From IMG/VR virus record IMGVR_UViG_3300032238_001058, positions 18,625 through 82,624 of that record: a stretch of DNA of 64,000 nt. One strand, given 5' to 3'. Of the stretch, positions 1 through 64,000 are shown one piece after another. A program made the position numbers and the translations under genes. Within the stretch, counting starts at the first letter, position 1. Each line of letters begins with the position of its first letter. The DNA is from a virus. The notes beneath the pieces were generated by a model that had not been told where the DNA came from, did not search any database, and saw only the letters and a program-made list of their open reading frames with translations.

Positions 1-70
1 TGTCAAACCAGAACATCTTAGAACTGGCATAGAACATGCTGCAAATATTGGATCCCAACTTGGATCCACC

Positions 71-328
71 ATGGTAGCAGGTAATTTACTTTATGGTGGA
101 CAACAAGCAACATCTCCAATGATGTTACAAGAGCAGCAAACAATGCAACGAGCTGCTATTAATAATCTTCAAGAACAACTGGTTTCCCCTGGTACTCAAT
201 TTCAAATGACAGGGTTGCCTTCACCAGAGCATTTTCAACAGTTGCTTAATCAAAAAAATAATTGGGCCCAGGATTTACCAATTGAGGACCAACTATTACT
301 TCAACAGGTACAGAGGCCAATCGGATGA
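71..328 (+). CDS. Hypothetical Gln-rich virion-region protein (start may lie upstream)
   Basis: ORF coupled by ATGA overlap to the next gene. Confidence 0.5.
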   Translation: MVAGNLLYGGQQATSPMMLQEQQTMQRAAINNLQEQLVSPGTQFQMTGLPSPEHFQQLLNQKNNWAQDLPIEDQLLLQQVQRPIG

Positions 329-1206
329 ATAAACTACAGCAAGGTTATCAAACAGCCGAAAGGCTGATGAAAGAACCAGACAGTTACAACCTGTCTATTG
401 GCTCACCAACTTTTAAAAAACGTTTAGCTTTAGAAAAAATTACATTTAGACAAGCACCTCAAGAATTTATTGGTGCTTATACAGCGCGTCTACTTGCTGA
501 TGTAACGAATGACGGTACTAGAACGCTTTGGTGGCGTTACAATCATCCTGAAGCAATTAAACAACAAACAGCACTAACGGCCCTTGGAACAGAAGTCGCA
601 AAAGAATTTGGCCCCATTAAAACAGGCCTTGCTCTTGCGGCAGCACTTGCGCCTTCTGCTGCGTTAACTGGTGCTTATGACATCACAAATATCGGGCAAC
701 AGTTTAGGCCTGAGGGTTTTGCTCAAAGGTACGCAGAAGAAGGTTCAGAAGACCGTAGAGAATCTACTCAACCAGGGCTTGAATTATTTGAGCGCATGTT
801 CTTGGGACGTTCTGGTGGCCCATTAAAATACGCAACTGCCAAAGCAGAAATTCCTAGCCTGACTCCAGAGCGTTATGGTAACTACATGAGAACGTATTAC
901 CAAGACCCTGGTTTACTTGGTGTACTTAAAGCCACACCCGAGAATTTGCAAGGTTACCCAGAAGCACGTCTGCTTGGCTTCCCAATTACTATCCCGTCAA
1001 CTACTGCAGCATTAGGTGGTATTGCAGGCATGGCAGCTGGCGCTCGCATTGGTGGGCCTAAGGGTCGCGCAAGGAGAACGGTAGCTACTGCACTTGCAGG
1101 ATCTCTCAGTGGGGCATTGACCGGAAATGTTATTAACGAAGTAATTGCTACTGCTAATCGTCCAAAATTACCGACGATCGGAGAATACACGCAAGACATG
1201 CAATGA
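325..1206 (+). CDS. Putative internal virion/ejection protein
   Basis: 293 aa with Gly/Ala hydrophobic helices; lies in the block upstream of the terminase. Confidence 0.5.
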   Translation: MNKLQQGYQTAERLMKEPDSYNLSIGSPTFKKRLALEKITFRQAPQEFIGAYTARLLADVTNDGTRTLWWRYNHPEAIKQQTALTALGTEVAKEFGPIKTGLALAAALAPSAALTGAYDITNIGQQFRPEGFAQRYAEEGSEDRRESTQPGLELFERMFLGRSGGPLKYATAKAEIPSLTPERYGNYMRTYYQDPGLLGVLKATPENLQGYPEARLLGFPITIPSTTAALGGIAGMAAGARIGGPKGRARRTVATALAGSLSGALTGNVINEVIATANRPKLPTIGEYTQDMQ

Positions 1207-1236
1207 TAGAATTTATAAAAAGGCAACGTTAGTGAA

Positions 1237-2178
1237 GTGAATTATTATTCTGGTTACGGAGTTACTCCAGGAAATGTTCAGCTCGGTGTTCAAGCCCCCG
1301 CAAGCCAATTAACGCCAGAGCAAATAGCTGAAATCAATCGAATTAGAGGCCTTGGTGGCCAACAAAATTTTACTAGCAACCTGAATATTGGCGGGCCAAC
1401 AGCTCCTGCGGCGCCAACTTTAGGACAACAAGCTAGTGAAACCTGGGAAAAAGCTAAACAAGGAACAAAAGATGTTTACCAAAAAAGTAAGCAAGGCGCA
1501 AAAAATTTCTTAGCTAATTATCCGCAAGCAGCGGGATATGGCCGTGCAGGCCTTGCTATTGCCGGGGCCCTTCCAGCAGCTGCTACTGCATTCTCAGAGA
1601 TTGAAGCTGGCCGTCCTGTAGGAGCACTTGGTGCTCTTGCTCCAGCTGGTTTATCTGCTGCGGGTGCTGCATTACTTGGCAAAGGTCCCATTGGCACTGC
1701 AGTCGGTGTCGGCCTCATGGGACTTGGCGCAATTCTCCCTGGCGCTGCTGCGTCAGGTGCTGAGTCTGTTCGTCAAAAAGTAACAGGCGATCCCACTAAA
1801 GGTAAAGAGGGTGAGTTCAGCACCCAAATGGCAATCAATAAGCAGCTTGCTGAACTTGGTGCAACGCAATACCGCAATAACATGGGTGTTTACACCAGTG
1901 CAATGCGTGACCTGAGTCGTGATGCTTCCAATCAAGCATATCTTGATTTACAACGGAATCTCCCATTACTCAACCAGGCAAAAAATGCCGACCTAACCCG
2001 TCAGCAAGCATTGCTTAACACTCAAAGCCAGGCTTACATGCAGCAAGGTGTTGTTGCAACTGCTGGTGCCCTGGCACAAGGTCAACAAGCTGGTAGTTTT
2101 AACCTGGCACAGAGTTATTTGCAGAACAATCCATATGCCAACTCTGTGATGCAGGCTCCTCAAATTCGTTTTGGTTGA
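1237..2178 (+). CDS. Putative internal virion/ejection protein
   Basis: 313 aa; Gly/Ala-rich hydrophobic core followed by a Gln-rich helical region. Confidence 0.5.
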   Translation: MNYYSGYGVTPGNVQLGVQAPASQLTPEQIAEINRIRGLGGQQNFTSNLNIGGPTAPAAPTLGQQASETWEKAKQGTKDVYQKSKQGAKNFLANYPQAAGYGRAGLAIAGALPAAATAFSEIEAGRPVGALGALAPAGLSAAGAALLGKGPIGTAVGVGLMGLGAILPGAAASGAESVRQKVTGDPTKGKEGEFSTQMAINKQLAELGATQYRNNMGVYTSAMRDLSRDASNQAYLDLQRNLPLLNQAKNADLTRQQALLNTQSQAYMQQGVVATAGALAQGQQAGSFNLAQSYLQNNPYANSVMQAPQIRFG

Positions 2179-2184
2179 TAGATT

Positions 2185-2619
2185 ATGGCATACACTTGGG
2201 GTGACACAAGCCAGCTGGGTGCAATTCAAGGGACTCAAACCATGCCAATTGCTGGTGGATTCATGGATCAATTAGGTTCTGTATTTAATAGCATCCCTTC
2301 CAATTTGCCGGAAGACTACAAAGGTTTAGCGGCATTTGGCGGCATGCAAAATCTTTTTGCACAGCAGAATAATGAGAGCAATCGTCAATTCATTCGTGAA
2401 ATGTTTGCTGCTCAAAAAGAAGCTGCAAAAGAAGCAAATGAAATGGGTATTCGCAACCAAGTGATTGGTTCATTCCTTAAAGATGTACCTGCAGCACTTG
2501 GTCGTGCAGCTGGCGCACGCAACGATTATTTACCACAACAAGTTGAAATTGCAGGCCGTTCCATGCAAATGGGGGGCCCTGGATTTACTCCCAGAAACTA
2601 CTATGGTTTTGTCGGGTAA
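2185..2619 (+). CDS. Hypothetical virion protein
   Basis: 144-aa ORF, tightly packed in operon. Confidence 0.6.
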   Translation: MAYTWGDTSQLGAIQGTQTMPIAGGFMDQLGSVFNSIPSNLPEDYKGLAAFGGMQNLFAQQNNESNRQFIREMFAAQKEAAKEANEMGIRNQVIGSFLKDVPAALGRAAGARNDYLPQQVEIAGRSMQMGGPGFTPRNYYGFVG

Positions 2620-2644
2620 AATAAAAGAAATATAGGTAATAAAT

Positions 2645-3040
2645 ATGATTCCTTTCTCATCAGCAATGTCGATGCCTCTACTTGCTGGAGGAGGAGGTGG
2701 AGCAGCAGGTGGAATGGCAGCCTTTGGTCCCTTAGGATTGGCTGCTGCTGGCCTTCAAGCAGGTGCATCAGTCTTTGGTGCCACACAAGCCAGAGCGGGT
2801 GCTCAAGACGCCATCAGAGCAGCAGAAGAAGGTAAAGCTCGTGATTGGGGCATGAATATGTTCATGCTAGATCGTGATAAAGCAAAACAAATGGAAGCCC
2901 TTCGTGAAGGGTTGGGTGTTATGCAAAGTCCTTTATTCCAACAGAATAAAGCTCAAGAATATGGAAGAGCTTTTAGTATGGCCGGTAAATACTTTAATCC
3001 ATATACTGCGGGCACTGCAATCAGGATGTTTGGCAGTTGA
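2645..3040 (+). CDS. Putative internal virion protein
   Basis: Gly/Ala hydrophobic N-terminus plus helical region, typical of ejection proteins. Confidence 0.55.
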   Translation: MIPFSSAMSMPLLAGGGGGAAGGMAAFGPLGLAAAGLQAGASVFGATQARAGAQDAIRAAEEGKARDWGMNMFMLDRDKAKQMEALREGLGVMQSPLFQQNKAQEYGRAFSMAGKYFNPYTAGTAIRMFGS

Positions 3041-3074
3041 TGCTTCTGTTGTAAAATTGATATAACGCAAGGTT

Positions 3075-3650
3075 TTGAGTATGGGTATTTCATTAGCGGG
3101 GGTAGCGCCAAGTCAAGGTGTTGATACTGGTTTAAGTATCTTTGAACAATATCCTGCTGCCTCATCTAGGTTAAAAAAAGGTGAGATCAAGAGTATTAAA
3201 AGGTATGCTCGTACCCTTAGTGAAACCAGCCCCAGTGATGCAGCTTCTTATTTAGCTCAAACTAGAGGTTATACCAACTGGCGTCCAGAATCGTTTATTG
3301 CTAAACTCGGCTCTCAACCTGTTGATTACAATAAATACAGGGACCTTGGCGCGTCAGCTTTCCAAGATTTCTTGGGACGCCAAATGTCTGATGCGGAGTG
3401 GAATCAAACTTCTAGCCTGGCAAAAACAAAAGGCATCAAAGATCCTGCTGCATTTGATGCCTTTTTAAGTCAACGAATTGCATCGACTCCAGAAGGTCAA
3501 GCCAAGATGAAAACAGAAGCTGATATTGCGTGGGAATCACAGTATGGCACCATGCCACGTGATGCGCAGGGTAACTTGATTCGTGGTCAAGTACATTTTA
3601 ATCCTGCTGCTGTTCGTAGCATGGCCAACACCATGCTTGGCATAGCTTAA
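3075..3650 (+). CDS. Hypothetical protein
   Basis: 191-aa ORF preceded by a TAAAAT box. Confidence 0.6.
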   Translation: MSMGISLAGVAPSQGVDTGLSIFEQYPAASSRLKKGEIKSIKRYARTLSETSPSDAASYLAQTRGYTNWRPESFIAKLGSQPVDYNKYRDLGASAFQDFLGRQMSDAEWNQTSSLAKTKGIKDPAAFDAFLSQRIASTPEGQAKMKTEADIAWESQYGTMPRDAQGNLIRGQVHFNPAAVRSMANTMLGIA

Positions 3651-3674
3651 AATAAAACAAAGTAGATAAATAAA

Positions 3675-4298
3675 ATGGCAACTGCAAAGCAGCTAATTCA
3701 AAACGCAGGCAAGAATCTTAGCGCAAGCGAAGTAAAAAGTATTGCTGAAAAAACAGGCCTTACGCCTGCAAGTATTGTTGCAAGGGCGGAACAGGCTAAT
3801 GTAAATGTTCGGCCATCTGCCCAAACTTTTGTACAACAAGCTGTTCAAGCGCAGACTGCTGCAGCAGAAACAAGAGCTACAGCCGCAGCTAATCCTGGTA
3901 CAACACCAACATTTAGTTACAGCCCGCAGGGCAATATTGCTTCTGTAACTTACACTCCTATTACACCTCCTAGCGGAGGTGGTGGAGGCGGCGGAGGCGG
4001 AGGTGGTGGGGGTACTTCCGATGCTCCAGCAACGCCTGTTACACCAACAACCCCTGCTGCTCCAGCTGCTTCTACATCAAGCCTTACTGACGTTAATTCA
4101 GCAAATGAACTAACTCGCAGTTTAATTGAAGAGCGAATTAAAAGATTTGAAATAGAAAACAAAATTCCTCAGATTCAAGCAGAGTCTCAAGGTAAAATTG
4201 ACCTACAAAAAATCATTAATTCCGGATATAAGCAGATTTCTCAAATTGAACGTGTGCCTAAGATGATGTCCAATATTACTACTATGTTTAATTTTTAA
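3675..4298 (+). CDS. Hypothetical virion protein with poly-Gly/Pro-Thr linker
   Basis: 207 aa; poly-Gly run encoded by mixed GGN codons. Confidence 0.65.
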   Translation: MATAKQLIQNAGKNLSASEVKSIAEKTGLTPASIVARAEQANVNVRPSAQTFVQQAVQAQTAAAETRATAAANPGTTPTFSYSPQGNIASVTYTPITPPSGGGGGGGGGGGGGTSDAPATPVTPTTPAAPAASTSSLTDVNSANELTRSLIEERIKRFEIENKIPQIQAESQGKIDLQKIINSGYKQISQIERVPKMMSNITTMFNF

Positions 4299-4339
4299 GC
4301 TGAACGTACTAAAATTAAGCAGTAGAGTTTTATTAACAA

Positions 4340-4618
4340 ATGTCTTACAGTATTCCGGGTTCTGCCTACAACCGTTCTGGTGCAACCAAGGCACAGCTTG
4401 TGGCTGCTGGCATGAGCGAAACTGAAGCCCAGCAACTGTTGGATCAGCAGCAGGAACGTGAGTATGGCGGTGGCATGTCCAAGGCTGAACTTCAAGATTT
4501 TGATACCCTGATCAATCGTCTTGAAGGTTCTAAAATGCGTCAGGCTGCACAAACCAACCGTGCACGTCAACGTGATACCATGGCTGCAGGTCTCGCTGGT
4601 ATGATGGGTAACTTCTGA
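4340..4618 (+). CDS. Hypothetical virion protein
   Basis: 92 aa; codon usage like highly expressed genes; upstream TAAAAT box. Confidence 0.65.
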   Translation: MSYSIPGSAYNRSGATKAQLVAAGMSETEAQQLLDQQQEREYGGGMSKAELQDFDTLINRLEGSKMRQAAQTNRARQRDTMAAGLAGMMGNF

Positions 4619-4639
4619 TCTGCTTAATGTTTCCCGGTA

Positions 4640-4813
4640 ATGTCTGAAACAGATTCCGACACTAACGAAAGTTTTGATCTTGCACGTTACCGGCAAGCTG
4701 CTGATGTAGCATATCGCTATGCAAAAGATAAAGTAGAAAAAGAAGACTCACCTGCCGCATCAAAAAAAGAAGATGCCTTTGGTAAAGAAGGCAAACAAGG
4801 TATGACATCATGA
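4640..4813 (+). CDS. Small hypothetical protein (57 aa, not in ORF track)
   Basis: MSETDSDTNESFDLARYRQAADVAYRYAK...; ATGA-coupled to 4810. Confidence 0.6.
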   Translation: MSETDSDTNESFDLARYRQAADVAYRYAKDKVEKEDSPAASKKEDAFGKEGKQGMTS

Positions 4814-5100
4814 CCGACTCCGCCTCCGCATTTGATTGGGAGAATCCAAAGAACCCAGATCCGTATGATTTGTTGTTTGACGAGGACCAGGCCCGTAAAG
4901 CCGCGTCTGCAGTCAAGATCTTTCAGGATGTTTCCGTTGGATCTTCTAAAGAAAAAATGAAAGAGGCAGGTGAGCAAGAACGTGCATCCATCGGAAAAAC
5001 AAGTGAAGAGCAAAGAACTTCTGCAGAGCAAGCCCAGCGTTTCGCTCAAAGCGACGAAGACCGAGATTACGCCCAAGCCCAAAGAGCATATCGATATTGA
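4810..5100 (+). CDS. Hypothetical protein
   Basis: 96 aa; translationally coupled to the previous ORF. Confidence 0.6.
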   Translation: MTDSASAFDWENPKNPDPYDLLFDEDQARKAASAVKIFQDVSVGSSKEKMKEAGEQERASIGKTSEEQRTSAEQAQRFAQSDEDRDYAQAQRAYRY

Positions 5101-5587
5101 TATCTTTGAGCAATGGGTTGATAATTTAGATTCACCAACTGAACAAGCTTTCAGAGCGTTCTGTGCAGAAAACTACTCCGTTGTTGAGTGTTATTTATAT
5201 GCACGATTTTTACGGTATAACGGCACCATAATTGGCTGTGACCTTTGGGTCCAACAGAACTATCCTAAGCCTGATCACAGGAAAGTTCTGTTGCGTGAAA
5301 TTGATGAGATGCAAGAAGATATTAGAAAACTACGGAATGATATTGATGACGGCATTGTTAAACGTGATGCTGGTGTCGCAAGGATTGCAGGAATGCAAAA
5401 AGAACTACGTGGCACCATTGTACAAATGAGTCTGTTTACTGCCAACAGGGACCGTAAGGGTTTGTTGATGGCAGGTGCAGATCGTGCCATACGTGAACTG
5501 CTTACTATTTTTAAAGATGATCCCATTGAGATTCCTCTTGAAGAAGCTTCAATGAGTGTGTGGTCCCATATGCAGATGGAAGAGTAA
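4970..5587 (+). CDS. Conserved-looking helical protein, candidate terminase small subunit
   Basis: 205 aa, globular plus coiled-coil; shortly upstream of TerL; GTG start inside previous ORF; function inferred from position only. Confidence 0.4.
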   Translation: MSKNVHPSEKQVKSKELLQSKPSVSLKATKTEITPKPKEHIDIDIFEQWVDNLDSPTEQAFRAFCAENYSVVECYLYARFLRYNGTIIGCDLWVQQNYPKPDHRKVLLREIDEMQEDIRKLRNDIDDGIVKRDAGVARIAGMQKELRGTIVQMSLFTANRDRKGLLMAGADRAIRELLTIFKDDPIEIPLEEASMSVWSHMQMEE

Positions 5588-5605
5588 CCATCTTAGAATA
5601 ACGCA

Positions 5606-5878
5606 ATGCAGAAACCACCACCGCAACCACCGCAATACGGTGAAAATATAGCTGGTCGATTATTTGATGTTGCTCGTCAACTTCAAAAAAATCGCGAATC
5701 TTATGCTGGTGTACGGCGACCAACACCCCTGGCACAAAAAGTTTCTCAAGGCCAAGAGGTGATGAATGCATTAACCGAAAAAAAACAAAATGAACAAAGA
5801 AAAGGGACCGCTCCAGCTCTTGGGGCACCTGAAGAAAAAGGAAGCGAAGAACAAAGACGGGACCGAAATGTCCGATAA
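5606..5878 (+). CDS. Hypothetical protein
   Basis: 90 aa after a TAGAAT box. Confidence 0.5.
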   Translation: MQKPPPQPPQYGENIAGRLFDVARQLQKNRESYAGVRRPTPLAQKVSQGQEVMNALTEKKQNEQRKGTAPALGAPEEKGSEEQRRDRNVR

Positions 5879-5954
5879 GGAAAAACGAAAAGCAGCCTTA
5901 GATAAATCTCGTAAATACAAAGCACAGAATAAAAACAACAACGTTAAAGAATGA
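5790..5954 (+). CDS. Small Lys-rich protein (54 aa, not in ORF track)
   Basis: MNKEKGPLQLLGHLKKKEAKNKDGTEMSDKEKRKAALDKSRKYK...; fills the gap before TerL. Confidence 0.5.
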   Translation: MNKEKGPLQLLGHLKKKEAKNKDGTEMSDKEKRKAALDKSRKYKAQNKNNNVKE

Positions 5955-5989
5955 AGTAGTATTCAGTAATACACTGAGTAATACTGATC

Positions 5990-7516
5990 GTGCCTGCATA
6001 CCAGCATCTTGCATATCGACGTAACGCACAAGCTGCTGCCCGCAAGCAACAAATTCGTGTCCCACGGAATCTTGAAACTCTTCAGAGAGCAAGGGATGAT
6101 TTTGGTTTTTTCTGTGATTACGTAGCTGATAAACCACCGGCAGAACATCACAAAGAATGGCATCGTCACTTTGTTACCAACGAAGACAGTAGCTGCCTTC
6201 TTAAGATTGCTGGTCCCAACGTAGATCTACTTGCCCCCCGTGGCTCGGCTAAATCCACAGTATTGGGTTTGTTTACTGCATGGGCAATTGGTGTGCATAC
6301 CATGGCCAAGATGCCACTACAGATTCTTTACTTGTCATACACGGTTGACATTGCGCGTTCAAAATCTGCAACCATTAAACGCATCATTGAAAGCAAGCGA
6401 TACCAAGAAGTTTTTCCAAAAGTCCGTCTTCTTAAGAACGTAACCAGTAACGAGTATTGGTCAATCGATCACAAGTTTGCTTCTATTGACACTACAGGTG
6501 AAGAACAATTTACGCTTTGTGCCGCAGGCCTTAAAGGTTCAGTTACCTCCAAGCGTTCACACCTTGTAATCATCGATGACGCTATCAAGTCTGCTGCTGA
6601 CATTTCAAACCCTGACATCCGTAAACAGATGCAGGACAACTGGAATGCTGTGATTGCACCAACCATGTTTGAAGGTGCACGCGCCATCTGCCTTGGTACC
6701 CGCTTCAGACATGATGACATTCATTCCACTACATTTAATCCACAAAACAATTGGATGCAGATTGTGTTGTCGGCAATTTTAACTGATCCAAAAACAGGGG
6801 ATGAACTGTCGTATTGGCCTGATATGTGGTCATTGGACTACCTAAAAGAAAAGAAACGACAAGCACCAATTGCTTTTTCTTTCCAATACATGAACCAGGT
6901 AGTTCGACAAAACGAACTTTCCTTGGCACCAGAACTGATTGTTAAAGCGGAGATTGCAACGGAGTTTGATTGTCTTGCTGTAGGGGTTGATCTATCTGCT
7001 GGCACCAAAGAGAAAAATGATTACACAGTGATGGTATTGGGTGGACGGATTGGCGATTGTATTCACATCATTGATTACAGGCGCATCCGCGTGATGGGTA
7101 ACCTAGAAAAACTAGATGCACTTAAAGAACTTCTTAGTGATTGGTCAGTTCTTGGCTGCGACCAAAACGGTGTTTATTTCCCTACTTATTCAACATGTGA
7201 TATTTACTCAGAAGCTGTGCAGTACCAAGCATCACTGGAGGCCGATTTTAAACGGGTCTGTTTGAATGGTGAAAATCTTTACAACCTTAATTGGCATGCC
7301 GTTAAAGGTTTCCGTGCAGATAAATTGGCGCGTTTTCGTGGTTGCATGGGTTTATTTGAAGACCGCAAAATTATCTTTAATCGATTCAGAAACTTCACTG
7401 CAATGTTTGAAGAGATGACTAACTTTGGTGTTAGTAGTCACGACGACTGTGTGGATGCATTGGTCTGGTTGATTAACGGTTTAATGCGCAAAGGCAAACT
7501 TCAACTCGATTACTGA
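5990..7516 (+). CDS. terL: Terminase large subunit
   Basis: Walker A APRGSAKST, Walker B VIIDD, GTRF motif, RNase H-like nuclease motifs GVDLS/DYT/HDDCVDA. Confidence 0.95.
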   Translation: MPAYQHLAYRRNAQAAARKQQIRVPRNLETLQRARDDFGFFCDYVADKPPAEHHKEWHRHFVTNEDSSCLLKIAGPNVDLLAPRGSAKSTVLGLFTAWAIGVHTMAKMPLQILYLSYTVDIARSKSATIKRIIESKRYQEVFPKVRLLKNVTSNEYWSIDHKFASIDTTGEEQFTLCAAGLKGSVTSKRSHLVIIDDAIKSAADISNPDIRKQMQDNWNAVIAPTMFEGARAICLGTRFRHDDIHSTTFNPQNNWMQIVLSAILTDPKTGDELSYWPDMWSLDYLKEKKRQAPIAFSFQYMNQVVRQNELSLAPELIVKAEIATEFDCLAVGVDLSAGTKEKNDYTVMVLGGRIGDCIHIIDYRRIRVMGNLEKLDALKELLSDWSVLGCDQNGVYFPTYSTCDIYSEAVQYQASLEADFKRVCLNGENLYNLNWHAVKGFRADKLARFRGCMGLFEDRKIIFNRFRNFTAMFEEMTNFGVSSHDDCVDALVWLINGLMRKGKLQLDY

Positions 7517-7553
7517 TCTTAAAATAAATAAAGAAAAATCAAGCTTTATACCA

Positions 7554-7847
7554 GTGGGTCCAGAATATTTAGCCCTCGGCTTAACAGCTATTGTTTCCGC
7601 GTTGACCGGGGGCGGCTGGGCGGCCAATCGAATACTAGACCGACAACATGAGCGTTTAAAAAACGCTCAAGAATATATCAGCTCACAAAAAAGAAGGATT
7701 GACCTCCTGGAAGATCAGATCAATCGCATGCCTTTGGAGTATGTGTTGAAGGTGGACTTCTTAAGAGAAATTAAAGAAATGCATGATAATTTTAAGCAGA
7801 TCAACGACAAGCTTGATAAGCTGGTGGAAAAGCTTTTGTCAAAATGA
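7554..7847 (+). CDS. Membrane-anchored coiled-coil protein
   Basis: N-terminal TM helix followed by coiled coil. Confidence 0.65.
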   Translation: MGPEYLALGLTAIVSALTGGGWAANRILDRQHERLKNAQEYISSQKRRIDLLEDQINRMPLEYVLKVDFLREIKEMHDNFKQINDKLDKLVEKLLSK

Positions 7848-8026
7848 GTTACATTCTTGAAGTTCAGGAAGACGAAAATGGTGATCCATACATTGTGCTC
7901 CCTGACGAAATAATTGAAGAGCTAGGCTGGCAGGATGGCGATGTTCTTAACTGGGATGTACGTGGCACTGGTATTTGCTTGACTAAAGTTAATGACTCTG
8001 CTGGCTACGAAGTAATAGAAGAGTAA
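7844..8026 (+). CDS. AbrB/MazE/SpoVT-like swapped-hairpin DNA-binding protein
   Basis: Pattern GDPYIVLPDEIIEELGWQDGDVL. Confidence 0.75.
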   Translation: MSYILEVQEDENGDPYIVLPDEIIEELGWQDGDVLNWDVRGTGICLTKVNDSAGYEVIEE

Positions 8027-8050
8027 AATAGAAACAACAGCGAAAGGCAA

Positions 8051-8431
8051 ATGCGATTTTACGGTGGTGGTCCAGTAGGCGTGGGAAACGCAGGTGTTTT
8101 TAACAATGCAACAATGGCAGGTAATCCCTTTGGGGAACAATTTGTAATTCCTAATAAACGTCCTGTGGGTCAACCCATTCTTCCGGGAGAACAACGTGAG
8201 GCTGTAGAAGGAGTTTATGGTACACCCGGACCAAAACCCATGCAAGGTACACCTCCCTTGGGACTACCAATGGCATCTATTGGAAACATGGGCGGAATGA
8301 TTGCGCAAGCTCAACCTCCTGCTCAAGAAGATCTAAGTAAGTTTCAACAGTTATTAGATCAAATGACTGAAACAACAGGAACTCAGATGAGAGGCCAACA
8401 GATGTGGCCGTATCCCCCCAGTTCTTACTAA
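8051..8431 (+). CDS. Hypothetical Pro/Gly/Gln-rich protein
   Basis: 126-aa ORF with upstream TAAAAT box. Confidence 0.55.
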   Translation: MRFYGGGPVGVGNAGVFNNATMAGNPFGEQFVIPNKRPVGQPILPGEQREAVEGVYGTPGPKPMQGTPPLGLPMASIGNMGGMIAQAQPPAQEDLSKFQQLLDQMTETTGTQMRGQQMWPYPPSSY

Positions 8432-8462
8432 GCTGTTACTATTAAAAGGAAAGGCATAGTTA

Positions 8463-10748
8463 ATGGCTGACGCTAAAGCACGACTTCAAGAAATTATCGA
8501 TGCCTATCTCAATAAAGATAGTAGCGTTGTAGTTGATACAAGTATCGTTGCAGCCCACGTTGCTCAGATGAAGCTTTTTGGCATCCGCCAAGGAGTTGAA
8601 TTTTTTCCAACACAAGATAACTTTGGAGCACAACGCAAAGATTTTCTCGACCGTGTGCTTAAATACAATAAATTAGATACGCGCCTTGATTCGATCTGGG
8701 AGTATTTCCTGTGTGATGGCAAAGGCCTTTTTTACATTCGACCCACTAAACAAAACTATCGGCTTTATTATTTTCGTGAACATGAATACCGTGCTTATTA
8801 CAATGTTGATGGCGAGCTGGACGAAGTTGTAATTATCTACAGCTACAAGGTTCGCAAAGGAAATGGATTTGGGGATCAACTGAATACAACAAATCTTACA
8901 GGAACGCAAAGTACTTATAACCCTGGGGCTAAGCGTTATATCCGTTTATCTATTAAAGCTAAACAGATTGAAGAAACTCACTCCGATTCGGAGATGACTT
9001 TCGACATGCCCACCTACGCTTTAACTGGGAGCACCAAACAGCTTAAGAACAGTCTTGGTTTTATTCCTTGCGTAGAGATTATCAATAATACTCAAGGATT
9101 CTCTAACGAAGGTTCAGGAGAATTCGACTCAGTAGCAAATCATATTTGTACACATGATGAATTGATGCGCACTATGCGCAAAAATATTACGTTCTTTGGT
9201 AACCCAACACTTCTTTCTTCTCGTCCCAAGACGGACTTGATGGAAGCAGGTGGGGATTCTGTAGTTCAGCGCCCGTCTATTGCCGCTAATTCGGGCTTCA
9301 CAAGTCCTGCTGCATTAAGTCGATCTACTTTTAAAGCTGATCCGGTTAGCCGTGGTGTAGATGGACAGATCCGAGTTCCACGCGTAATTGCAAACCTAGA
9401 GCCCAACGACCGAGTTGGATACATTGTTCCAGATGCCATCACTGGTGACCAAAACTCATTTGCTCGTCAATATCGTGAAGAGATCCGCACTGCTTTGGGT
9501 GGTGTCGATGAACTGTCCATTTCCGCAGGCGTTACCGCAACAGAATACAAATCATTATTTGGTCGTGTTGCAGCGACATCTAAGAAAAAAGCAAATGCTA
9601 TTTATACTCATGGCATCTCTCGTTGTCTTGAGTTAATTATTTACCAAGAAGAACAATTGTTCAAGACAACTCTTGGTATCGCAGCAGGCCTTGAGAAACC
9701 CGTGGATCTGGCAGATGGAGCAACTCCGGAAGAAGAATCTGCTTATCAAGAAGCGATGAAAAAATACAACGAGATGTTGAAAAAACTTATGATGGCTTGT
9801 GTGGAAACACAACAGATCCCACCCAAAGTTATTGGTCTTATTCCTGACGGTGATGTAACAGTGTTATGGCGCTGGTTGGGTCCTGTTTATGAAGACTCTA
9901 CGCAGGACATCCTTAACAACTCCATCGTGGTACGCAACCTACAAGAATTAGGTGTTGATAGCATTGAAGCACTGAAATACCTCTTCCCGTCTAAGACGGA
10001 TGAGGAAAGGGCCGAGATGTTATCTGGGTTCCCTTTCAGGATGGTGAACGAATTGCAGGGTGCTTATTCTCAATTCGCTCGCTTAGTGGGGGGCATGATG
10101 CAGACCCCTCACCCACAGGCGCCGGATTTACCGATGGCTGCGGATCCAAGATTGGATTTAACTCCGTATCTGTATCGAACTTTAGAAGCTTTACAAAAGG
10201 AGATGAGTTATGCAGGACGCTACCGTCCAATCGATCCCACAGACGAGCCAATCACCAGTGGCGGTGGCTCCGAGCAGCTACGTGGTTCCGGCCCAAGCTC
10301 CGGCACCTCAAGCTCCGGTGGGGATGCCGGTTCAGTATCAGGTGGGTACCAGCTACCCCCAAGCAGTACCACAGGCGGCCCCCAATTACCAATCAGCCCC
10401 TACGCAGTACGCCCCCCAATCCCAACCGGCAGCTCCGACCAACCCCTGGGAGTCGGCGTTCAACAAAGTAGTGGGACTGTTGAGCAGTCCAGTTCAATCC
10501 CCGTTCCAGGGTCAGTCATCTCCGACGACGCAATACGCCCCGGCGAATTACGGTCAGCAGTACAGCAACCCAGCTACGCAACAATCGGCTCCGCAGACCT
10601 GGTCACCCAACCAGGACTACTCGCCCAGCTCTTCCCAAACCTCCTCGGGTCCGTCCTTGGCGGAAGTAGCGGATTACCTGGGGTGGAGCAACGAAACGCG
10701 CCAAGTAATCGACGCGTACGGTCTAGAAGCACCCGCAATCCTAAATAA
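8463..10748 (+). CDS. Portal protein with long C-terminal extension
   Basis: ~580-aa globular/helical core between terminase and scaffold/capsid; the last ~180 codons overlap the next gene. Confidence 0.75.
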   Translation: MADAKARLQEIIDAYLNKDSSVVVDTSIVAAHVAQMKLFGIRQGVEFFPTQDNFGAQRKDFLDRVLKYNKLDTRLDSIWEYFLCDGKGLFYIRPTKQNYRLYYFREHEYRAYYNVDGELDEVVIIYSYKVRKGNGFGDQLNTTNLTGTQSTYNPGAKRYIRLSIKAKQIEETHSDSEMTFDMPTYALTGSTKQLKNSLGFIPCVEIINNTQGFSNEGSGEFDSVANHICTHDELMRTMRKNITFFGNPTLLSSRPKTDLMEAGGDSVVQRPSIAANSGFTSPAALSRSTFKADPVSRGVDGQIRVPRVIANLEPNDRVGYIVPDAITGDQNSFARQYREEIRTALGGVDELSISAGVTATEYKSLFGRVAATSKKKANAIYTHGISRCLELIIYQEEQLFKTTLGIAAGLEKPVDLADGATPEEESAYQEAMKKYNEMLKKLMMACVETQQIPPKVIGLIPDGDVTVLWRWLGPVYEDSTQDILNNSIVVRNLQELGVDSIEALKYLFPSKTDEERAEMLSGFPFRMVNELQGAYSQFARLVGGMMQTPHPQAPDLPMAADPRLDLTPYLYRTLEALQKEMSYAGRYRPIDPTDEPITSGGGSEQLRGSGPSSGTSSSGGDAGSVSGGYQLPPSSTTGGPQLPISPYAVRPPIPTGSSDQPLGVGVQQSSGTVEQSSSIPVPGSVISDDAIRPGELRSAVQQPSYATIGSADLVTQPGLLAQLFPNLLGSVLGGSSGLPGVEQRNAPSNRRVRSRSTRNPK

Positions 10749-11172
10749 TTATGGTCTTCAGCTTGAAGCCATGCTGGACAGTGCTGTTGCCTGGGGCGGC
10801 AAAGCAACTGAAACTCTGAACCGTTATGCCAACTTCTCTGTTGCTGAGCATCAAGAGAATCTGGCTTACAACGAAATCCTGACAAATCCCGACGTACTTA
10901 GCGATTACACGCTGAAGTTCTTTGGTCCTGAAGGTCCGTACCCTGTGTACGAAGATGAGTCCCAGCTTGAAACCCGTGGTTATCCGACTGCTGCTGTTCA
11001 AGATTACATGAGCAACTTCCCCGCACCTCCTGCTGCTTCTGCTCCCCAACAGCCTGAAAACTTCTGGGGCAGTTTCAAGCAACAAATGGATGTAAACCCT
11101 GAGAATGCTTGGCGTCTTCTGAACCAAGCCCAACCTCAAGTCGTTGCCAACAAACTGTTTGTAATGGAGTAG
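10210..11172 (+). CDS. Putative capsid scaffolding protein
   Basis: AAGGAG Shine-Dalgarno 7 nt before ATG; P/Q/A-rich N-terminus and acidic helical C-terminus; lies between portal and capsid. Confidence 0.65.
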   Translation: MQDATVQSIPQTSQSPVAVAPSSYVVPAQAPAPQAPVGMPVQYQVGTSYPQAVPQAAPNYQSAPTQYAPQSQPAAPTNPWESAFNKVVGLLSSPVQSPFQGQSSPTTQYAPANYGQQYSNPATQQSAPQTWSPNQDYSPSSSQTSSGPSLAEVADYLGWSNETRQVIDAYGLEAPAILNNYGLQLEAMLDSAVAWGGKATETLNRYANFSVAEHQENLAYNEILTNPDVLSDYTLKFFGPEGPYPVYEDESQLETRGYPTAAVQDYMSNFPAPPAASAPQQPENFWGSFKQQMDVNPENAWRLLNQAQPQVVANKLFVME

Positions 11173-11176
11173 GCAA

Positions 11177-11788
11177 ATGCAAGCACTAGGGAAAAAACAC
11201 CCTTTACTTGCATATGGAGTTCCCGCCGGTATTGGCATTGCCGCCGGCGGCCTTCTTGCTGGGCAAGGTGAAGATCCAGGAAGTATTGCTTTAGGTGGCG
11301 CCGCTGCTGCTTTAGGCGCTCGTGGTGCTTTGGGGACAGGACGCGTACTTGCTGGTAAATACAATCCAGAATTAATTGCCGCTGCACAAAAACAAGTAAC
11401 AGGTCTTGGTAATCGTCTTAGCGATGCCATGAGAAACTTGCCTGAAACCAGTAATGTAAGGCGGGCTGTTGGTAATGTTGCTGCCGACGTTGTTGCCGGA
11501 GCAGATGCGCGTTTGTTTGGTAACCCAAATTCTGGCCGCAACGCTTTAATTCCTTTTCCCACAAAAAATGTGCAAGGAAATATTGCTAAAGGGCTTACTG
11601 CTTTAGCGGTGCCTACATCCGCACTTGCTGCTGGTTTAGGTGGTGTCGCACTCGGTGCCGTACCTGGTGCCATGGGAATTCCTGGTTTCCAAGAAAAATA
11701 CATAGATCCCGAGCAATACGGCTCGAGTAATACAAGGGGTGCACTTGCAACCACTAATGGATCTATGACAACTGCGCAGTATATGTAA
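11177..11788 (+). CDS. Hypothetical Gly/Ala-rich virion protein
   Basis: 203 aa with hydrophobic Gly/Ala segments. Confidence 0.6.
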   Translation: MQALGKKHPLLAYGVPAGIGIAAGGLLAGQGEDPGSIALGGAAAALGARGALGTGRVLAGKYNPELIAAAQKQVTGLGNRLSDAMRNLPETSNVRRAVGNVAADVVAGADARLFGNPNSGRNALIPFPTKNVQGNIAKGLTALAVPTSALAAGLGGVALGAVPGAMGIPGFQEKYIDPEQYGSSNTRGALATTNGSMTTAQYM

Positions 11789-11805
11789 TTGAATAAATTA
11801 CAGCC

Positions 11806-11876
11806 TGCTAAAATTTGTGTTAGATAAGACATATGTGTCTTTATCTTTCACCCGATAAAAACACTGACACTGGAGG
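11806..11876 (+). promoter_or_regulatory. Capsid gene promoter (extended -10), leader hairpin and RBS
   Basis: TGcTAAAAT at 11806-11814; hairpin AAGACA-tatg-TGTCTT; GGAGG at 11872-11876. Confidence 0.6.
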
Positions 11877-11886
11877 ATAAACCAAG

Positions 11887-13050
11887 GTGTTTATTGACAA
11901 CGACTTTCCAAAGATTCTAGGGGCTGAGCTGTATCGTCCTCACCCTGCGTACATTACCGAAATGGCAGTAGAGCCTGTGGTTGTCCACGACTTTACTCGT
12001 CAACCCGGCCAAACTGTTCAGTTAGACCGCTATAAGTTCTGGGGTACCCCTGGCACTAAGGACAGCCGTGAGCGTATTGCCGACCAAACTATCGGTACCG
12101 CTAACAGCCGTAACATCACCAAGGAAAAGGTGTTGGTTGTGTTGAAAGAGTACACCGGCCCTGCAGACCCCGGCGATCCCACCCAGCCTAGCACTTTCAA
12201 GATTGCGCGTGAGACCTTGATCACCGCTCAGCGACTGCTTTTGGACAGCGGGAACCTTAATATGTTCCACCAGTCCATCGGTAGCCTGACGCTGCTTGAT
12301 GACTACCGTCGTTGGCGCGACCGCGTCTTCATTGACGAACTTGCTAAAGCTGAAGCTAACGGTCAGGCTAGCACAAGCCAGGGTGGTTACTACTTCCCCG
12401 GCGGTAAAGCAAAGGATAGCTCTGGCCGCATCTCGTACACTTCCACTGAGTACACCGCTGATGTTCAGCAGTTCTCGGTGCGTACCGACCTGTTGAACAT
12501 TGTTAAGGACCTGCGCAAGCGTAACGTCCCCACCTTTGCTGATGGTCTGTATCGCTGCATTTGCGATCCCACTTTCATGATGCACCTGCGTCGTGACCCT
12601 GACTTCCGCGAAATTGCTCGTTACGCTGGTAATCCTGGCCAAGGTATGTACATGGGTAACCCCATGCTGCCTAACAACGCTAGTTTCTACCAAGGTCCCC
12701 AAGCTGGTCAAGGTTACTTCCTGGCTGGCGAACCTGTCATGCCTACTGGCGTGCAGTTTGAAGGTGTCAAGTTCTTCGAGTCGACTAACTTCCCGACCAA
12801 GAACATCAACACTTCTTTCAATGGTGGTTCCACCTATGCTTCCCAAGAAGTTGCCCAAGGTTACTTCTTTGGTCCTCAATCGATCGGCGTGGGTATTGGC
12901 GGTCCCAATGCTCAAGTGCTGATCAACAACAACGACGATTTCAGCCGCTTTATCATATTAATTTGGCAACTTTACGCCGGTTTTGAAATTCTGAATAAGG
13001 ATTTTGTTACGACCGCGTTTAGCTTTGTGTCCGATGATGGTGGCGTCTGA
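11887..13050 (+). CDS. Major capsid protein
   Basis: 387 aa; strongest codon bias and RBS in the window; follows portal/scaffold; N-terminus MFIDNDFPKILGAELYRPHP recalled from cyanophage capsids. Confidence 0.85.
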   Translation: MFIDNDFPKILGAELYRPHPAYITEMAVEPVVVHDFTRQPGQTVQLDRYKFWGTPGTKDSRERIADQTIGTANSRNITKEKVLVVLKEYTGPADPGDPTQPSTFKIARETLITAQRLLLDSGNLNMFHQSIGSLTLLDDYRRWRDRVFIDELAKAEANGQASTSQGGYYFPGGKAKDSSGRISYTSTEYTADVQQFSVRTDLLNIVKDLRKRNVPTFADGLYRCICDPTFMMHLRRDPDFREIARYAGNPGQGMYMGNPMLPNNASFYQGPQAGQGYFLAGEPVMPTGVQFEGVKFFESTNFPTKNINTSFNGGSTYASQEVAQGYFFGPQSIGVGIGGPNAQVLINNNDDFSRFIILIWQLYAGFEILNKDFVTTAFSFVSDDGGV

Positions 13051-13082
13051 TAGTTAACCATACACTTACATAGGAAAAATAA

Positions 13083-13886
13083 ATGACCTATTTGTCTGCC
13101 AAGAAAATCTATCCCGGCAACTGGGCTGAACCCCTGAACGGCTGGTATAAGAATATCGACAATAGCCAAGACGGTACCAATGATGGTTCCAAAGGCGGCC
13201 CCACTTCTGTGCTGGCTACCCCTGGCTATCGTTATTTCCAACAGCGTGGTTACGTGGCAATTACTGCTACCTCTGGCACTGGCGCTGTTGCCTCTGCTGA
13301 TGTGATCGTTCCCTCGCCTTACCGCCAGGACGACACCCGTACCGACATCACCGGCATGGTGATCTCTGGTACCAGCACCCTCCCTGCTTACGTGTACCGC
13401 ACCGCAATCTCCGTGGCTTCTGGCTGGGGTGATAACCGCGTGGCCTCTGGTGTGTATGCAGCTACTGGTAACGTCATCTCCTTCGGTCGTAACAACAGTG
13501 GCAGCCCCACCGCTGCTTCCGGTGTTGGCGAAGGTGTGATTCAGGCTAACCTCACCTCCACCGTGTCTGGTACCCAAGCTGGCGAAATCTACTTCGCTGG
13601 TGGCACCGCTGGTTACGGCTCTGCTCCGTTCTTAATCGCCAGTGGTGCTGCTGGTGTTACTGCTGGTAACGTCAACTACGCTGCTACCGCTGCTACCACC
13701 CTGAAGGTATTCGCCAAAGAAACTGTTAACAGTACTTCTACTTCCGGTGGTTTCTATATCTCCAGTGGTGATTCCGCTGCTGGCCTTACTGGGTACCTGG
13801 TGGTTGAAGTGTGCTACATTCAACCTGATGTGGCCCCTGGTTACGAAGATATTGATGGTTACCTGACGGGTCGCACCGTTAGTTGA
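13083..13886 (+). CDS. Abundant virion structural protein (capsid decoration/minor capsid)
   Basis: Highly biased codons; beta-rich Gly/Thr/Ser composition; directly after capsid gene. Confidence 0.65.
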   Translation: MTYLSAKKIYPGNWAEPLNGWYKNIDNSQDGTNDGSKGGPTSVLATPGYRYFQQRGYVAITATSGTGAVASADVIVPSPYRQDDTRTDITGMVISGTSTLPAYVYRTAISVASGWGDNRVASGVYAATGNVISFGRNNSGSPTAASGVGEGVIQANLTSTVSGTQAGEIYFAGGTAGYGSAPFLIASGAAGVTAGNVNYAATAATTLKVFAKETVNSTSTSGGFYISSGDSAAGLTGYLVVEVCYIQPDVAPGYEDIDGYLTGRTVS

Positions 13887-13921
13887 TTAGGTTAAACTAG
13901 GACCAGGTAAATACTGGTCCT

Positions 13922-14350
13922 ATGACAACCCTTCCGTCAATGCTTTATCAGCACAAAAAAACCGGCGCACGCGTCAAGGTTGTAAGTGAATGGGATAACG
14001 GTGACTGGTTCATGGTCGAAGATCAGGACGGTCGTCTTTTCACCGCATACAAAACTGAGCTTGTGCCTGATGAAGAAGCCACGAAAAAAGTAAAAACTCT
14101 TCAGGTAAAAGATAAAGCTGCACAAGAAGAACCACGTACCTTTCCACCGGACGTGCGTTTAAACATTAATTCAGCTACCGCACAAATGATCGCTGATCAT
14201 ATCAAAGGAGTTGGATTAAAAACAGCAAGAGAAATTAAAGACCTTCAAATGTCCTTATCGGGTGAAAGGTTCAACACTCTCGAACAACTACGACAGGTTG
14301 GACGCATTGATTGGGACGCAGTGTTTGCTGCTGATTTAATAAGGGTTTAG
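13922..14350 (+). CDS. SH3-like N-terminus plus helix-hairpin-helix (ComEA-type) DNA-binding protein
   Basis: LNINSAT...IKGVGLKTAREI...F..LEQL. Confidence 0.75.
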   Translation: MTTLPSMLYQHKKTGARVKVVSEWDNGDWFMVEDQDGRLFTAYKTELVPDEEATKKVKTLQVKDKAAQEEPRTFPPDVRLNINSATAQMIADHIKGVGLKTAREIKDLQMSLSGERFNTLEQLRQVGRIDWDAVFAADLIRV

Positions 14351-14365
14351 TTCTCATCTTCAAGT

Positions 14366-14390
14366 GCCCCTGGGAAACCGGGGGTTTTTT
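14366..14390 (+). terminator. Intrinsic terminator
   Basis: GCCCCTGG-GAAA-CCGGGGGT followed by a T run. Confidence 0.85.
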
Positions 14391-14419
14391 AATCTTAAAA
14401 TAGAGAATAAAACTAGATA

Positions 14420-15055
14420 ATGGCTAATCGCTCTATTGTTGATGTTGGCAAGTACCTCCAAAGATTTGGGTTAAATGTTGGTGAAAACCCAGCGTTTGGC
14501 GGTGTTAGTAGTGGGCATTCTTTAACGGGATACCATCCTTCTGGTGAAGCAATTGATATACGTGATTGGCGTCCAGATGTGGCACCTGCTTATGAAGGAG
14601 GTAAGCCAATTCCCTGGAAACAACGCACAGGTGAACTGTCATGGCGTGCAAAACAACTTAACAAATTAGGAATCTTTAACGAAGTTTTAGGCCCTGGTGA
14701 CCAAGGTCATGACACTCATGTTCACTTAGCATTACAAGGTCAACAGGCAATTACTGATCCACAACTTGAATGGCTTGCTACCGGTCGCTATAAAACACCA
14801 GAAGGCAAACTGACGGATGTAATGCCAGGTGCTACACAAACTGGTTTTGGATCAACGGCATCTACAAGTACAGGCACGGATCCAAAAGAATTTTTAGTTG
14901 GTTATTTACTTGGTACTGGATTAAGTGGTAATCCAAAAGAAAGTCCACAAACAACAATGAAACGTCAATTTGTACAGCAACTATTGCAGCCGCCTGATTC
15001 ATCTGATATGATGATGCAATTTCTTTCAACTATGCCAAATCCGTACGCTGTTTAA
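14420..15055 (+). CDS. Virion-associated Zn peptidase (M15/Hedgehog-DD-peptidase-like)
   Basis: H..GEAID and GHDTHVH zinc motifs. Confidence 0.65.
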   Translation: MANRSIVDVGKYLQRFGLNVGENPAFGGVSSGHSLTGYHPSGEAIDIRDWRPDVAPAYEGGKPIPWKQRTGELSWRAKQLNKLGIFNEVLGPGDQGHDTHVHLALQGQQAITDPQLEWLATGRYKTPEGKLTDVMPGATQTGFGSTASTSTGTDPKEFLVGYLLGTGLSGNPKESPQTTMKRQFVQQLLQPPDSSDMMMQFLSTMPNPYAV

Positions 15056-15094
15056 TTCACTACATCTATAATTAAAAACATACGGAAGTAAGCT

Positions 15095-15556
15095 GTGCAG
15101 CTCAGCGATTTTGACAAAAGTAGAGTCCGGTACCACCTGGGCTACTTCACGGTTTCCGTGCCGGCGGGTGACTATGCTCGTTTAGAAGAAGCTCTTAACA
15201 CGGTACCTGATTCTTATTTTTACGACAAAATTGCAATTCAAATTGGCCGTTGCGATACAGCTGAAAAGAAAACTGAAGTTGCCACTTCACCTTCTACTCG
15301 CCTTGAAAGCATTGCTGGTGACGTTGACCGTACTATTCGGTCAAGTAATGCCAAAGAAGCATTAAAAGTTTGGGATGAAATCTACCTTTACGAAACAAAT
15401 CGTTTAGCTGGTATTCTTTACGTTCCCAACTACAAAGATCCGTTCCAGGCTCGTTACCGTTACGAACGCTCTGGTGCAGAATTTATCCAGGCATTACCTG
15501 GACCAGCTGATGTTTCCGTTGGCACCCGCATCTATTTACATGAGGTTTGGAGGTAA
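15095..15556 (+). CDS. Putative head-tail connector protein
   Basis: 153-aa helical protein in the head operon; function inferred from position. Confidence 0.45.
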   Translation: MQLSDFDKSRVRYHLGYFTVSVPAGDYARLEEALNTVPDSYFYDKIAIQIGRCDTAEKKTEVATSPSTRLESIAGDVDRTIRSSNAKEALKVWDEIYLYETNRLAGILYVPNYKDPFQARYRYERSGAEFIQALPGPADVSVGTRIYLHEVWR

Positions 15557-15558
15557 TT

Positions 15559-16368
15559 ATGGCAGGATTTAATCCTTCTTTTCGCCCAGGTAGTCAAGGC
15601 AACTTAGGCACTTCTCTCAATCAACTGGGAAGTAATTTAATGGGACTTGTGCGCCCGTTTCTACAACCAACTCCGTATGGCACAAATCCCTGGGCGTCAT
15701 CCGGAGCGCAGGGTGGCCATGTAAATGTTAAATCAGGCGGCCTTAGGAACTATGGTGCCAACTATAAACAGTCTGAACAGGCCGCTGGTGCAGCCGCTGA
15801 ACGTTTCCGTCCAGGTGCCGGGTTCCCTGGTCAACAAGGAAGTTCTTCTCTTGCCGCTGAACGTGCATATCAACAAGAAGCATCTCGCGTTGCACAGCTC
15901 ACTGCACAAGACCCCGAGCTTAAGCGTTACGAATTAGCTCGTCAGAAAGCAGTTGCTGCAGGTCCTGGTTCTGCAGCCGAACAATCTGCAGAAGACCTCG
16001 GTATGCAGATGTGGGCAAAAGCAAACCCCACTCTTGCCGCAAATGTAAAACCTGGTCAAGCAGGATACGATGCAATTCAAGGAACTTTAGCCGGCAATGC
16101 TGCGCGTGCAGGGCAAGGTTTTAAAATGCAGGAACAATTAGTCCCTACCCCCCAGGGATTTCCTACTAATGTGCCGGCCATGCCACAAGGATCAGGCTAT
16201 GCCACAGGGTACAATATTACACAGCCCCTGGCGCAAACACCTGCCATTTCTTTTGGTGGTCAACAGCAGGCACCGGCTTCTACTCCTGCCACCGAAAGTA
16301 TTTTTGGCCAGCCTTCGGTTATGGATGAAAAAATGTTTGAGCAATTCCTTAAACAAATTAAAAAATAA
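15559..16368 (+). CDS. Hypothetical virion protein
   Basis: GGAGG RBS before ATG 15559; Gly/Gln/Ala-rich. Confidence 0.6.
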   Translation: MAGFNPSFRPGSQGNLGTSLNQLGSNLMGLVRPFLQPTPYGTNPWASSGAQGGHVNVKSGGLRNYGANYKQSEQAAGAAAERFRPGAGFPGQQGSSSLAAERAYQQEASRVAQLTAQDPELKRYELARQKAVAAGPGSAAEQSAEDLGMQMWAKANPTLAANVKPGQAGYDAIQGTLAGNAARAGQGFKMQEQLVPTPQGFPTNVPAMPQGSGYATGYNITQPLAQTPAISFGGQQQAPASTPATESIFGQPSVMDEKMFEQFLKQIKK

Positions 16369-16445
16369 ACATCTGGCATTGCAACGCATGTAAGACCAGC
16401 CAACTGGACGCAGATCTATGATCTATGGGTGCCAGTGTTGTCGCT
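16368..16445 (+). ncRNA. Candidate structured leader RNA (multi-stem junction)
   Basis: Closing stem CTGGCATT/GGTGCCAG enclosing hairpins CCAG/CTGG and AGATC/GATCT. Confidence 0.45.
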
Positions 16446-16453
16446 TTAAACCA

Positions 16454-16570
16454 ATGATTCTCTGCCCTAAGTTTGTTAAACGTACTTTGACTTATCTAGC
16501 TACGGCCCTTGCGCTGCAAACCGTATTTATCCCTGGTCTCAAAGCAAGTTCAAATTGGGTAGGAGAATAA
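16454..16570 (+). CDS. 38-aa membrane/signal-like peptide (not in ORF track)
   Basis: MILCPKFVKRTLTYLATALALQTVFIPGLKASSNWVGE. Confidence 0.5.
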   Translation: MILCPKFVKRTLTYLATALALQTVFIPGLKASSNWVGE

Positions 16571-16580
16571 GGCAATCAAG

Positions 16581-17282
16581 ATGACTGAACGCGAACTATT
16601 ACAAAGTTACGTATCAAAACCAGCCACTCAAAATGCATTGCGTGTTATTCGCTTTGCAGAAGGTACTGAACGTGGCGGGCCTGATTCTTATCGCGTTATG
16701 CTTGGCGGCGGTCTCGCTCCAGATTTAAAACAACATCCGGGCAAAGTTATCAAAAGCGGTCGTTACGCAAGTGACGCTGCAGGTGCTTATCAGTTTTTAT
16801 CAACAACTTGGGACGCACAAGCAAAAGCTTTGGGGCTATCTGATTTCAGTGCTCCGAATCAAGATCTTGCCGCAACTCGACTTCTACGAAATCGGTTAAT
16901 GCCGATTGGGGGGTTATCCACTTTAGAAAAAGAAGGATTCAGTCCTCGCGTATCTGCAGCATTGGCACCTGAGTGGGCATCTTTACCTACTGAAAGCGGC
17001 AAAAGCTATTACGGACAACCTGTCAAAAATCTTTCTGAATTACAGAAAGTTTATGGGCAAGTTGCCACACCTTCTTCCACTGCGCAACAACAATCTGGTA
17101 GTGGGCAGGACACATCTTCTGGTAGTTTTCTTCAAGGGTTTTTGTCGGCAATGACTGATAATCAACCTAAGGAACTTTCTGTTACAGATTTGGTAAAGCA
17201 AGAACTAATGGCAAAACTTCTGTCGCCTCCTTCAGAAATGAACCCACTTGATTTTTTAGCTAATATGAGACCTTATGGTTAA
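16581..17282 (+). CDS. Lambda-R-type lysozyme/lytic transglycosylase, virion-associated
   Basis: IRFAEGT, SDAAGAYQFL..TW, DFS..NQD, EWASLP motifs. Confidence 0.85.
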   Translation: MTERELLQSYVSKPATQNALRVIRFAEGTERGGPDSYRVMLGGGLAPDLKQHPGKVIKSGRYASDAAGAYQFLSTTWDAQAKALGLSDFSAPNQDLAATRLLRNRLMPIGGLSTLEKEGFSPRVSAALAPEWASLPTESGKSYYGQPVKNLSELQKVYGQVATPSSTAQQQSGSGQDTSSGSFLQGFLSAMTDNQPKELSVTDLVKQELMAKLLSPPSEMNPLDFLANMRPYG

Positions 17283-17324
17283 ATCACGTTAGAATTGGAA
17301 AATCAGTAAAAGCGCAGTAGAACA

Positions 17325-18104
17325 TTGAGTTCGACATCGACAAACAAACAACCTCTGTTGGTTGATCGCCCACTGTTTGATTCAGTGCGTGTAACTACTC
17401 AAACCGTAGGTAGTGCATCTTCTAATACGTTGTTTGTCCAGGGGGGCCAAGCACCTTCCATCTTGGTGGACATGGATGCTTCCTTGAGTGAAGATAATAA
17501 CAGTGGTGGTGTGGTTGATTCCATCAGTATTGTCCGCAATGATTACTACCGTGATCCGGACTATACGGTAGCCACCACAACTTCTGGCACGCCCATTTCG
17601 TTGACCAGTGGTCAAATTGTTTTTATTTCTCAAACTGGCGTTCTTGCTACTCCTGCGCAAAGCGGGTATGGTTATTACACTTACACAGGGGCAACCACTT
17701 TAACGGGCATCAACACCAGCTTGATTTATTCAGGCGGTATTGCCAGTGGATTTAGTTACAACGGAATTAAATACGGATACCAGCCTGAAGTTACCTTTGT
17801 GGTTTATCAAACCCGTGGTACAACTACGCCAATCCCTGCTTCTGGCGACTACAAAATTGTGTTTGCCAAACGACTGCCGGCCGATGCTCAAGAGGTTGAT
17901 TGCTCTGACGTAATGCCTCAATTGGCTACACCTGTTGTTTCCGCAGGTAATACAAATGGACTTGGTCAAACTGCGCCTTTACGCAATAAAGGAATCTATC
18001 TAGAACGTGGCGATCGTCTTTATGTAGGTGTATTCCCTGATGGTCCCAATATTTCTGGATATACCCCTGGTGCGCACGTTTATGCGCAAGGCGGATTTTT
18101 CTAA
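17325..18104 (+). CDS. Virion structural protein
   Basis: 259 aa; beta-rich Thr/Ser/Gly composition. Confidence 0.6.
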   Translation: MSSTSTNKQPLLVDRPLFDSVRVTTQTVGSASSNTLFVQGGQAPSILVDMDASLSEDNNSGGVVDSISIVRNDYYRDPDYTVATTTSGTPISLTSGQIVFISQTGVLATPAQSGYGYYTYTGATTLTGINTSLIYSGGIASGFSYNGIKYGYQPEVTFVVYQTRGTTTPIPASGDYKIVFAKRLPADAQEVDCSDVMPQLATPVVSAGNTNGLGQTAPLRNKGIYLERGDRLYVGVFPDGPNISGYTPGAHVYAQGGFF

Positions 18105-18107
18105 ACT

Positions 18108-19568
18108 ATGTCGCCCAAGAAAGGTGATCTTTTTGGTAACTTCAACCAAAAAATCGAATTTCAACCAGCGTCTATCAAACCAATAACTACCGAGTTTTCT
18201 CGTGGTGCCGTACCTGACTCCATTGTTGCAATGGATAGGGAATCATCTTGGGCACGGTGGCGTCGTGGATATGAACTGTCTGTAACGGTAGGAATTCAAC
18301 GGGGATTAACATTCCCCTTCCGTTACACAATGCCAACACCACCAGGAACTACGGTACCCCCTGGCAACCAACCGTTAATTGTTGGTGTTGTACAAGGATT
18401 TCCAACTTCAAACAGAGAGTTTGCAATTCATTGGACCGGCTGTCGTGTTGGTGCTTTACTCCGTTTTGATAATGTTTTTGATTCCACTGGTACTAGGGCA
18501 AGCGTTGCTTCCATAACTGAAGACGCAGATAACTGGTATGTACAACTGGCTGGCACCTGGAGCAGCAGCAACCCGCTCCCAGCCCCTCTCTACGTGCCCC
18601 CAGTGGGCGGCAATGCGGCACTTAAACCACTGAACGGCGAGATCGTTGAGGACCGCCTCCTGGAGCCTGGTGGGACTCCTCTGACAAGTGATACGTTAAA
18701 CGCCGCCACCAACAAAAAATATGGGTATGTACAGGCTTTACTTCTGGATGTAAATGGAACATCTGGTGTTCTTACATTAAAGAAAGCAGGATCTTTTGAA
18801 TCAACGCCAGACGGTGTTTTTATTACACCAGCAAGCCGCCCTCCGGCCATCAATAGATTCTTGACACTTGGTACAAGGTACGCATGTACTTGCCAAGATT
18901 TTAGTCGTCGTAGCTATGCGTATTTCCGTGACATGTTAGGGAGTTCTACCAAGAGATTTCCTTATACAAAACCTTCATCTTTAAAGTACGGCCGGCACGA
19001 GTTAATTACAAACTCTGATGGCAGCATCAATAACAATGCTGTCACTAATGAAGACGTAAATAGAAAACTTACTCTTACTTTTGAATCTCTTGATAACCCT
19101 GGTTTGTTTAGGGATTTTGGTGGACGATATCTTCGTAATGTTCCAAGTGCAGGAGCAGCAGAAGGCCCTGGTACTTTTGTTGACTACAAGGCAGTTAACA
19201 ATCAGATTGTTAGTTTTGATGATTACTGGACGCCGTTGTTAGATGAGATGCGTTACTGCAAACACATCTACGCATTACGTTTCCAAGAAGGTATCATCCT
19301 TCCAGAACCGTCTGACGTACCTATTGACATGGAGGAGGGAATGGTGCGATGGGAGCAAAAGCTAGTTAATGAATCAAGTGTTATGAAAAAACATGCTGAA
19401 TATGTTGATTCTGTTAATGGCCTTAAGTACATGGATTTGCCTCCAAGTAATTTCCAATCTCCACAAGTACTTCCAATGATGCAAAAACTTTTAAACGTTC
19501 CGACTAGTTTTATTAAACGTGCTAACTTTGAAATACAACGAAAAGACGGAGCGTTCACCAGTGGCTGA
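18108..19568 (+). CDS. Protein with interrupted SWIM-type zinc finger
   Basis: YACTCQDF ... YCKHIYA separated by over 100 aa. Confidence 0.6.
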   Translation: MSPKKGDLFGNFNQKIEFQPASIKPITTEFSRGAVPDSIVAMDRESSWARWRRGYELSVTVGIQRGLTFPFRYTMPTPPGTTVPPGNQPLIVGVVQGFPTSNREFAIHWTGCRVGALLRFDNVFDSTGTRASVASITEDADNWYVQLAGTWSSSNPLPAPLYVPPVGGNAALKPLNGEIVEDRLLEPGGTPLTSDTLNAATNKKYGYVQALLLDVNGTSGVLTLKKAGSFESTPDGVFITPASRPPAINRFLTLGTRYACTCQDFSRRSYAYFRDMLGSSTKRFPYTKPSSLKYGRHELITNSDGSINNNAVTNEDVNRKLTLTFESLDNPGLFRDFGGRYLRNVPSAGAAEGPGTFVDYKAVNNQIVSFDDYWTPLLDEMRYCKHIYALRFQEGIILPEPSDVPIDMEEGMVRWEQKLVNESSVMKKHAEYVDSVNGLKYMDLPPSNFQSPQVLPMMQKLLNVPTSFIKRANFEIQRKDGAFTSG

Positions 19569-19782
19569 ATTTGGAGATGTAGTAGAAACTAAATACGTTT
19601 TATCCCCTGAACAATTAGGTACTAGTGCCTTTGGTAACAGCACGGTTTACTACAGTGGCAGTCCAATTGTCTATTCTCCTGGAGATGTGGTTAATTTTCC
19701 CTATACCAGTGGAGAACTTTCTACAATGGAAGCAGTTGGTTTAGCCTGGAGCGCATATGCAAGCGGCATTGAACCAGCATAA
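19561..19782 (+). CDS. Hypothetical protein
   Basis: GTG start overlapping previous stop; GGAG upstream. Confidence 0.55.
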   Translation: MAEFGDVVETKYVLSPEQLGTSAFGNSTVYYSGSPIVYSPGDVVNFPYTSGELSTMEAVGLAWSAYASGIEPA

Positions 19783-19814
19783 AAAAACAGCCCCGAATTA
19801 ACGGAGCTGTTGTT
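19781..19814. terminator. Probable bidirectional terminator between convergent genes
   Basis: A run plus stem AACAGCCCCG/CGGAGCTGTT. Confidence 0.65.
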
Positions 19815-19830
19815 CCCCTCTTTTTAGGAC

Positions 19831-20064
19831 TTACGCAACGGCGGTAAGCTCTTTTTGTTTAGCAAGGTGTTTACGTACTGCATTTACATTCCACAGATAG
19901 CTATCCCTGGAGCGAGTAGAAGGAAATGCTGCAAAATGCGGGCCAAGCTTTAAGGTGCCGTCATCGCGGTATTTAAAAAGCGTCTTGCGGTCAATGCCAA
20001 GAAGCTCCTCTGCTTGCTGAACAGAGACCCAGCCCGGATGCTTAGCCATAAAGGTGGCAGTCAT
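19831..20064 (-). CDS. MerR/excisionase-like HTH DNA-binding protein
   Basis: WVSVQQAEELLGIDRKTLFKYRDDG.LKLGPHF. Confidence 0.75.
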   Translation of the reverse strand: MTATFMAKHPGWVSVQQAEELLGIDRKTLFKYRDDGTLKLGPHFAAFPSTRSRDSYLWNVNAVRKHLAKQKELTAVA

Positions 20065-20185
20065 TACCTCTGTACCTTACACGACAAGACTGATCCGTCA
20101 ACCGTCTTAAACAAATTTTTATCTTTTGTCTTTTGAAGGAAAAACGCATAGGGAAATTAGAATCAATTAACGGCAATTGAAGAGC

Positions 20186-20542
20186 ATGTTTTGCAGCCAG
20201 CACGAGCCCCTTGCCCTGCTAGTTGAATTAACCCCAAAACTTGCCAAGAAACGATTTAGAGAAAGTATATATCAAGCTTGGGATTGTAAATGTGTTTATT
20301 GCGAAGAACAGGCCACAAGCCTGGATCATGTTGTACCACGATTTAAATCTGGCTGCTCTAATAGGAATAACCTGGTGCCTGCATGTACTAAATGCAATGC
20401 AAATAAAGCATCATCTGAAATGGAACTATGGTACCGTCAACAGTCTTTTTTTACGGAAGAAAAGCTAAGTAGAATAAAAGCTTGGATGAAGCCCGAAGGT
20501 TTCACTTTGATTGATTTACAGCTACATAAAGAAGCATCATGA
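20186..20542 (+). CDS. HNH endonuclease
   Basis: CVYC...LDHVVPRFKSG...NLVPACTKCN. Confidence 0.9.
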   Translation: MFCSQHEPLALLVELTPKLAKKRFRESIYQAWDCKCVYCEEQATSLDHVVPRFKSGCSNRNNLVPACTKCNANKASSEMELWYRQQSFFTEEKLSRIKAWMKPEGFTLIDLQLHKEAS

Positions 20543-22752
20543 TTCGTTTTGAAAACGTAGGCGGTTTATTAAAACCTGTTCTGCCTAATGACGCAACAAA
20601 CGATGAAGTTACGGTTGCGGAAACGATTGCACAACGCTTTAACGGCATTCAAGGCCCTGGCGAAAACTATAAAACATTAATGGAGTCTCTTGATCAGACT
20701 CTTCAAAAAAACAACAGCAATGCCAAAAACTATATTGATGATGAAACAATTGCAACGGTTGAGAATTTTTACCAAAAAGCAACTGGTATACAGCCATGGG
20801 ATTCTTCTAAACAAGGAGTTTCACTTGACAAATTTGATCCAAAGTTCTATGCAAAGCAAGTTCCAAAAGAAGTTCAGAGCTGGAATAATGCATCTACCTC
20901 TGTTTCATTTGCTGGCAAAAAAATTCCAGACATTGACATTACAAAAAAGTATCCGGATTTAGATTCATTTTTGCACGCAGACTATACATTTGTTGGCGCT
21001 CCTGCTGGGCGTTTAGGTAAACCTAAACCCCTGGAAACTTACACAGAAACTTTACGGCCTCCTACTGATGCCGAGCGACAAATACTACGTGAAATATTGT
21101 TGAGCAAAACAACTGAAAGACCTACTTCTATTGCTGAGTTAGCCACGCAAAAGTACGTTGATACACAAGGAGAAAAAACATTTGGCGCTTTGTCAGCTGA
21201 TGTTTTAAAACAAACTCTTGATGAATACGGTAAAGCTCTTAAAGAACAAGGCATGGTTGACATGCTTCAAGGCATGGGCATGCCCAATGTCAACAACTTT
21301 AAGCAAGACATTAAGAACTCAATTCTTGGGGATGTGGGCGCTGGTGGGTACATGGGCTTTGGAAGTGATTCCAAATCAGGTAAAAAATTATCAGACAGTT
21401 TGGACCGCAGTCTTGGCATAGGTTCATCCGTCCAATACAACTGGCAGAAATGGTTTGACGAAACCTTGACAAAACGATATCAAACAATTTCTGAAGTCAG
21501 GGACCCAGTGGATGCATCTAAGGTTTACAAGATTGAAAAAGAATTTGCTAACTCTTTTGTTCAAAATTACTTGAAGCCTAGATTTGATACGTCAAAATCC
21601 ATAGCTGAGTTTGTTAGTTACATGGACGTTAAAAATAACGAGCAAAATGTTTTGCAAACACAACTTGCCTCAAGTGCTTTAAAAGATTTTGCCAATAACC
21701 AAGCGCAAGCATATATTAATCAACTTGGTTCCAAAGCAACACAAAAAGAATTTGACCCTAGTTTCTACTGGAATCCCGAACTGCTTTCAGGAACTGATCA
21801 AACAGGTAAAAGTAATTTATATACACAGCAAAAACAAGAAGTTCAAAGTTCCTGGGACGCACGCAACAGTGATCAAGTTATAAAAGACGGAAAAACCTGG
21901 GGTCAACTTGCTTATGAATATGGAATTAATCTAGAAGATAAAAATGATTTTGCCCGTCTACATTATGTTGTACTTGGTAAAGATAAAAACTATGACCCAG
22001 TTGCTGACTCATATTCCACAAAAGATTTAGCTGCATTTATTCAGGGTCCTCTTGCAGATGCTTTACAGAGTCAAAAAACTTCTTTTGGTAATCCTGTATT
22101 TCTTGGTTTTGTTTCAGCAGAACAAAAAGCTAAGGAATTTGTAGACAAGTTAAATGTTTCAAGCTTGCCAGCAGATCTTCAAACAAAATTAACAGATCTT
22201 GGCTACAACACAAAAACAGATTCTACTGATGAAATTAAAAGCGCTTTGGTGAATATTTTAAGTACTGATCCAGCGATTGATATCCGTGCACGCATTAAAG
22301 AGTTAAACGAACAAAAGATTAAACCAACGCAAGAACAACTTGGGGCAGGATATATTCAACGTGATACCGATCAAAAAGTTGAAGCGCCTGCAGGGGGTAG
22401 CGCACTGTTTAAGATCTTTCAAAAAGCAGGGTATGGTGGAAATGAATCGGAGTTTTATACTGAGTTTTTTCCCGACGCCACTGAAGAGGATAAGAGTTTG
22501 AATATTTTGAGTTCAGGACAAAAAAGCTCGTCTAAAGATTTGCAAAACTTGATGGGATTTAATTTACCTGACCTTTCAGATCCGTTTGTTGCAATGACTT
22601 CAATTGATAACATGCTTTCTGATGATACTATAAAAAAGAAAGAAACGTATAAACCGACTCGCTCTAGTTACTTTGATTACTTTACAGACGAAAAAGATGA
22701 AGGTGCTCCTTCTCTCTTTGGTGGAACTGGCCTTGGTTCATTCTTTGGTTAA
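20539..22752 (+). CDS. Large hypothetical (probably virion) protein
   Basis: 737-aa ORF, ATGA-coupled. Confidence 0.65.
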   Translation: MIRFENVGGLLKPVLPNDATNDEVTVAETIAQRFNGIQGPGENYKTLMESLDQTLQKNNSNAKNYIDDETIATVENFYQKATGIQPWDSSKQGVSLDKFDPKFYAKQVPKEVQSWNNASTSVSFAGKKIPDIDITKKYPDLDSFLHADYTFVGAPAGRLGKPKPLETYTETLRPPTDAERQILREILLSKTTERPTSIAELATQKYVDTQGEKTFGALSADVLKQTLDEYGKALKEQGMVDMLQGMGMPNVNNFKQDIKNSILGDVGAGGYMGFGSDSKSGKKLSDSLDRSLGIGSSVQYNWQKWFDETLTKRYQTISEVRDPVDASKVYKIEKEFANSFVQNYLKPRFDTSKSIAEFVSYMDVKNNEQNVLQTQLASSALKDFANNQAQAYINQLGSKATQKEFDPSFYWNPELLSGTDQTGKSNLYTQQKQEVQSSWDARNSDQVIKDGKTWGQLAYEYGINLEDKNDFARLHYVVLGKDKNYDPVADSYSTKDLAAFIQGPLADALQSQKTSFGNPVFLGFVSAEQKAKEFVDKLNVSSLPADLQTKLTDLGYNTKTDSTDEIKSALVNILSTDPAIDIRARIKELNEQKIKPTQEQLGAGYIQRDTDQKVEAPAGGSALFKIFQKAGYGGNESEFYTEFFPDATEEDKSLNILSSGQKSSSKDLQNLMGFNLPDLSDPFVAMTSIDNMLSDDTIKKKETYKPTRSSYFDYFTDEKDEGAPSLFGGTGLGSFFG

Positions 22753-22757
22753 CAACT

Positions 22758-23129
22758 ATGTCAGATAAATCACGTAAAGCAGCCAGTGCCGCCAAGCTCC
22801 ACAAAGACTCTATGGAGTGCAACAAACCAAGGAAAACTCCAAGTCATCCAACTAAAAGCCATGTTGTAAAAGCATGTAAAGACGGCAAAGAAAAAATTAT
22901 TCACTTTGGTCAACAAGGTGTAGTGGGCGCTGGTAAACATCCAAAAACAGAAAAGGACAAGGCACGCAAAAGATCTTATTACGCCAGGCATAACGCACAA
23001 GATGCAAACCCGGATATCATGTCAGCTCGGTACTGGAGCAATAAAGTAAAGTGGATGATCCTAGGTGGTATACTAGGGGCTGATGCAATTACCCAATGTC
23101 TTCACAGCATTGGAACTATGTTGACGTAA
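22758..23129 (+). CDS. Small basic phage protein
   Basis: HPTKSHVVKAC...IHFGQQG...SYYARH...SARYWS motif, common in phages. Confidence 0.7.
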   Translation: MSDKSRKAASAAKLHKDSMECNKPRKTPSHPTKSHVVKACKDGKEKIIHFGQQGVVGAGKHPKTEKDKARKRSYYARHNAQDANPDIMSARYWSNKVKWMILGGILGADAITQCLHSIGTMLT

Positions 23130-23521
23130 GGTGTTTTACCTGTGCTAAAGAAGCAAAAATAAGAATAGATCAATTTAATCGTCGAGGAAAAACCTGGGAA
23201 TGCAGATCTTGCGCTTACAAAGGAAAAAAACTTAGCGTGCAAAATCCTTCCGCTCGCCATGATTCAATTAAAAAAGGAGCCTGGAGCAGTTATTACAAAG
23301 CAAAAAGGAGGTGCACTTCGGGTCATTATGGTTATTACACAAACATCGAGTTCAGATTTGATTCTTTTGACGAGTTTTATGCAGAATTGGGGCCAAGAAC
23401 AGAGGGGATGAGCCTAGATCGTATCGATAACTTTGGGCATTACGAACCAGGTAACGTTAGATGGGCCACTCATCAAGAGCAGTGTAACAACCGGCGTGCT
23501 CGCGGCTCTGTTTCCAGGTAA
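23096..23521 (+). CDS. Free-standing HNH homing endonuclease
   Basis: SLDRIDNFGHYEPGNVRWAT..EQ.NNRR; N-terminal Cys pairs; own TGgTATACT box upstream. Confidence 0.85.
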   Translation: MSSQHWNYVDVRCFTCAKEAKIRIDQFNRRGKTWECRSCAYKGKKLSVQNPSARHDSIKKGAWSSYYKAKRRCTSGHYGYYTNIEFRFDSFDEFYAELGPRTEGMSLDRIDNFGHYEPGNVRWATHQEQCNNRRARGSVSR

Positions 23522-23547
23522 AGTAGTGACGCCAACTCCTTTCCGTC

Positions 23548-23670
23548 ATGGCAAAACCCAAATCAGTCACAGTCCGTCTTGAGTCCAAACCGAAGCGCAC
23601 CAGACAAGGTCAGGGCAGGCACTCCTTGCCTAGCCACGGACGTAAACTGTCTCGCGGTCAAGGCAGGTAA
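23548..23670 (+). CDS. 40-aa Arg/Lys-rich peptide (not in ORF track)
   Basis: MAKPK...PKRTRQGQGRHS...RGQGR, recalled from cyanophage small basic proteins. Confidence 0.65.
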   Translation: MAKPKSVTVRLESKPKRTRQGQGRHSLPSHGRKLSRGQGR

Positions 23671-23705
23671 ATTGTGTATGATTGGAAGTAATAGTAGTTA
23701 CTTCC

Positions 23706-24365
23706 ATGACGGATTTTTCGCATGCCGTTAACCTAATTCGTAAATACGAAGGGTTTAACGAAAAAGCGTACTCTAATCTGTCGTCAGGTGGCGAACCATA
23801 TACCATCGGGTTTGGAACTCAGTTCTATCCCGATGGTTCTCCTGTTAAACGCGGCCAATGCTGTAGCCAAGAGAAAGCTTTAGAGTATCTTTACCATGAG
23901 CTTTCTGTCATTGATACACAGCTTTCTAAATTAAACCTTGGCTTGGACAGCAGTATGCGGCAAGCGCTTCTTTCGTTTGTGCATTCAGTTGGCTGGGAAG
24001 CATTTTTGTATGGGCGGATAATTGATTGTATTGAGCATGAAAATTTTTATGCTGCTACAGAAGAGATGGGCCGTTGGGTTTTTGATGAGGACCATCAAGT
24101 AATCGGAGGTTTACTTCACAGGCGTCGTGAAGAGGTCCAGCTTTTTCTTAAAGAGATTGACGTAAACCCTTGGTCTTCCACAGACGTACTGCTTGCGGCA
24201 TTCCGAAACTACACTGCTGCCCCGCACCAAGTAAAAGCCATTCGCTCCCTGGAGCAAAACCTTAGTCCTTACGTCATAGCACAGTTTGCTAACGAGTTTC
24301 AAATAGATGATGACCCCTGGGACGACTACACCAACGATGACGTTCCTTTAGAATTCAGTAGCTAG
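23706..24365 (+). CDS. GH24 (T4/P21-like) lysozyme with C-terminal extension
   Basis: LIRKYEG...YTIGFG...ALLSFVHSVG...WV...GLLHRRREE. Confidence 0.85.
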   Translation: MTDFSHAVNLIRKYEGFNEKAYSNLSSGGEPYTIGFGTQFYPDGSPVKRGQCCSQEKALEYLYHELSVIDTQLSKLNLGLDSSMRQALLSFVHSVGWEAFLYGRIIDCIEHENFYAATEEMGRWVFDEDHQVIGGLLHRRREEVQLFLKEIDVNPWSSTDVLLAAFRNYTAAPHQVKAIRSLEQNLSPYVIAQFANEFQIDDDPWDDYTNDDVPLEFSS

Positions 24366-24389
24366 GTTTAGAATACTTGCAGTAAAAAG

Positions 24390-24692
24390 ATGCAGAGCGG
24401 AATGGAGCGGTCAGTTGAGCCCAGGGAATTTGAACTTCCTTTGGAACTCCAGTTTGCAATGCGTAAAGCAGAACTTCAGGCTCAAGAGATGACCTGGGAC
24501 GAGCTTCACGCCGCTTTGTTAAATCTGTACCACCAACGTTTGATGGAATGGTACGCCATTCGAGACATCATGGCGTCTGAAAACATTGAAATCGATTGGG
24601 ATCACCCAACTGATATTGAGTTAGCTGAACTCGCCGCCACATGTTTTTACGACGACGAGGATGATGATGAGGAAAAGTTACAGCCGTTTTGA
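24390..24692 (+). CDS. nblA: NblA-like phycobilisome degradation adaptor
   Basis: ELPLELQFAMRKAELQAQEMTWDELHAALLNLYHQ fits the NblA pattern L.LE.QF..R.....Q.M..D....L..LY.Q. Confidence 0.7.
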   Translation: MQSGMERSVEPREFELPLELQFAMRKAELQAQEMTWDELHAALLNLYHQRLMEWYAIRDIMASENIEIDWDHPTDIELAELAATCFYDDEDDDEEKLQPF

Positions 24693-24693
24693 A

Positions 24694-25170
24694 CTACTCT
24701 AGTTCAATTAGACGTGTTAGGTACCACTGCGCTTTCTTCAGTGATTCTGTCCCGCCTTTATATTTCTCACGCCAAACATACTTGGCAATATTACCCTTTA
24801 GGTATCCGCGATATTCTTCGGCGGTTAGCTGTGCCTCGATTGCTTCGATGCATTCAATCTCTCCGTCAGTGTAATGTGAAGGGTGATTAACTACATCTTT
24901 TTGGATGGAAGGGGTTGAACTTGTTGTTATTGCCCAGGGGACTGGGCAGACTCCATCTTTGCATTCATCACTTTCTATCGGAGCAAACCACGCCGTTTCG
25001 CCGAAAACAGCTGTTCCTTTTCGTCCGGTGCTCCCAAATCCAGCACTAACGTCTTGGGTTTTGGTGACGCTCCCATCGCCATCCCCTGCTCCATCGAAGG
25101 GATGTAACCCGTCGTTCCGAGCCGTGCTCCCTCTAGATTCAGTGGATTCCTTTCCAGACCTTGCTCGCAT
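24694..25170 (-). CDS. DUF3310/SaV-like protein
   Basis: VNHPSHYT.G.IECIEAI...GYLKGNIAKY.WR...KGG.ESLKKAQWYL. Confidence 0.85.
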   Translation of the reverse strand: MRARSGKESTESRGSTARNDGLHPFDGAGDGDGSVTKTQDVSAGFGSTGRKGTAVFGETAWFAPIESDECKDGVCPVPWAITTSSTPSIQKDVVNHPSHYTDGEIECIEAIEAQLTAEEYRGYLKGNIAKYVWREKYKGGTESLKKAQWYLTRLIELE

Positions 25171-25319
25171 AACGCCAGACCCCTGTTGTACATGTCATAC
25201 AATGGTACATCATTTTCTTCGTTGGCGAGAGGAGCTTCAAAATCTTCCTCATTAAGACAACGGCAATCCAATTCATCTTGTACAAAACTATCTAAAAACC
25301 CTGCGGCAGAATGCATCAT
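24975..25319 (-). CDS. Hypothetical protein
   Basis: 114 aa; its 3' part overlaps the DUF3310 ORF in another frame. Confidence 0.55.
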   Translation of the reverse strand: MMHSAAGFLDSFVQDELDCRCLNEEDFEAPLANEENDVPLYDMYNRGLALCEQGLERNPLNLEGARLGTTGYIPSMEQGMAMGASPKPKTLVLDLGAPDEKEQLFSAKRRGLLR

Positions 25320-25355
25320 GGTGTTTAAGCGATTTACGTCTCTTACAATGATAAG

Positions 25356-25832
25356 ATGGCAAACACTCCTCCACCTAATTCCGTAAAAAATCTAGGTACC
25401 TCTGGAAACGAGGACTCAGATTTAACGCCCGCATCTGGTTACAACGTAGACCTTAGATACGGAAACGCAAAAGAAGAGGAATATAAAAAAAGGGCGGATG
25501 TTCCAACAGTAACCCCTGGTTCTTGGCCCGAAAGACCGTCCTACACAAAAGAAGGAGATGTTATTAACCAGCAGAAAGCAGAAAAATTTATTAAATCAGC
25601 TAAAGCTGCTGGTCGTTTTCAAGTTGCAAGGGATTTAAACGAGTATACGCTCAAAGGCAAGACACCAAGAAATGCAACATACACGAATGTTTCTTCTTTT
25701 GGCCAGCCTTTTGGAGGATTACAAACGCCCTCGATGGGAGAATCTGGTGGCAAAGGCGGGTACGTTGGATATGCCGACAAACCAACGTCATCTGCCGGCA
25801 AACCATTCTCTTGGTTAGATAGGTTTGGTTGA
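25356..25832 (+). CDS. Hypothetical protein
   Basis: 158-aa ORF after a TACAAT box. Confidence 0.6.
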   Translation: MANTPPPNSVKNLGTSGNEDSDLTPASGYNVDLRYGNAKEEEYKKRADVPTVTPGSWPERPSYTKEGDVINQQKAEKFIKSAKAAGRFQVARDLNEYTLKGKTPRNATYTNVSSFGQPFGGLQTPSMGESGGKGGYVGYADKPTSSAGKPFSWLDRFG

Positions 25833-26420
25833 TTAAACCTGAGAGAATACTACGTTATTTGGTTGATCTTGATACTTGCCCTTTCGGTCCTGGTAACTAA
25901 CCTCACAAGGGTTACCACGATAGAAAAGTAATTGAGTGATCCCTTCGTTTGCGTATATACGATTAAAAAGTCCAGTGCAGTTACTTATTTCCAATGTCAA
26001 GTAACCTTCCCAACCGCTTTCGGCTGGCGTAATGTTTACAAGGATTCCTGAACGAGCGTACGTAGACTTACCAACTGCAACTACGGTCACATCTCGTGGT
26101 AATTGCAACCGTTCTTGCGCAACGCCAAGGCAATAACCGTATGGAGGAAGTAAAAAATATTGACCGCGTTCGTCTTCTAAAAGATCCGCAGGTTTCAAAA
26201 TGGTTGGATCAAAGTTCTTTGGATCACAATCACCACCTTGGATCTTACCAAAAATTAAACACTGACTAGGTGAGAGCCGGATATCGTAACCGTATGAACT
26301 CAGTCCGTAACTAAGGAGCTTGCGTCCGTTTTCTTTGTTGACAAGGTGATCAACAAAGGGTTCGATCATTCCTTTTTTTTCGGCAAGTTGCTTGATCTCC
26401 CAGTCGGCCAGTACGCTCAT
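25833..26420 (-). CDS. dcd: dCTP deaminase
   Basis: SYGLSSYGYDIRL, GKSTYARSG, GWEGYLTLEISN, YANEGITQ, RKGKYQ. Confidence 0.95.
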   Translation of the reverse strand: MSVLADWEIKQLAEKKGMIEPFVDHLVNKENGRKLLSYGLSSYGYDIRLSPSQCLIFGKIQGGDCDPKNFDPTILKPADLLEDERGQYFLLPPYGYCLGVAQERLQLPRDVTVVAVGKSTYARSGILVNITPAESGWEGYLTLEISNCTGLFNRIYANEGITQLLFYRGNPCEVSYQDRKGKYQDQPNNVVFSQV

Positions 26421-26453
26421 GATTTTTTGTAATCGTATTTCAGTATACTCGGC

Positions 26454-27047
26454 TCAAGAAAGGATGTGCCCACGTTCCGAGTAGATGTCTATGAATCGTT
26501 CCGTTGCCTCGCTTGCACAATCCATGGGAGGAAGGTACACAAGGAAAGAAGTACACGTAGTTGCAACTTCAACTTTTCCTTGGCGATGACGATTGAGCTT
26601 TGGCACCGTCCTTAAAATACACATTGGAAATTCAAAAATTTTAGGTTCGTAACGAATCATGTCAGGACAATTACTAAAATAAAGACCTTGCTTTACTTGA
26701 CCTGACAACCATTCATGGTACAAACGCCGAAACCATACGGCATGAGAAGAGGTCAATGATAAAGCAGAGGCTCGTGTCATTTTCCATCGTTCATGTTTCT
26801 TATCCCAAAAATATGCTCCAGCGGGGGGAAACAAATATACATTTCCATACCAAAGTTGCGTATTTAATGCATCATCTGATGGTGTGTAAAACTGTTTAGC
26901 TTGTACATATTCGTTGGCAATTTTGGAACTTGCTACATCTAGATCAATTCCACTCATCAATTCGTTAGCAGCACATACAAGATCCGAGCTAGTGATCCAC
27001 TCAATTTCTTCGGACTTGGATTTAATCTTGCGAGCGCCTCCGGTCAT
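26454..27047 (-). CDS. Phage Dam-family adenine methyltransferase homolog with altered catalytic motif
   Basis: EWIT, IDLDVAS, AN..V.A..FYT..DD.L, W.GNV.L; motif IV reads FPPA instead of NPPY. Confidence 0.65.
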   Translation of the reverse strand: MTGGARKIKSKSEEIEWITSSDLVCAANELMSGIDLDVASSKIANEYVQAKQFYTPSDDALNTQLWYGNVYLFPPAGAYFWDKKHERWKMTRASALSLTSSHAVWFRRLYHEWLSGQVKQGLYFSNCPDMIRYEPKIFEFPMCILRTVPKLNRHRQGKVEVATTCTSFLVYLPPMDCASEATERFIDIYSERGHILS

Positions 27048-27436
27048 TTTTTTTCATCCACTTTGTTGTAATCAATTTCTAAATAACGCATGCCGTCACG
27101 ATCGTTAATCAAGTATCCTGCTTTTTCCAGGGGATTAATCTTTTGTGCGGCTTCAAGAATACGTCTAAATGTTTCAGCTAGATCTCCATTATTTTCATGT
27201 TCACACTCCTCTTGTGCTGAGTGCAACTCTTTGAGTGTCATGAAAAACATTGAACGTTCTTTGTTTTTAGGTTGAAAGACCATGATACCTGGCCCCTCAA
27301 CTTCCCACATTTTGCAGTAATGCTGCCCCATGTCACTCAGAATTAATTTCAAAGTGCCGTCAAGGATCTTGGCTTTTGTTTCATCCATCTCTGGACCAAT
27401 AACAGAAGCAATTAACTTTTCACGTCGGTTTGACAT
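27044..27436 (-). CDS. Hypothetical protein
   Basis: 130 aa, coupled in operon. Confidence 0.65.
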   Translation of the reverse strand: MSNRREKLIASVIGPEMDETKAKILDGTLKLILSDMGQHYCKMWEVEGPGIMVFQPKNKERSMFFMTLKELHSAQEECEHENNGDLAETFRRILEAAQKINPLEKAGYLINDRDGMRYLEIDYNKVDEKK

Positions 27437-27891
27437 TTTTCTATTAACCCTTGGCGTTGTAATGATTCTAGAAGTTTTTCGGTAGGTTGGTACAAGACAA
27501 CTAACTTGCCAAGGATGCCACGTTTTTTGACAAGTTTCCCCGCTTGGTCTCGTACCTTGTTAAATTCACCAGATCGAATCAAGTATTCCGCAACGCATCG
27601 AAGCCTTCTTTTCAATGGTAATTCGGCTTGCGGAAATTTACCACAGATTGTGTCTGCTTGTAAATCTTGGAATACAAGACGTAAACGATTGGCTAAAGTC
27701 ATGCCAGAATTAATGTCTTCTTCTTCATACTTTTTTAAGTTTTCCAGGTAACGGCGCAGACACCCGTCATCAAATGATCCACTGGGAGGGAGAAACATCT
27801 CCACTTGATTTGCCAAAGATTCCGGTAGTGTTTCCTGGTAATTCTTAATGGCAACCTTGTTGATATTTACGGTTTGAAATCGATGTGCCAT
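27412..27891 (-). CDS. Hypothetical protein, possible winged helix
   Basis: 159 aa, coupled in operon. Confidence 0.6.
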   Translation of the reverse strand: MAHRFQTVNINKVAIKNYQETLPESLANQVEMFLPPSGSFDDGCLRRYLENLKKYEEEDINSGMTLANRLRLVFQDLQADTICGKFPQAELPLKRRLRCVAEYLIRSGEFNKVRDQAGKLVKKRGILGKLVVLYQPTEKLLESLQRQGLIEKCQTDVKS

Positions 27892-28301
27892 TATTTAAGG
27901 AACGCGTTGGTTGACTGATACATATCTGCGCGGCCTCGTAAATCCACCGAAGTTAACTCACGGTTTTTGGCAAAAGATTGAATAAGTTGATTCCAAGGGA
28001 TACGAAGGACTGCTTTACGGTTTGTTCCGGGGGATATGTTGACGTAATGAATGCCCTCGACCCAGCCTTTTGCCGGTTCTTTTCTTCCAATTGCAATCCA
28101 ATTTCTAATGGTTTGATCGGATACTCCAAGACGTCGTCCACATTCTTCGGTTGAAACATATTCATCAGCATAAGCATCTGGACATAAAGCGTCTGTTTCT
28201 TCGTTTGAATATCGGCTGTGCCACATAGAAGCAAGGATATTTCGTATCCCTTTTAGTTCTTGTGCAATGTCCTCAAGGCCCTTTCTGATTCCGTAACTCA
28301 T
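27891..28301 (-). CDS. HTH DNA-binding protein
   Basis: YVSTEECGRRLGVSDQTIRNWI...W.EGIHY. Confidence 0.8.
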   Translation of the reverse strand: MSYGIRKGLEDIAQELKGIRNILASMWHSRYSNEETDALCPDAYADEYVSTEECGRRLGVSDQTIRNWIAIGRKEPAKGWVEGIHYVNISPGTNRKAVLRIPWNQLIQSFAKNRELTSVDLRGRADMYQSTNAFLK

Positions 28302-28348
28302 AACTACAGGCGTTCTGTTTATATGTTAGTCTGTCAACAAAACCATTT

Positions 28349-28651
28349 GTGACGATGGAAGAGCAAGTTTTACCTAGCCAAGTACCAGTGCAACCTCCCC
28401 TGGAGCCACAGATCACACCTGAGCAGTTGGCTGAAATGAAAGCAATGGCGCGAGAACGTGCCATCCAGCAAACCATTGCTCAACGTGCAGTTTTACCGCA
28501 ACAACCGCAGGTGGTTTATGTGCGCCGCAACCTTACGGTTGCAGAATTACTGCTTGTGATCTTGCTTTCTTGTGGAATTGTAACAGGACTTCAAGTATCG
28601 TGGAACTTTATTTCTAACTTGTTGCCACGAATCGAGGTTAAGATGCGCTAA
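28349..28651 (+). CDS. Membrane protein
   Basis: C-terminal TM segment LLLVILLSCGIV. Confidence 0.6.
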   Translation: MTMEEQVLPSQVPVQPPLEPQITPEQLAEMKAMARERAIQQTIAQRAVLPQQPQVVYVRRNLTVAELLLVILLSCGIVTGLQVSWNFISNLLPRIEVKMR

Positions 28652-28698
28652 GTAAAACGCTTTATAATTAAAGCATAGGTATTCTGTACGAATAGCAG

Positions 28699-30318
28699 GT
28701 GGCAAATAGAAGGATTTCCGAATTTCCGTCAATTAACGGCACTGCTATTGATGAGCAGGACTTGCTAACGCTTGTCCATGTATTTGAGGTAGACCCTACT
28801 CTGCGTAATAAAAAGATTACCTTTACGCAGTTCAAAGAATACCTCAATTTGTACTATGCTCCAGCAAGCGGTGCAACCTTTAGTGGCAACGTAACTATTG
28901 CTGGAAATCTTACCGTAACTGGTACGAGTACTTTTGCAGCACTCAACAGTTCAAGCCTTGGAACTTTTAGTGGAATCCTTGTACAAAATAATGCAACTGT
29001 AAGTGGAACTGTAAGCGGCACAACAATCACTGGTACCAATCTTCAAGGTACCAATGTCAACGCTATTACTGTCACAACAACAACTGCGACCGGAACTACG
29101 GCCAACTTTACGAGTGGGCGTTTTCAATCTTTATCAGGCGCAACAATCACAGGTGGACAAGTCACTGCTACCTCTGGTACCTACACCACATTAAGTGGAA
29201 CAACAATTACAGGCACCACTGTTGCGGCAACTACAGGTACATTCCAAACTCTTTCGACTCCCATTCTCACCGTTAGCGGCAACTTGTCCGTTGCAAGTGG
29301 ACTAACAGTAACTGGTCTTGCTCAATTTGCATCTGGTGTACAAGTAACTGGTACGTTATCTGGTACTACCGTTACTGGGACAACTGCAAGTTTTAGCACT
29401 GTAAGTGGTGTATCTGGGATATTCACTACCCAAGTTTCAGGTGCAACCATAACCGGAAACAATGTACTTGCATCTAATGTCACGGGAGTTTCTGGCGTAT
29501 TTACTACAAGGGTTTCAGGTGCCACCGTAACTGGCAACACAGGATCCTTTGGTAACGTAAACGGAATCTCTGGCGTCTTTACCCAGTCTCTGTCTGGGGC
29601 CATGATCACAGGTGACGCTGGTCGTTTTTCTGTAATCACTGGTGTATCCGGTGTTTATACAAACATATCCGGTACCACAATCACTGGAGATACCGCTCTA
29701 GTTACAAATATCACTGGTGTATCCGGTGTGTTCACCAGCCGTGTGTCTGGTACCACCGTTACAGGTACTACGGCTGCATTTACAAACATTACTGGTGTAT
29801 CTGGCGTTTTTACCACCAGTGTTTCAGGTGCAACCGTAACTGGTATAAGCGGGCAATTTGTCAACGTTACAGCAGGCACTGGAATATTTACACTTGTTTC
29901 CGGTACCACTGTTACAGGTGACACAGGTTCTTTTACTAACCTCACTGGTATTGTTGGTATTTTTACCACGAGTGTCTCAGGTGTAACCGTAGCAGGCACG
30001 ACAGTTACTGGTGCAACAGGCATCTTTACTTACGTGACCGGCACCACAATTACCGGCGTAACTATAAATGCTGCAACAGGTGTATTTACTACGCTTCAAG
30101 CAACCAACCTTAGTTTTACCAACACAACAGTCTCTGGTAACTTAACAGTTGTTGGATCTGGTTTTTTTGGTTCTGGTGTTTCTATTACAGGTGCCGTTAC
30201 TGGCGTAAGCGGTGTATTTACCGCTCCTTCTGGCGCCACACCTACTTTGATTTCCTCTGGTGTAATTTCAGGGGATGCAGGTTTAATTATTCGTGGAACC
30301 ATCACGGTTCTTCCGTAA
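28699..30318 (+). CDS. Tail fibre/spike protein with Thr/Gly/Val repeats
   Basis: N-terminal anchor MANRRISEFP; tandem ~25-26-aa repeats G(V/I)FT..VSG.T(V/I)TG. Confidence 0.75.
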   Translation: MANRRISEFPSINGTAIDEQDLLTLVHVFEVDPTLRNKKITFTQFKEYLNLYYAPASGATFSGNVTIAGNLTVTGTSTFAALNSSSLGTFSGILVQNNATVSGTVSGTTITGTNLQGTNVNAITVTTTTATGTTANFTSGRFQSLSGATITGGQVTATSGTYTTLSGTTITGTTVAATTGTFQTLSTPILTVSGNLSVASGLTVTGLAQFASGVQVTGTLSGTTVTGTTASFSTVSGVSGIFTTQVSGATITGNNVLASNVTGVSGVFTTRVSGATVTGNTGSFGNVNGISGVFTQSLSGAMITGDAGRFSVITGVSGVYTNISGTTITGDTALVTNITGVSGVFTSRVSGTTVTGTTAAFTNITGVSGVFTTSVSGATVTGISGQFVNVTAGTGIFTLVSGTTVTGDTGSFTNLTGIVGIFTTSVSGVTVAGTTVTGATGIFTYVTGTTITGVTINAATGVFTTLQATNLSFTNTTVSGNLTVVGSGFFGSGVSITGAVTGVSGVFTAPSGATPTLISSGVISGDAGLIIRGTITVLP

Positions 30319-30363
30319 ACCTATCTATTTATTTGTACAGTAAAATAAAGAAAAAAGATTATC

Positions 30364-32286
30364 ATGGCGTACGGCACCATCAAGGTAGATAACATTACTT
30401 TCACCAATGCTGGAAGTGATCAAACTATTACGGTCTCTGGTTTATTTGCATCTACTTCTGGAAACCTGACAGTCACTGGTACTGTATCTGGTAATACAAT
30501 TAAAGGTCAAACAATTTCAGGTGTTACGGTCACTGGCACGACTGCAAACTTTACCAGTGGCAACTTTACCAATATCAGTGGTGGCACCTATACAATTACT
30601 TCGGGTGTGTTTGCTGCAGGTAGTGCAGCAGCTCCATCAATTAGTTTTGCGTCTTATCCTAATACGGGGTTGTATCGCCCTGGTGCAGATCAAATCGCCA
30701 TTGCAACTAGTGGCACTGGGCGTTTATTTGTTGATGCAAATGGAAACATTGCGATAGGCACTTCTGCCACATCTAATTTTGGTTCAACGGCTAGAAGTTT
30801 TGATATTAACTCAGCCGGCGGTGTAGCCAATTTATATGTAAAAACAGGCACGGTTGGTGGCGGCCTAATGGCTGATGCCGGCAACGGTTACATACAAGTT
30901 TGGACAGCAACAAGTCATCCAATTGCATTTAACATTGCTTTTTCGGAAAAGATGAGGCTTGATACCTCAGGCCGCCTAGGTCTGGGGGCTACTACAGCTC
31001 CAGGAAGTATTGATGCCAAAATGTGGATTGATCAATCTTCGACCAGTGATTACGGTTTAGAGATTAACTCAAGTGGTGGCGTAAAAAGACCGGGTCTTTG
31101 GTTCAGAGATGCCTCAGGTGCGCTTGCAGGCCGAATTGTCGGACAAGCGGGTCTAGAACTTGCAACCACTGCCAGCGCCACTCCTGCAGTAACTATTGAC
31201 GCATCACAGCGAGTAGGGATTGGGACCAGTAGTCCTGGCAAAACACTTGATGTAAGTGGCGATGCGCGTTTTTATAGTGATTCAAGTAACGTAGACGTTT
31301 CAATTAATCGCCAAGGTAATGGTATATATAATCCAGCTCTGACAATATGGTCTGCATATAGTTTAACCGTTCCTAGCTTTAGGTTTACTATAGACACCAA
31401 CGGCACTGCCATTCAGTATCTCAATAAACTGCGGTTTATGGATACTTATGCCAGTAACACAGAACGCGCCCGCATCGACGGCTCCGGCAGGTTGTTGGTG
31501 GGGACTTCTACCAGCCGTAATGCTCGAATTGCCTATGGACCTAGCGGTGGATCACTATCTAGCGACCCTTTCCCCATTCAAAATGAATCAGGCAGTGTTG
31601 CTGGAGCCTCGTTTATTACTAATCGCAACGCCGATCCAAGTGGTTCTTATGTGGTGCTTGGGAGGTCCAGGGGGCCAAGTCCAGGTGGTACAGACATTGT
31701 CAACGCTGGCGATAACTTGGGTTCTATTTCATTTAACGGTGCTGATGGTACTAATTTAGAAATCGCCGCTACTATTCGATGCGATGTAGATGGTACCCCT
31801 GGCACTGGGGATATGCCGGGCCGCCTCGTTTTTTCCACAACGAGCGATGGTGCGAGCAGCCCAACGGAACGGATGAGGATCGACAGCTCAGGCAAGTTGT
31901 TGGTTGGTACTTCTACAAGCACTATGTCAGGTGCTACTGTTCAGCAAAATGGACTTCATGGTGTTGTTACCAATACAGCACTCCTTGCATTGAATGGTAC
32001 TTTAGATATTACTATTGCTAGTGGTGGCGTCTCTTTTACAGGATTTTTAATTGTTGAAAACACCTATGCACCCTCTGCAAGTACAAGAACACAAACCTTG
32101 TATGCAGTTATGGGCAGGGGAACTACTGCAACATTCACTTCTTTAGCAACTACCAATGGAAGCGTTTCTGCCGCTCCGTTTACTTTGACTGTTCCTAGTG
32201 CTGGCGTAATTCGTTTTACAAACACTACAACAGGAGGAGGTAGTTCTAATTGTAATTTAGTTTGGATGGGTCCTGCGGGCTACTAA
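30364..32286 (+). CDS. Tail fibre protein
   Basis: GSAAAPSISF..NTGLY and repeated ER.RIDSSG.LLVGT units typical of cyanophage fibres. Confidence 0.85.
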   Translation: MAYGTIKVDNITFTNAGSDQTITVSGLFASTSGNLTVTGTVSGNTIKGQTISGVTVTGTTANFTSGNFTNISGGTYTITSGVFAAGSAAAPSISFASYPNTGLYRPGADQIAIATSGTGRLFVDANGNIAIGTSATSNFGSTARSFDINSAGGVANLYVKTGTVGGGLMADAGNGYIQVWTATSHPIAFNIAFSEKMRLDTSGRLGLGATTAPGSIDAKMWIDQSSTSDYGLEINSSGGVKRPGLWFRDASGALAGRIVGQAGLELATTASATPAVTIDASQRVGIGTSSPGKTLDVSGDARFYSDSSNVDVSINRQGNGIYNPALTIWSAYSLTVPSFRFTIDTNGTAIQYLNKLRFMDTYASNTERARIDGSGRLLVGTSTSRNARIAYGPSGGSLSSDPFPIQNESGSVAGASFITNRNADPSGSYVVLGRSRGPSPGGTDIVNAGDNLGSISFNGADGTNLEIAATIRCDVDGTPGTGDMPGRLVFSTTSDGASSPTERMRIDSSGKLLVGTSTSTMSGATVQQNGLHGVVTNTALLALNGTLDITIASGGVSFTGFLIVENTYAPSASTRTQTLYAVMGRGTTATFTSLATTNGSVSAAPFTLTVPSAGVIRFTNTTTGGGSSNCNLVWMGPAGY

Positions 32287-32387
32287 TTCTACTGATACCA
32301 GGGGGCAACCGGCCTACTCAACAGGTTGCACTCGGTTTATTAGCACAACATATGTTTCCCTGGTAAAATAAAAGAAAACAATGCGTT

Positions 32388-32711
32388 ATGGCTAACACTG
32401 TTTGGGATATTTCCAACATGGAGCGTCATCTTCCTGATGGCGAAACTTGTCCTGATGGCGCTGTCTACACTGTGCACTGGACTGCTTCCCTGGAAGAAGA
32501 CGGTGAAACTGTAGGTGCATATGGTAGCGTCGGTCTTGGTGCTCCTGACCCCACTTCCTTTGTTCCTTTCGATCAACTGACCAAAGAAGAAGTTATTGGT
32601 TGGGTACTCTCCACCCTTGGCGTGGATCAAGTTGTTTCCATTGAGGAATCACTGTATAACCAAATCCAGCAGAAAGCTAACCCCACTTCGGCTGCTGGTG
32701 TTCCTTGGTGA
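32388..32711 (+). CDS. Tail-fibre-associated protein/chaperone
   Basis: W.I..MER...VHW...F.PFDQLT.E.V.GWV...GVPW pattern, follows the fibre gene. Confidence 0.65.
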   Translation: MANTVWDISNMERHLPDGETCPDGAVYTVHWTASLEEDGETVGAYGSVGLGAPDPTSFVPFDQLTKEEVIGWVLSTLGVDQVVSIEESLYNQIQQKANPTSAAGVPW

Positions 32712-32746
32712 TTAGTTGCTATACTTTTTAAAGTCACTTGTTTAAC

Positions 32747-32923
32747 ATGACCTGCAAGAAGTCTGAACTTGTCTCGGCAATTAATTCCTTTGGTTCTGCC
32801 CGTGCTACCGGCGACGGTAACCTTATTGCTTTTGCTGGTAACCTCATTGGTCAACTCCTGGAAACCATTGAGTTTGCACCGGAAGAACCGACTGAAACTA
32901 CCGAGACTGAAGTCGTTGAGTGA
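32747..32923 (+). CDS. Small hypothetical protein
   Basis: TATACT box upstream; biased codons. Confidence 0.6.
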   Translation: MTCKKSELVSAINSFGSARATGDGNLIAFAGNLIGQLLETIEFAPEEPTETTETEVVE

Positions 32924-32964
32924 TTTGGTACACTTGACTTAGAGTTAAGAAAACCTCTAGGTCG

Positions 32965-34077
32965 ATGTCCATAAAACTTGTTGACGCAGCGCGGTACTTC
33001 AAAGAAGAACCACATCAAATTGAAGCGTGGGAATGGCTCCAGACTCAGGTTCCTCCTGAGACTCTGGAGTCTTTTGCTGTCAAGTATCGCACAACATCAA
33101 AACAAGAAAGCCTCTACACAAATACTTGGGATGGTGTAGTAGCAATAGCCAAGAATGCGGGTGCAAAATATCCAGAGTGTGTTGCTGCTCAATGGGCACT
33201 TGAATCAAATTGGGGGAAAGACACTTCAGGAACTCATAACTATTACGGCCTCAAAGGAGCAGGTTCTGCGGTTGATACCAAGGAGTTTGTCAATGGTCAA
33301 TGGGTAACAATTAAAGCAGGTTTTATTGATTTTCCAGATCTTGGCACTTGTACTTACTACCTTGTTAATCGTTGGTACAAGGACTTTGGTGGATATAAGG
33401 GTGTGAACAGGGCAACGAGTAGGAATGAATGCGCAAAACTATTGGTTGATGAAGGGTACGCAACTGACCCAAGCTATAGTACCAAGTTAATTCAAATCAT
33501 GGATAAACAACTTGGTACTCCAGGCATCAATGTCAAGGATGCAACCACAACCAAAATTTTGTCCGTTCCATACTTCTATCAACTTGATAACGTCTCTGGT
33601 AAAGGATATCGCGAATGTTTTTCGTCGTCTTGTGCCATGCTTGCTGCTTATTATGGCAAGGTCAAGACTGATGATGAGTATTGTAAAATCCGTGCTAAAT
33701 ACGGAGATACAACTGATAAAGATGCACAGCTCGCTGCTCTACGCTCCCTGGGACTAGAGCCAACATTCATTACCAACTGCAATGCAGCTAGGTTGGAAAA
33801 TGAGTTACGCAATGACCGACCGGCAGCCGTTGGTTGGTTACATAAAGGCGGTGTCACTGTTCCTACAGGTGGTGGCCACTGGACTTGTTGCATTGGTTTT
33901 ACGCCAACTGCATTTGTTCACAACGATCCGAATGGAGAAGCAGACATGTTGTATGGCGGATACACCAGCAATTCTGCCGCGAGTGGTAAAGGTGTTAAGT
34001 ACAGTAGGAAAAATTGGTTACGTCGTTGGGAATGCGACGGTCCTAATTCAGGTTGGGCAATCTTTATCTCAAAGTGA
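32965..34077 (+). CDS. Endolysin: GH73 glucosaminidase plus C39-like cysteine peptidase
   Basis: AQWALES.WG, NYYGLK, GYATDPSY; VPYFYQLDN..RECFSSSCAM..GGHW..HNDP. Confidence 0.85.
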   Translation: MSIKLVDAARYFKEEPHQIEAWEWLQTQVPPETLESFAVKYRTTSKQESLYTNTWDGVVAIAKNAGAKYPECVAAQWALESNWGKDTSGTHNYYGLKGAGSAVDTKEFVNGQWVTIKAGFIDFPDLGTCTYYLVNRWYKDFGGYKGVNRATSRNECAKLLVDEGYATDPSYSTKLIQIMDKQLGTPGINVKDATTTKILSVPYFYQLDNVSGKGYRECFSSSCAMLAAYYGKVKTDDEYCKIRAKYGDTTDKDAQLAALRSLGLEPTFITNCNAARLENELRNDRPAAVGWLHKGGVTVPTGGGHWTCCIGFTPTAFVHNDPNGEADMLYGGYTSNSAASGKGVKYSRKNWLRRWECDGPNSGWAIFISK

Positions 34078-34235
34078 AACGTAACAAAGATTTAAAGCTT
34101 CGCATCAATATGTGCTGGGAAGTTGGCGACGAAAAAAAATGCGCAACCCTCAGTAAAGAAGAGGCTTACGCAACAAGGAAATGGGTTGAAGATAATGATG
34201 GCGTTATATTTTGGACTCAGGTATTACCTGATTGA
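34074..34235 (+). CDS. Small hypothetical protein
   Basis: GTGA-coupled to the endolysin. Confidence 0.5.
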   Translation: MKRNKDLKLRINMCWEVGDEKKCATLSKEEAYATRKWVEDNDGVIFWTQVLPD

Positions 34236-34400
34236 TCAGCGTTGTTTAGCGCGACCAATCACAAGACCGCCAATCTCAATTAATTTGTACAGCTTGCGCA
34301 AGAACTGGTCATCACGCGGGTTGGGAGTCAAAGCGCAAATTGCAGAACATGCTGCGTGAATGGCAAGAGCCACTTCAAAGTACTGGTTAATGTGGGCCAT
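34236..34400 (-). CDS. Holin-like small membrane protein (54 aa, not in ORF track)
   Basis: MAHINQYFEVALAIHAACSAICALTPNPRDDQFLRKLYKLIEIGGLVIGRAKQR; hydrophobic helix plus TP.P.DD; beside endolysin. Confidence 0.6.
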   Translation of the reverse strand: MAHINQYFEVALAIHAACSAICALTPNPRDDQFLRKLYKLIEIGGLVIGRAKQR

Positions 34401-34429
34401 GGGTGTGTACCGTTTCTTTTATTGTAGGG

Positions 34430-34564
34430 TCATACTTCATACATGCGACACTCCAAAGCTCCTGGATTTTCGTCGCAGTATTTTTGCCAGGCCAATGTTG
34501 GTGAGTGTTTTGTTTTTGGGCTTGGTTTTGATTTTTTTAACAGCCTAAGAAGTTGTTTGATCAT
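34430..34564 (-). CDS. cp12: Truncated CP12-like protein (44 aa, not in ORF track)
   Basis: C-terminus KYCDENPGALECRMYEV is the CP12 C-terminal Cys-pair motif; ATGA-coupled to upstream gene. Confidence 0.75.
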   Translation of the reverse strand: MIKQLLRLLKKSKPSPKTKHSPTLAWQKYCDENPGALECRMYEV

Positions 34565-35478
34565 TGTCTGTTGGTTAAAGGTACAAAAATTTCAGGGAAA
34601 CGATTGGTGTCTTGATGCTCATTCTGCCATGCAATTTTCCATTCGGATAGCGAGTGATCGTGTACGGTGTTGAAATACGCATCATCGCCGACTTCTACAG
34701 TGATTCCATACTGTCCATACGTAGATGGAGGAATAGTACCCCCAACATCCATTACTGATGTAGCAGATATTTCAACACTGCCTGTGTTTTGAATGATAAA
34801 AGGAGTTTCAGTAACAATGTATAGATCTGATGGGATAACAACTGTTGTCAATACAGGACTTACAACAGCTTGTGACTGTTGTGCACTTTCTTGAATAAAA
34901 ATACTTCCATCTAAATCTTCCAGTTCAAACAACATTTCTGCATCTGGAAACTCAATAACAACTCCTAGTTCATAGGCAAGAGGTTCATTGCGTGTGGTAG
35001 AAACACAAATTAAATAGCTTCCTGCTTCCAATGGGTAGTACCGTTCGTCCCCACGGTCAAGACGCAAACGATCAAAAGTATTGTACAAATCAGACTGCGC
35101 ACTCATCACCGTATTTAAATACGGAATATATAGTTGTCCATCAGCATACGTAGTGATAGAGTCAGCACCAAAAATTTCTTGACCTTGGATTGGATTTTTG
35201 TTTAAGTCATAGGCAGAAATCTGAATGTAATTAGGACGCGGCGGCCCCTTGGCAAGAATCAACCATGCAGGAGACGCAATGTTTATCTGAAACCAATGAT
35301 TGTACGTGCCACCACCAAAACCGCCATTTGAATTTTGGTTTGTATCCGCACGCCCAACAACTTTATTTTGCGGTCCCAGGGTTCCTTTTAAGTATCGAAG
35401 TGATGTGGAACTAAACGTACCAAGTACTAAAGGGTTATTAAAAGTTCTTTGTGCTTGCGTAGCTGTACTGCGAGACAT
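34561..35478 (-). CDS. Hypothetical beta-rich protein
   Basis: 305-aa ORF in operon. Confidence 0.65.
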   Translation of the reverse strand: MSRSTATQAQRTFNNPLVLGTFSSTSLRYLKGTLGPQNKVVGRADTNQNSNGGFGGGTYNHWFQINIASPAWLILAKGPPRPNYIQISAYDLNKNPIQGQEIFGADSITTYADGQLYIPYLNTVMSAQSDLYNTFDRLRLDRGDERYYPLEAGSYLICVSTTRNEPLAYELGVVIEFPDAEMLFELEDLDGSIFIQESAQQSQAVVSPVLTTVVIPSDLYIVTETPFIIQNTGSVEISATSVMDVGGTIPPSTYGQYGITVEVGDDAYFNTVHDHSLSEWKIAWQNEHQDTNRFPEIFVPLTNRQ

Positions 35479-35502
35479 TATTGGATTTGTATTTATTGTA
35501 TT

Positions 35503-36180
35503 TCAATCATAATCGGGGGTGTTTTTATGAGCCAATGGATGTTGAATAGTCTGTTTGTATTCACGTTTTGTCAGTATTTCTGGCACACCACGACGACATG
35601 CTTCGCTATAAAGCATTAGTTTTTCATACTCAAACTCAGGGAAGAACGGATGAATATTAGCTGGTGGAAAAATTCTGTTCCAACTTGTAATCAAATGTAA
35701 AGGATTAAGGCAGTTTTTGTTATTGCAAGTGCGTGTCACTCGCATAGAACCAACGTCACCCCATGCACATTGATAGATTAATTTATGGGCTGTTTGATTG
35801 TTGTTTGTTTTGTTGTTCGCCAGGTTTCTATAGGAAGGTAATCCGTAACGAGAACGCGCAACTCCTGGTGCCTCCCAACAATCTTCCGCATGTCCTACTG
35901 GGATCTGCTTCCAAATTCGGGCATATTGGTGTTTGCAATCGTTACTTAAATAATTAACGTCAAATCCACAGATATTGCTACGGATTTTTTGTGCACAGTG
36001 ATAGCACCAATGCTTAGTTTTTTCTCTGATGGAATGATTGTGAAGACATGGATACCCTTTGTAGTAACCGTGGGAATCAAGTTCTTCTTTTGACAACTTA
36101 TCAATCTCAGGAATTGGTGGGTAATCAGAAGGCGCTAAGACTGCTTGTCGTAGTGGACGGTTGTCTAGTGTGTTTGCCAT
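35503..36180 (-). CDS. Cys-rich His-Me/HNH-fold protein with atypical active site
   Basis: CWE...AHK.IY...VTRTCNNKNCLNPLHL; extra N-terminal Cys/His cluster. Confidence 0.6.
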   Translation of the reverse strand: MANTLDNRPLRQAVLAPSDYPPIPEIDKLSKEELDSHGYYKGYPCLHNHSIREKTKHWCYHCAQKIRSNICGFDVNYLSNDCKHQYARIWKQIPVGHAEDCWEAPGVARSRYGLPSYRNLANNKTNNNQTAHKLIYQCAWGDVGSMRVTRTCNNKNCLNPLHLITSWNRIFPPANIHPFFPEFEYEKLMLYSEACRRGVPEILTKREYKQTIQHPLAHKNTPDYD

Positions 36181-36183
36181 GAT

Positions 36184-36591
36184 TCACACCTCCTGCAATT
36201 TATTGTTCATTGCAATGACCTCTGCATCGGTCAAACCGACTTTGATTGCAGCTCGACAGTAAGAACGTTTGACGGAATTACGTGCCTTTCTCTGGCGCAA
36301 TACCAACTCTTTTCTGTTGTCTTTCTCCAAGTTGTCTTCACCATGTACTACGTCTGCTGCCCCAGGGTCCTCGCCAGTGCGTAGGTAGTACACGATTCGG
36401 TGTGCCACGTAAGGAGTGCCGCAGAGCCAAACCTTGTACACCCCATGGACTCGGTCCAACCTGCCAGCCATCTCTCCTGCCTTGTGGCGTTGAAAAGACA
36501 TCGTCCATACCAGGGCACTGGGGAACTCATCCGAAAGTGCCAAGCGTTCTTGGATGTACCAGAGGGGCATCTGGTCGGTGTAGGTGCGCAT
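36184..36591 (-). CDS. Degenerate HNH_3-type endonuclease
   Basis: LVW...AG...AHRIVY.L.TGEDP...VVH....DNRKEL. Confidence 0.6.
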   Translation of the reverse strand: MRTYTDQMPLWYIQERLALSDEFPSALVWTMSFQRHKAGEMAGRLDRVHGVYKVWLCGTPYVAHRIVYYLRTGEDPGAADVVHGEDNLEKDNRKELVLRQRKARNSVKRSYCRAAIKVGLTDAEVIAMNNKLQEV

Positions 36592-36623
36592 TGAAGTGAG
36601 CTGAGCGGCTTACGACATACCAA

Positions 36624-36986
36624 GTATAGCGGCAAACGTCAGTGAAAGTACGGTATAGCGGGTAAATTCTCGATTTATTTCCCGCTATACGCTTAATTGA
36701 ACTTATCCTAGAGAAAAACGAACTTATGGAAAAGTTAGGTTTTCTGGAAAAGTTATGTATGTATAGCGGGAAAGTTCTGACTTTTACTTGTAGTACATTT
36801 GTTTCCCCCGGACCCCCGGTGTTCTCACCACCGTCTCATCTTAAGACTGAAACCCCCAGAACTTTCCACCTATACATGGCCAACCTGGTGACCAAACCTA
36901 ACTTTTCCATAAGTTCGTTTTTCCTAATAACAAGATGAATTAAGCGTATAGCAGGAAATAACAGGGGGTGTTTTCCAGCTATACCG
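36624..36986. repeat. Large nested inverted repeat with iteron-like GTATAGCGGGAAA units; candidate replication origin
   Basis: Perfect 30-bp IR 36713-36742/36894-36923 plus three further IR pairs; 7 motif copies. Confidence 0.85.
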
Positions 36987-36999
36987 TGTTTTTGCCCAC

Positions 37000-37027
37000 A
37001 AAAAAGCCCCCACTTACTGTGGAGGCC
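37000..37027 (-). terminator. Intrinsic terminator after glycosyltransferase
   Basis: Stem GCCCCCAC/GTGGAGGC with A run on the left (U-tail on - strand). Confidence 0.7.
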
Positions 37028-37048
37028 CTGGCACCAGTACCTCTGTAC

Positions 37049-38320
37049 TTACGCAGCACTTCCCCCAACGATGCGTTTGTTTTGTTTATTGCGTGCCTTC
37101 TTTGGTTTTGGTGTCTCAACCGAGACTGCCTTATTCCCTTGGCTCAGCACGTCCTCAAAGATGCCGCCAAACTGAGACGCAACTGTGTCCCATGAGAACT
37201 GTGGGTCTGTAGCACGTTCTTTACATTTGCTGCCAACATGGTTGTGATAGACCTTGTCTTCGTACAGCTCATTCAACAGTTCAGTAAGGTGCTCTGAGGA
37301 TGGGCATGGCATTTCCCTTCCGTAGTTGGTATCCACATCAACGTGGTCACAACGAATCAACGATCCATACCCTTCAAAAATCTCTTTACACGACGTATGG
37401 TCTGGCACCACTTGTGGCACACCACATGCAGCGTGTTCAAAGTTGACTAGACCCCAGCCCTCACCTTTACAGGTATTGACGCCAACGTCAACAGCGTTGT
37501 AGATCGTATTGAGCATCTCAACTGAGACGTTTGGAGGTCCTTCCGTTTGCGTGGTCATGATGATGCGGTTGTTAGGGTTGAGGCCAACACGTTGCATCTC
37601 ACGTCCAAAGATCTGCATTACTTCCCAACCCTGGTCTTTGAGGCCCATGTGCAGGTACAGTTTTGCTTCTGGTTTATCTATGGCAAACTTTGCAAATCCC
37701 TGGATAGTAATGTCAATTCGTTTACGGAATTGATTCCTATTTCCGTTAAACACAATAAAATCATCAGGCGACAGCCCAAGAGCTTTACGACACTCAACTT
37801 TGTCTTTGGGATAGAACTGCCCTGGTGTTACACCATGAGGAATTACAGTAATTGGCTTAGTAATACCTCCTTTAATAAATTCGTATGCGCCAAATTCTGT
37901 GTAAGAAATTACAGCATCCCAATCATTAGCTGTATCTGCTAAACACCCTGTCCAACCATACGAATCCATTGGCGCATATCCAACAAATTTAAAGCTGCCA
38001 GCCTGATGCAGATCTTTAATTTGGCTGTACTGCTCATTAATGATCCACATATCGTTAATTGTGAATACAATGTCAGGCCGTTCACGCTCAACAATTTCAC
38101 GAATCCGTTGCTCACCAAACGGCGCAGTTTGAAAACGATTCGACGAAGGATACATTTTGTATTCCTTTTGTTGCTCACAGGGATCTCCCCACCAGTTGTG
38201 ACCTAACACAACAATGTCAAAGGTATCTTTTAAATGTTTCAACACGTTTTCCGTGACACGCGCAAAACCTGTCATGGCAACAATGTCACCACACCACAGT
38301 AATTTAGGTTTGTTTTCCAA
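37049..38320 (-). CDS. GT-B glycosyltransferase (GT4-like)
   Basis: TGFARV, IPHGV, RNQFRKR, EGWGLVNFEHAACGVP. Confidence 0.9.
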   Translation of the reverse strand: MENKPKLLWCGDIVAMTGFARVTENVLKHLKDTFDIVVLGHNWWGDPCEQQKEYKMYPSSNRFQTAPFGEQRIREIVERERPDIVFTINDMWIINEQYSQIKDLHQAGSFKFVGYAPMDSYGWTGCLADTANDWDAVISYTEFGAYEFIKGGITKPITVIPHGVTPGQFYPKDKVECRKALGLSPDDFIVFNGNRNQFRKRIDITIQGFAKFAIDKPEAKLYLHMGLKDQGWEVMQIFGREMQRVGLNPNNRIIMTTQTEGPPNVSVEMLNTIYNAVDVGVNTCKGEGWGLVNFEHAACGVPQVVPDHTSCKEIFEGYGSLIRCDHVDVDTNYGREMPCPSSEHLTELLNELYEDKVYHNHVGSKCKERATDPQFSWDTVASQFGGIFEDVLSQGNKAVSVETPKPKKARNKQNKRIVGGSAA

Positions 38321-38385
38321 GGTAGTTAGTAATGCCTTGGCTCACTATACCAAAAAATTAAAGGAACGTAGACTAGAAAAAAAGA

Positions 38386-39285
38386 TTGATCATGAACGGG
38401 CAAGCGCTTGCTGGTAAGTTTATGCAGCTTCAACAAAATGAATTGTTTAACGAATTTCAGGAAGGCCTGATGACGGGTGTCCCGGCAGGCTTGAGTCTTC
38501 TTGGTACAGATAATAGTTTGCCTCAGGTTGCTCTTCAGACTGTTGGTGCTGTTGCCGGCGGCTTTGGCATTGGCATGTTAGGTAAATCTATCGGAGCAGC
38601 AATTGGAAAACGTCTTCATCCACAAGCTTTAAAAAACCAACAAGGACTTGGCGCAAGTTTTGGTAGGGTTGCCGGCCAACAAACACTTGCTCAAGGCGGT
38701 GCAGAAACATTGCGTTTTGCAAAAGGTCAAATCAAACAAGAGCTAAAACAACAAACTTCTTCTCAACTTCTCAATGAAGCATTGCAAAACCCACAGGCAT
38801 TTGCAACTAAATATGGAGTTGACCCAGAAACATTTAAAAAATACCATACAGTTGTTGGTGCAACGGGACAAGCACGTGCTGGCCTAGAGACGCTTGAAAA
38901 CATGTCGCCTGAACAACGCAAGCAAATGGGTGCTGCAGCACAAAAGTTAATGGATCAAGGCTTTAATCAAGTTGAAAATTTAATTAACGTACAAGCTGCT
39001 GCTTCCATGGACAATAACATTGCAAAAATGGCAATGCTTCAAAAAGGAACAGTAGTACCGGGCACTGACTTAGACCTTGGCCAAGCATTTGAATCATTGC
39101 TTAAAGAACCCAAAGCCATTACTGGAGAGCACGTTGGCCGTGCAGTAGGACGTTTTATTGGTGATGAAGTTGGGGTTGTAACAGGTATTGGGCTTACGGG
39201 TGCGTTAGCTGGAGCCCTTGGAATGAAGACAGAAAAAGACAAAAAGATTGAAGAGTTACAACAACAAGTTGGGCGGCGTTACTGA
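38386..39285 (+). CDS. Hypothetical Gly/Ala/Gln-rich protein, virion-like
   Basis: 299 aa with two hydrophobic Gly-zipper segments; opposite strand to neighbours. Confidence 0.6.
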   Translation: MIMNGQALAGKFMQLQQNELFNEFQEGLMTGVPAGLSLLGTDNSLPQVALQTVGAVAGGFGIGMLGKSIGAAIGKRLHPQALKNQQGLGASFGRVAGQQTLAQGGAETLRFAKGQIKQELKQQTSSQLLNEALQNPQAFATKYGVDPETFKKYHTVVGATGQARAGLETLENMSPEQRKQMGAAAQKLMDQGFNQVENLINVQAAASMDNNIAKMAMLQKGTVVPGTDLDLGQAFESLLKEPKAITGEHVGRAVGRFIGDEVGVVTGIGLTGALAGALGMKTEKDKKIEELQQQVGRRY

Positions 39286-39618
39286 TCGAGTTAACTCTTT
39301 TTCTTCCGCAGTTTTTGCTTTGAGTTTTGTTTTTAAAAACTCAGCTGCTCGATGTGTTTGTGTTGTATCGCCACACGTATACAAGTCGATTGCTGCATAC
39401 CCAATCTCTGGCCAGGTATGGATTGATGCATGGGACTCAGCCAATAAAGCAAGTAGTGTCACACCTTGTGGTTTAAACTTCTCACCAATGATGCGAAGAA
39501 TATTTGCCTTTGCCATAACAAGAGAAGCCTCAAGCAAACGTTGAAGCTCCTCATAGTCATTCAAGACCTTTGGATCACAGTCATATAGATCCAGGATTAA
39601 ATGGCGTCCGTTACTCAC
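39256..39618 (-). CDS. speD: S-adenosylmethionine decarboxylase proenzyme
   Basis: GRHLILDLYDC, F.PQGVT, LAESHASIHTWPE, DLYTCG. Confidence 0.93.
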   Translation of the reverse strand: MSNGRHLILDLYDCDPKVLNDYEELQRLLEASLVMAKANILRIIGEKFKPQGVTLLALLAESHASIHTWPEIGYAAIDLYTCGDTTQTHRAAEFLKTKLKAKTAEEKELTRSVTPPNLLL

Positions 39619-42254
39619 ATCTCGGCAGGCATATCCTCTATCTTCGCATCATTAGCTTTGATTTTTACTGCACCATAGAAAGCTCGGTACTCATCTGGGT
39701 TTGCAGCCAACTCAACAATCGAAGGATAATCTTCATATTTGCCGTTGCTGTCCCTAATTCCTATGTTATTGACACGAAGACCTGCCGTATTCTTCATGGT
39801 GTAGGCATTTAGTTTTAACTGGTGTTGAATGATGTCCATCAACAGCACTTCAAAACGAGCACGTGAAATAATACCTACATTACAGCTACGACAGAACTCT
39901 GCATAACTTGGATACAACCATGTCCCCCAATTGATATAAACACCGGACCCACCACCTGCTGCAACCTTACAGTATCCAACAGGAGTTGAAGCATTTGGCT
40001 CAAACACAATCTTGTTATCAAGCCAATCAAGCATGGGGTTAGAACGTAGAGACTGTGCTTTCTCATACTTTTGAAAGAACGGTACATGTGTACTGGTTTC
40101 CATCAGAAGGGAACGCATGTCATCTTCACTCATATCCAGGACCCAATTAACAAGCCCTGGTAGCAATGGCGCAAACACACCCTGCGGATTCCCCTTGGCA
40201 TCAAATTTAATTAGTTCTTTTTGCTCTGCTTGTCCACCTTCAAATGGACGATCGAACGGAATGGTGAGACGGCGACGAGCAAGGCCAGAAGTATAGTCAG
40301 TTGATTGGATGGCTTCATTGGCAGTAATAATGACAACACCGTGGTACTGGAAGGGATCCATTGCATCTCCCTGATATTTGCGCTCGGCACGAATCCAGTC
40401 ACATCCTGTGATTGCTTTTAGTTTTGATACAGAGCCACCCCAACGGTCTGCATCCTGGAACAGCAACAGCTTTTTATTAAAACAGTACGCAGCTTCAAAC
40501 CTATTTTTTTCTAGGTTCTCCATATCAGTGGAGTAGCAATTTGCTTTACCAACCAATGCAACAGCAAGGTTTGCATACGTGGACTTACCTGATTTTCCTG
40601 GGCCTACAATCTCAAGAAACTTTTGGATTTCATAACGACCCAAGAGTGTTGCCCTTAGCCATGCCCGCAGCACTTGCGTACGATTCCAACTGTCATGTTG
40701 GGTATGCTTCAGCCATTGGACAATGGCTTCACAAGTAGCAGACGGATCATACTCATATGGCATTTGCTGAGTCATGTACATATTCCGTTTAAACGGAAGT
40801 AGTTCACGCGTTTCAACATTTAAAATGCCATTTGTAAATAACAAGTAGTCAGTGCCGTCATACCATTCACTAAATGCCAAGGCCGCTTGAAGTTGAATAA
40901 AAACGTCATTCATCATGTTTGACGTAAAACCCTTTGGAAGAAACTTGCCAAGCATTGTGAGGTCTTGACGAATCTTACCCAGTGCTTCGATTTTTGTTAG
41001 GGGCGTCCAGACATGACAACGTGTGTCATAAATAAAGAATTGATTATGCGGCAAGCTGTACAACACGCCACCTTTGTATTTACCTAGAAGTACATCAACA
41101 ATTTCAGAAGTAGACGGATTCCTTTTCCCATCTTTATCAGTGTTAACATCCTCACCCATGGCAATAGCATCTTCGAGTGAGTTTGCAATATGCCCAATGG
41201 TGGACATAGCTTGTTCTTCTTTTTCTTTTGGAATTGTTACAACCATCCCATCAGCGTCTTCAATGGCCTTCAGTGCTGCAGCCGCAGCCTCAAGCGTCTC
41301 ATCATCTACACTCTCTGCCCGGTAGTCCTGGGGCACCACAAAGCCGTGCTCCTGGGCAGTCTGGATGAGCGTACCAATACCACGACCACCGCCCTTGCTA
41401 AAGGAAAGCCACCGTTTGTGGCATTCACCTTCCCGATACTTATTCGACTGTTGTGACCAGTTATCCCAGTCATCTAGCAGGGATTCGTCTAAACTGTGGA
41501 GTGACTGACCGATCATGATCCAGATGTCATAATCGTCTGCAGCTTCCGAAGGCAAAGCCCACATTGCCTTGACGGCTAGCTTCATGTCACGGTCAACAGT
41601 GATCACACTGTGAACAACGCTGCTTGGCATTACGACACGACTGATCTCAGTCGAGGGGATTCCCTGCTTGACATTCTTGTTAATGATGGCTGTCAACAAC
41701 CATTCCGGAAATTCAGGCAATTGCTGGGACCACTCAAACCCACAGTTTTCACCGGTAAAATACCCATCAGTTTCAGGGTGCAAACCCATTAACACACCTT
41801 GGTGTTTTTTCCACAGGATTTCAAGTTTTTCTTTGTCTTCTTCTGCATGCCACGTATATTTGTTACGCGCAAAATGCTTGTGTTTTTCTCGGTCTAACCG
41901 ATATAGTTTCCGTTCACGTCCAATTTTGCCACTAAAAATTGTTAAGGTTGGTGGCAGTGCGTCTTGTAAGGGTAATCCGGAGATGTCTTCGAGTAACTTG
42001 TAGACACTCGGGCCATCAACATCCACCCACACCAAACCATAAGGATGGTTGTAAACAGGCCCACCCAGTAGCCCGATGGCTTTACAGTTTCCTGTAATGA
42101 TTTCTTCTTCAATTTCTCGTACACTAAAAGGTTTGTTTTGCCAACCCGCAACATAAGGATCTTTGTTCCCACCTAATGGGGTTAAGGGCCAATCAATGGG
42201 GATGTAGTCAAGACGAATTTCACCGGGCTTGAGGAGTTGTTGGTTTGCGTTCAT
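39615..42254 (-). CDS. Primase-helicase (Prim-Pol + PriCT-2 + D5/SF3 helicase)
   Basis: WVDVDG; DYDIWIMIG.SL...W..WS; FTNGIL; Walker A GPGKSGKST; LKAITG.D...AERKY; RRR. Confidence 0.9.
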   Translation of the reverse strand: MNANQQLLKPGEIRLDYIPIDWPLTPLGGNKDPYVAGWQNKPFSVREIEEEIITGNCKAIGLLGGPVYNHPYGLVWVDVDGPSVYKLLEDISGLPLQDALPPTLTIFSGKIGRERKLYRLDREKHKHFARNKYTWHAEEDKEKLEILWKKHQGVLMGLHPETDGYFTGENCGFEWSQQLPEFPEWLLTAIINKNVKQGIPSTEISRVVMPSSVVHSVITVDRDMKLAVKAMWALPSEAADDYDIWIMIGQSLHSLDESLLDDWDNWSQQSNKYREGECHKRWLSFSKGGGRGIGTLIQTAQEHGFVVPQDYRAESVDDETLEAAAAALKAIEDADGMVVTIPKEKEEQAMSTIGHIANSLEDAIAMGEDVNTDKDGKRNPSTSEIVDVLLGKYKGGVLYSLPHNQFFIYDTRCHVWTPLTKIEALGKIRQDLTMLGKFLPKGFTSNMMNDVFIQLQAALAFSEWYDGTDYLLFTNGILNVETRELLPFKRNMYMTQQMPYEYDPSATCEAIVQWLKHTQHDSWNRTQVLRAWLRATLLGRYEIQKFLEIVGPGKSGKSTYANLAVALVGKANCYSTDMENLEKNRFEAAYCFNKKLLLFQDADRWGGSVSKLKAITGCDWIRAERKYQGDAMDPFQYHGVVIITANEAIQSTDYTSGLARRRLTIPFDRPFEGGQAEQKELIKFDAKGNPQGVFAPLLPGLVNWVLDMSEDDMRSLLMETSTHVPFFQKYEKAQSLRSNPMLDWLDNKIVFEPNASTPVGYCKVAAGGGSGVYINWGTWLYPSYAEFCRSCNVGIISRARFEVLLMDIIQHQLKLNAYTMKNTAGLRVNNIGIRDSNGKYEDYPSIVELAANPDEYRAFYGAVKIKANDAKIEDMPAEM

Positions 42255-42439
42255 TGTGCTTCCTTGTTGTTTTGTAGTTCTACTTTAAAGTCTCGCTCGG
42301 CAAACATCCCTTCTTTCAAAATGGTAAATGCATGGAGGTGCATGTATGTAGGCAAGAGAAAACAATCTCCATCCATCGCAGTTGTCATGCGATTTTGGAG
42401 CGTGCTCATCCACTCGCCTACGGAAACCGGGATTTCCAT
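42251..42439 (-). CDS. Small hypothetical protein
   Basis: Coupled to primase start. Confidence 0.55.
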   Translation of the reverse strand: MEIPVSVGEWMSTLQNRMTTAMDGDCFLLPTYMHLHAFTILKEGMFAERDFKVELQNNKEAQ

Positions 42440-42513
42440 AGGAGGCTTGACTTGTGTGTCTTCTTATCCTACGGCTGGCAATCCAGCCTCACCTTCAAAT
42501 CGACATAAAATTA

Positions 42514-42693
42514 CTAAGTCTTATGGGACTCATCCAAAGTAGTAGGTTTGTTCTTATCTTCTTCATCCCATTCCTGCATTATTTGATTGTAGACATCTAC
42601 AGGATCTCTTCTGCTTTCAATGCAAGATGAAGTTGCGACAGACCAAGCAATGCGCTTGCGTCGTTCCATTGGGTCATCGATATTCCAGGGCAT
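42514..42693 (-). CDS. Small hypothetical protein (59 aa, not in ORF track)
   Basis: MPWNIDDPMERRKRIAWSVATS...; fills the gap after the nuclease. Confidence 0.55.
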   Translation of the reverse strand: MPWNIDDPMERRKRIAWSVATSSCIESRRDPVDVYNQIMQEWDEEDKNKPTTLDESHKT

Positions 42694-42696
42694 AAT

Positions 42697-43551
42697 TCAA
42701 ATCAAATCAGGATCATACACATTGCAGCGTTCAATCTGACTGTAGTATTCTTCTACTACTTTCAACCAGTCACCCCTCAAAGAATCTAAAAACTTCCTGG
42801 AAATCTTAAAAACTTGAGTGCGAACAGGCGTTGACACCAGAATGGCTGCCTGCTGGACCCGCATACCAAGAGTCTGTTCAATCCCAAGGTCGTATGCAGC
42901 TAGTTGTTTGCAGGTTTTTTTAAATTTCATGTGCCCACCAAGGAGATCTCTCCATTCAGGCGATCCCTTCTCCAAGTCCTTGGGCCATTTCCTGCTATAA
43001 GGTTTGACACTGGTCTTTAAATCAGCCAGTGTCAGCTTGTTATTCACCACACCAATGATGTCAGGTGAGCCAACCCAAGCCCTGCCTTCCTCATCATGGG
43101 CCCACACCCTACCAATTCCATCATCTGATAAAGTGAATTGATGTTTGTCCAGTAGAGGAGTTTCTGCCCACAACACCTCGTCAAACTGATCAAGAATCCC
43201 TGGCATACCAGCCCAAAAGTCCTGGTACTCTTCAGCAATCTCAGGGTTTTTATCCCCTTTTAGGTAACACTCCATGCCATAGTGGATAGCTGTACCACGT
43301 TCAGCAGCAGCTTCTTTAACACCTGGATTGTTTTTACTCCACATCTCCAGCTTCCGTTTGTTTGCTTCGGAGGCTGTTTCTGAAATTATGGTTGTGACCG
43401 ATGGCGCCGGCCCAGTTACAAACGGGGTATGGTAATGTCGCTTTCCGTTAATTGTAATACGGGCGGGGCGGCTGTTCAGCTCCCGCATCAACTCTGGTTG
43501 CTCTTGATATTTCAGCGACCATGGATCGCCTGCTTCAATTTTAGCAACCAT
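42697..43551 (-). CDS. PD-(D/E)XK exonuclease (Cas4/RecB-like phage family)
   Basis: PSVTTII, RGTAIH, GSPD...LADLKTS, QLAAY. Confidence 0.85.
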   Translation of the reverse strand: MVAKIEAGDPWSLKYQEQPELMRELNSRPARITINGKRHYHTPFVTGPAPSVTTIISETASEANKRKLEMWSKNNPGVKEAAAERGTAIHYGMECYLKGDKNPEIAEEYQDFWAGMPGILDQFDEVLWAETPLLDKHQFTLSDDGIGRVWAHDEEGRAWVGSPDIIGVVNNKLTLADLKTSVKPYSRKWPKDLEKGSPEWRDLLGGHMKFKKTCKQLAAYDLGIEQTLGMRVQQAAILVSTPVRTQVFKISRKFLDSLRGDWLKVVEEYYSQIERCNVYDPDLI

Positions 43552-43602
43552 TGACGGTTTTGTATATTACGATTATCTTAACGCATGTGTCAACAAGCTT
43601 GT

Positions 43603-43707
43603 ATGGACGGTTTCAATTACGCCATTGCTTCCATCCTTGGGGCAATGCTAGTGGTCGTTAGCATGGATGCCTACTTGTTTTTCATGGAAGTTTTGTCGCG
43701 CAAGTGA
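43603..43707 (+). CDS. 34-aa transmembrane peptide (not in ORF track)
   Basis: MDGFNYAIASILGAMLVVVSMDAYLFFMEVLSRK; GTGA-coupled to hli. Confidence 0.5.
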   Translation: MDGFNYAIASILGAMLVVVSMDAYLFFMEVLSRK

Positions 43708-43919
43708 ACAACTTTCTTATCAAGGCCCACGGTTTGGTTGAGTGCATGACTACAATGCTGCCTGAATTAAAAAGTTGGGAACGCCACAAAAATCTGGATG
43801 ATCACCTCTGGTATGCCGAACGCGTAAACGGACGCATTGCCATGCTTACCCTCACTACCCTTTTAATCTTGGAAGCTATCACCCATCAAAACGTTTGGGA
43901 GTTAATCCATGTCTTCTAA
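43704..43919 (+). CDS. hli: High-light-inducible protein (HLIP)
   Basis: AERVNGRIAML + TM helix + E.ITHQ. Confidence 0.85.
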   Translation: MNNFLIKAHGLVECMTTMLPELKSWERHKNLDDHLWYAERVNGRIAMLTLTTLLILEAITHQNVWELIHVF

Positions 43920-44070
43920 CTTGACACGTTTTTATTACGATGTAGATGAAGACTTACGCACTGGTTGTTTTCAAGGAAAAATATTTGAAGATGTTGAAAC
44001 AATTGAAGCAGATGCGTTTGAGCAACAGCTAGTATCTAAAGATATTCCCTACACCAGAGTAGATATTTAA
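43909..44070 (+). CDS. Small acidic protein (53 aa, not in ORF track)
   Basis: MSSNLTRFYYDVDEDLRTGCF...; links hli and the methyltransferase. Confidence 0.55.
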   Translation: MSSNLTRFYYDVDEDLRTGCFQGKIFEDVETIEADAFEQQLVSKDIPYTRVDI

Positions 44071-44072
44071 CC

Positions 44073-44648
44073 ATGGCCGACTGGAAAAAATATTTTGACC
44101 CAATCAAGGTTCGTCTTGGAGCAAGGCAAACAGGTTTTGAAACAATCTTTAACTACCTTGATGACTTCAAAAATCCTGTAATTATTGAAACTGGTACGTA
44201 CCGAGAGGAAAACAATTACACGGGTGATGGTTGCTCCACTTTACTTTTTGACAACTATGTTGATACTCATGGAGGCCAGTTGATCTCTATTGATATTGAC
44301 CCCAATGCTTGTAGCCTGGCAAAGGACAGCACTAAACATGCCGAAGTAATTGAATGCGATTCGGTTGAGTATCTGAGCACACTCACTGGTTACTGCAACT
44401 TATTGTACTTAGATTCTTACAACATTACAGATTGGAATAATGATTGGGCTCCTGCCGCCCACCACTTAAAAGAATTGTTTGCAGCCAAAGATATTATTGG
44501 TCCCAATACTTTGATTGTTATTGATGACAACATTAAGACGCCAGATGGTCGCCGCCTTGGCAAAGGACGGTTAGTATATGAACTAATGGAATCACTTGGC
44601 ATTGAACCCTGGTTTGATTATTATCAGATTGGTTGGGTTTGGTGTTAG
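44073..44648 (+). CDS. Class I SAM-dependent methyltransferase (Methyltransf_24-like)
   Basis: IIETGT, SIDID, DSVEYL, LLYLDS, IVIDD. Confidence 0.8.
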   Translation: MADWKKYFDPIKVRLGARQTGFETIFNYLDDFKNPVIIETGTYREENNYTGDGCSTLLFDNYVDTHGGQLISIDIDPNACSLAKDSTKHAEVIECDSVEYLSTLTGYCNLLYLDSYNITDWNNDWAPAAHHLKELFAAKDIIGPNTLIVIDDNIKTPDGRRLGKGRLVYELMESLGIEPWFDYYQIGWVWC

Positions 44649-44745
44649 TATCCACACTTTCTTTGTAGCTTTAGTTGCTACATAATTAGTACATGCCCGG
44701 TTGTCAGCCATGTACATTGCACTAAGAACACCAAAGGAATCTGAA

Positions 44746-44952
44746 ATGGCTATTTCTAACCAAGTCAAAGAATCTATTGAGCAAGCTGCCAGTCATTTGA
44801 GGGAAGCCTTGGCATTTGCATCCCGCACTGAGCATCCAATTACAATCAATACACTATCTGATTTGTTAATCCGTTTAGATTCAATTGAGCAGATGGATCA
44901 GATCATGCAAAAAATGGGGAACAAAAGTGAAAACTTACCGCACACCTTCTGA
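44746..44952 (+). CDS. Small helical hypothetical protein
   Basis: AAGGA RBS before ATG 44746. Confidence 0.6.
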   Translation: MAISNQVKESIEQAASHLREALAFASRTEHPITINTLSDLLIRLDSIEQMDQIMQKMGNKSENLPHTF

Positions 44953-45079
44953 GGCTGAACGCCTTGAAAAATACTTTGTTGATCTTGAGGGGAAGATTCC
45001 ACTTCCCCCTAAGGATTGGGCGCGATCTTGCAAAGAATGTAGGTGGCTTAAACTGTTAACAGAAAAGAATAACAGTTGA

Positions 45080-45367
45080 GTGGCTCAAGACGATAGTAAA
45101 TACTCAAAACCCGAATTGCGTGAACGTATTAAAGATCGCGTAATGGATGGTTCTAAGGGTGGGAAGCCTGGGCAGTGGTCAGCCCGTAAGGCTCAGATTG
45201 TTGCGCAGGAATACAAAGAAGCAGGCGGTGGATACAAAGGAGGTAAAGGTGAAAACCAAAAGTCACTAGAGAAGTGGGGTGAGGAAAAGTGGCAAACCAA
45301 AGACGAATACGAAAAACGTTCTAAGGCTAAAACTGCGGCCAAGAGGCATAAAGATGGCAGCCGATAA
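45080..45367 (+). CDS. Basic protein, N-terminal half of DUF5872-like family
   Basis: KPELRERIK...GGKPGQWSARKAQ...YKEAGGGY. Confidence 0.75.
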   Translation: MAQDDSKYSKPELRERIKDRVMDGSKGGKPGQWSARKAQIVAQEYKEAGGGYKGGKGENQKSLEKWGEEKWQTKDEYEKRSKAKTAAKRHKDGSR

Positions 45368-45563
45368 AGCAATCCAACCTGGTTACACCAAGCGTTACTT
45401 GCCAGAAAAAACATGGGCTTCTTTATCTAAGGAGGAAAGAGAAGATACTGACCAAAAGAAACGTGCTGGCAGTAGGGAAGGAAAACAGTTTGTACCCAAT
45501 ACAGAAACAGCTAAGAAAGCTGGTAAAGCAGCACGTGCAGCCAAACGTCATAAAGATAAATAA
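45354..45563 (+). CDS. Basic protein, C-terminal half of DUF5872-like family
   Basis: KRYLPEK.W..LS.EE...T..KK..GS.EGKQFVPNT. Confidence 0.7.
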   Translation: MAADKAIQPGYTKRYLPEKTWASLSKEEREDTDQKKRAGSREGKQFVPNTETAKKAGKAARAAKRHKDK

Positions 45564-45596
45564 CTCGCGTATACTTAAGAAAGATTCCTAATTCCT

Positions 45597-45767
45597 ATGG
45601 AAAAGAAAAAGCCTGTTCCTCCCAACAAAGCTGTGCCGCCTGCTAAAGGTAAAGCTGCTCCCCCTGTTAAAGGCAAAGGTGGTGCATCTGACAAACAAGC
45701 TGAAGCACGTGACAAATTCAAAGAAATGATTGCGAAAAAGAAAGAGGCTGCTGCCAAAAAGAAATAA
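45597..45767 (+). CDS. 56-aa Lys/Pro/Ala-rich protein (not in ORF track)
   Basis: MEKKKPVPPNKAVPPAKGK...; TATACT box upstream. Confidence 0.6.
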   Translation: MEKKKPVPPNKAVPPAKGKAAPPVKGKGGASDKQAEARDKFKEMIAKKKEAAAKKK

Positions 45768-45840
45768 GTATTACAGTATACTTTTATTGCTCAATACCCA
45801 CGCCTCGTCCCGTGGGCATTGGCGGTAAGTAATCTGTCCT

Positions 45841-45869
45841 AATCCTGGTCTGAGCAACCAGGATTTTTT
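45841..45869 (+). terminator. Intrinsic terminator
   Basis: AATCCTGGT...ACCAGGATT followed by T run. Confidence 0.8.
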
Positions 45870-45884
45870 GTGTATAATAAAATT

Positions 45885-46064
45885 GATAGAGGTCAGGTCC
45901 CTGCTTGCACACCTGATCCATCATCGAAGTCCTGGGTTTCCAGGCCGGAGGTTTAATTACCTTTGCCAGATTGATTCCCTGGTGCGCCCTCGACCCATTT
46001 GGCAAGCGCGACGAATTAACAACACCTTCTATGCCTCTCAACGATGCACAAACCTGGGGGTCAC
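45885..46064 (+). ncRNA. Candidate structured non-coding RNA with pseudoknot
   Basis: TATAAT at 45873-45878; five helices including a 9-bp pseudoknot. Confidence 0.55.
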
Positions 46065-46065
46065 T

Positions 46066-46136
46066 CAACCGGTAGTCCAGTGGCAGGACACTCCAACAAG
46101 GAAGTTAGATAGTTGGTTCGATTCCAGCACGGTTGA
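46066..46136 (+). tRNA. tRNA-like element with non-canonical anticodon arm
   Basis: Acceptor CAACCG/CGGTTG, D-arm GTCC/GGAC, T-arm GTTGG-TTCGATT-CCAGC; no 7-nt anticodon loop. Confidence 0.6.
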
Positions 46137-46138
46137 TT

Positions 46139-46214
46139 CACCTGGTCCGAGACAATTGGATAGTACGGTTACTGCCGTTGCAGAACGATGTAGGTTCGAC
46201 TCCTACCCAGGTGC
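46139..46214 (+). tRNA. tRNA-like element with non-canonical D and anticodon arms
   Basis: Perfect acceptor CACCTGG/CCAGGTG and T-arm GTAGG-TTCGACT-CCTAC. Confidence 0.6.
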
Positions 46215-46269
46215 TTAAACAAATACAAACTACAACGCAATCGTAGTTATACTGTTTTAAGCAATATGT

Positions 46270-46761
46270 TTGTTAATGAAGCTGCGGAAATGCTCTTCTT
46301 GTGGAGTTGAAAAGAATTTGCATGAGCATTTTTATAAACAAGCAAAAGCTAGGGAGCATCGCGCAGAAGGTTATTTAACGCAATGCAAGTGCTGCGTACT
46401 AGAGAAAAATCGCAGAACACATGCTAAACCTAGAAACAAACAAAAGATTTGGGAAAACAAACTCCAATATCGTTACGGTATAACCAAACAAGACTACGAT
46501 TATTTATTTACAAAACAAAAAGGTTGTTGTGCTATTTGCGGCACAGACAATCCTTCAGTCAAAAGCAAAAAACATAAATACTTTTCAGTTGATCATTGCC
46601 ATCAAACAGGTAAAATCAGAGGTCTTTTGTGTGCTACTTGCAATAGCGCAATTGGTTTACTTGGCGATTGCCCTGTGACTATTTCAAAAGCTTCTTTGTA
46701 TTTAAGCAGCACGCAAGATGCTCTTGACAAACCAAGCAGCTTTAAAAGCCTGTCCAACTAA
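46270..46761 (+). CDS. Endonuclease VII-family homing endonuclease
   Basis: YGIT..DY..L...Q.G.CAICG...VDHCHQTGKIRGLLCATCN..IG. Confidence 0.9.
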   Translation: MLMKLRKCSSCGVEKNLHEHFYKQAKAREHRAEGYLTQCKCCVLEKNRRTHAKPRNKQKIWENKLQYRYGITKQDYDYLFTKQKGCCAICGTDNPSVKSKKHKYFSVDHCHQTGKIRGLLCATCNSAIGLLGDCPVTISKASLYLSSTQDALDKPSSFKSLSN

Positions 46762-47262
46762 ATCAGCCATGTAGTTGGCAATATCAATAGCACCTACTTT
46801 TTGTGCAACAGACTCAAGTTTTTTGGCTTTCATCCCAAGCTCTTCAAGGTTTTTATAGTACACTCCAAGCATTCCCTTCCACTCATAAGAAGATACGACT
46901 TGCATTTGAGGAGCTGCATCTTTTAATTCACAGCCACATTTTGGGAGATAAAAATCCATTGATCGAATAAACTCAGCAAGCGTATCAAACTGCTCCAAGT
47001 GAGCTTCGTATTGTTTTCCCAAGAATTTATGCACACTAATAAAGTCAGGGCACTCAATATTTAAATGGATCAAATGTGACTGGGTCTCCAGTTCCTTGAG
47101 GTAAGCACAGAGTGAAGTGCATTGCTGGATAAATGCACCCACATCCCCGCCAGCTTTGGACTTAGCAGGAGCTTTGGGTTTGTCCTGGGGTTGAGGAACA
47201 GGAGCAGGTTGTCCTTGGGGCATTTCAACAGGTTGATACTGTTGAGGAGCGGGTGTATACAT
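46702..47262 (-). CDS. dps: Dps/ferritin-like protein
   Basis: H.IH.N....F...H.F...QYE......D.LAE.IR; C-terminal K.AW. Confidence 0.75.
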   Translation of the reverse strand: MYTPAPQQYQPVEMPQGQPAPVPQPQDKPKAPAKSKAGGDVGAFIQQCTSLCAYLKELETQSHLIHLNIECPDFISVHKFLGKQYEAHLEQFDTLAEFIRSMDFYLPKCGCELKDAAPQMQVVSSYEWKGMLGVYYKNLEELGMKAKKLESVAQKVGAIDIANYMADLVGQAFKAAWFVKSILRAA

Positions 47263-47288
47263 AAGTCTTGATCAATGATTCCAGTTTA

Positions 47289-48623
47289 TCATCGAGAGAT
47301 TTCTTCCCAGTCTAATGAAGCATGTACAGTAGAAGTGCTTGCACTTGCTGCAATTACTAAGCTAAGCTCATAAGCAGTACTGGTTAAACCATTACGTTCA
47401 AGCTGGAACTTAAACAAAGCTTCTTTTAATACATCAACCGAAAGGTTTGATTGGTTACTGCCAGAAAAATATCCTTGCGCCAAAACACGACCACCACTAA
47501 AACTGGTCCCAGTCAAGTTGTATTCAATAGAGGAATCAGTACCAGCACTGGTCCAAGTACCACCTGTAGTTGTTCCAGTTGCTACTACACGCCAACAATA
47601 ATTAGCTGTACCAGCAGCAGCCATCATTGACAAAGCTGTTAAAAGAACAATTGCATCTAATGCTGTTGACTTAAGACGTAATGAAATAACCGGATAAAAA
47701 GTTCCTGCAGTCGTTAAGCTAGCCGGAGCAGTAATAGTAGTTCCAATGGCTTGTTGTAGACCACGCAACTCATATCCACCTTCCGACAGTACGGTGGAAC
47801 AGATTTGTTTTAATGTGCTGCTACTTGCTGTTGTAGTTGTGTTTTTAATTTCATACCTTAAAGGCAAAGAAGCTGTAGTTATATAGGTAGCTGTAATTAA
47901 GTTGGCATGGTTAAATGAATGGCAATGAATAAACTTCCCATTAATTATGAATCCCAAACGAACAGTACCTAGACCAAGCCATTCAATATCCATCCACAAG
48001 ATTTGAGCCTTGGTCAAATCCAACGTTAAACCAGAGGGTCCAGTACCATTCAATGGATCAATATTCCAGTTTGATTGGCTAACACTTGTTTCTGTTACAG
48101 CTCCTGTAACCAAACTACGCTCTACAAAGACTGGCTCACTGGTCCCATTTTTTTCTAGGTACATACCATTGTTTGTACCATAGTAACCAACGCGTTGCCG
48201 CAATCCAGCTTTACCAGATTCCAACACAAACGTTGACATAACCAACAGTGATTTTCCAGGCTGGTAAGAAAATACCTTGGTTGTTTCTCGTACAACTTCT
48301 GAGCCTGATGCAGTAGTTACGTTCAGTGTGACCAATCCAGCATTTGCATCAAATGATGTAGTGCCACCAGTACCACTGGATGTTGTCCACAAACCATTGT
48401 CATGATACCGATGACTTGAATCAAATAATGTCAAAGGAGCTGCAACACGTAAACGTCCAAATGCGTCAGCGCCTGTGCCTCCACCTTGAATATTTACCGT
48501 TCCACTGGTGGTAGATGTTACTTCAATAGGTTGTCCACTAGCAGTAACAACAACAATTCCTGAACCATAGTCAGCATACCCAGAGGTACCATCACCATAG
48601 TCATTGATATAACGAATAATCAC
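47289..48623 (-). CDS. Virion structural (spike-like) protein; start re-called at GTG 48623
   Basis: DAFGRLRV..P.TLFD, YQPGKS, W.G.G.VR.GF; TAAACT box upstream. Confidence 0.7.
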   Translation of the reverse strand: MIIRYINDYGDGTSGYADYGSGIVVVTASGQPIEVTSTTSGTVNIQGGGTGADAFGRLRVAAPLTLFDSSHRYHDNGLWTTSSGTGGTTSFDANAGLVTLNVTTASGSEVVRETTKVFSYQPGKSLLVMSTFVLESGKAGLRQRVGYYGTNNGMYLEKNGTSEPVFVERSLVTGAVTETSVSQSNWNIDPLNGTGPSGLTLDLTKAQILWMDIEWLGLGTVRLGFIINGKFIHCHSFNHANLITATYITTASLPLRYEIKNTTTTASSSTLKQICSTVLSEGGYELRGLQQAIGTTITAPASLTTAGTFYPVISLRLKSTALDAIVLLTALSMMAAAGTANYCWRVVATGTTTGGTWTSAGTDSSIEYNLTGTSFSGGRVLAQGYFSGSNQSNLSVDVLKEALFKFQLERNGLTSTAYELSLVIAASASTSTVHASLDWEEISR

Positions 48624-48706
48624 TTTGGTACCAAAGATACTTTCTACTAGTTTAAACCAATATTTAAAACGTGATGTTAAAATTGGAATACGAGTGACCC
48701 AGTGAC

Positions 48707-51700
48707 ATGCCACGTCAATTTGCTAACAGTCAACTTTACGACGTAATTAAAACTCAAGGTGACACCTCAATCACCGGCAGTGAGGTTTTAACAGATCCTG
48801 TTGGCAAGTTGCGCGTTTCAACGCCACAAGCATTAATTGATACGGACTTTGAGTACAGTACTCAATCAACTAAGTGGGAAAGTTTAAACCTGTTAAATAA
48901 TAGGCCCAGTGCTTTTTATGAAGTAACTAGCCCATTAAGTGTTAGCGCAGTATCTGCATCTACCACTACCATTACTGTTACCACCAATATTGTTTTTACT
49001 GGTACTTACTCACAGGCAGGTACTACCACTGTTACTGTCACTGTTGCTGCTGGCCATAATTTACAAACAGGGCAAAGGATTTGGGTTGATTACACCAGTG
49101 GTACTGCTGTTGATGAAGCTGTTATCATTACTGCAACAACAGCAACTACGTTTACTTATATCAGTGCAGGCACTCTTACCACATCTGGCAACGTTAGTAT
49201 TTACTTATCTCCAGCTGTTGGTACACCTATTTTTGTACAGAGCACAACCCAAGCTGTTGCTAATGGTTGGTTTGTAGTTGCAACTTCTCCCGGCACTACT
49301 TTTACTTACGTTGTTCCCAGCACTGCAGGCAGTGGTTCAATTTTAGATTCTACTAAAACATATATTTACCTTGGTAATTTTTACACTGGTGCAGGCATTC
49401 CCCTCACTGGAACCACGGCATTTACTTTTAGCACCACTACAATTACCGTTACCACTACCAATGCTCATGGATTTACTGTCGGCGACGGTATTTTTGTAGT
49501 AGGTTTAACAGCAACTACTAATGCACCAAATGGAAGTTTCATTGTAAAAACTACTCCCAGCGTTAATACATTTACGTATACAGCAGCTGCTACACCCACT
49601 GGAACTATTGGAAACACTGCAGGCGCTGTTAATTTATTCTCACGTCCTTTTGGTAGTGTAATTCACCGTTCTTTTGATGGCGGCGTTGATTTTACTGCAG
49701 GGTATCCCTATACAGGTAATCAATTAATTCGTCAAACTCGCCGTTACTTTCGTTACCAATCTGGTAAAGGTATTCAATTTAGTACAGGAACCTGTTTAAA
49801 ACCAGCTTTCAATGTTAACAGTATTACTGCTGTTGGCTCAACTGTTACTGTTAATTTAAAAACACCGCACAACTTAAACGGTAACTATTTAGCACTTGGC
49901 GGCATTCCTGTTTCAGCTTCTGCAGGTGCAGCATTTACTTATGTTGATAGGGTAGTTACTTGTACTACAAACAACTCTCATGGATTTAATGTAGGAGACA
50001 AAATTTATATTACAGGGACAACTAGTTCAGGAACTAATCCTCCCAATGGAACATGGACAATCTCATCCATTGTTTCGGCTACGCAATTTACGTTTACTGT
50101 TACTAATGCACCAACAGGAACGATTACTTCTACTGTAACATCAAGCCTTTATCCCATTGGAACAGGTCCTTTTGTAACTATTTCAGGTTGCACTGAAGCT
50201 GCTTACAATGGAACCTTTTTGGTTTTAAGTGTTCCCAGTGATGTTTCTTTTACTTATACAGCTTTAGTTGCTCCTACTGTTTCACCTGCCGTTGGTTTTC
50301 CAATTACGGTAAGTCCTGAAAGCTGGTGGAATGCCAGAAACCGCGTTGGTTTGTTTGATGAACAGAATGGATTCTTCTTTGAATTTGATGGACAAACTTT
50401 ATATGCAGTTAAGCGTAGCTCAACAACTCAAATCTCTGGCTCAATTGCTATCAACGCAGGAACAACAACAGTCACTGGAACTAACACTACTTTTTCAAAA
50501 CAGCTAAGCCCTGGAGATGTCATTGTACTTCGTGGAATGACTTACAATGTTCTTTCAATTCTTAGCGATACTTCAATGGTAATTTACCCTGAATACAGGG
50601 GAACTGATAACATTGCTAATGCAGTTGTTAGCAAAAGAATTGAAGAACGTTATCCGCAAAGTCAATGGAATTTGGACCAATGCGATGGGCTAGGCCCAAG
50701 TGGGTTTAATTTAAACCTCACCAAAATGCAAATGGCGTACATTGATTACGCCTGGTATGGTGCAGGTGCAATTCGGTTTGGTTTTAAAGATCAAGATGGA
50801 GAAATTATTTATTGCCATCGCATTCCGAATAGCAACCGTAATACAGAAGCTTATATGCGTTCAGGTAATATGTGTGCTCGTTATGAGTGCAATACTATTC
50901 CTGCGTATACAACACTTGCTGCAACCCTTAGTAACACGGCAACGGATGCAATAACAGTAGCCAGCACTGAGGGATTTCCTAAAAGTGGAATATTAGTTGT
51001 TACCAAACCCGCCAACGTTACTTCCGGATCAGGCTCAACCGTCACTGGTTCTATTGAATACATTCAATATAACAACAAAAATGCAACTCAATTTCTTGGC
51101 TTACGTAGATCCATTACAAGTTTGACAGGACCTGGGGGATTAAACGCAGGGGGTGGTAATACTACATCACAAACAACCACTTATTCGGCAACTGCACCTG
51201 TGCATGTGCAAGCTTATCCTGGACAGTTTTCCAGTACTTTAGCGCACTGGGGATCGGCTGTAATTATGGATGGTGGTTACGACGATGACAAGTCATACAT
51301 TTTCCAAGCTGGTATGACTACAGCATTAAGCAACCTTGGTGCTGGAGCAAGTGCTGCATTAGCAAGTATTAGATTGGCTCCTAGTGTTGACTCTGGCATT
51401 ACAGGTAGTCTTGGAGCGCGTGATTTAATCAACCGTATGCAGTTGACTTTACGTCAAATGGATATTGTTGCAACAGGTGCAGCTGCTATCTTTAGGGTTG
51501 AGTTAGTTCTTAATGGTCGAATTGGTGGGTCTGGTGCTGGTACATTTGCCGCAGCAGGTGGTTCTAGCCTGGCACAAGTAGCACTACATACAGCTACTAC
51601 GCCTTTTACAACCGTTACAGGTGGTGAGACAATTCTTTCTTTCTTTGTTTACACCCCTAGTGTTGTACAACAAGATCTCAATTTAGTTCGTGATTTAGGA

Positions 51701-51862
51701 AACAGCATCCTTGGTGGAGGAACAAATACTACTGTACCAACTAGCGCACTTAATTTGTATCCGGATGGCCCGGATGTTGTTACCATCCGGGTTACTAACG
51801 TCAGCGCTGTGGCTACAAACACAATTGCTGCTCGTATTTCTTGGACAGAAGCACAAGCATGA
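48707..51862 (+). CDS. Large virion structural protein, paralog of 47289-48623 with inserted beta-sandwich repeats
   Basis: Same core motifs plus repeats VT.TT...HG..(V)GD.I...G....NG...V....FTY. Confidence 0.75.
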   Translation: MPRQFANSQLYDVIKTQGDTSITGSEVLTDPVGKLRVSTPQALIDTDFEYSTQSTKWESLNLLNNRPSAFYEVTSPLSVSAVSASTTTITVTTNIVFTGTYSQAGTTTVTVTVAAGHNLQTGQRIWVDYTSGTAVDEAVIITATTATTFTYISAGTLTTSGNVSIYLSPAVGTPIFVQSTTQAVANGWFVVATSPGTTFTYVVPSTAGSGSILDSTKTYIYLGNFYTGAGIPLTGTTAFTFSTTTITVTTTNAHGFTVGDGIFVVGLTATTNAPNGSFIVKTTPSVNTFTYTAAATPTGTIGNTAGAVNLFSRPFGSVIHRSFDGGVDFTAGYPYTGNQLIRQTRRYFRYQSGKGIQFSTGTCLKPAFNVNSITAVGSTVTVNLKTPHNLNGNYLALGGIPVSASAGAAFTYVDRVVTCTTNNSHGFNVGDKIYITGTTSSGTNPPNGTWTISSIVSATQFTFTVTNAPTGTITSTVTSSLYPIGTGPFVTISGCTEAAYNGTFLVLSVPSDVSFTYTALVAPTVSPAVGFPITVSPESWWNARNRVGLFDEQNGFFFEFDGQTLYAVKRSSTTQISGSIAINAGTTTVTGTNTTFSKQLSPGDVIVLRGMTYNVLSILSDTSMVIYPEYRGTDNIANAVVSKRIEERYPQSQWNLDQCDGLGPSGFNLNLTKMQMAYIDYAWYGAGAIRFGFKDQDGEIIYCHRIPNSNRNTEAYMRSGNMCARYECNTIPAYTTLAATLSNTATDAITVASTEGFPKSGILVVTKPANVTSGSGSTVTGSIEYIQYNNKNATQFLGLRRSITSLTGPGGLNAGGGNTTSQTTTYSATAPVHVQAYPGQFSSTLAHWGSAVIMDGGYDDDKSYIFQAGMTTALSNLGAGASAALASIRLAPSVDSGITGSLGARDLINRMQLTLRQMDIVATGAAAIFRVELVLNGRIGGSGAGTFAAAGGSSLAQVALHTATTPFTTVTGGETILSFFVYTPSVVQQDLNLVRDLGNSILGGGTNTTVPTSALNLYPDGPDVVTIRVTNVSAVATNTIAARISWTEAQA

Positions 51863-51872
51863 TTGAGATTGT

Positions 51873-52097
51873 TTAGTGTTTTGTTTTATTGAGCCATCCA
51901 GAACGTAAATGTCCATAGTCCCTGGGTTCAGTCACAGGGACATTGGTTACTTTGCAAACACCACATGTTCCTATGTGTGATGTAGACATGTGGTATGGTG
52001 GCCCAATATATGTACCACGTTTGTACCACAAACCGTGCGTTTCTCCACAATCACGACAAATCCAAGTTGGGTAATCAGGATTGTTTGTTTTAGACAT
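51873..52097 (-). CDS. Small zinc-finger-like protein
   Basis: WICRDCG...H.GTCGVC...TEPRDYGHL. Confidence 0.65.
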   Translation of the reverse strand: MSKTNNPDYPTWICRDCGETHGLWYKRGTYIGPPYHMSTSHIGTCGVCKVTNVPVTEPRDYGHLRSGWLNKTKH

Positions 52098-52503
52098 TTG
52101 TTTTGTTTTTTGGTTTTGTATTGAGCAAAAGATTAACTAACTCTTTAGCTTGGTCATATTCCTTTTTAACTCTACCCAAGTTCTTATTTGCAGCTGCTAA
52201 AAAACAATTAAAAAGTTCTTCACCTGTCAATTCATCAGCAAACTCTGCAATAGTGTCACCAAAATAATCAGTTGCTTTTTCTTTGTACATGGAGTTATAC
52301 GTTGGTTGAGGTGCGTCTTCAATAAGTTCTTTGTAGTGAGAACGCCAGTCCGGCAGTTTATCTACCGCATTGGTAGTGTCGTGGAGGTTTTCACGTGAAT
52401 CTTTTGAAACTAAAGGTTGATCCAATTGAGCAATTACCCTGTTCTTTTTGTACCAATCTTGCCAAATTTGAATGGCGTCAAGGGGTTCGTGGGGGTGTTC
52501 CAT
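52090..52503 (-). CDS. Hypothetical protein
   Basis: 137-aa ORF, coupled. Confidence 0.6.
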   Translation of the reverse strand: MEHPHEPLDAIQIWQDWYKKNRVIAQLDQPLVSKDSRENLHDTTNAVDKLPDWRSHYKELIEDAPQPTYNSMYKEKATDYFGDTIAEFADELTGEELFNCFLAAANKNLGRVKKEYDQAKELVNLLLNTKPKNKTNV

Positions 52504-52566
52504 AATTAAAAAGGACGTTCCATTAGTATGGCCCGTCCTAGCAAAACAATATGTTTATTGTAAACC

Positions 52567-52842
52567 TTATGAAACAACAGCGGCTTGTGCAGCTTGCAAT
52601 GCTTCATACTCCTCAATTGCTTGAAGCACTTCAAAGTACCGTTCACGCATGATGGGACCAGCTTCAAGTATGCAGAACTTTTCCCACAGCCCTGTAAACG
52701 TGTGGCTAGCTGGCTTATACACCTGGTATAGGTGCTCCATAAAGTCAGCCTTCTCTTGTTCCTGAGTTACACTCCAAGTTGCAAGCTGGTGCTTTAGCCA
52801 AGGCGTGTCAAATGCCCCCGTTGTATTCAACTTCTTAAGCAT
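52567..52842 (-). CDS. Hypothetical protein (start re-called at 52842)
   Basis: ATG follows the stop of 52862-53059. Confidence 0.55.
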   Translation of the reverse strand: MLKKLNTTGAFDTPWLKHQLATWSVTQEQEKADFMEHLYQVYKPASHTFTGLWEKFCILEAGPIMRERYFEVLQAIEEYEALQAAQAAVVS

Positions 52843-52861
52843 TTCTTTGGATGAAAGTGAT

Positions 52862-53059
52862 TTAGTCATTGGAGTCCAGTGCAGTAATGGAAGTAAAAAC
52901 ACCCTTGACAGCAGGGCTTGTCTCAAAGAGTAGCACGTCCAGTTCATCCTGGAGTGCAATTGCAATGTCTTGTGGCGTACGTCCGCTAAAAGAGTCGTAC
53001 TCCACTTCAAGATCAACCGCAAATGACACGGTCAGTTTTGGCACAATAATTGGATCCAT
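52862..53059 (-). CDS. Small acidic hypothetical protein
   Basis: 65-aa ORF. Confidence 0.6.
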   Translation of the reverse strand: MDPIIVPKLTVSFAVDLEVEYDSFSGRTPQDIAIALQDELDVLLFETSPAVKGVFTSITALDSND

Positions 53060-53094
53060 CTCTGGATGTAATGGCTCAGTTACTTTAGCAGGCT

Positions 53095-53358
53095 TTAGCT
53101 GTTGAACAGTTGCTCTAGCGAGTGAGCTTGGTGTTGCTGGTAATAACCAAGACGCTTTTGAATGAGATTGTAGTAATTGATTGCAGCATCAACCATTTCT
53201 TCAGCATCCATGCTAGATGCCAAGTTTTCATTAGCCAGCATAGCTGCTGTCAAGATGACAACACCATGTTCCATCTTGGAACCAATAGTCGCGGAAAGAG
53301 GAGTTCCATCTTGAGTGAACCCAGCAATCAACTTGTTAAGAACTGAATCACCGCCCAT
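53095..53358 (-). CDS. Hypothetical protein
   Basis: TACAAT box and AGGAG RBS upstream. Confidence 0.65.
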   Translation of the reverse strand: MGGDSVLNKLIAGFTQDGTPLSATIGSKMEHGVVILTAAMLANENLASSMDAEEMVDAAINYYNLIQKRLGYYQQHQAHSLEQLFNS

Positions 53359-53392
53359 GAAACTCCTACTGCTTTAACTATTGTATTGCAGT

Positions 53393-53710
53393 TTATTTAC
53401 CACACTTGGCCAGATAGAACCAGTAGGCATTTGCTGCATTCTGATGGAAACGTTTGCCAACCAGCAACTTGAGTTTCTTTTGTTCAAGCTCTTCAAACTT
53501 GCTGAGGTTATAAGGCAATACCTCGTCACCATCTTTAATCATGTCAAGTTCCAGATTATTCATCTCTAGCTGGAGATCAAAATCTTTTACCGCATGCTGG
53601 TGACAATTCATTTTGATGCGTGCGTCATCTCCATCGGTAGGCGCATCAATCTTCAGGTAGAAGGTGTCCTGGATACTCGGATGTTTCCAATTCCATCCGA
53701 GACTCTCCAT
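53393..53710 (-). CDS. Hypothetical protein (start re-called at 53710)
   Basis: 5' end overlaps the Gp157 3' end. Confidence 0.5.
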   Translation of the reverse strand: MESLGWNWKHPSIQDTFYLKIDAPTDGDDARIKMNCHQHAVKDFDLQLEMNNLELDMIKDGDEVLPYNLSKFEELEQKKLKLLVGKRFHQNAANAYWFYLAKCGK

Positions 53711-54347
53711 AGATTCGTTTGGAACGGACTGCGTATTCTTGTGTGACTTTGACCCCACTTGGGAGCTGTTGTCCTGTTTGATGGGCGGCGCGTATCGCAT
53801 CGAGATTAGGGACGATTTTAGTTGTGGTTTTAGGTTCTGTTCTTTCGTCAAGAACTTCTCCTGACATTGAACGTAGCACAACTCGTTTGGTTGTAGTAAC
53901 TTCTTCTTCAATACAATAAGCTGTTTGCTCTTCAGTGTGCCAAAACTCTGGGTCTGACGTGATCTCAACAGTTAAATCCTTCTTACGTGTAAGGGTAAAT
54001 TGGTAATTGCGTCCACTAATCTTGTTGGTATCCAATGGCAGTGAACGCCGCAACCAACCTAGCAAACCTTTGAGCGACTGCAGCTGGGATTCGTGGTGAC
54101 GTTTGGCTTGCGTAATGAGCTCCCCTTCTTTCTTGATGCGTTCAAGAGCATCCTCATGGGACGCCATAGCGTAATAGATGCGGTCGATCTTCTCTGAACG
54201 GAGAGCGGCACAGGCCTCCAGCTCAGCTTGCGCCAACTGCTGGGACTCAGGAGTAAGGAGAGGAAGACTGCGTTCCAGGGCACCATAGTGTTCGTACAGC
54301 TTAAGTACATTGAGTTCTTTGAGTTTAGCTTGAGTGATTTGAGTCAT
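53646..54347 (-). CDS. Siphovirus Gp157-family protein
   Basis: EKID.I......IK.E...I...K......LK..L; PNLDAIR.A...G..LP.GV. Confidence 0.75.
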   Translation of the reverse strand: MTQITQAKLKELNVLKLYEHYGALERSLPLLTPESQQLAQAELEACAALRSEKIDRIYYAMASHEDALERIKKEGELITQAKRHHESQLQSLKGLLGWLRRSLPLDTNKISGRNYQFTLTRKKDLTVEITSDPEFWHTEEQTAYCIEEEVTTTKRVVLRSMSGEVLDERTEPKTTTKIVPNLDAIRAAHQTGQQLPSGVKVTQEYAVRSKRIYGESRMELETSEYPGHLLPED

Positions 54348-54350
54348 GGC

Positions 54351-54470
54351 TCAGATGTTTTGGAATTTGGATTGAAGTTTGTTAAATGCATAGGCCAGTA
54401 GTCCTGCGGCTACTGTCCAAAGAATTTCTTTTAATACCGGAAGTACAGCAGATGCAATTGCTTCAAACAT
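54351..54470 (-). CDS. 39-aa membrane peptide (not in ORF track)
   Basis: MFEAIASAVLPVLKEILWTVAAGLLAYAFNKLQSKFQNI. Confidence 0.55.
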   Translation of the reverse strand: MFEAIASAVLPVLKEILWTVAAGLLAYAFNKLQSKFQNI

Positions 54471-54490
54471 GAGTTGAGTAAATAGATGGC

Positions 54491-54517
54491 GGTCAGTTTA
54501 ACGTCATGACTAGGACG
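54491..54517 (-). promoter_or_regulatory. Leader pseudoknot element, copy A
   Basis: CGTC-CTAGTCAT-GACG-TTAAAC-TGACC on - strand. Confidence 0.7.
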
Positions 54518-54522
54518 ATTGA

Positions 54523-54864
54523 TCACTCTGGTTTTGTCAGTAGTTCCTTAATAAATTTGAGTTCATCCATCAGATCTTCGCGAGTAACCATTGTGATTGG
54601 ATCGTAGGAACGTTCAGCAATTTTCTCAGGGTCTTCAGTCTTCTGGATTACACGAGCTTCATCATCAGCATCATATGCAACACTTTCGTACATTTTCCAG
54701 ATAACATCATGGGGCCATCCGTTAAGATCTACGTTTTCATTCCATGATGCGCGAATAAGTGCACCCATTGTTTTGAAAAGAAACGTGGCCTTTTTTTCAA
54801 AGATCTTAATGTAACGATCTTCATCTAAGCCGTAAGTGTTAGTAGACATAGCAGTCAACTGCAT
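54523..54864 (-). CDS. Hypothetical protein
   Basis: ORF in coupled operon. Confidence 0.55.
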   Translation of the reverse strand: MQLTAMSTNTYGLDEDRYIKIFEKKATFLFKTMGALIRASWNENVDLNGWPHDVIWKMYESVAYDADDEARVIQKTEDPEKIAERSYDPITMVTREDLMDELKFIKELLTKPE

Positions 54865-55042
54865 TGGTTAATGTATCAATGATAAAGGATTTTTGTCCCT
54901 CTTCGCCAAGGTTTGTCCAGTATTCAAGATCTGGATCCTCTGGATCCCAGTCAATATTAATTTCAATACCTCCATCATCTTCTTCAGTTATTTTTATTGT
55001 GAGTTTGTCAGACCAACTCTTTGTTAGTTTTTGGTCACTCAT
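54839..55042 (-). CDS. Small acidic hypothetical protein
   Basis: ORF in coupled operon. Confidence 0.6.
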   Translation of the reverse strand: MSDQKLTKSWSDKLTIKITEEDDGGIEINIDWDPEDPDLEYWTNLGEEGQKSFIIDTLTNAVDCYVY

Positions 55043-55346
55043 TAGGCATTGCCTCTAGTGCGCAACGAATGGTCTCAGTTATTTCAGGAATGTAATGACC
55101 ATCCCGTTCAATTGTTTTTAGCATTTGCAAAGCAACACTGTTTAGCGTTTGTGATTTGGGACGGCGAGCAATACGGAGTGCGTCTTCACTTGCCCAATAA
55201 GTTTGGTTTTTAACCCACTCAACACATGCCTTTAATTCCTGGTCGGCGCCCCATTGGACAGCAATGAGAAAGATCTCTTTAGTGCTCATCGGTAGATTGT
55301 CCCACTTATCCAGCAGTTCTGGTGGTGGTGTGATGGAGTGATTCAT
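55035..55346 (-). CDS. Hypothetical cyanophage protein
   Basis: H.ITPPPEL...QWGADQEL.AC..W...LR.ARRPK motif recalled from freshwater cyanophages. Confidence 0.65.
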   Translation of the reverse strand: MNHSITPPPELLDKWDNLPMSTKEIFLIAVQWGADQELKACVEWVKNQTYWASEDALRIARRPKSQTLNSVALQMLKTIERDGHYIPEITETIRCALEAMPNE

Positions 55347-56284
55347 TTCTTTTTGATAGCAGATTTAAGTTGGCTCAAGGCAACGCCAGGGAACGGTACG
55401 TAGCCTGATGACATCATATTAAAGAACAAACTCCAAGCATCATGTTGAGTAAACACTTCTTGAGGTTTGTACGTACGCCAATGCGTCAATGGAGCCTGAG
55501 CACCAGACCTGGTGTGCAGTAAAACAAACCTACCATCACTGGTGTGATCTTGAGGAGGTGCATACCACCATGCCACACACTTATCAGGAGTACCGCTGGG
55601 TAATGCATTGCGTACTTCAGTGCGCTTGCACAGCAGCTCACGGTACTTATGGAACCAAGTCAGGTGGATGCACCAGGGTTTGAATCCTTCAATCTCTTGT
55701 TGGAATAACGAAACATTAAGAAACTGACGCTGAAAGGACCCACATGAGCAGTAAGGTTCAGGAGTGCTGGCCTGAACGCCTGAGGGGTTTTCCTCCAAGT
55801 CAGACTCCAAGTCAATTGGCCGAGTCGTGCTCCGAAGCCCATCCGGCGCCACCAGATGTCCCAGATCCGTTTGGTCATTCTGGAGGAGGGTAATGACTTT
55901 GGCGGAGTCTGATAGGTGTATAAATTTGTCGGCCCAGTGCTGTTGAAGTTTTGCATTGGAAGTTAGGTGTCCGAGTGCGTGTGAGTAGTTCCAGCCCTTA
56001 AACATAATGTAAGCATTGTTATGCCATACACTAGGGCCACGATAGTTAGGGCCAAGGTAAGAAAAGAAATCTTTGAGTCGGTGTGTGTACTGCTGAAACG
56101 CAGTCTTAATTAACGTCCGGTCATAAGCCTGCTCATTACCATCAGTACGCACCACAATACAATTGTCATCTCGCAAATAAATGCCAGAGATTTCGGTGTC
56201 ATCAAAACCTGCATATGCACGACAGATGTTGGACCGTGAATAAATGAGGGTCTGAGCTGGGTTGAGTTCAGTTTGAAGTTGCAT
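55343..56284 (-). CDS. SWIM zinc-finger protein
   Basis: YCSCGSF...WCIHL. Confidence 0.65.
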   Translation of the reverse strand: MQLQTELNPAQTLIYSRSNICRAYAGFDDTEISGIYLRDDNCIVVRTDGNEQAYDRTLIKTAFQQYTHRLKDFFSYLGPNYRGPSVWHNNAYIMFKGWNYSHALGHLTSNAKLQQHWADKFIHLSDSAKVITLLQNDQTDLGHLVAPDGLRSTTRPIDLESDLEENPSGVQASTPEPYCSCGSFQRQFLNVSLFQQEIEGFKPWCIHLTWFHKYRELLCKRTEVRNALPSGTPDKCVAWWYAPPQDHTSDGRFVLLHTRSGAQAPLTHWRTYKPQEVFTQHDAWSLFFNMMSSGYVPFPGVALSQLKSAIKKK

Positions 56285-56298
56285 GAGTTTGAGTTGAG

Positions 56299-64000: not shown

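Follow-up and report, generated by a model that had tools for sequence, protein, structure and literature searches.

A structured-RNA gene in a freshwater cyanophage was found to carry the abiF RNA motif, the RNA antitoxin motif of the toxin AbiF, with no AbiF gene in the virus record and with two tRNA-like units directly downstream. That this RNA locus and its parts are real we hold to be highly probable. Its features are best explained by a protein-free RNA gene, predicted to be promoter-driven, in which two upstream modules (modA and modB), the abiF hairpin and the two tRNA-like units would share one transcript. Our favoured reading, held with moderate confidence, is that the RNA serves as an orphan AbiF-antitoxin decoy, released by RNase P plus RNase Z at the tRNA-like units.

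The RNA gene and its 5′ modules

The window, that is, the whole stretch of 64,000 nt that was analysed, corresponds to positions 18625-82624 in an IMG/VR virus record of 82.6 kb (completeness of 100% by CheckV), and the virus is an S-EIVl-like freshwater cyanophage. The cultured Arctic-lake cyanophage S-EIVl matched the RNA region of the window in sequence, with its homologue of the RNA stretch sitting in an unannotated gap, and the cyanomyoviruses S-CREM1, S-SZBM1 and S-SRM01 matched over the abiF hairpin. Approximately 360 related loci were gathered by pattern searches and protein-anchored searches. The open reading frames that overlap the RNA, at 45868-46218 (+) and 45784-46068 (-), had no Pfam match. 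At the 5′ side of the gene, the following elements were delineated:

45841..45871 (+): terminator-like hairpin (45841-45865; 9-bp stem), then a T-run; kept in relatives
45873..45878 (+): -10 box TATAAT, without a -35 consensus; transcript start presumed near 45885
45885..45926 (+): modA, the constant module at the 5′ end, a hairpin with its stem at 45891-45898/45911-45918
45927..46016 (+): modB, unnamed four-hairpin module of 90 nt; hairpins H1-H4 from the alignment
45931-35/45940-44 (+): modB H1, from the covarying alignment
45946-51/45960-65 (+): modB H2, from the covarying alignment
45966-69/45979-82 (+): modB H3, from the covarying alignment
45983-87/46006-10 (+): modB H4, with a nearly invariant loop, CCCUCGACCCAUUUGGCAAG

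The hairpin with its T-run closes the upstream gene block. The TATAAT named in the original prediction was found just 3′ of this hairpin, and its position is kept in relatives: in ~18 distinct ones the order was terminator, -10 box and then, 6 or 7 bases on, modA, with a constant distance from the -10-like hexamer to the conserved 5′ end GATAGAGG. A sigma-70 consensus scan called no promoter at 45873. In metatranscriptomes, short contigs of relatives (169-365 nt; three runs from two studies) extended over modB and over the junction of abiF with unit 1; as RNA ends are not visible in such contigs and DNA carry-over is possible, they are a weak hint of expression of the RNA gene in relatives. 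Among DNA runs, one contained most of the stretch and may come from the source sample. Directly 5′ of the RNA gene, a frame at 45597-45767 (+) encodes a basic protein of 56 aa, rich in lysine, proline and alanine, which has no Pfam family, is conserved in S-EIVl and may bind nucleic acids.

Covarying structures were directly observed in both 5′ modules. The helix proposed at 45891-45898/45911-45918 is the modA stem, where relatives showed compensation from U-A to C-G and where the loop takes an extra hairpin in relatives. Those proposed at 45931-45935/45940-45944 and 45947-45952/45959-45964 correspond to H1 and H2 of modB. Across 30 distinct sequences, 97.2% of cells in modB were paired and ten pairs were changed on both sides, giving a covariation score of 0.433 versus 0.217 for shuffled controls (0 of 500 reached the observed score) and 0.06-0.12 for slid controls.

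Two other proposed helices were abandoned. The 9-bp pseudoknot (45963-45971/45997-46005) was paired in 73.5% of cells, with no compensatory change and with 493 of 500 shuffles equalling it; it breaks wherever columns vary and shares bases with the covarying H2 and H3. The 12-bp long-range helix (45972-45983/46052-46063), of which the window forms 11 pairs and six relatives form 8-10, was rejected since it competes with H3 and abiF P1, both of which covary.

No Rfam family matched modB, yet the module was located 5′ of abiF motifs in many other aquatic viral and metagenome contigs (besides the window, L050, L090, L091, L098, L106, L120, L126 and L252, plus L333-L357 from metagenomes). A metagenome scan with the modB core returned 26 loci, of which 25 had phage-like GC content and one (L338) was a chance match inside a coding frame; an AbiF frame was found in none of the 26. 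Nor was modB found in any of 120 bacterial abiF loci or upstream of four Abi_2 genes on cyanobacterial plasmids.

A toxin-less abiF hairpin and its neighbours

In the original prediction, the tRNA-like units were viewed as possible processing signals that release an RNA of ~180 nt. This view fits the comparative data, but the identity of the upstream RNA, an AbiF antitoxin motif, had been missed. The motif was revealed by Rfam at 46.6 bits (cut-off 37; E 2e-5 for the whole window), in a match spanning model positions 1-37 of 37, and its parts are as follows:

46025..46061 (+): abiF RNA motif (RF03085)
46025-30/46055-60 (+): P1, 6 bp, with a non-standard U-U at the inner end
46031 (+): bulged A
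46032-34/46046-48 (+): P2, 3 bp
46035-45 (+): loop of 11 nt, CUCUCAACGAU
46049-54 (+): 3′ bulge CAAACC (family form CAAAYC)
46062..46065 (+): linker CACU between abiF and unit 1; RNase P cleavage presumed after 46065

Positions 7-28 of the motif (bulged A, P2, loop and CAAA) were identical to those of L209, an AbiF-linked bacterial copy, and the six differences between the two copies lie in P1 and at one bulge base.

Cas13 has been proposed to descend from AbiF, with the antitoxin RNA of AbiF as the forerunner of crRNA. AbiF is a HEPN RNase toxin, and the ncRNA encoded upstream acts as a type III antitoxin by blocking the HEPN active site (PMC13064643, PMC12737573). One such RNA, RCd22, neutralises AbiF in trans, and it is the structure of its stem, not the stem sequence, that matters (bioRxiv 10.1101/2025.04.15.648962). 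The phage copy resembles the RF03085 RNAs (AbiFr of the Prevotellaceae AbiF and RCd22 of C. difficile) in its 37-nt architecture and in its loop and bulge bases, but it has no toxin gene, it is located 3′ of two RNA modules, and a linker plus a tRNA-like unit replace the U-run.

Whereas the toxin gene lies next to the RNA in AbiF/AbiFr toxin-antitoxin systems, the neighbours here are unrelated: a Pfam scan assigned a methyltransferase, an endonuclease VII and a ferritin-like protein to the flanks and left several neighbours without a family. A search of the whole 82.6-kb record for Abi_2 (PF07751) gave no match, even with E values up to 1 allowed; the phage carries the defence RNA by itself, with no gene for the effector. 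If the RNA were the antitoxin of an unrecognised phage toxin, too divergent for Pfam Abi_2, the locus would be a complete toxin-antitoxin or exclusion system. Some phages and prophages are indeed known to carry AbiF systems (C. difficile phi027; L044 and L115), and the neighbours without a family would leave room for a toxin gene. We nevertheless rate this as very improbable, given the lack of any Abi_2 match and the nature of the flanking genes; moreover, the neighbours vary among the phages that share the motif, in which the usual partner is a tRNA. Also in this part of the window, the gene at 47289-48713 (-) encodes 474 aa and is a sulfate adenylyltransferase by S-EIVl annotation; it had no Pfam match here, and at least 588 relatives were counted among viral contigs.

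The recurrent junction of the motif with a tRNA was, like the motif and its orphan status, directly observed in phages. A tRNA was located 3-9 nt downstream, on the same strand, in 61 of the 119 viral contigs harbouring the 18-base abiF core (tRNA-Arg(UCU) being the commonest), whereas among the 123 copies from bacteria this was seen once. Roughly half of the viral set has no tRNA after the motif. Those abutting tRNAs that were matched by coordinates scored 57-70 bits against the Rfam tRNA model (14 of 20 loci checked). Similarly, when a minihelix was strictly defined as an acceptor plus a T arm, one was detected 3′ of the motif for 57 of 116 copies from viruses and 6 of 115 from bacteria, and 21 of 595 positions drawn at random from the same viral loci were followed by one. 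Its offset in viral copies was mostly 3-5 nt, and in the window the minihelix abuts the cargo RNA at 4 nt. Bacterial copies, by contrast, end in a U-run (for example, UCGUUUU), whereas viral copies carry a short pyrimidine linker (UCACU, UCUCU).

The two groups also differed in their link to the toxin. An AbiF gene was present in the locus for 58 of 123 bacterial copies, and 57 of 62 AbiF frames in bacteria either overlap the motif or begin no more than 600 nt 3′ of it, whereas 2 of the 119 viral contigs with the same core had an AbiF-like frame in the fetched locus. Among the whole records behind 50 viral copies that have no tRNA just downstream, Pfam Abi_2 was found in one, and in none of the six rated at least 90% complete; since most viral contigs are fragments, orphan status is firm for complete records only. 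In viral orphans, P1 and P2 are kept with several pair types (81-100% paired, except the innermost pair of P1 at 57%; 63 distinct 37-mers). Thus, the orphan copies are under selection as RNA.

An abiF sRNA has been annotated in S-CREM1, with no mechanism proposed (PMC9964418). There, 33 of 37 motif bases align with those of the window without mismatch, a tRNA-type gene begins 4 nt 3′ of the motif, and no AbiF gene is adjacent; however, the S-CREM1 copy precedes a genuine tRNA-Gly in a large tRNA array, whereas that of the window precedes a non-decoding mimic in a phage of another family. In the S-CREM1 array (L002 2219-3117), the end of the manA RNA coincides with the start of tRNA-Asn, and wcaG is separated by 48 nt from the tRNA-Met that follows it. 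Further cyanophage RNAs described as 'cis-regulatory' may be tRNA-linked small RNAs, too.

The same two structured RNAs can be cited for a different view, in which the hairpins, the abiF-like one included, act in cis on a tRNA-type operon (as leader, stability or processing elements) or regulate the endonuclease VII gene and have no link to AbiF. No terminator was called in the interval from unit 2 to the following gene at 46270, which would suit such a role. But nothing would make a generic leader preserve loop and bulge bases identical to those of AbiF-linked bacterial copies or a score over the Rfam cut-off, and modA, modB and abiF are retained in relatives in which the downstream gene differs; cis-action without AbiF is accordingly regarded as improbable. 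That next gene, at 46270-46761 (+) and 3′ of unit 2, belongs to the endonuclease VII family (PF02945; E 3.7e-21), and in L012 and L005/L008 an insert of 0.5-0.9 kb separates unit 1 from unit 2. Together, the gene and the inserts suggest mobile-endonuclease traffic around these RNA genes.

The closest relatives carry a variant in the abiF position. In S-EIVl, L004-L012 and L252, P1, the bulged A, P2 and a CAAAC bulge are kept, and the loop begins with YUAGCU and is enlarged by the insertion of a hairpin, 12 to ~60 nt in length; the Rfam abiF model did not detect these loop-insertion variants (S-EIVl, L004-L006, L012 and L252). Abi_2 genes on Synechococcus elongatus and Synechocystis plasmids are each preceded, at ~20 nt, by an abiF-like leader hairpin. 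These hairpins are unannotated and comprise P1, P2, YUAG, an inner hairpin and a 3′ bulge:

L332 1410-1470: cyanobacterial leader hairpin
L359 628-688: cyanobacterial leader hairpin
L360 630-690: cyanobacterial leader hairpin
L361 630-690: cyanobacterial leader hairpin

The canonical Rfam abiF was not found upstream of these four plasmid genes, the leaders being of the variant form. When three phage variants alone, with no bacterial sequences, were used to build a covariance model, it recovered the window abiF at 29 bits (E 4.7e-5) and two Synechocystis leaders at 17.7 bits (E 0.041), whereas the S. elongatus leader (10.6 bits; E 2.8) was not significant. The abiF family may be wider than RF03085. 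As far as plasmid loci go, there is modest, partial support for the use of such RNAs by cyanobacterial AbiF systems, the actual hosts of the phages being Cyanobium-type picocyanobacteria; no cyanobacterium was among the 120 matches listed in the bacterial genome-contig scan. Of the cultured phages, S-EIVl infects Synechococcus PCCC-A2c and S-CREM1 infects CB0101.

Two non-decoding tRNA-like units

The two cloverleaf-like units that had been proposed proved to be real, with covarying stems in each:

46066..46136 (+): tRNA-like unit 1, 4 nt 3′ of abiF; covarying cloverleaf
46066-71/46130-35 (+): unit 1 acceptor; discriminator A46136
46075-78/46086-89 (+): unit 1 D arm
46091-94/46100-04 (+): unit 1 short arm; pentaloop AACAA at 46095-99
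46112-16/46124-28 (+): unit 1 T arm
46139..46214 (+): tRNA-like unit 2; no ARAGORN call, sole Rfam match a weak one to tRNA-Sec (14.9 bits)
46139-45/46207-13 (+): unit 2 acceptor, 7 bp; discriminator C46214
46146-50/46156-60 (+): unit 2 hairpin; loop GACAA at 46151-55
46168-75/46180-86 (+): unit 2 second hairpin; loop CGUU, compensation from U-A to C-G
46190-94/46202-06 (+): unit 2 T arm

Of the parts that define a cloverleaf, unit 1 has the acceptor, D and T arms, and unit 2 has the acceptor and T arm only. The ARAGORN and Rfam searches that had been suggested as a check bore out unit 1, called as 'tRNA-???' at 46065-46137 and matching the Rfam tRNA model (RF00005) at 32 bits (cut-off 29), but left unit 2 uncalled. 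Among 15 sequences, unit 1 was 98.9% paired with 11 compensatory pairs (score of 0.350 versus 0.150); with five variants of the acceptor stem represented, covariation was seen in the acceptor, in the T stem and in the short arm, where it involved all four pairs. Unit 2 was 100% paired, with six compensatory pairs among 12 sequences. The loops at the anticodon position are indeed short, as had been noted, with 5 nt (AACAA) in unit 1 and 4 nt (CGUU) in unit 2 in place of the 7 nt of an anticodon loop, and neither unit is able to decode. The reported lack of an encoded CCA was seen in both units as well; it carries little weight, as the one genuine cyanophage tRNA inspected for this feature, tRNA-Gly of S-CREM1, likewise has none.

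The position of the units varies among relatives. Unit 2 lies directly 3′ of abiF in L099 and, in L012 and L005/L008, 0.5-0.9 kb downstream of unit 1. In L050, L091, L106 and L120, abiF is immediately followed by reduced minihelices (acceptor, T arm and one hairpin), on which ARAGORN is silent. The record also encodes one genuine phage tRNA (56.5 bits; G000:C1:2707-2779 (-)), outside the window and far from the RNA locus.

If the units were only cutting signals, the covarying short arm and its near-invariant loop would be left unexplained: GACAA caps this arm in 14 of 15 distinct homologues of unit 1, even as the short arm and the acceptor covary. The pentaloop GACAA is shared with the boxB of phage P22, where it adopts a GNRA-like fold with the C looped out and forms a protein-binding site (PMC12550061); in the phage units it caps an arm of a tRNA-like RNA and has no known N-like partner, so the likeness is a lead only. 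The main alternative to the decoy reading of the abiF hairpin builds on this loop. It holds that the units are the functional products, stable non-decoding tRNA mimics with a GNRA-like cap that, as sponges or decoys, would draw off tRNA-targeting defences (anticodon nucleases or activated HEPN RNases) or a tRNA-binding enzyme, with the upstream RNA as independent cargo. Decoys for host tRNA-targeting defences or synthetases had also been offered in the original prediction as a possible role for the mimics, one that the data neither favour nor contradict. Besides the conservation of GACAA, the presence of the same pentaloop on the unit 2 hairpin and the occurrence of unit 2 apart from unit 1 would fit. 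On the other hand, unit 1 of the window has lost the G (AACAA), no target is known, and at that position most other phages have ordinary tRNAs or much reduced minihelices, which fits a generic processing role. We therefore regard this alternative as unlikely, though worth serious consideration.

Folding energy was no better than that of shuffles (z = 0.09 for 45885-46064, -0.24 for 45885-46024 and 0.63 for the abiF hairpin alone) and is uninformative here, so the support for structure is comparative, not thermodynamic. This result, together with a unit 1 score barely above the Rfam tRNA cut-off, is what could be said for a functionless locus of decaying tRNA genes and chance hairpins. Such decay is contradicted by the covariation data, with compensatory changes in every module, and by the conservation of the locus in many contigs and in the cultured S-EIVl, as well as by the E of the abiF match. 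The earlier argument against simple decay therefore holds, with covarying stems and a conserved loop, and we consider it next to impossible that the locus is functionless.

Proposed release and action of the RNA

In the favoured reading, that of an orphan AbiF-antitoxin decoy, the mechanism we infer would comprise transcription of the RNA gene, cleavage at the units and association with AbiF, to the advantage of the phage. The units retain the acceptor, T-arm and elbow shape that RNase P and RNase Z recognise, and host tRNA-processing enzymes would cut 4 nt 3′ of the hairpin, yielding an RNA of ~181 nt with a defined 3′ end. The role of the cuts would thus be 3′-end formation, a task carried out by the terminator U-run in bacteria. 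By encoding the antitoxin RNA without the toxin, the phage could keep the host AbiF silenced at a time when infection would otherwise free it.

A broader scheme, which we consider rather improbable, would make the locus a multivalent RNA counter-defence cassette. Here modB, the abiF hairpin and the two GACAA-capped tRNA mimics would each neutralise or sequester a different host RNA-binding defence protein, the mimics would be both decoys for tRNA-targeting nucleases and cut signals that separate the modules, and phage tRNA arrays would be general launch pads for RNA anti-defence.

The proposed arrangement has counterparts in known systems. In MALAT1-mascRNA and in the TMERs of murid gammaherpesvirus 68 (tRNA-like/pre-miRNA units), a non-aminoacylated tRNA shape lies beside a cargo, the end of which is set by RNase P or RNase Z; the phage locus differs in belonging to a bacterial virus, with sigma-70-type transcription, two tandem units and a GACAA cap in place of the anticodon loop. 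Pseudo-ToxI (phage phiTE against ToxIN) and Racrs (RNA anti-CRISPRs; PMC10651486) are likewise solitary phage copies of the RNA partner of a defence protein; in contrast to a repeat expansion, the window RNA is single-copy, and its proposed target would be AbiF and its proposed release by tRNA-processing enzymes. The literature searched yielded no proposal that abiF copies of phages act as decoys against AbiF.

If the decoy reading is true, these RNAs would represent a natural, widespread, toxin-less phage copy that acts as RNA-only counter-defence against AbiF, in parallel to pseudo-ToxI and the RNA anti-CRISPRs, and AbiF would matter in lake and estuarine cyanobacteria. The motif-tRNA junction would then point to a design rule, by which the decoy RNA of the phage is trimmed by RNase P and RNase Z, whereas bacteria use a terminator. 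Such a rule would provide a concrete reason for the presence of small structured RNAs inside phage tRNA clusters.
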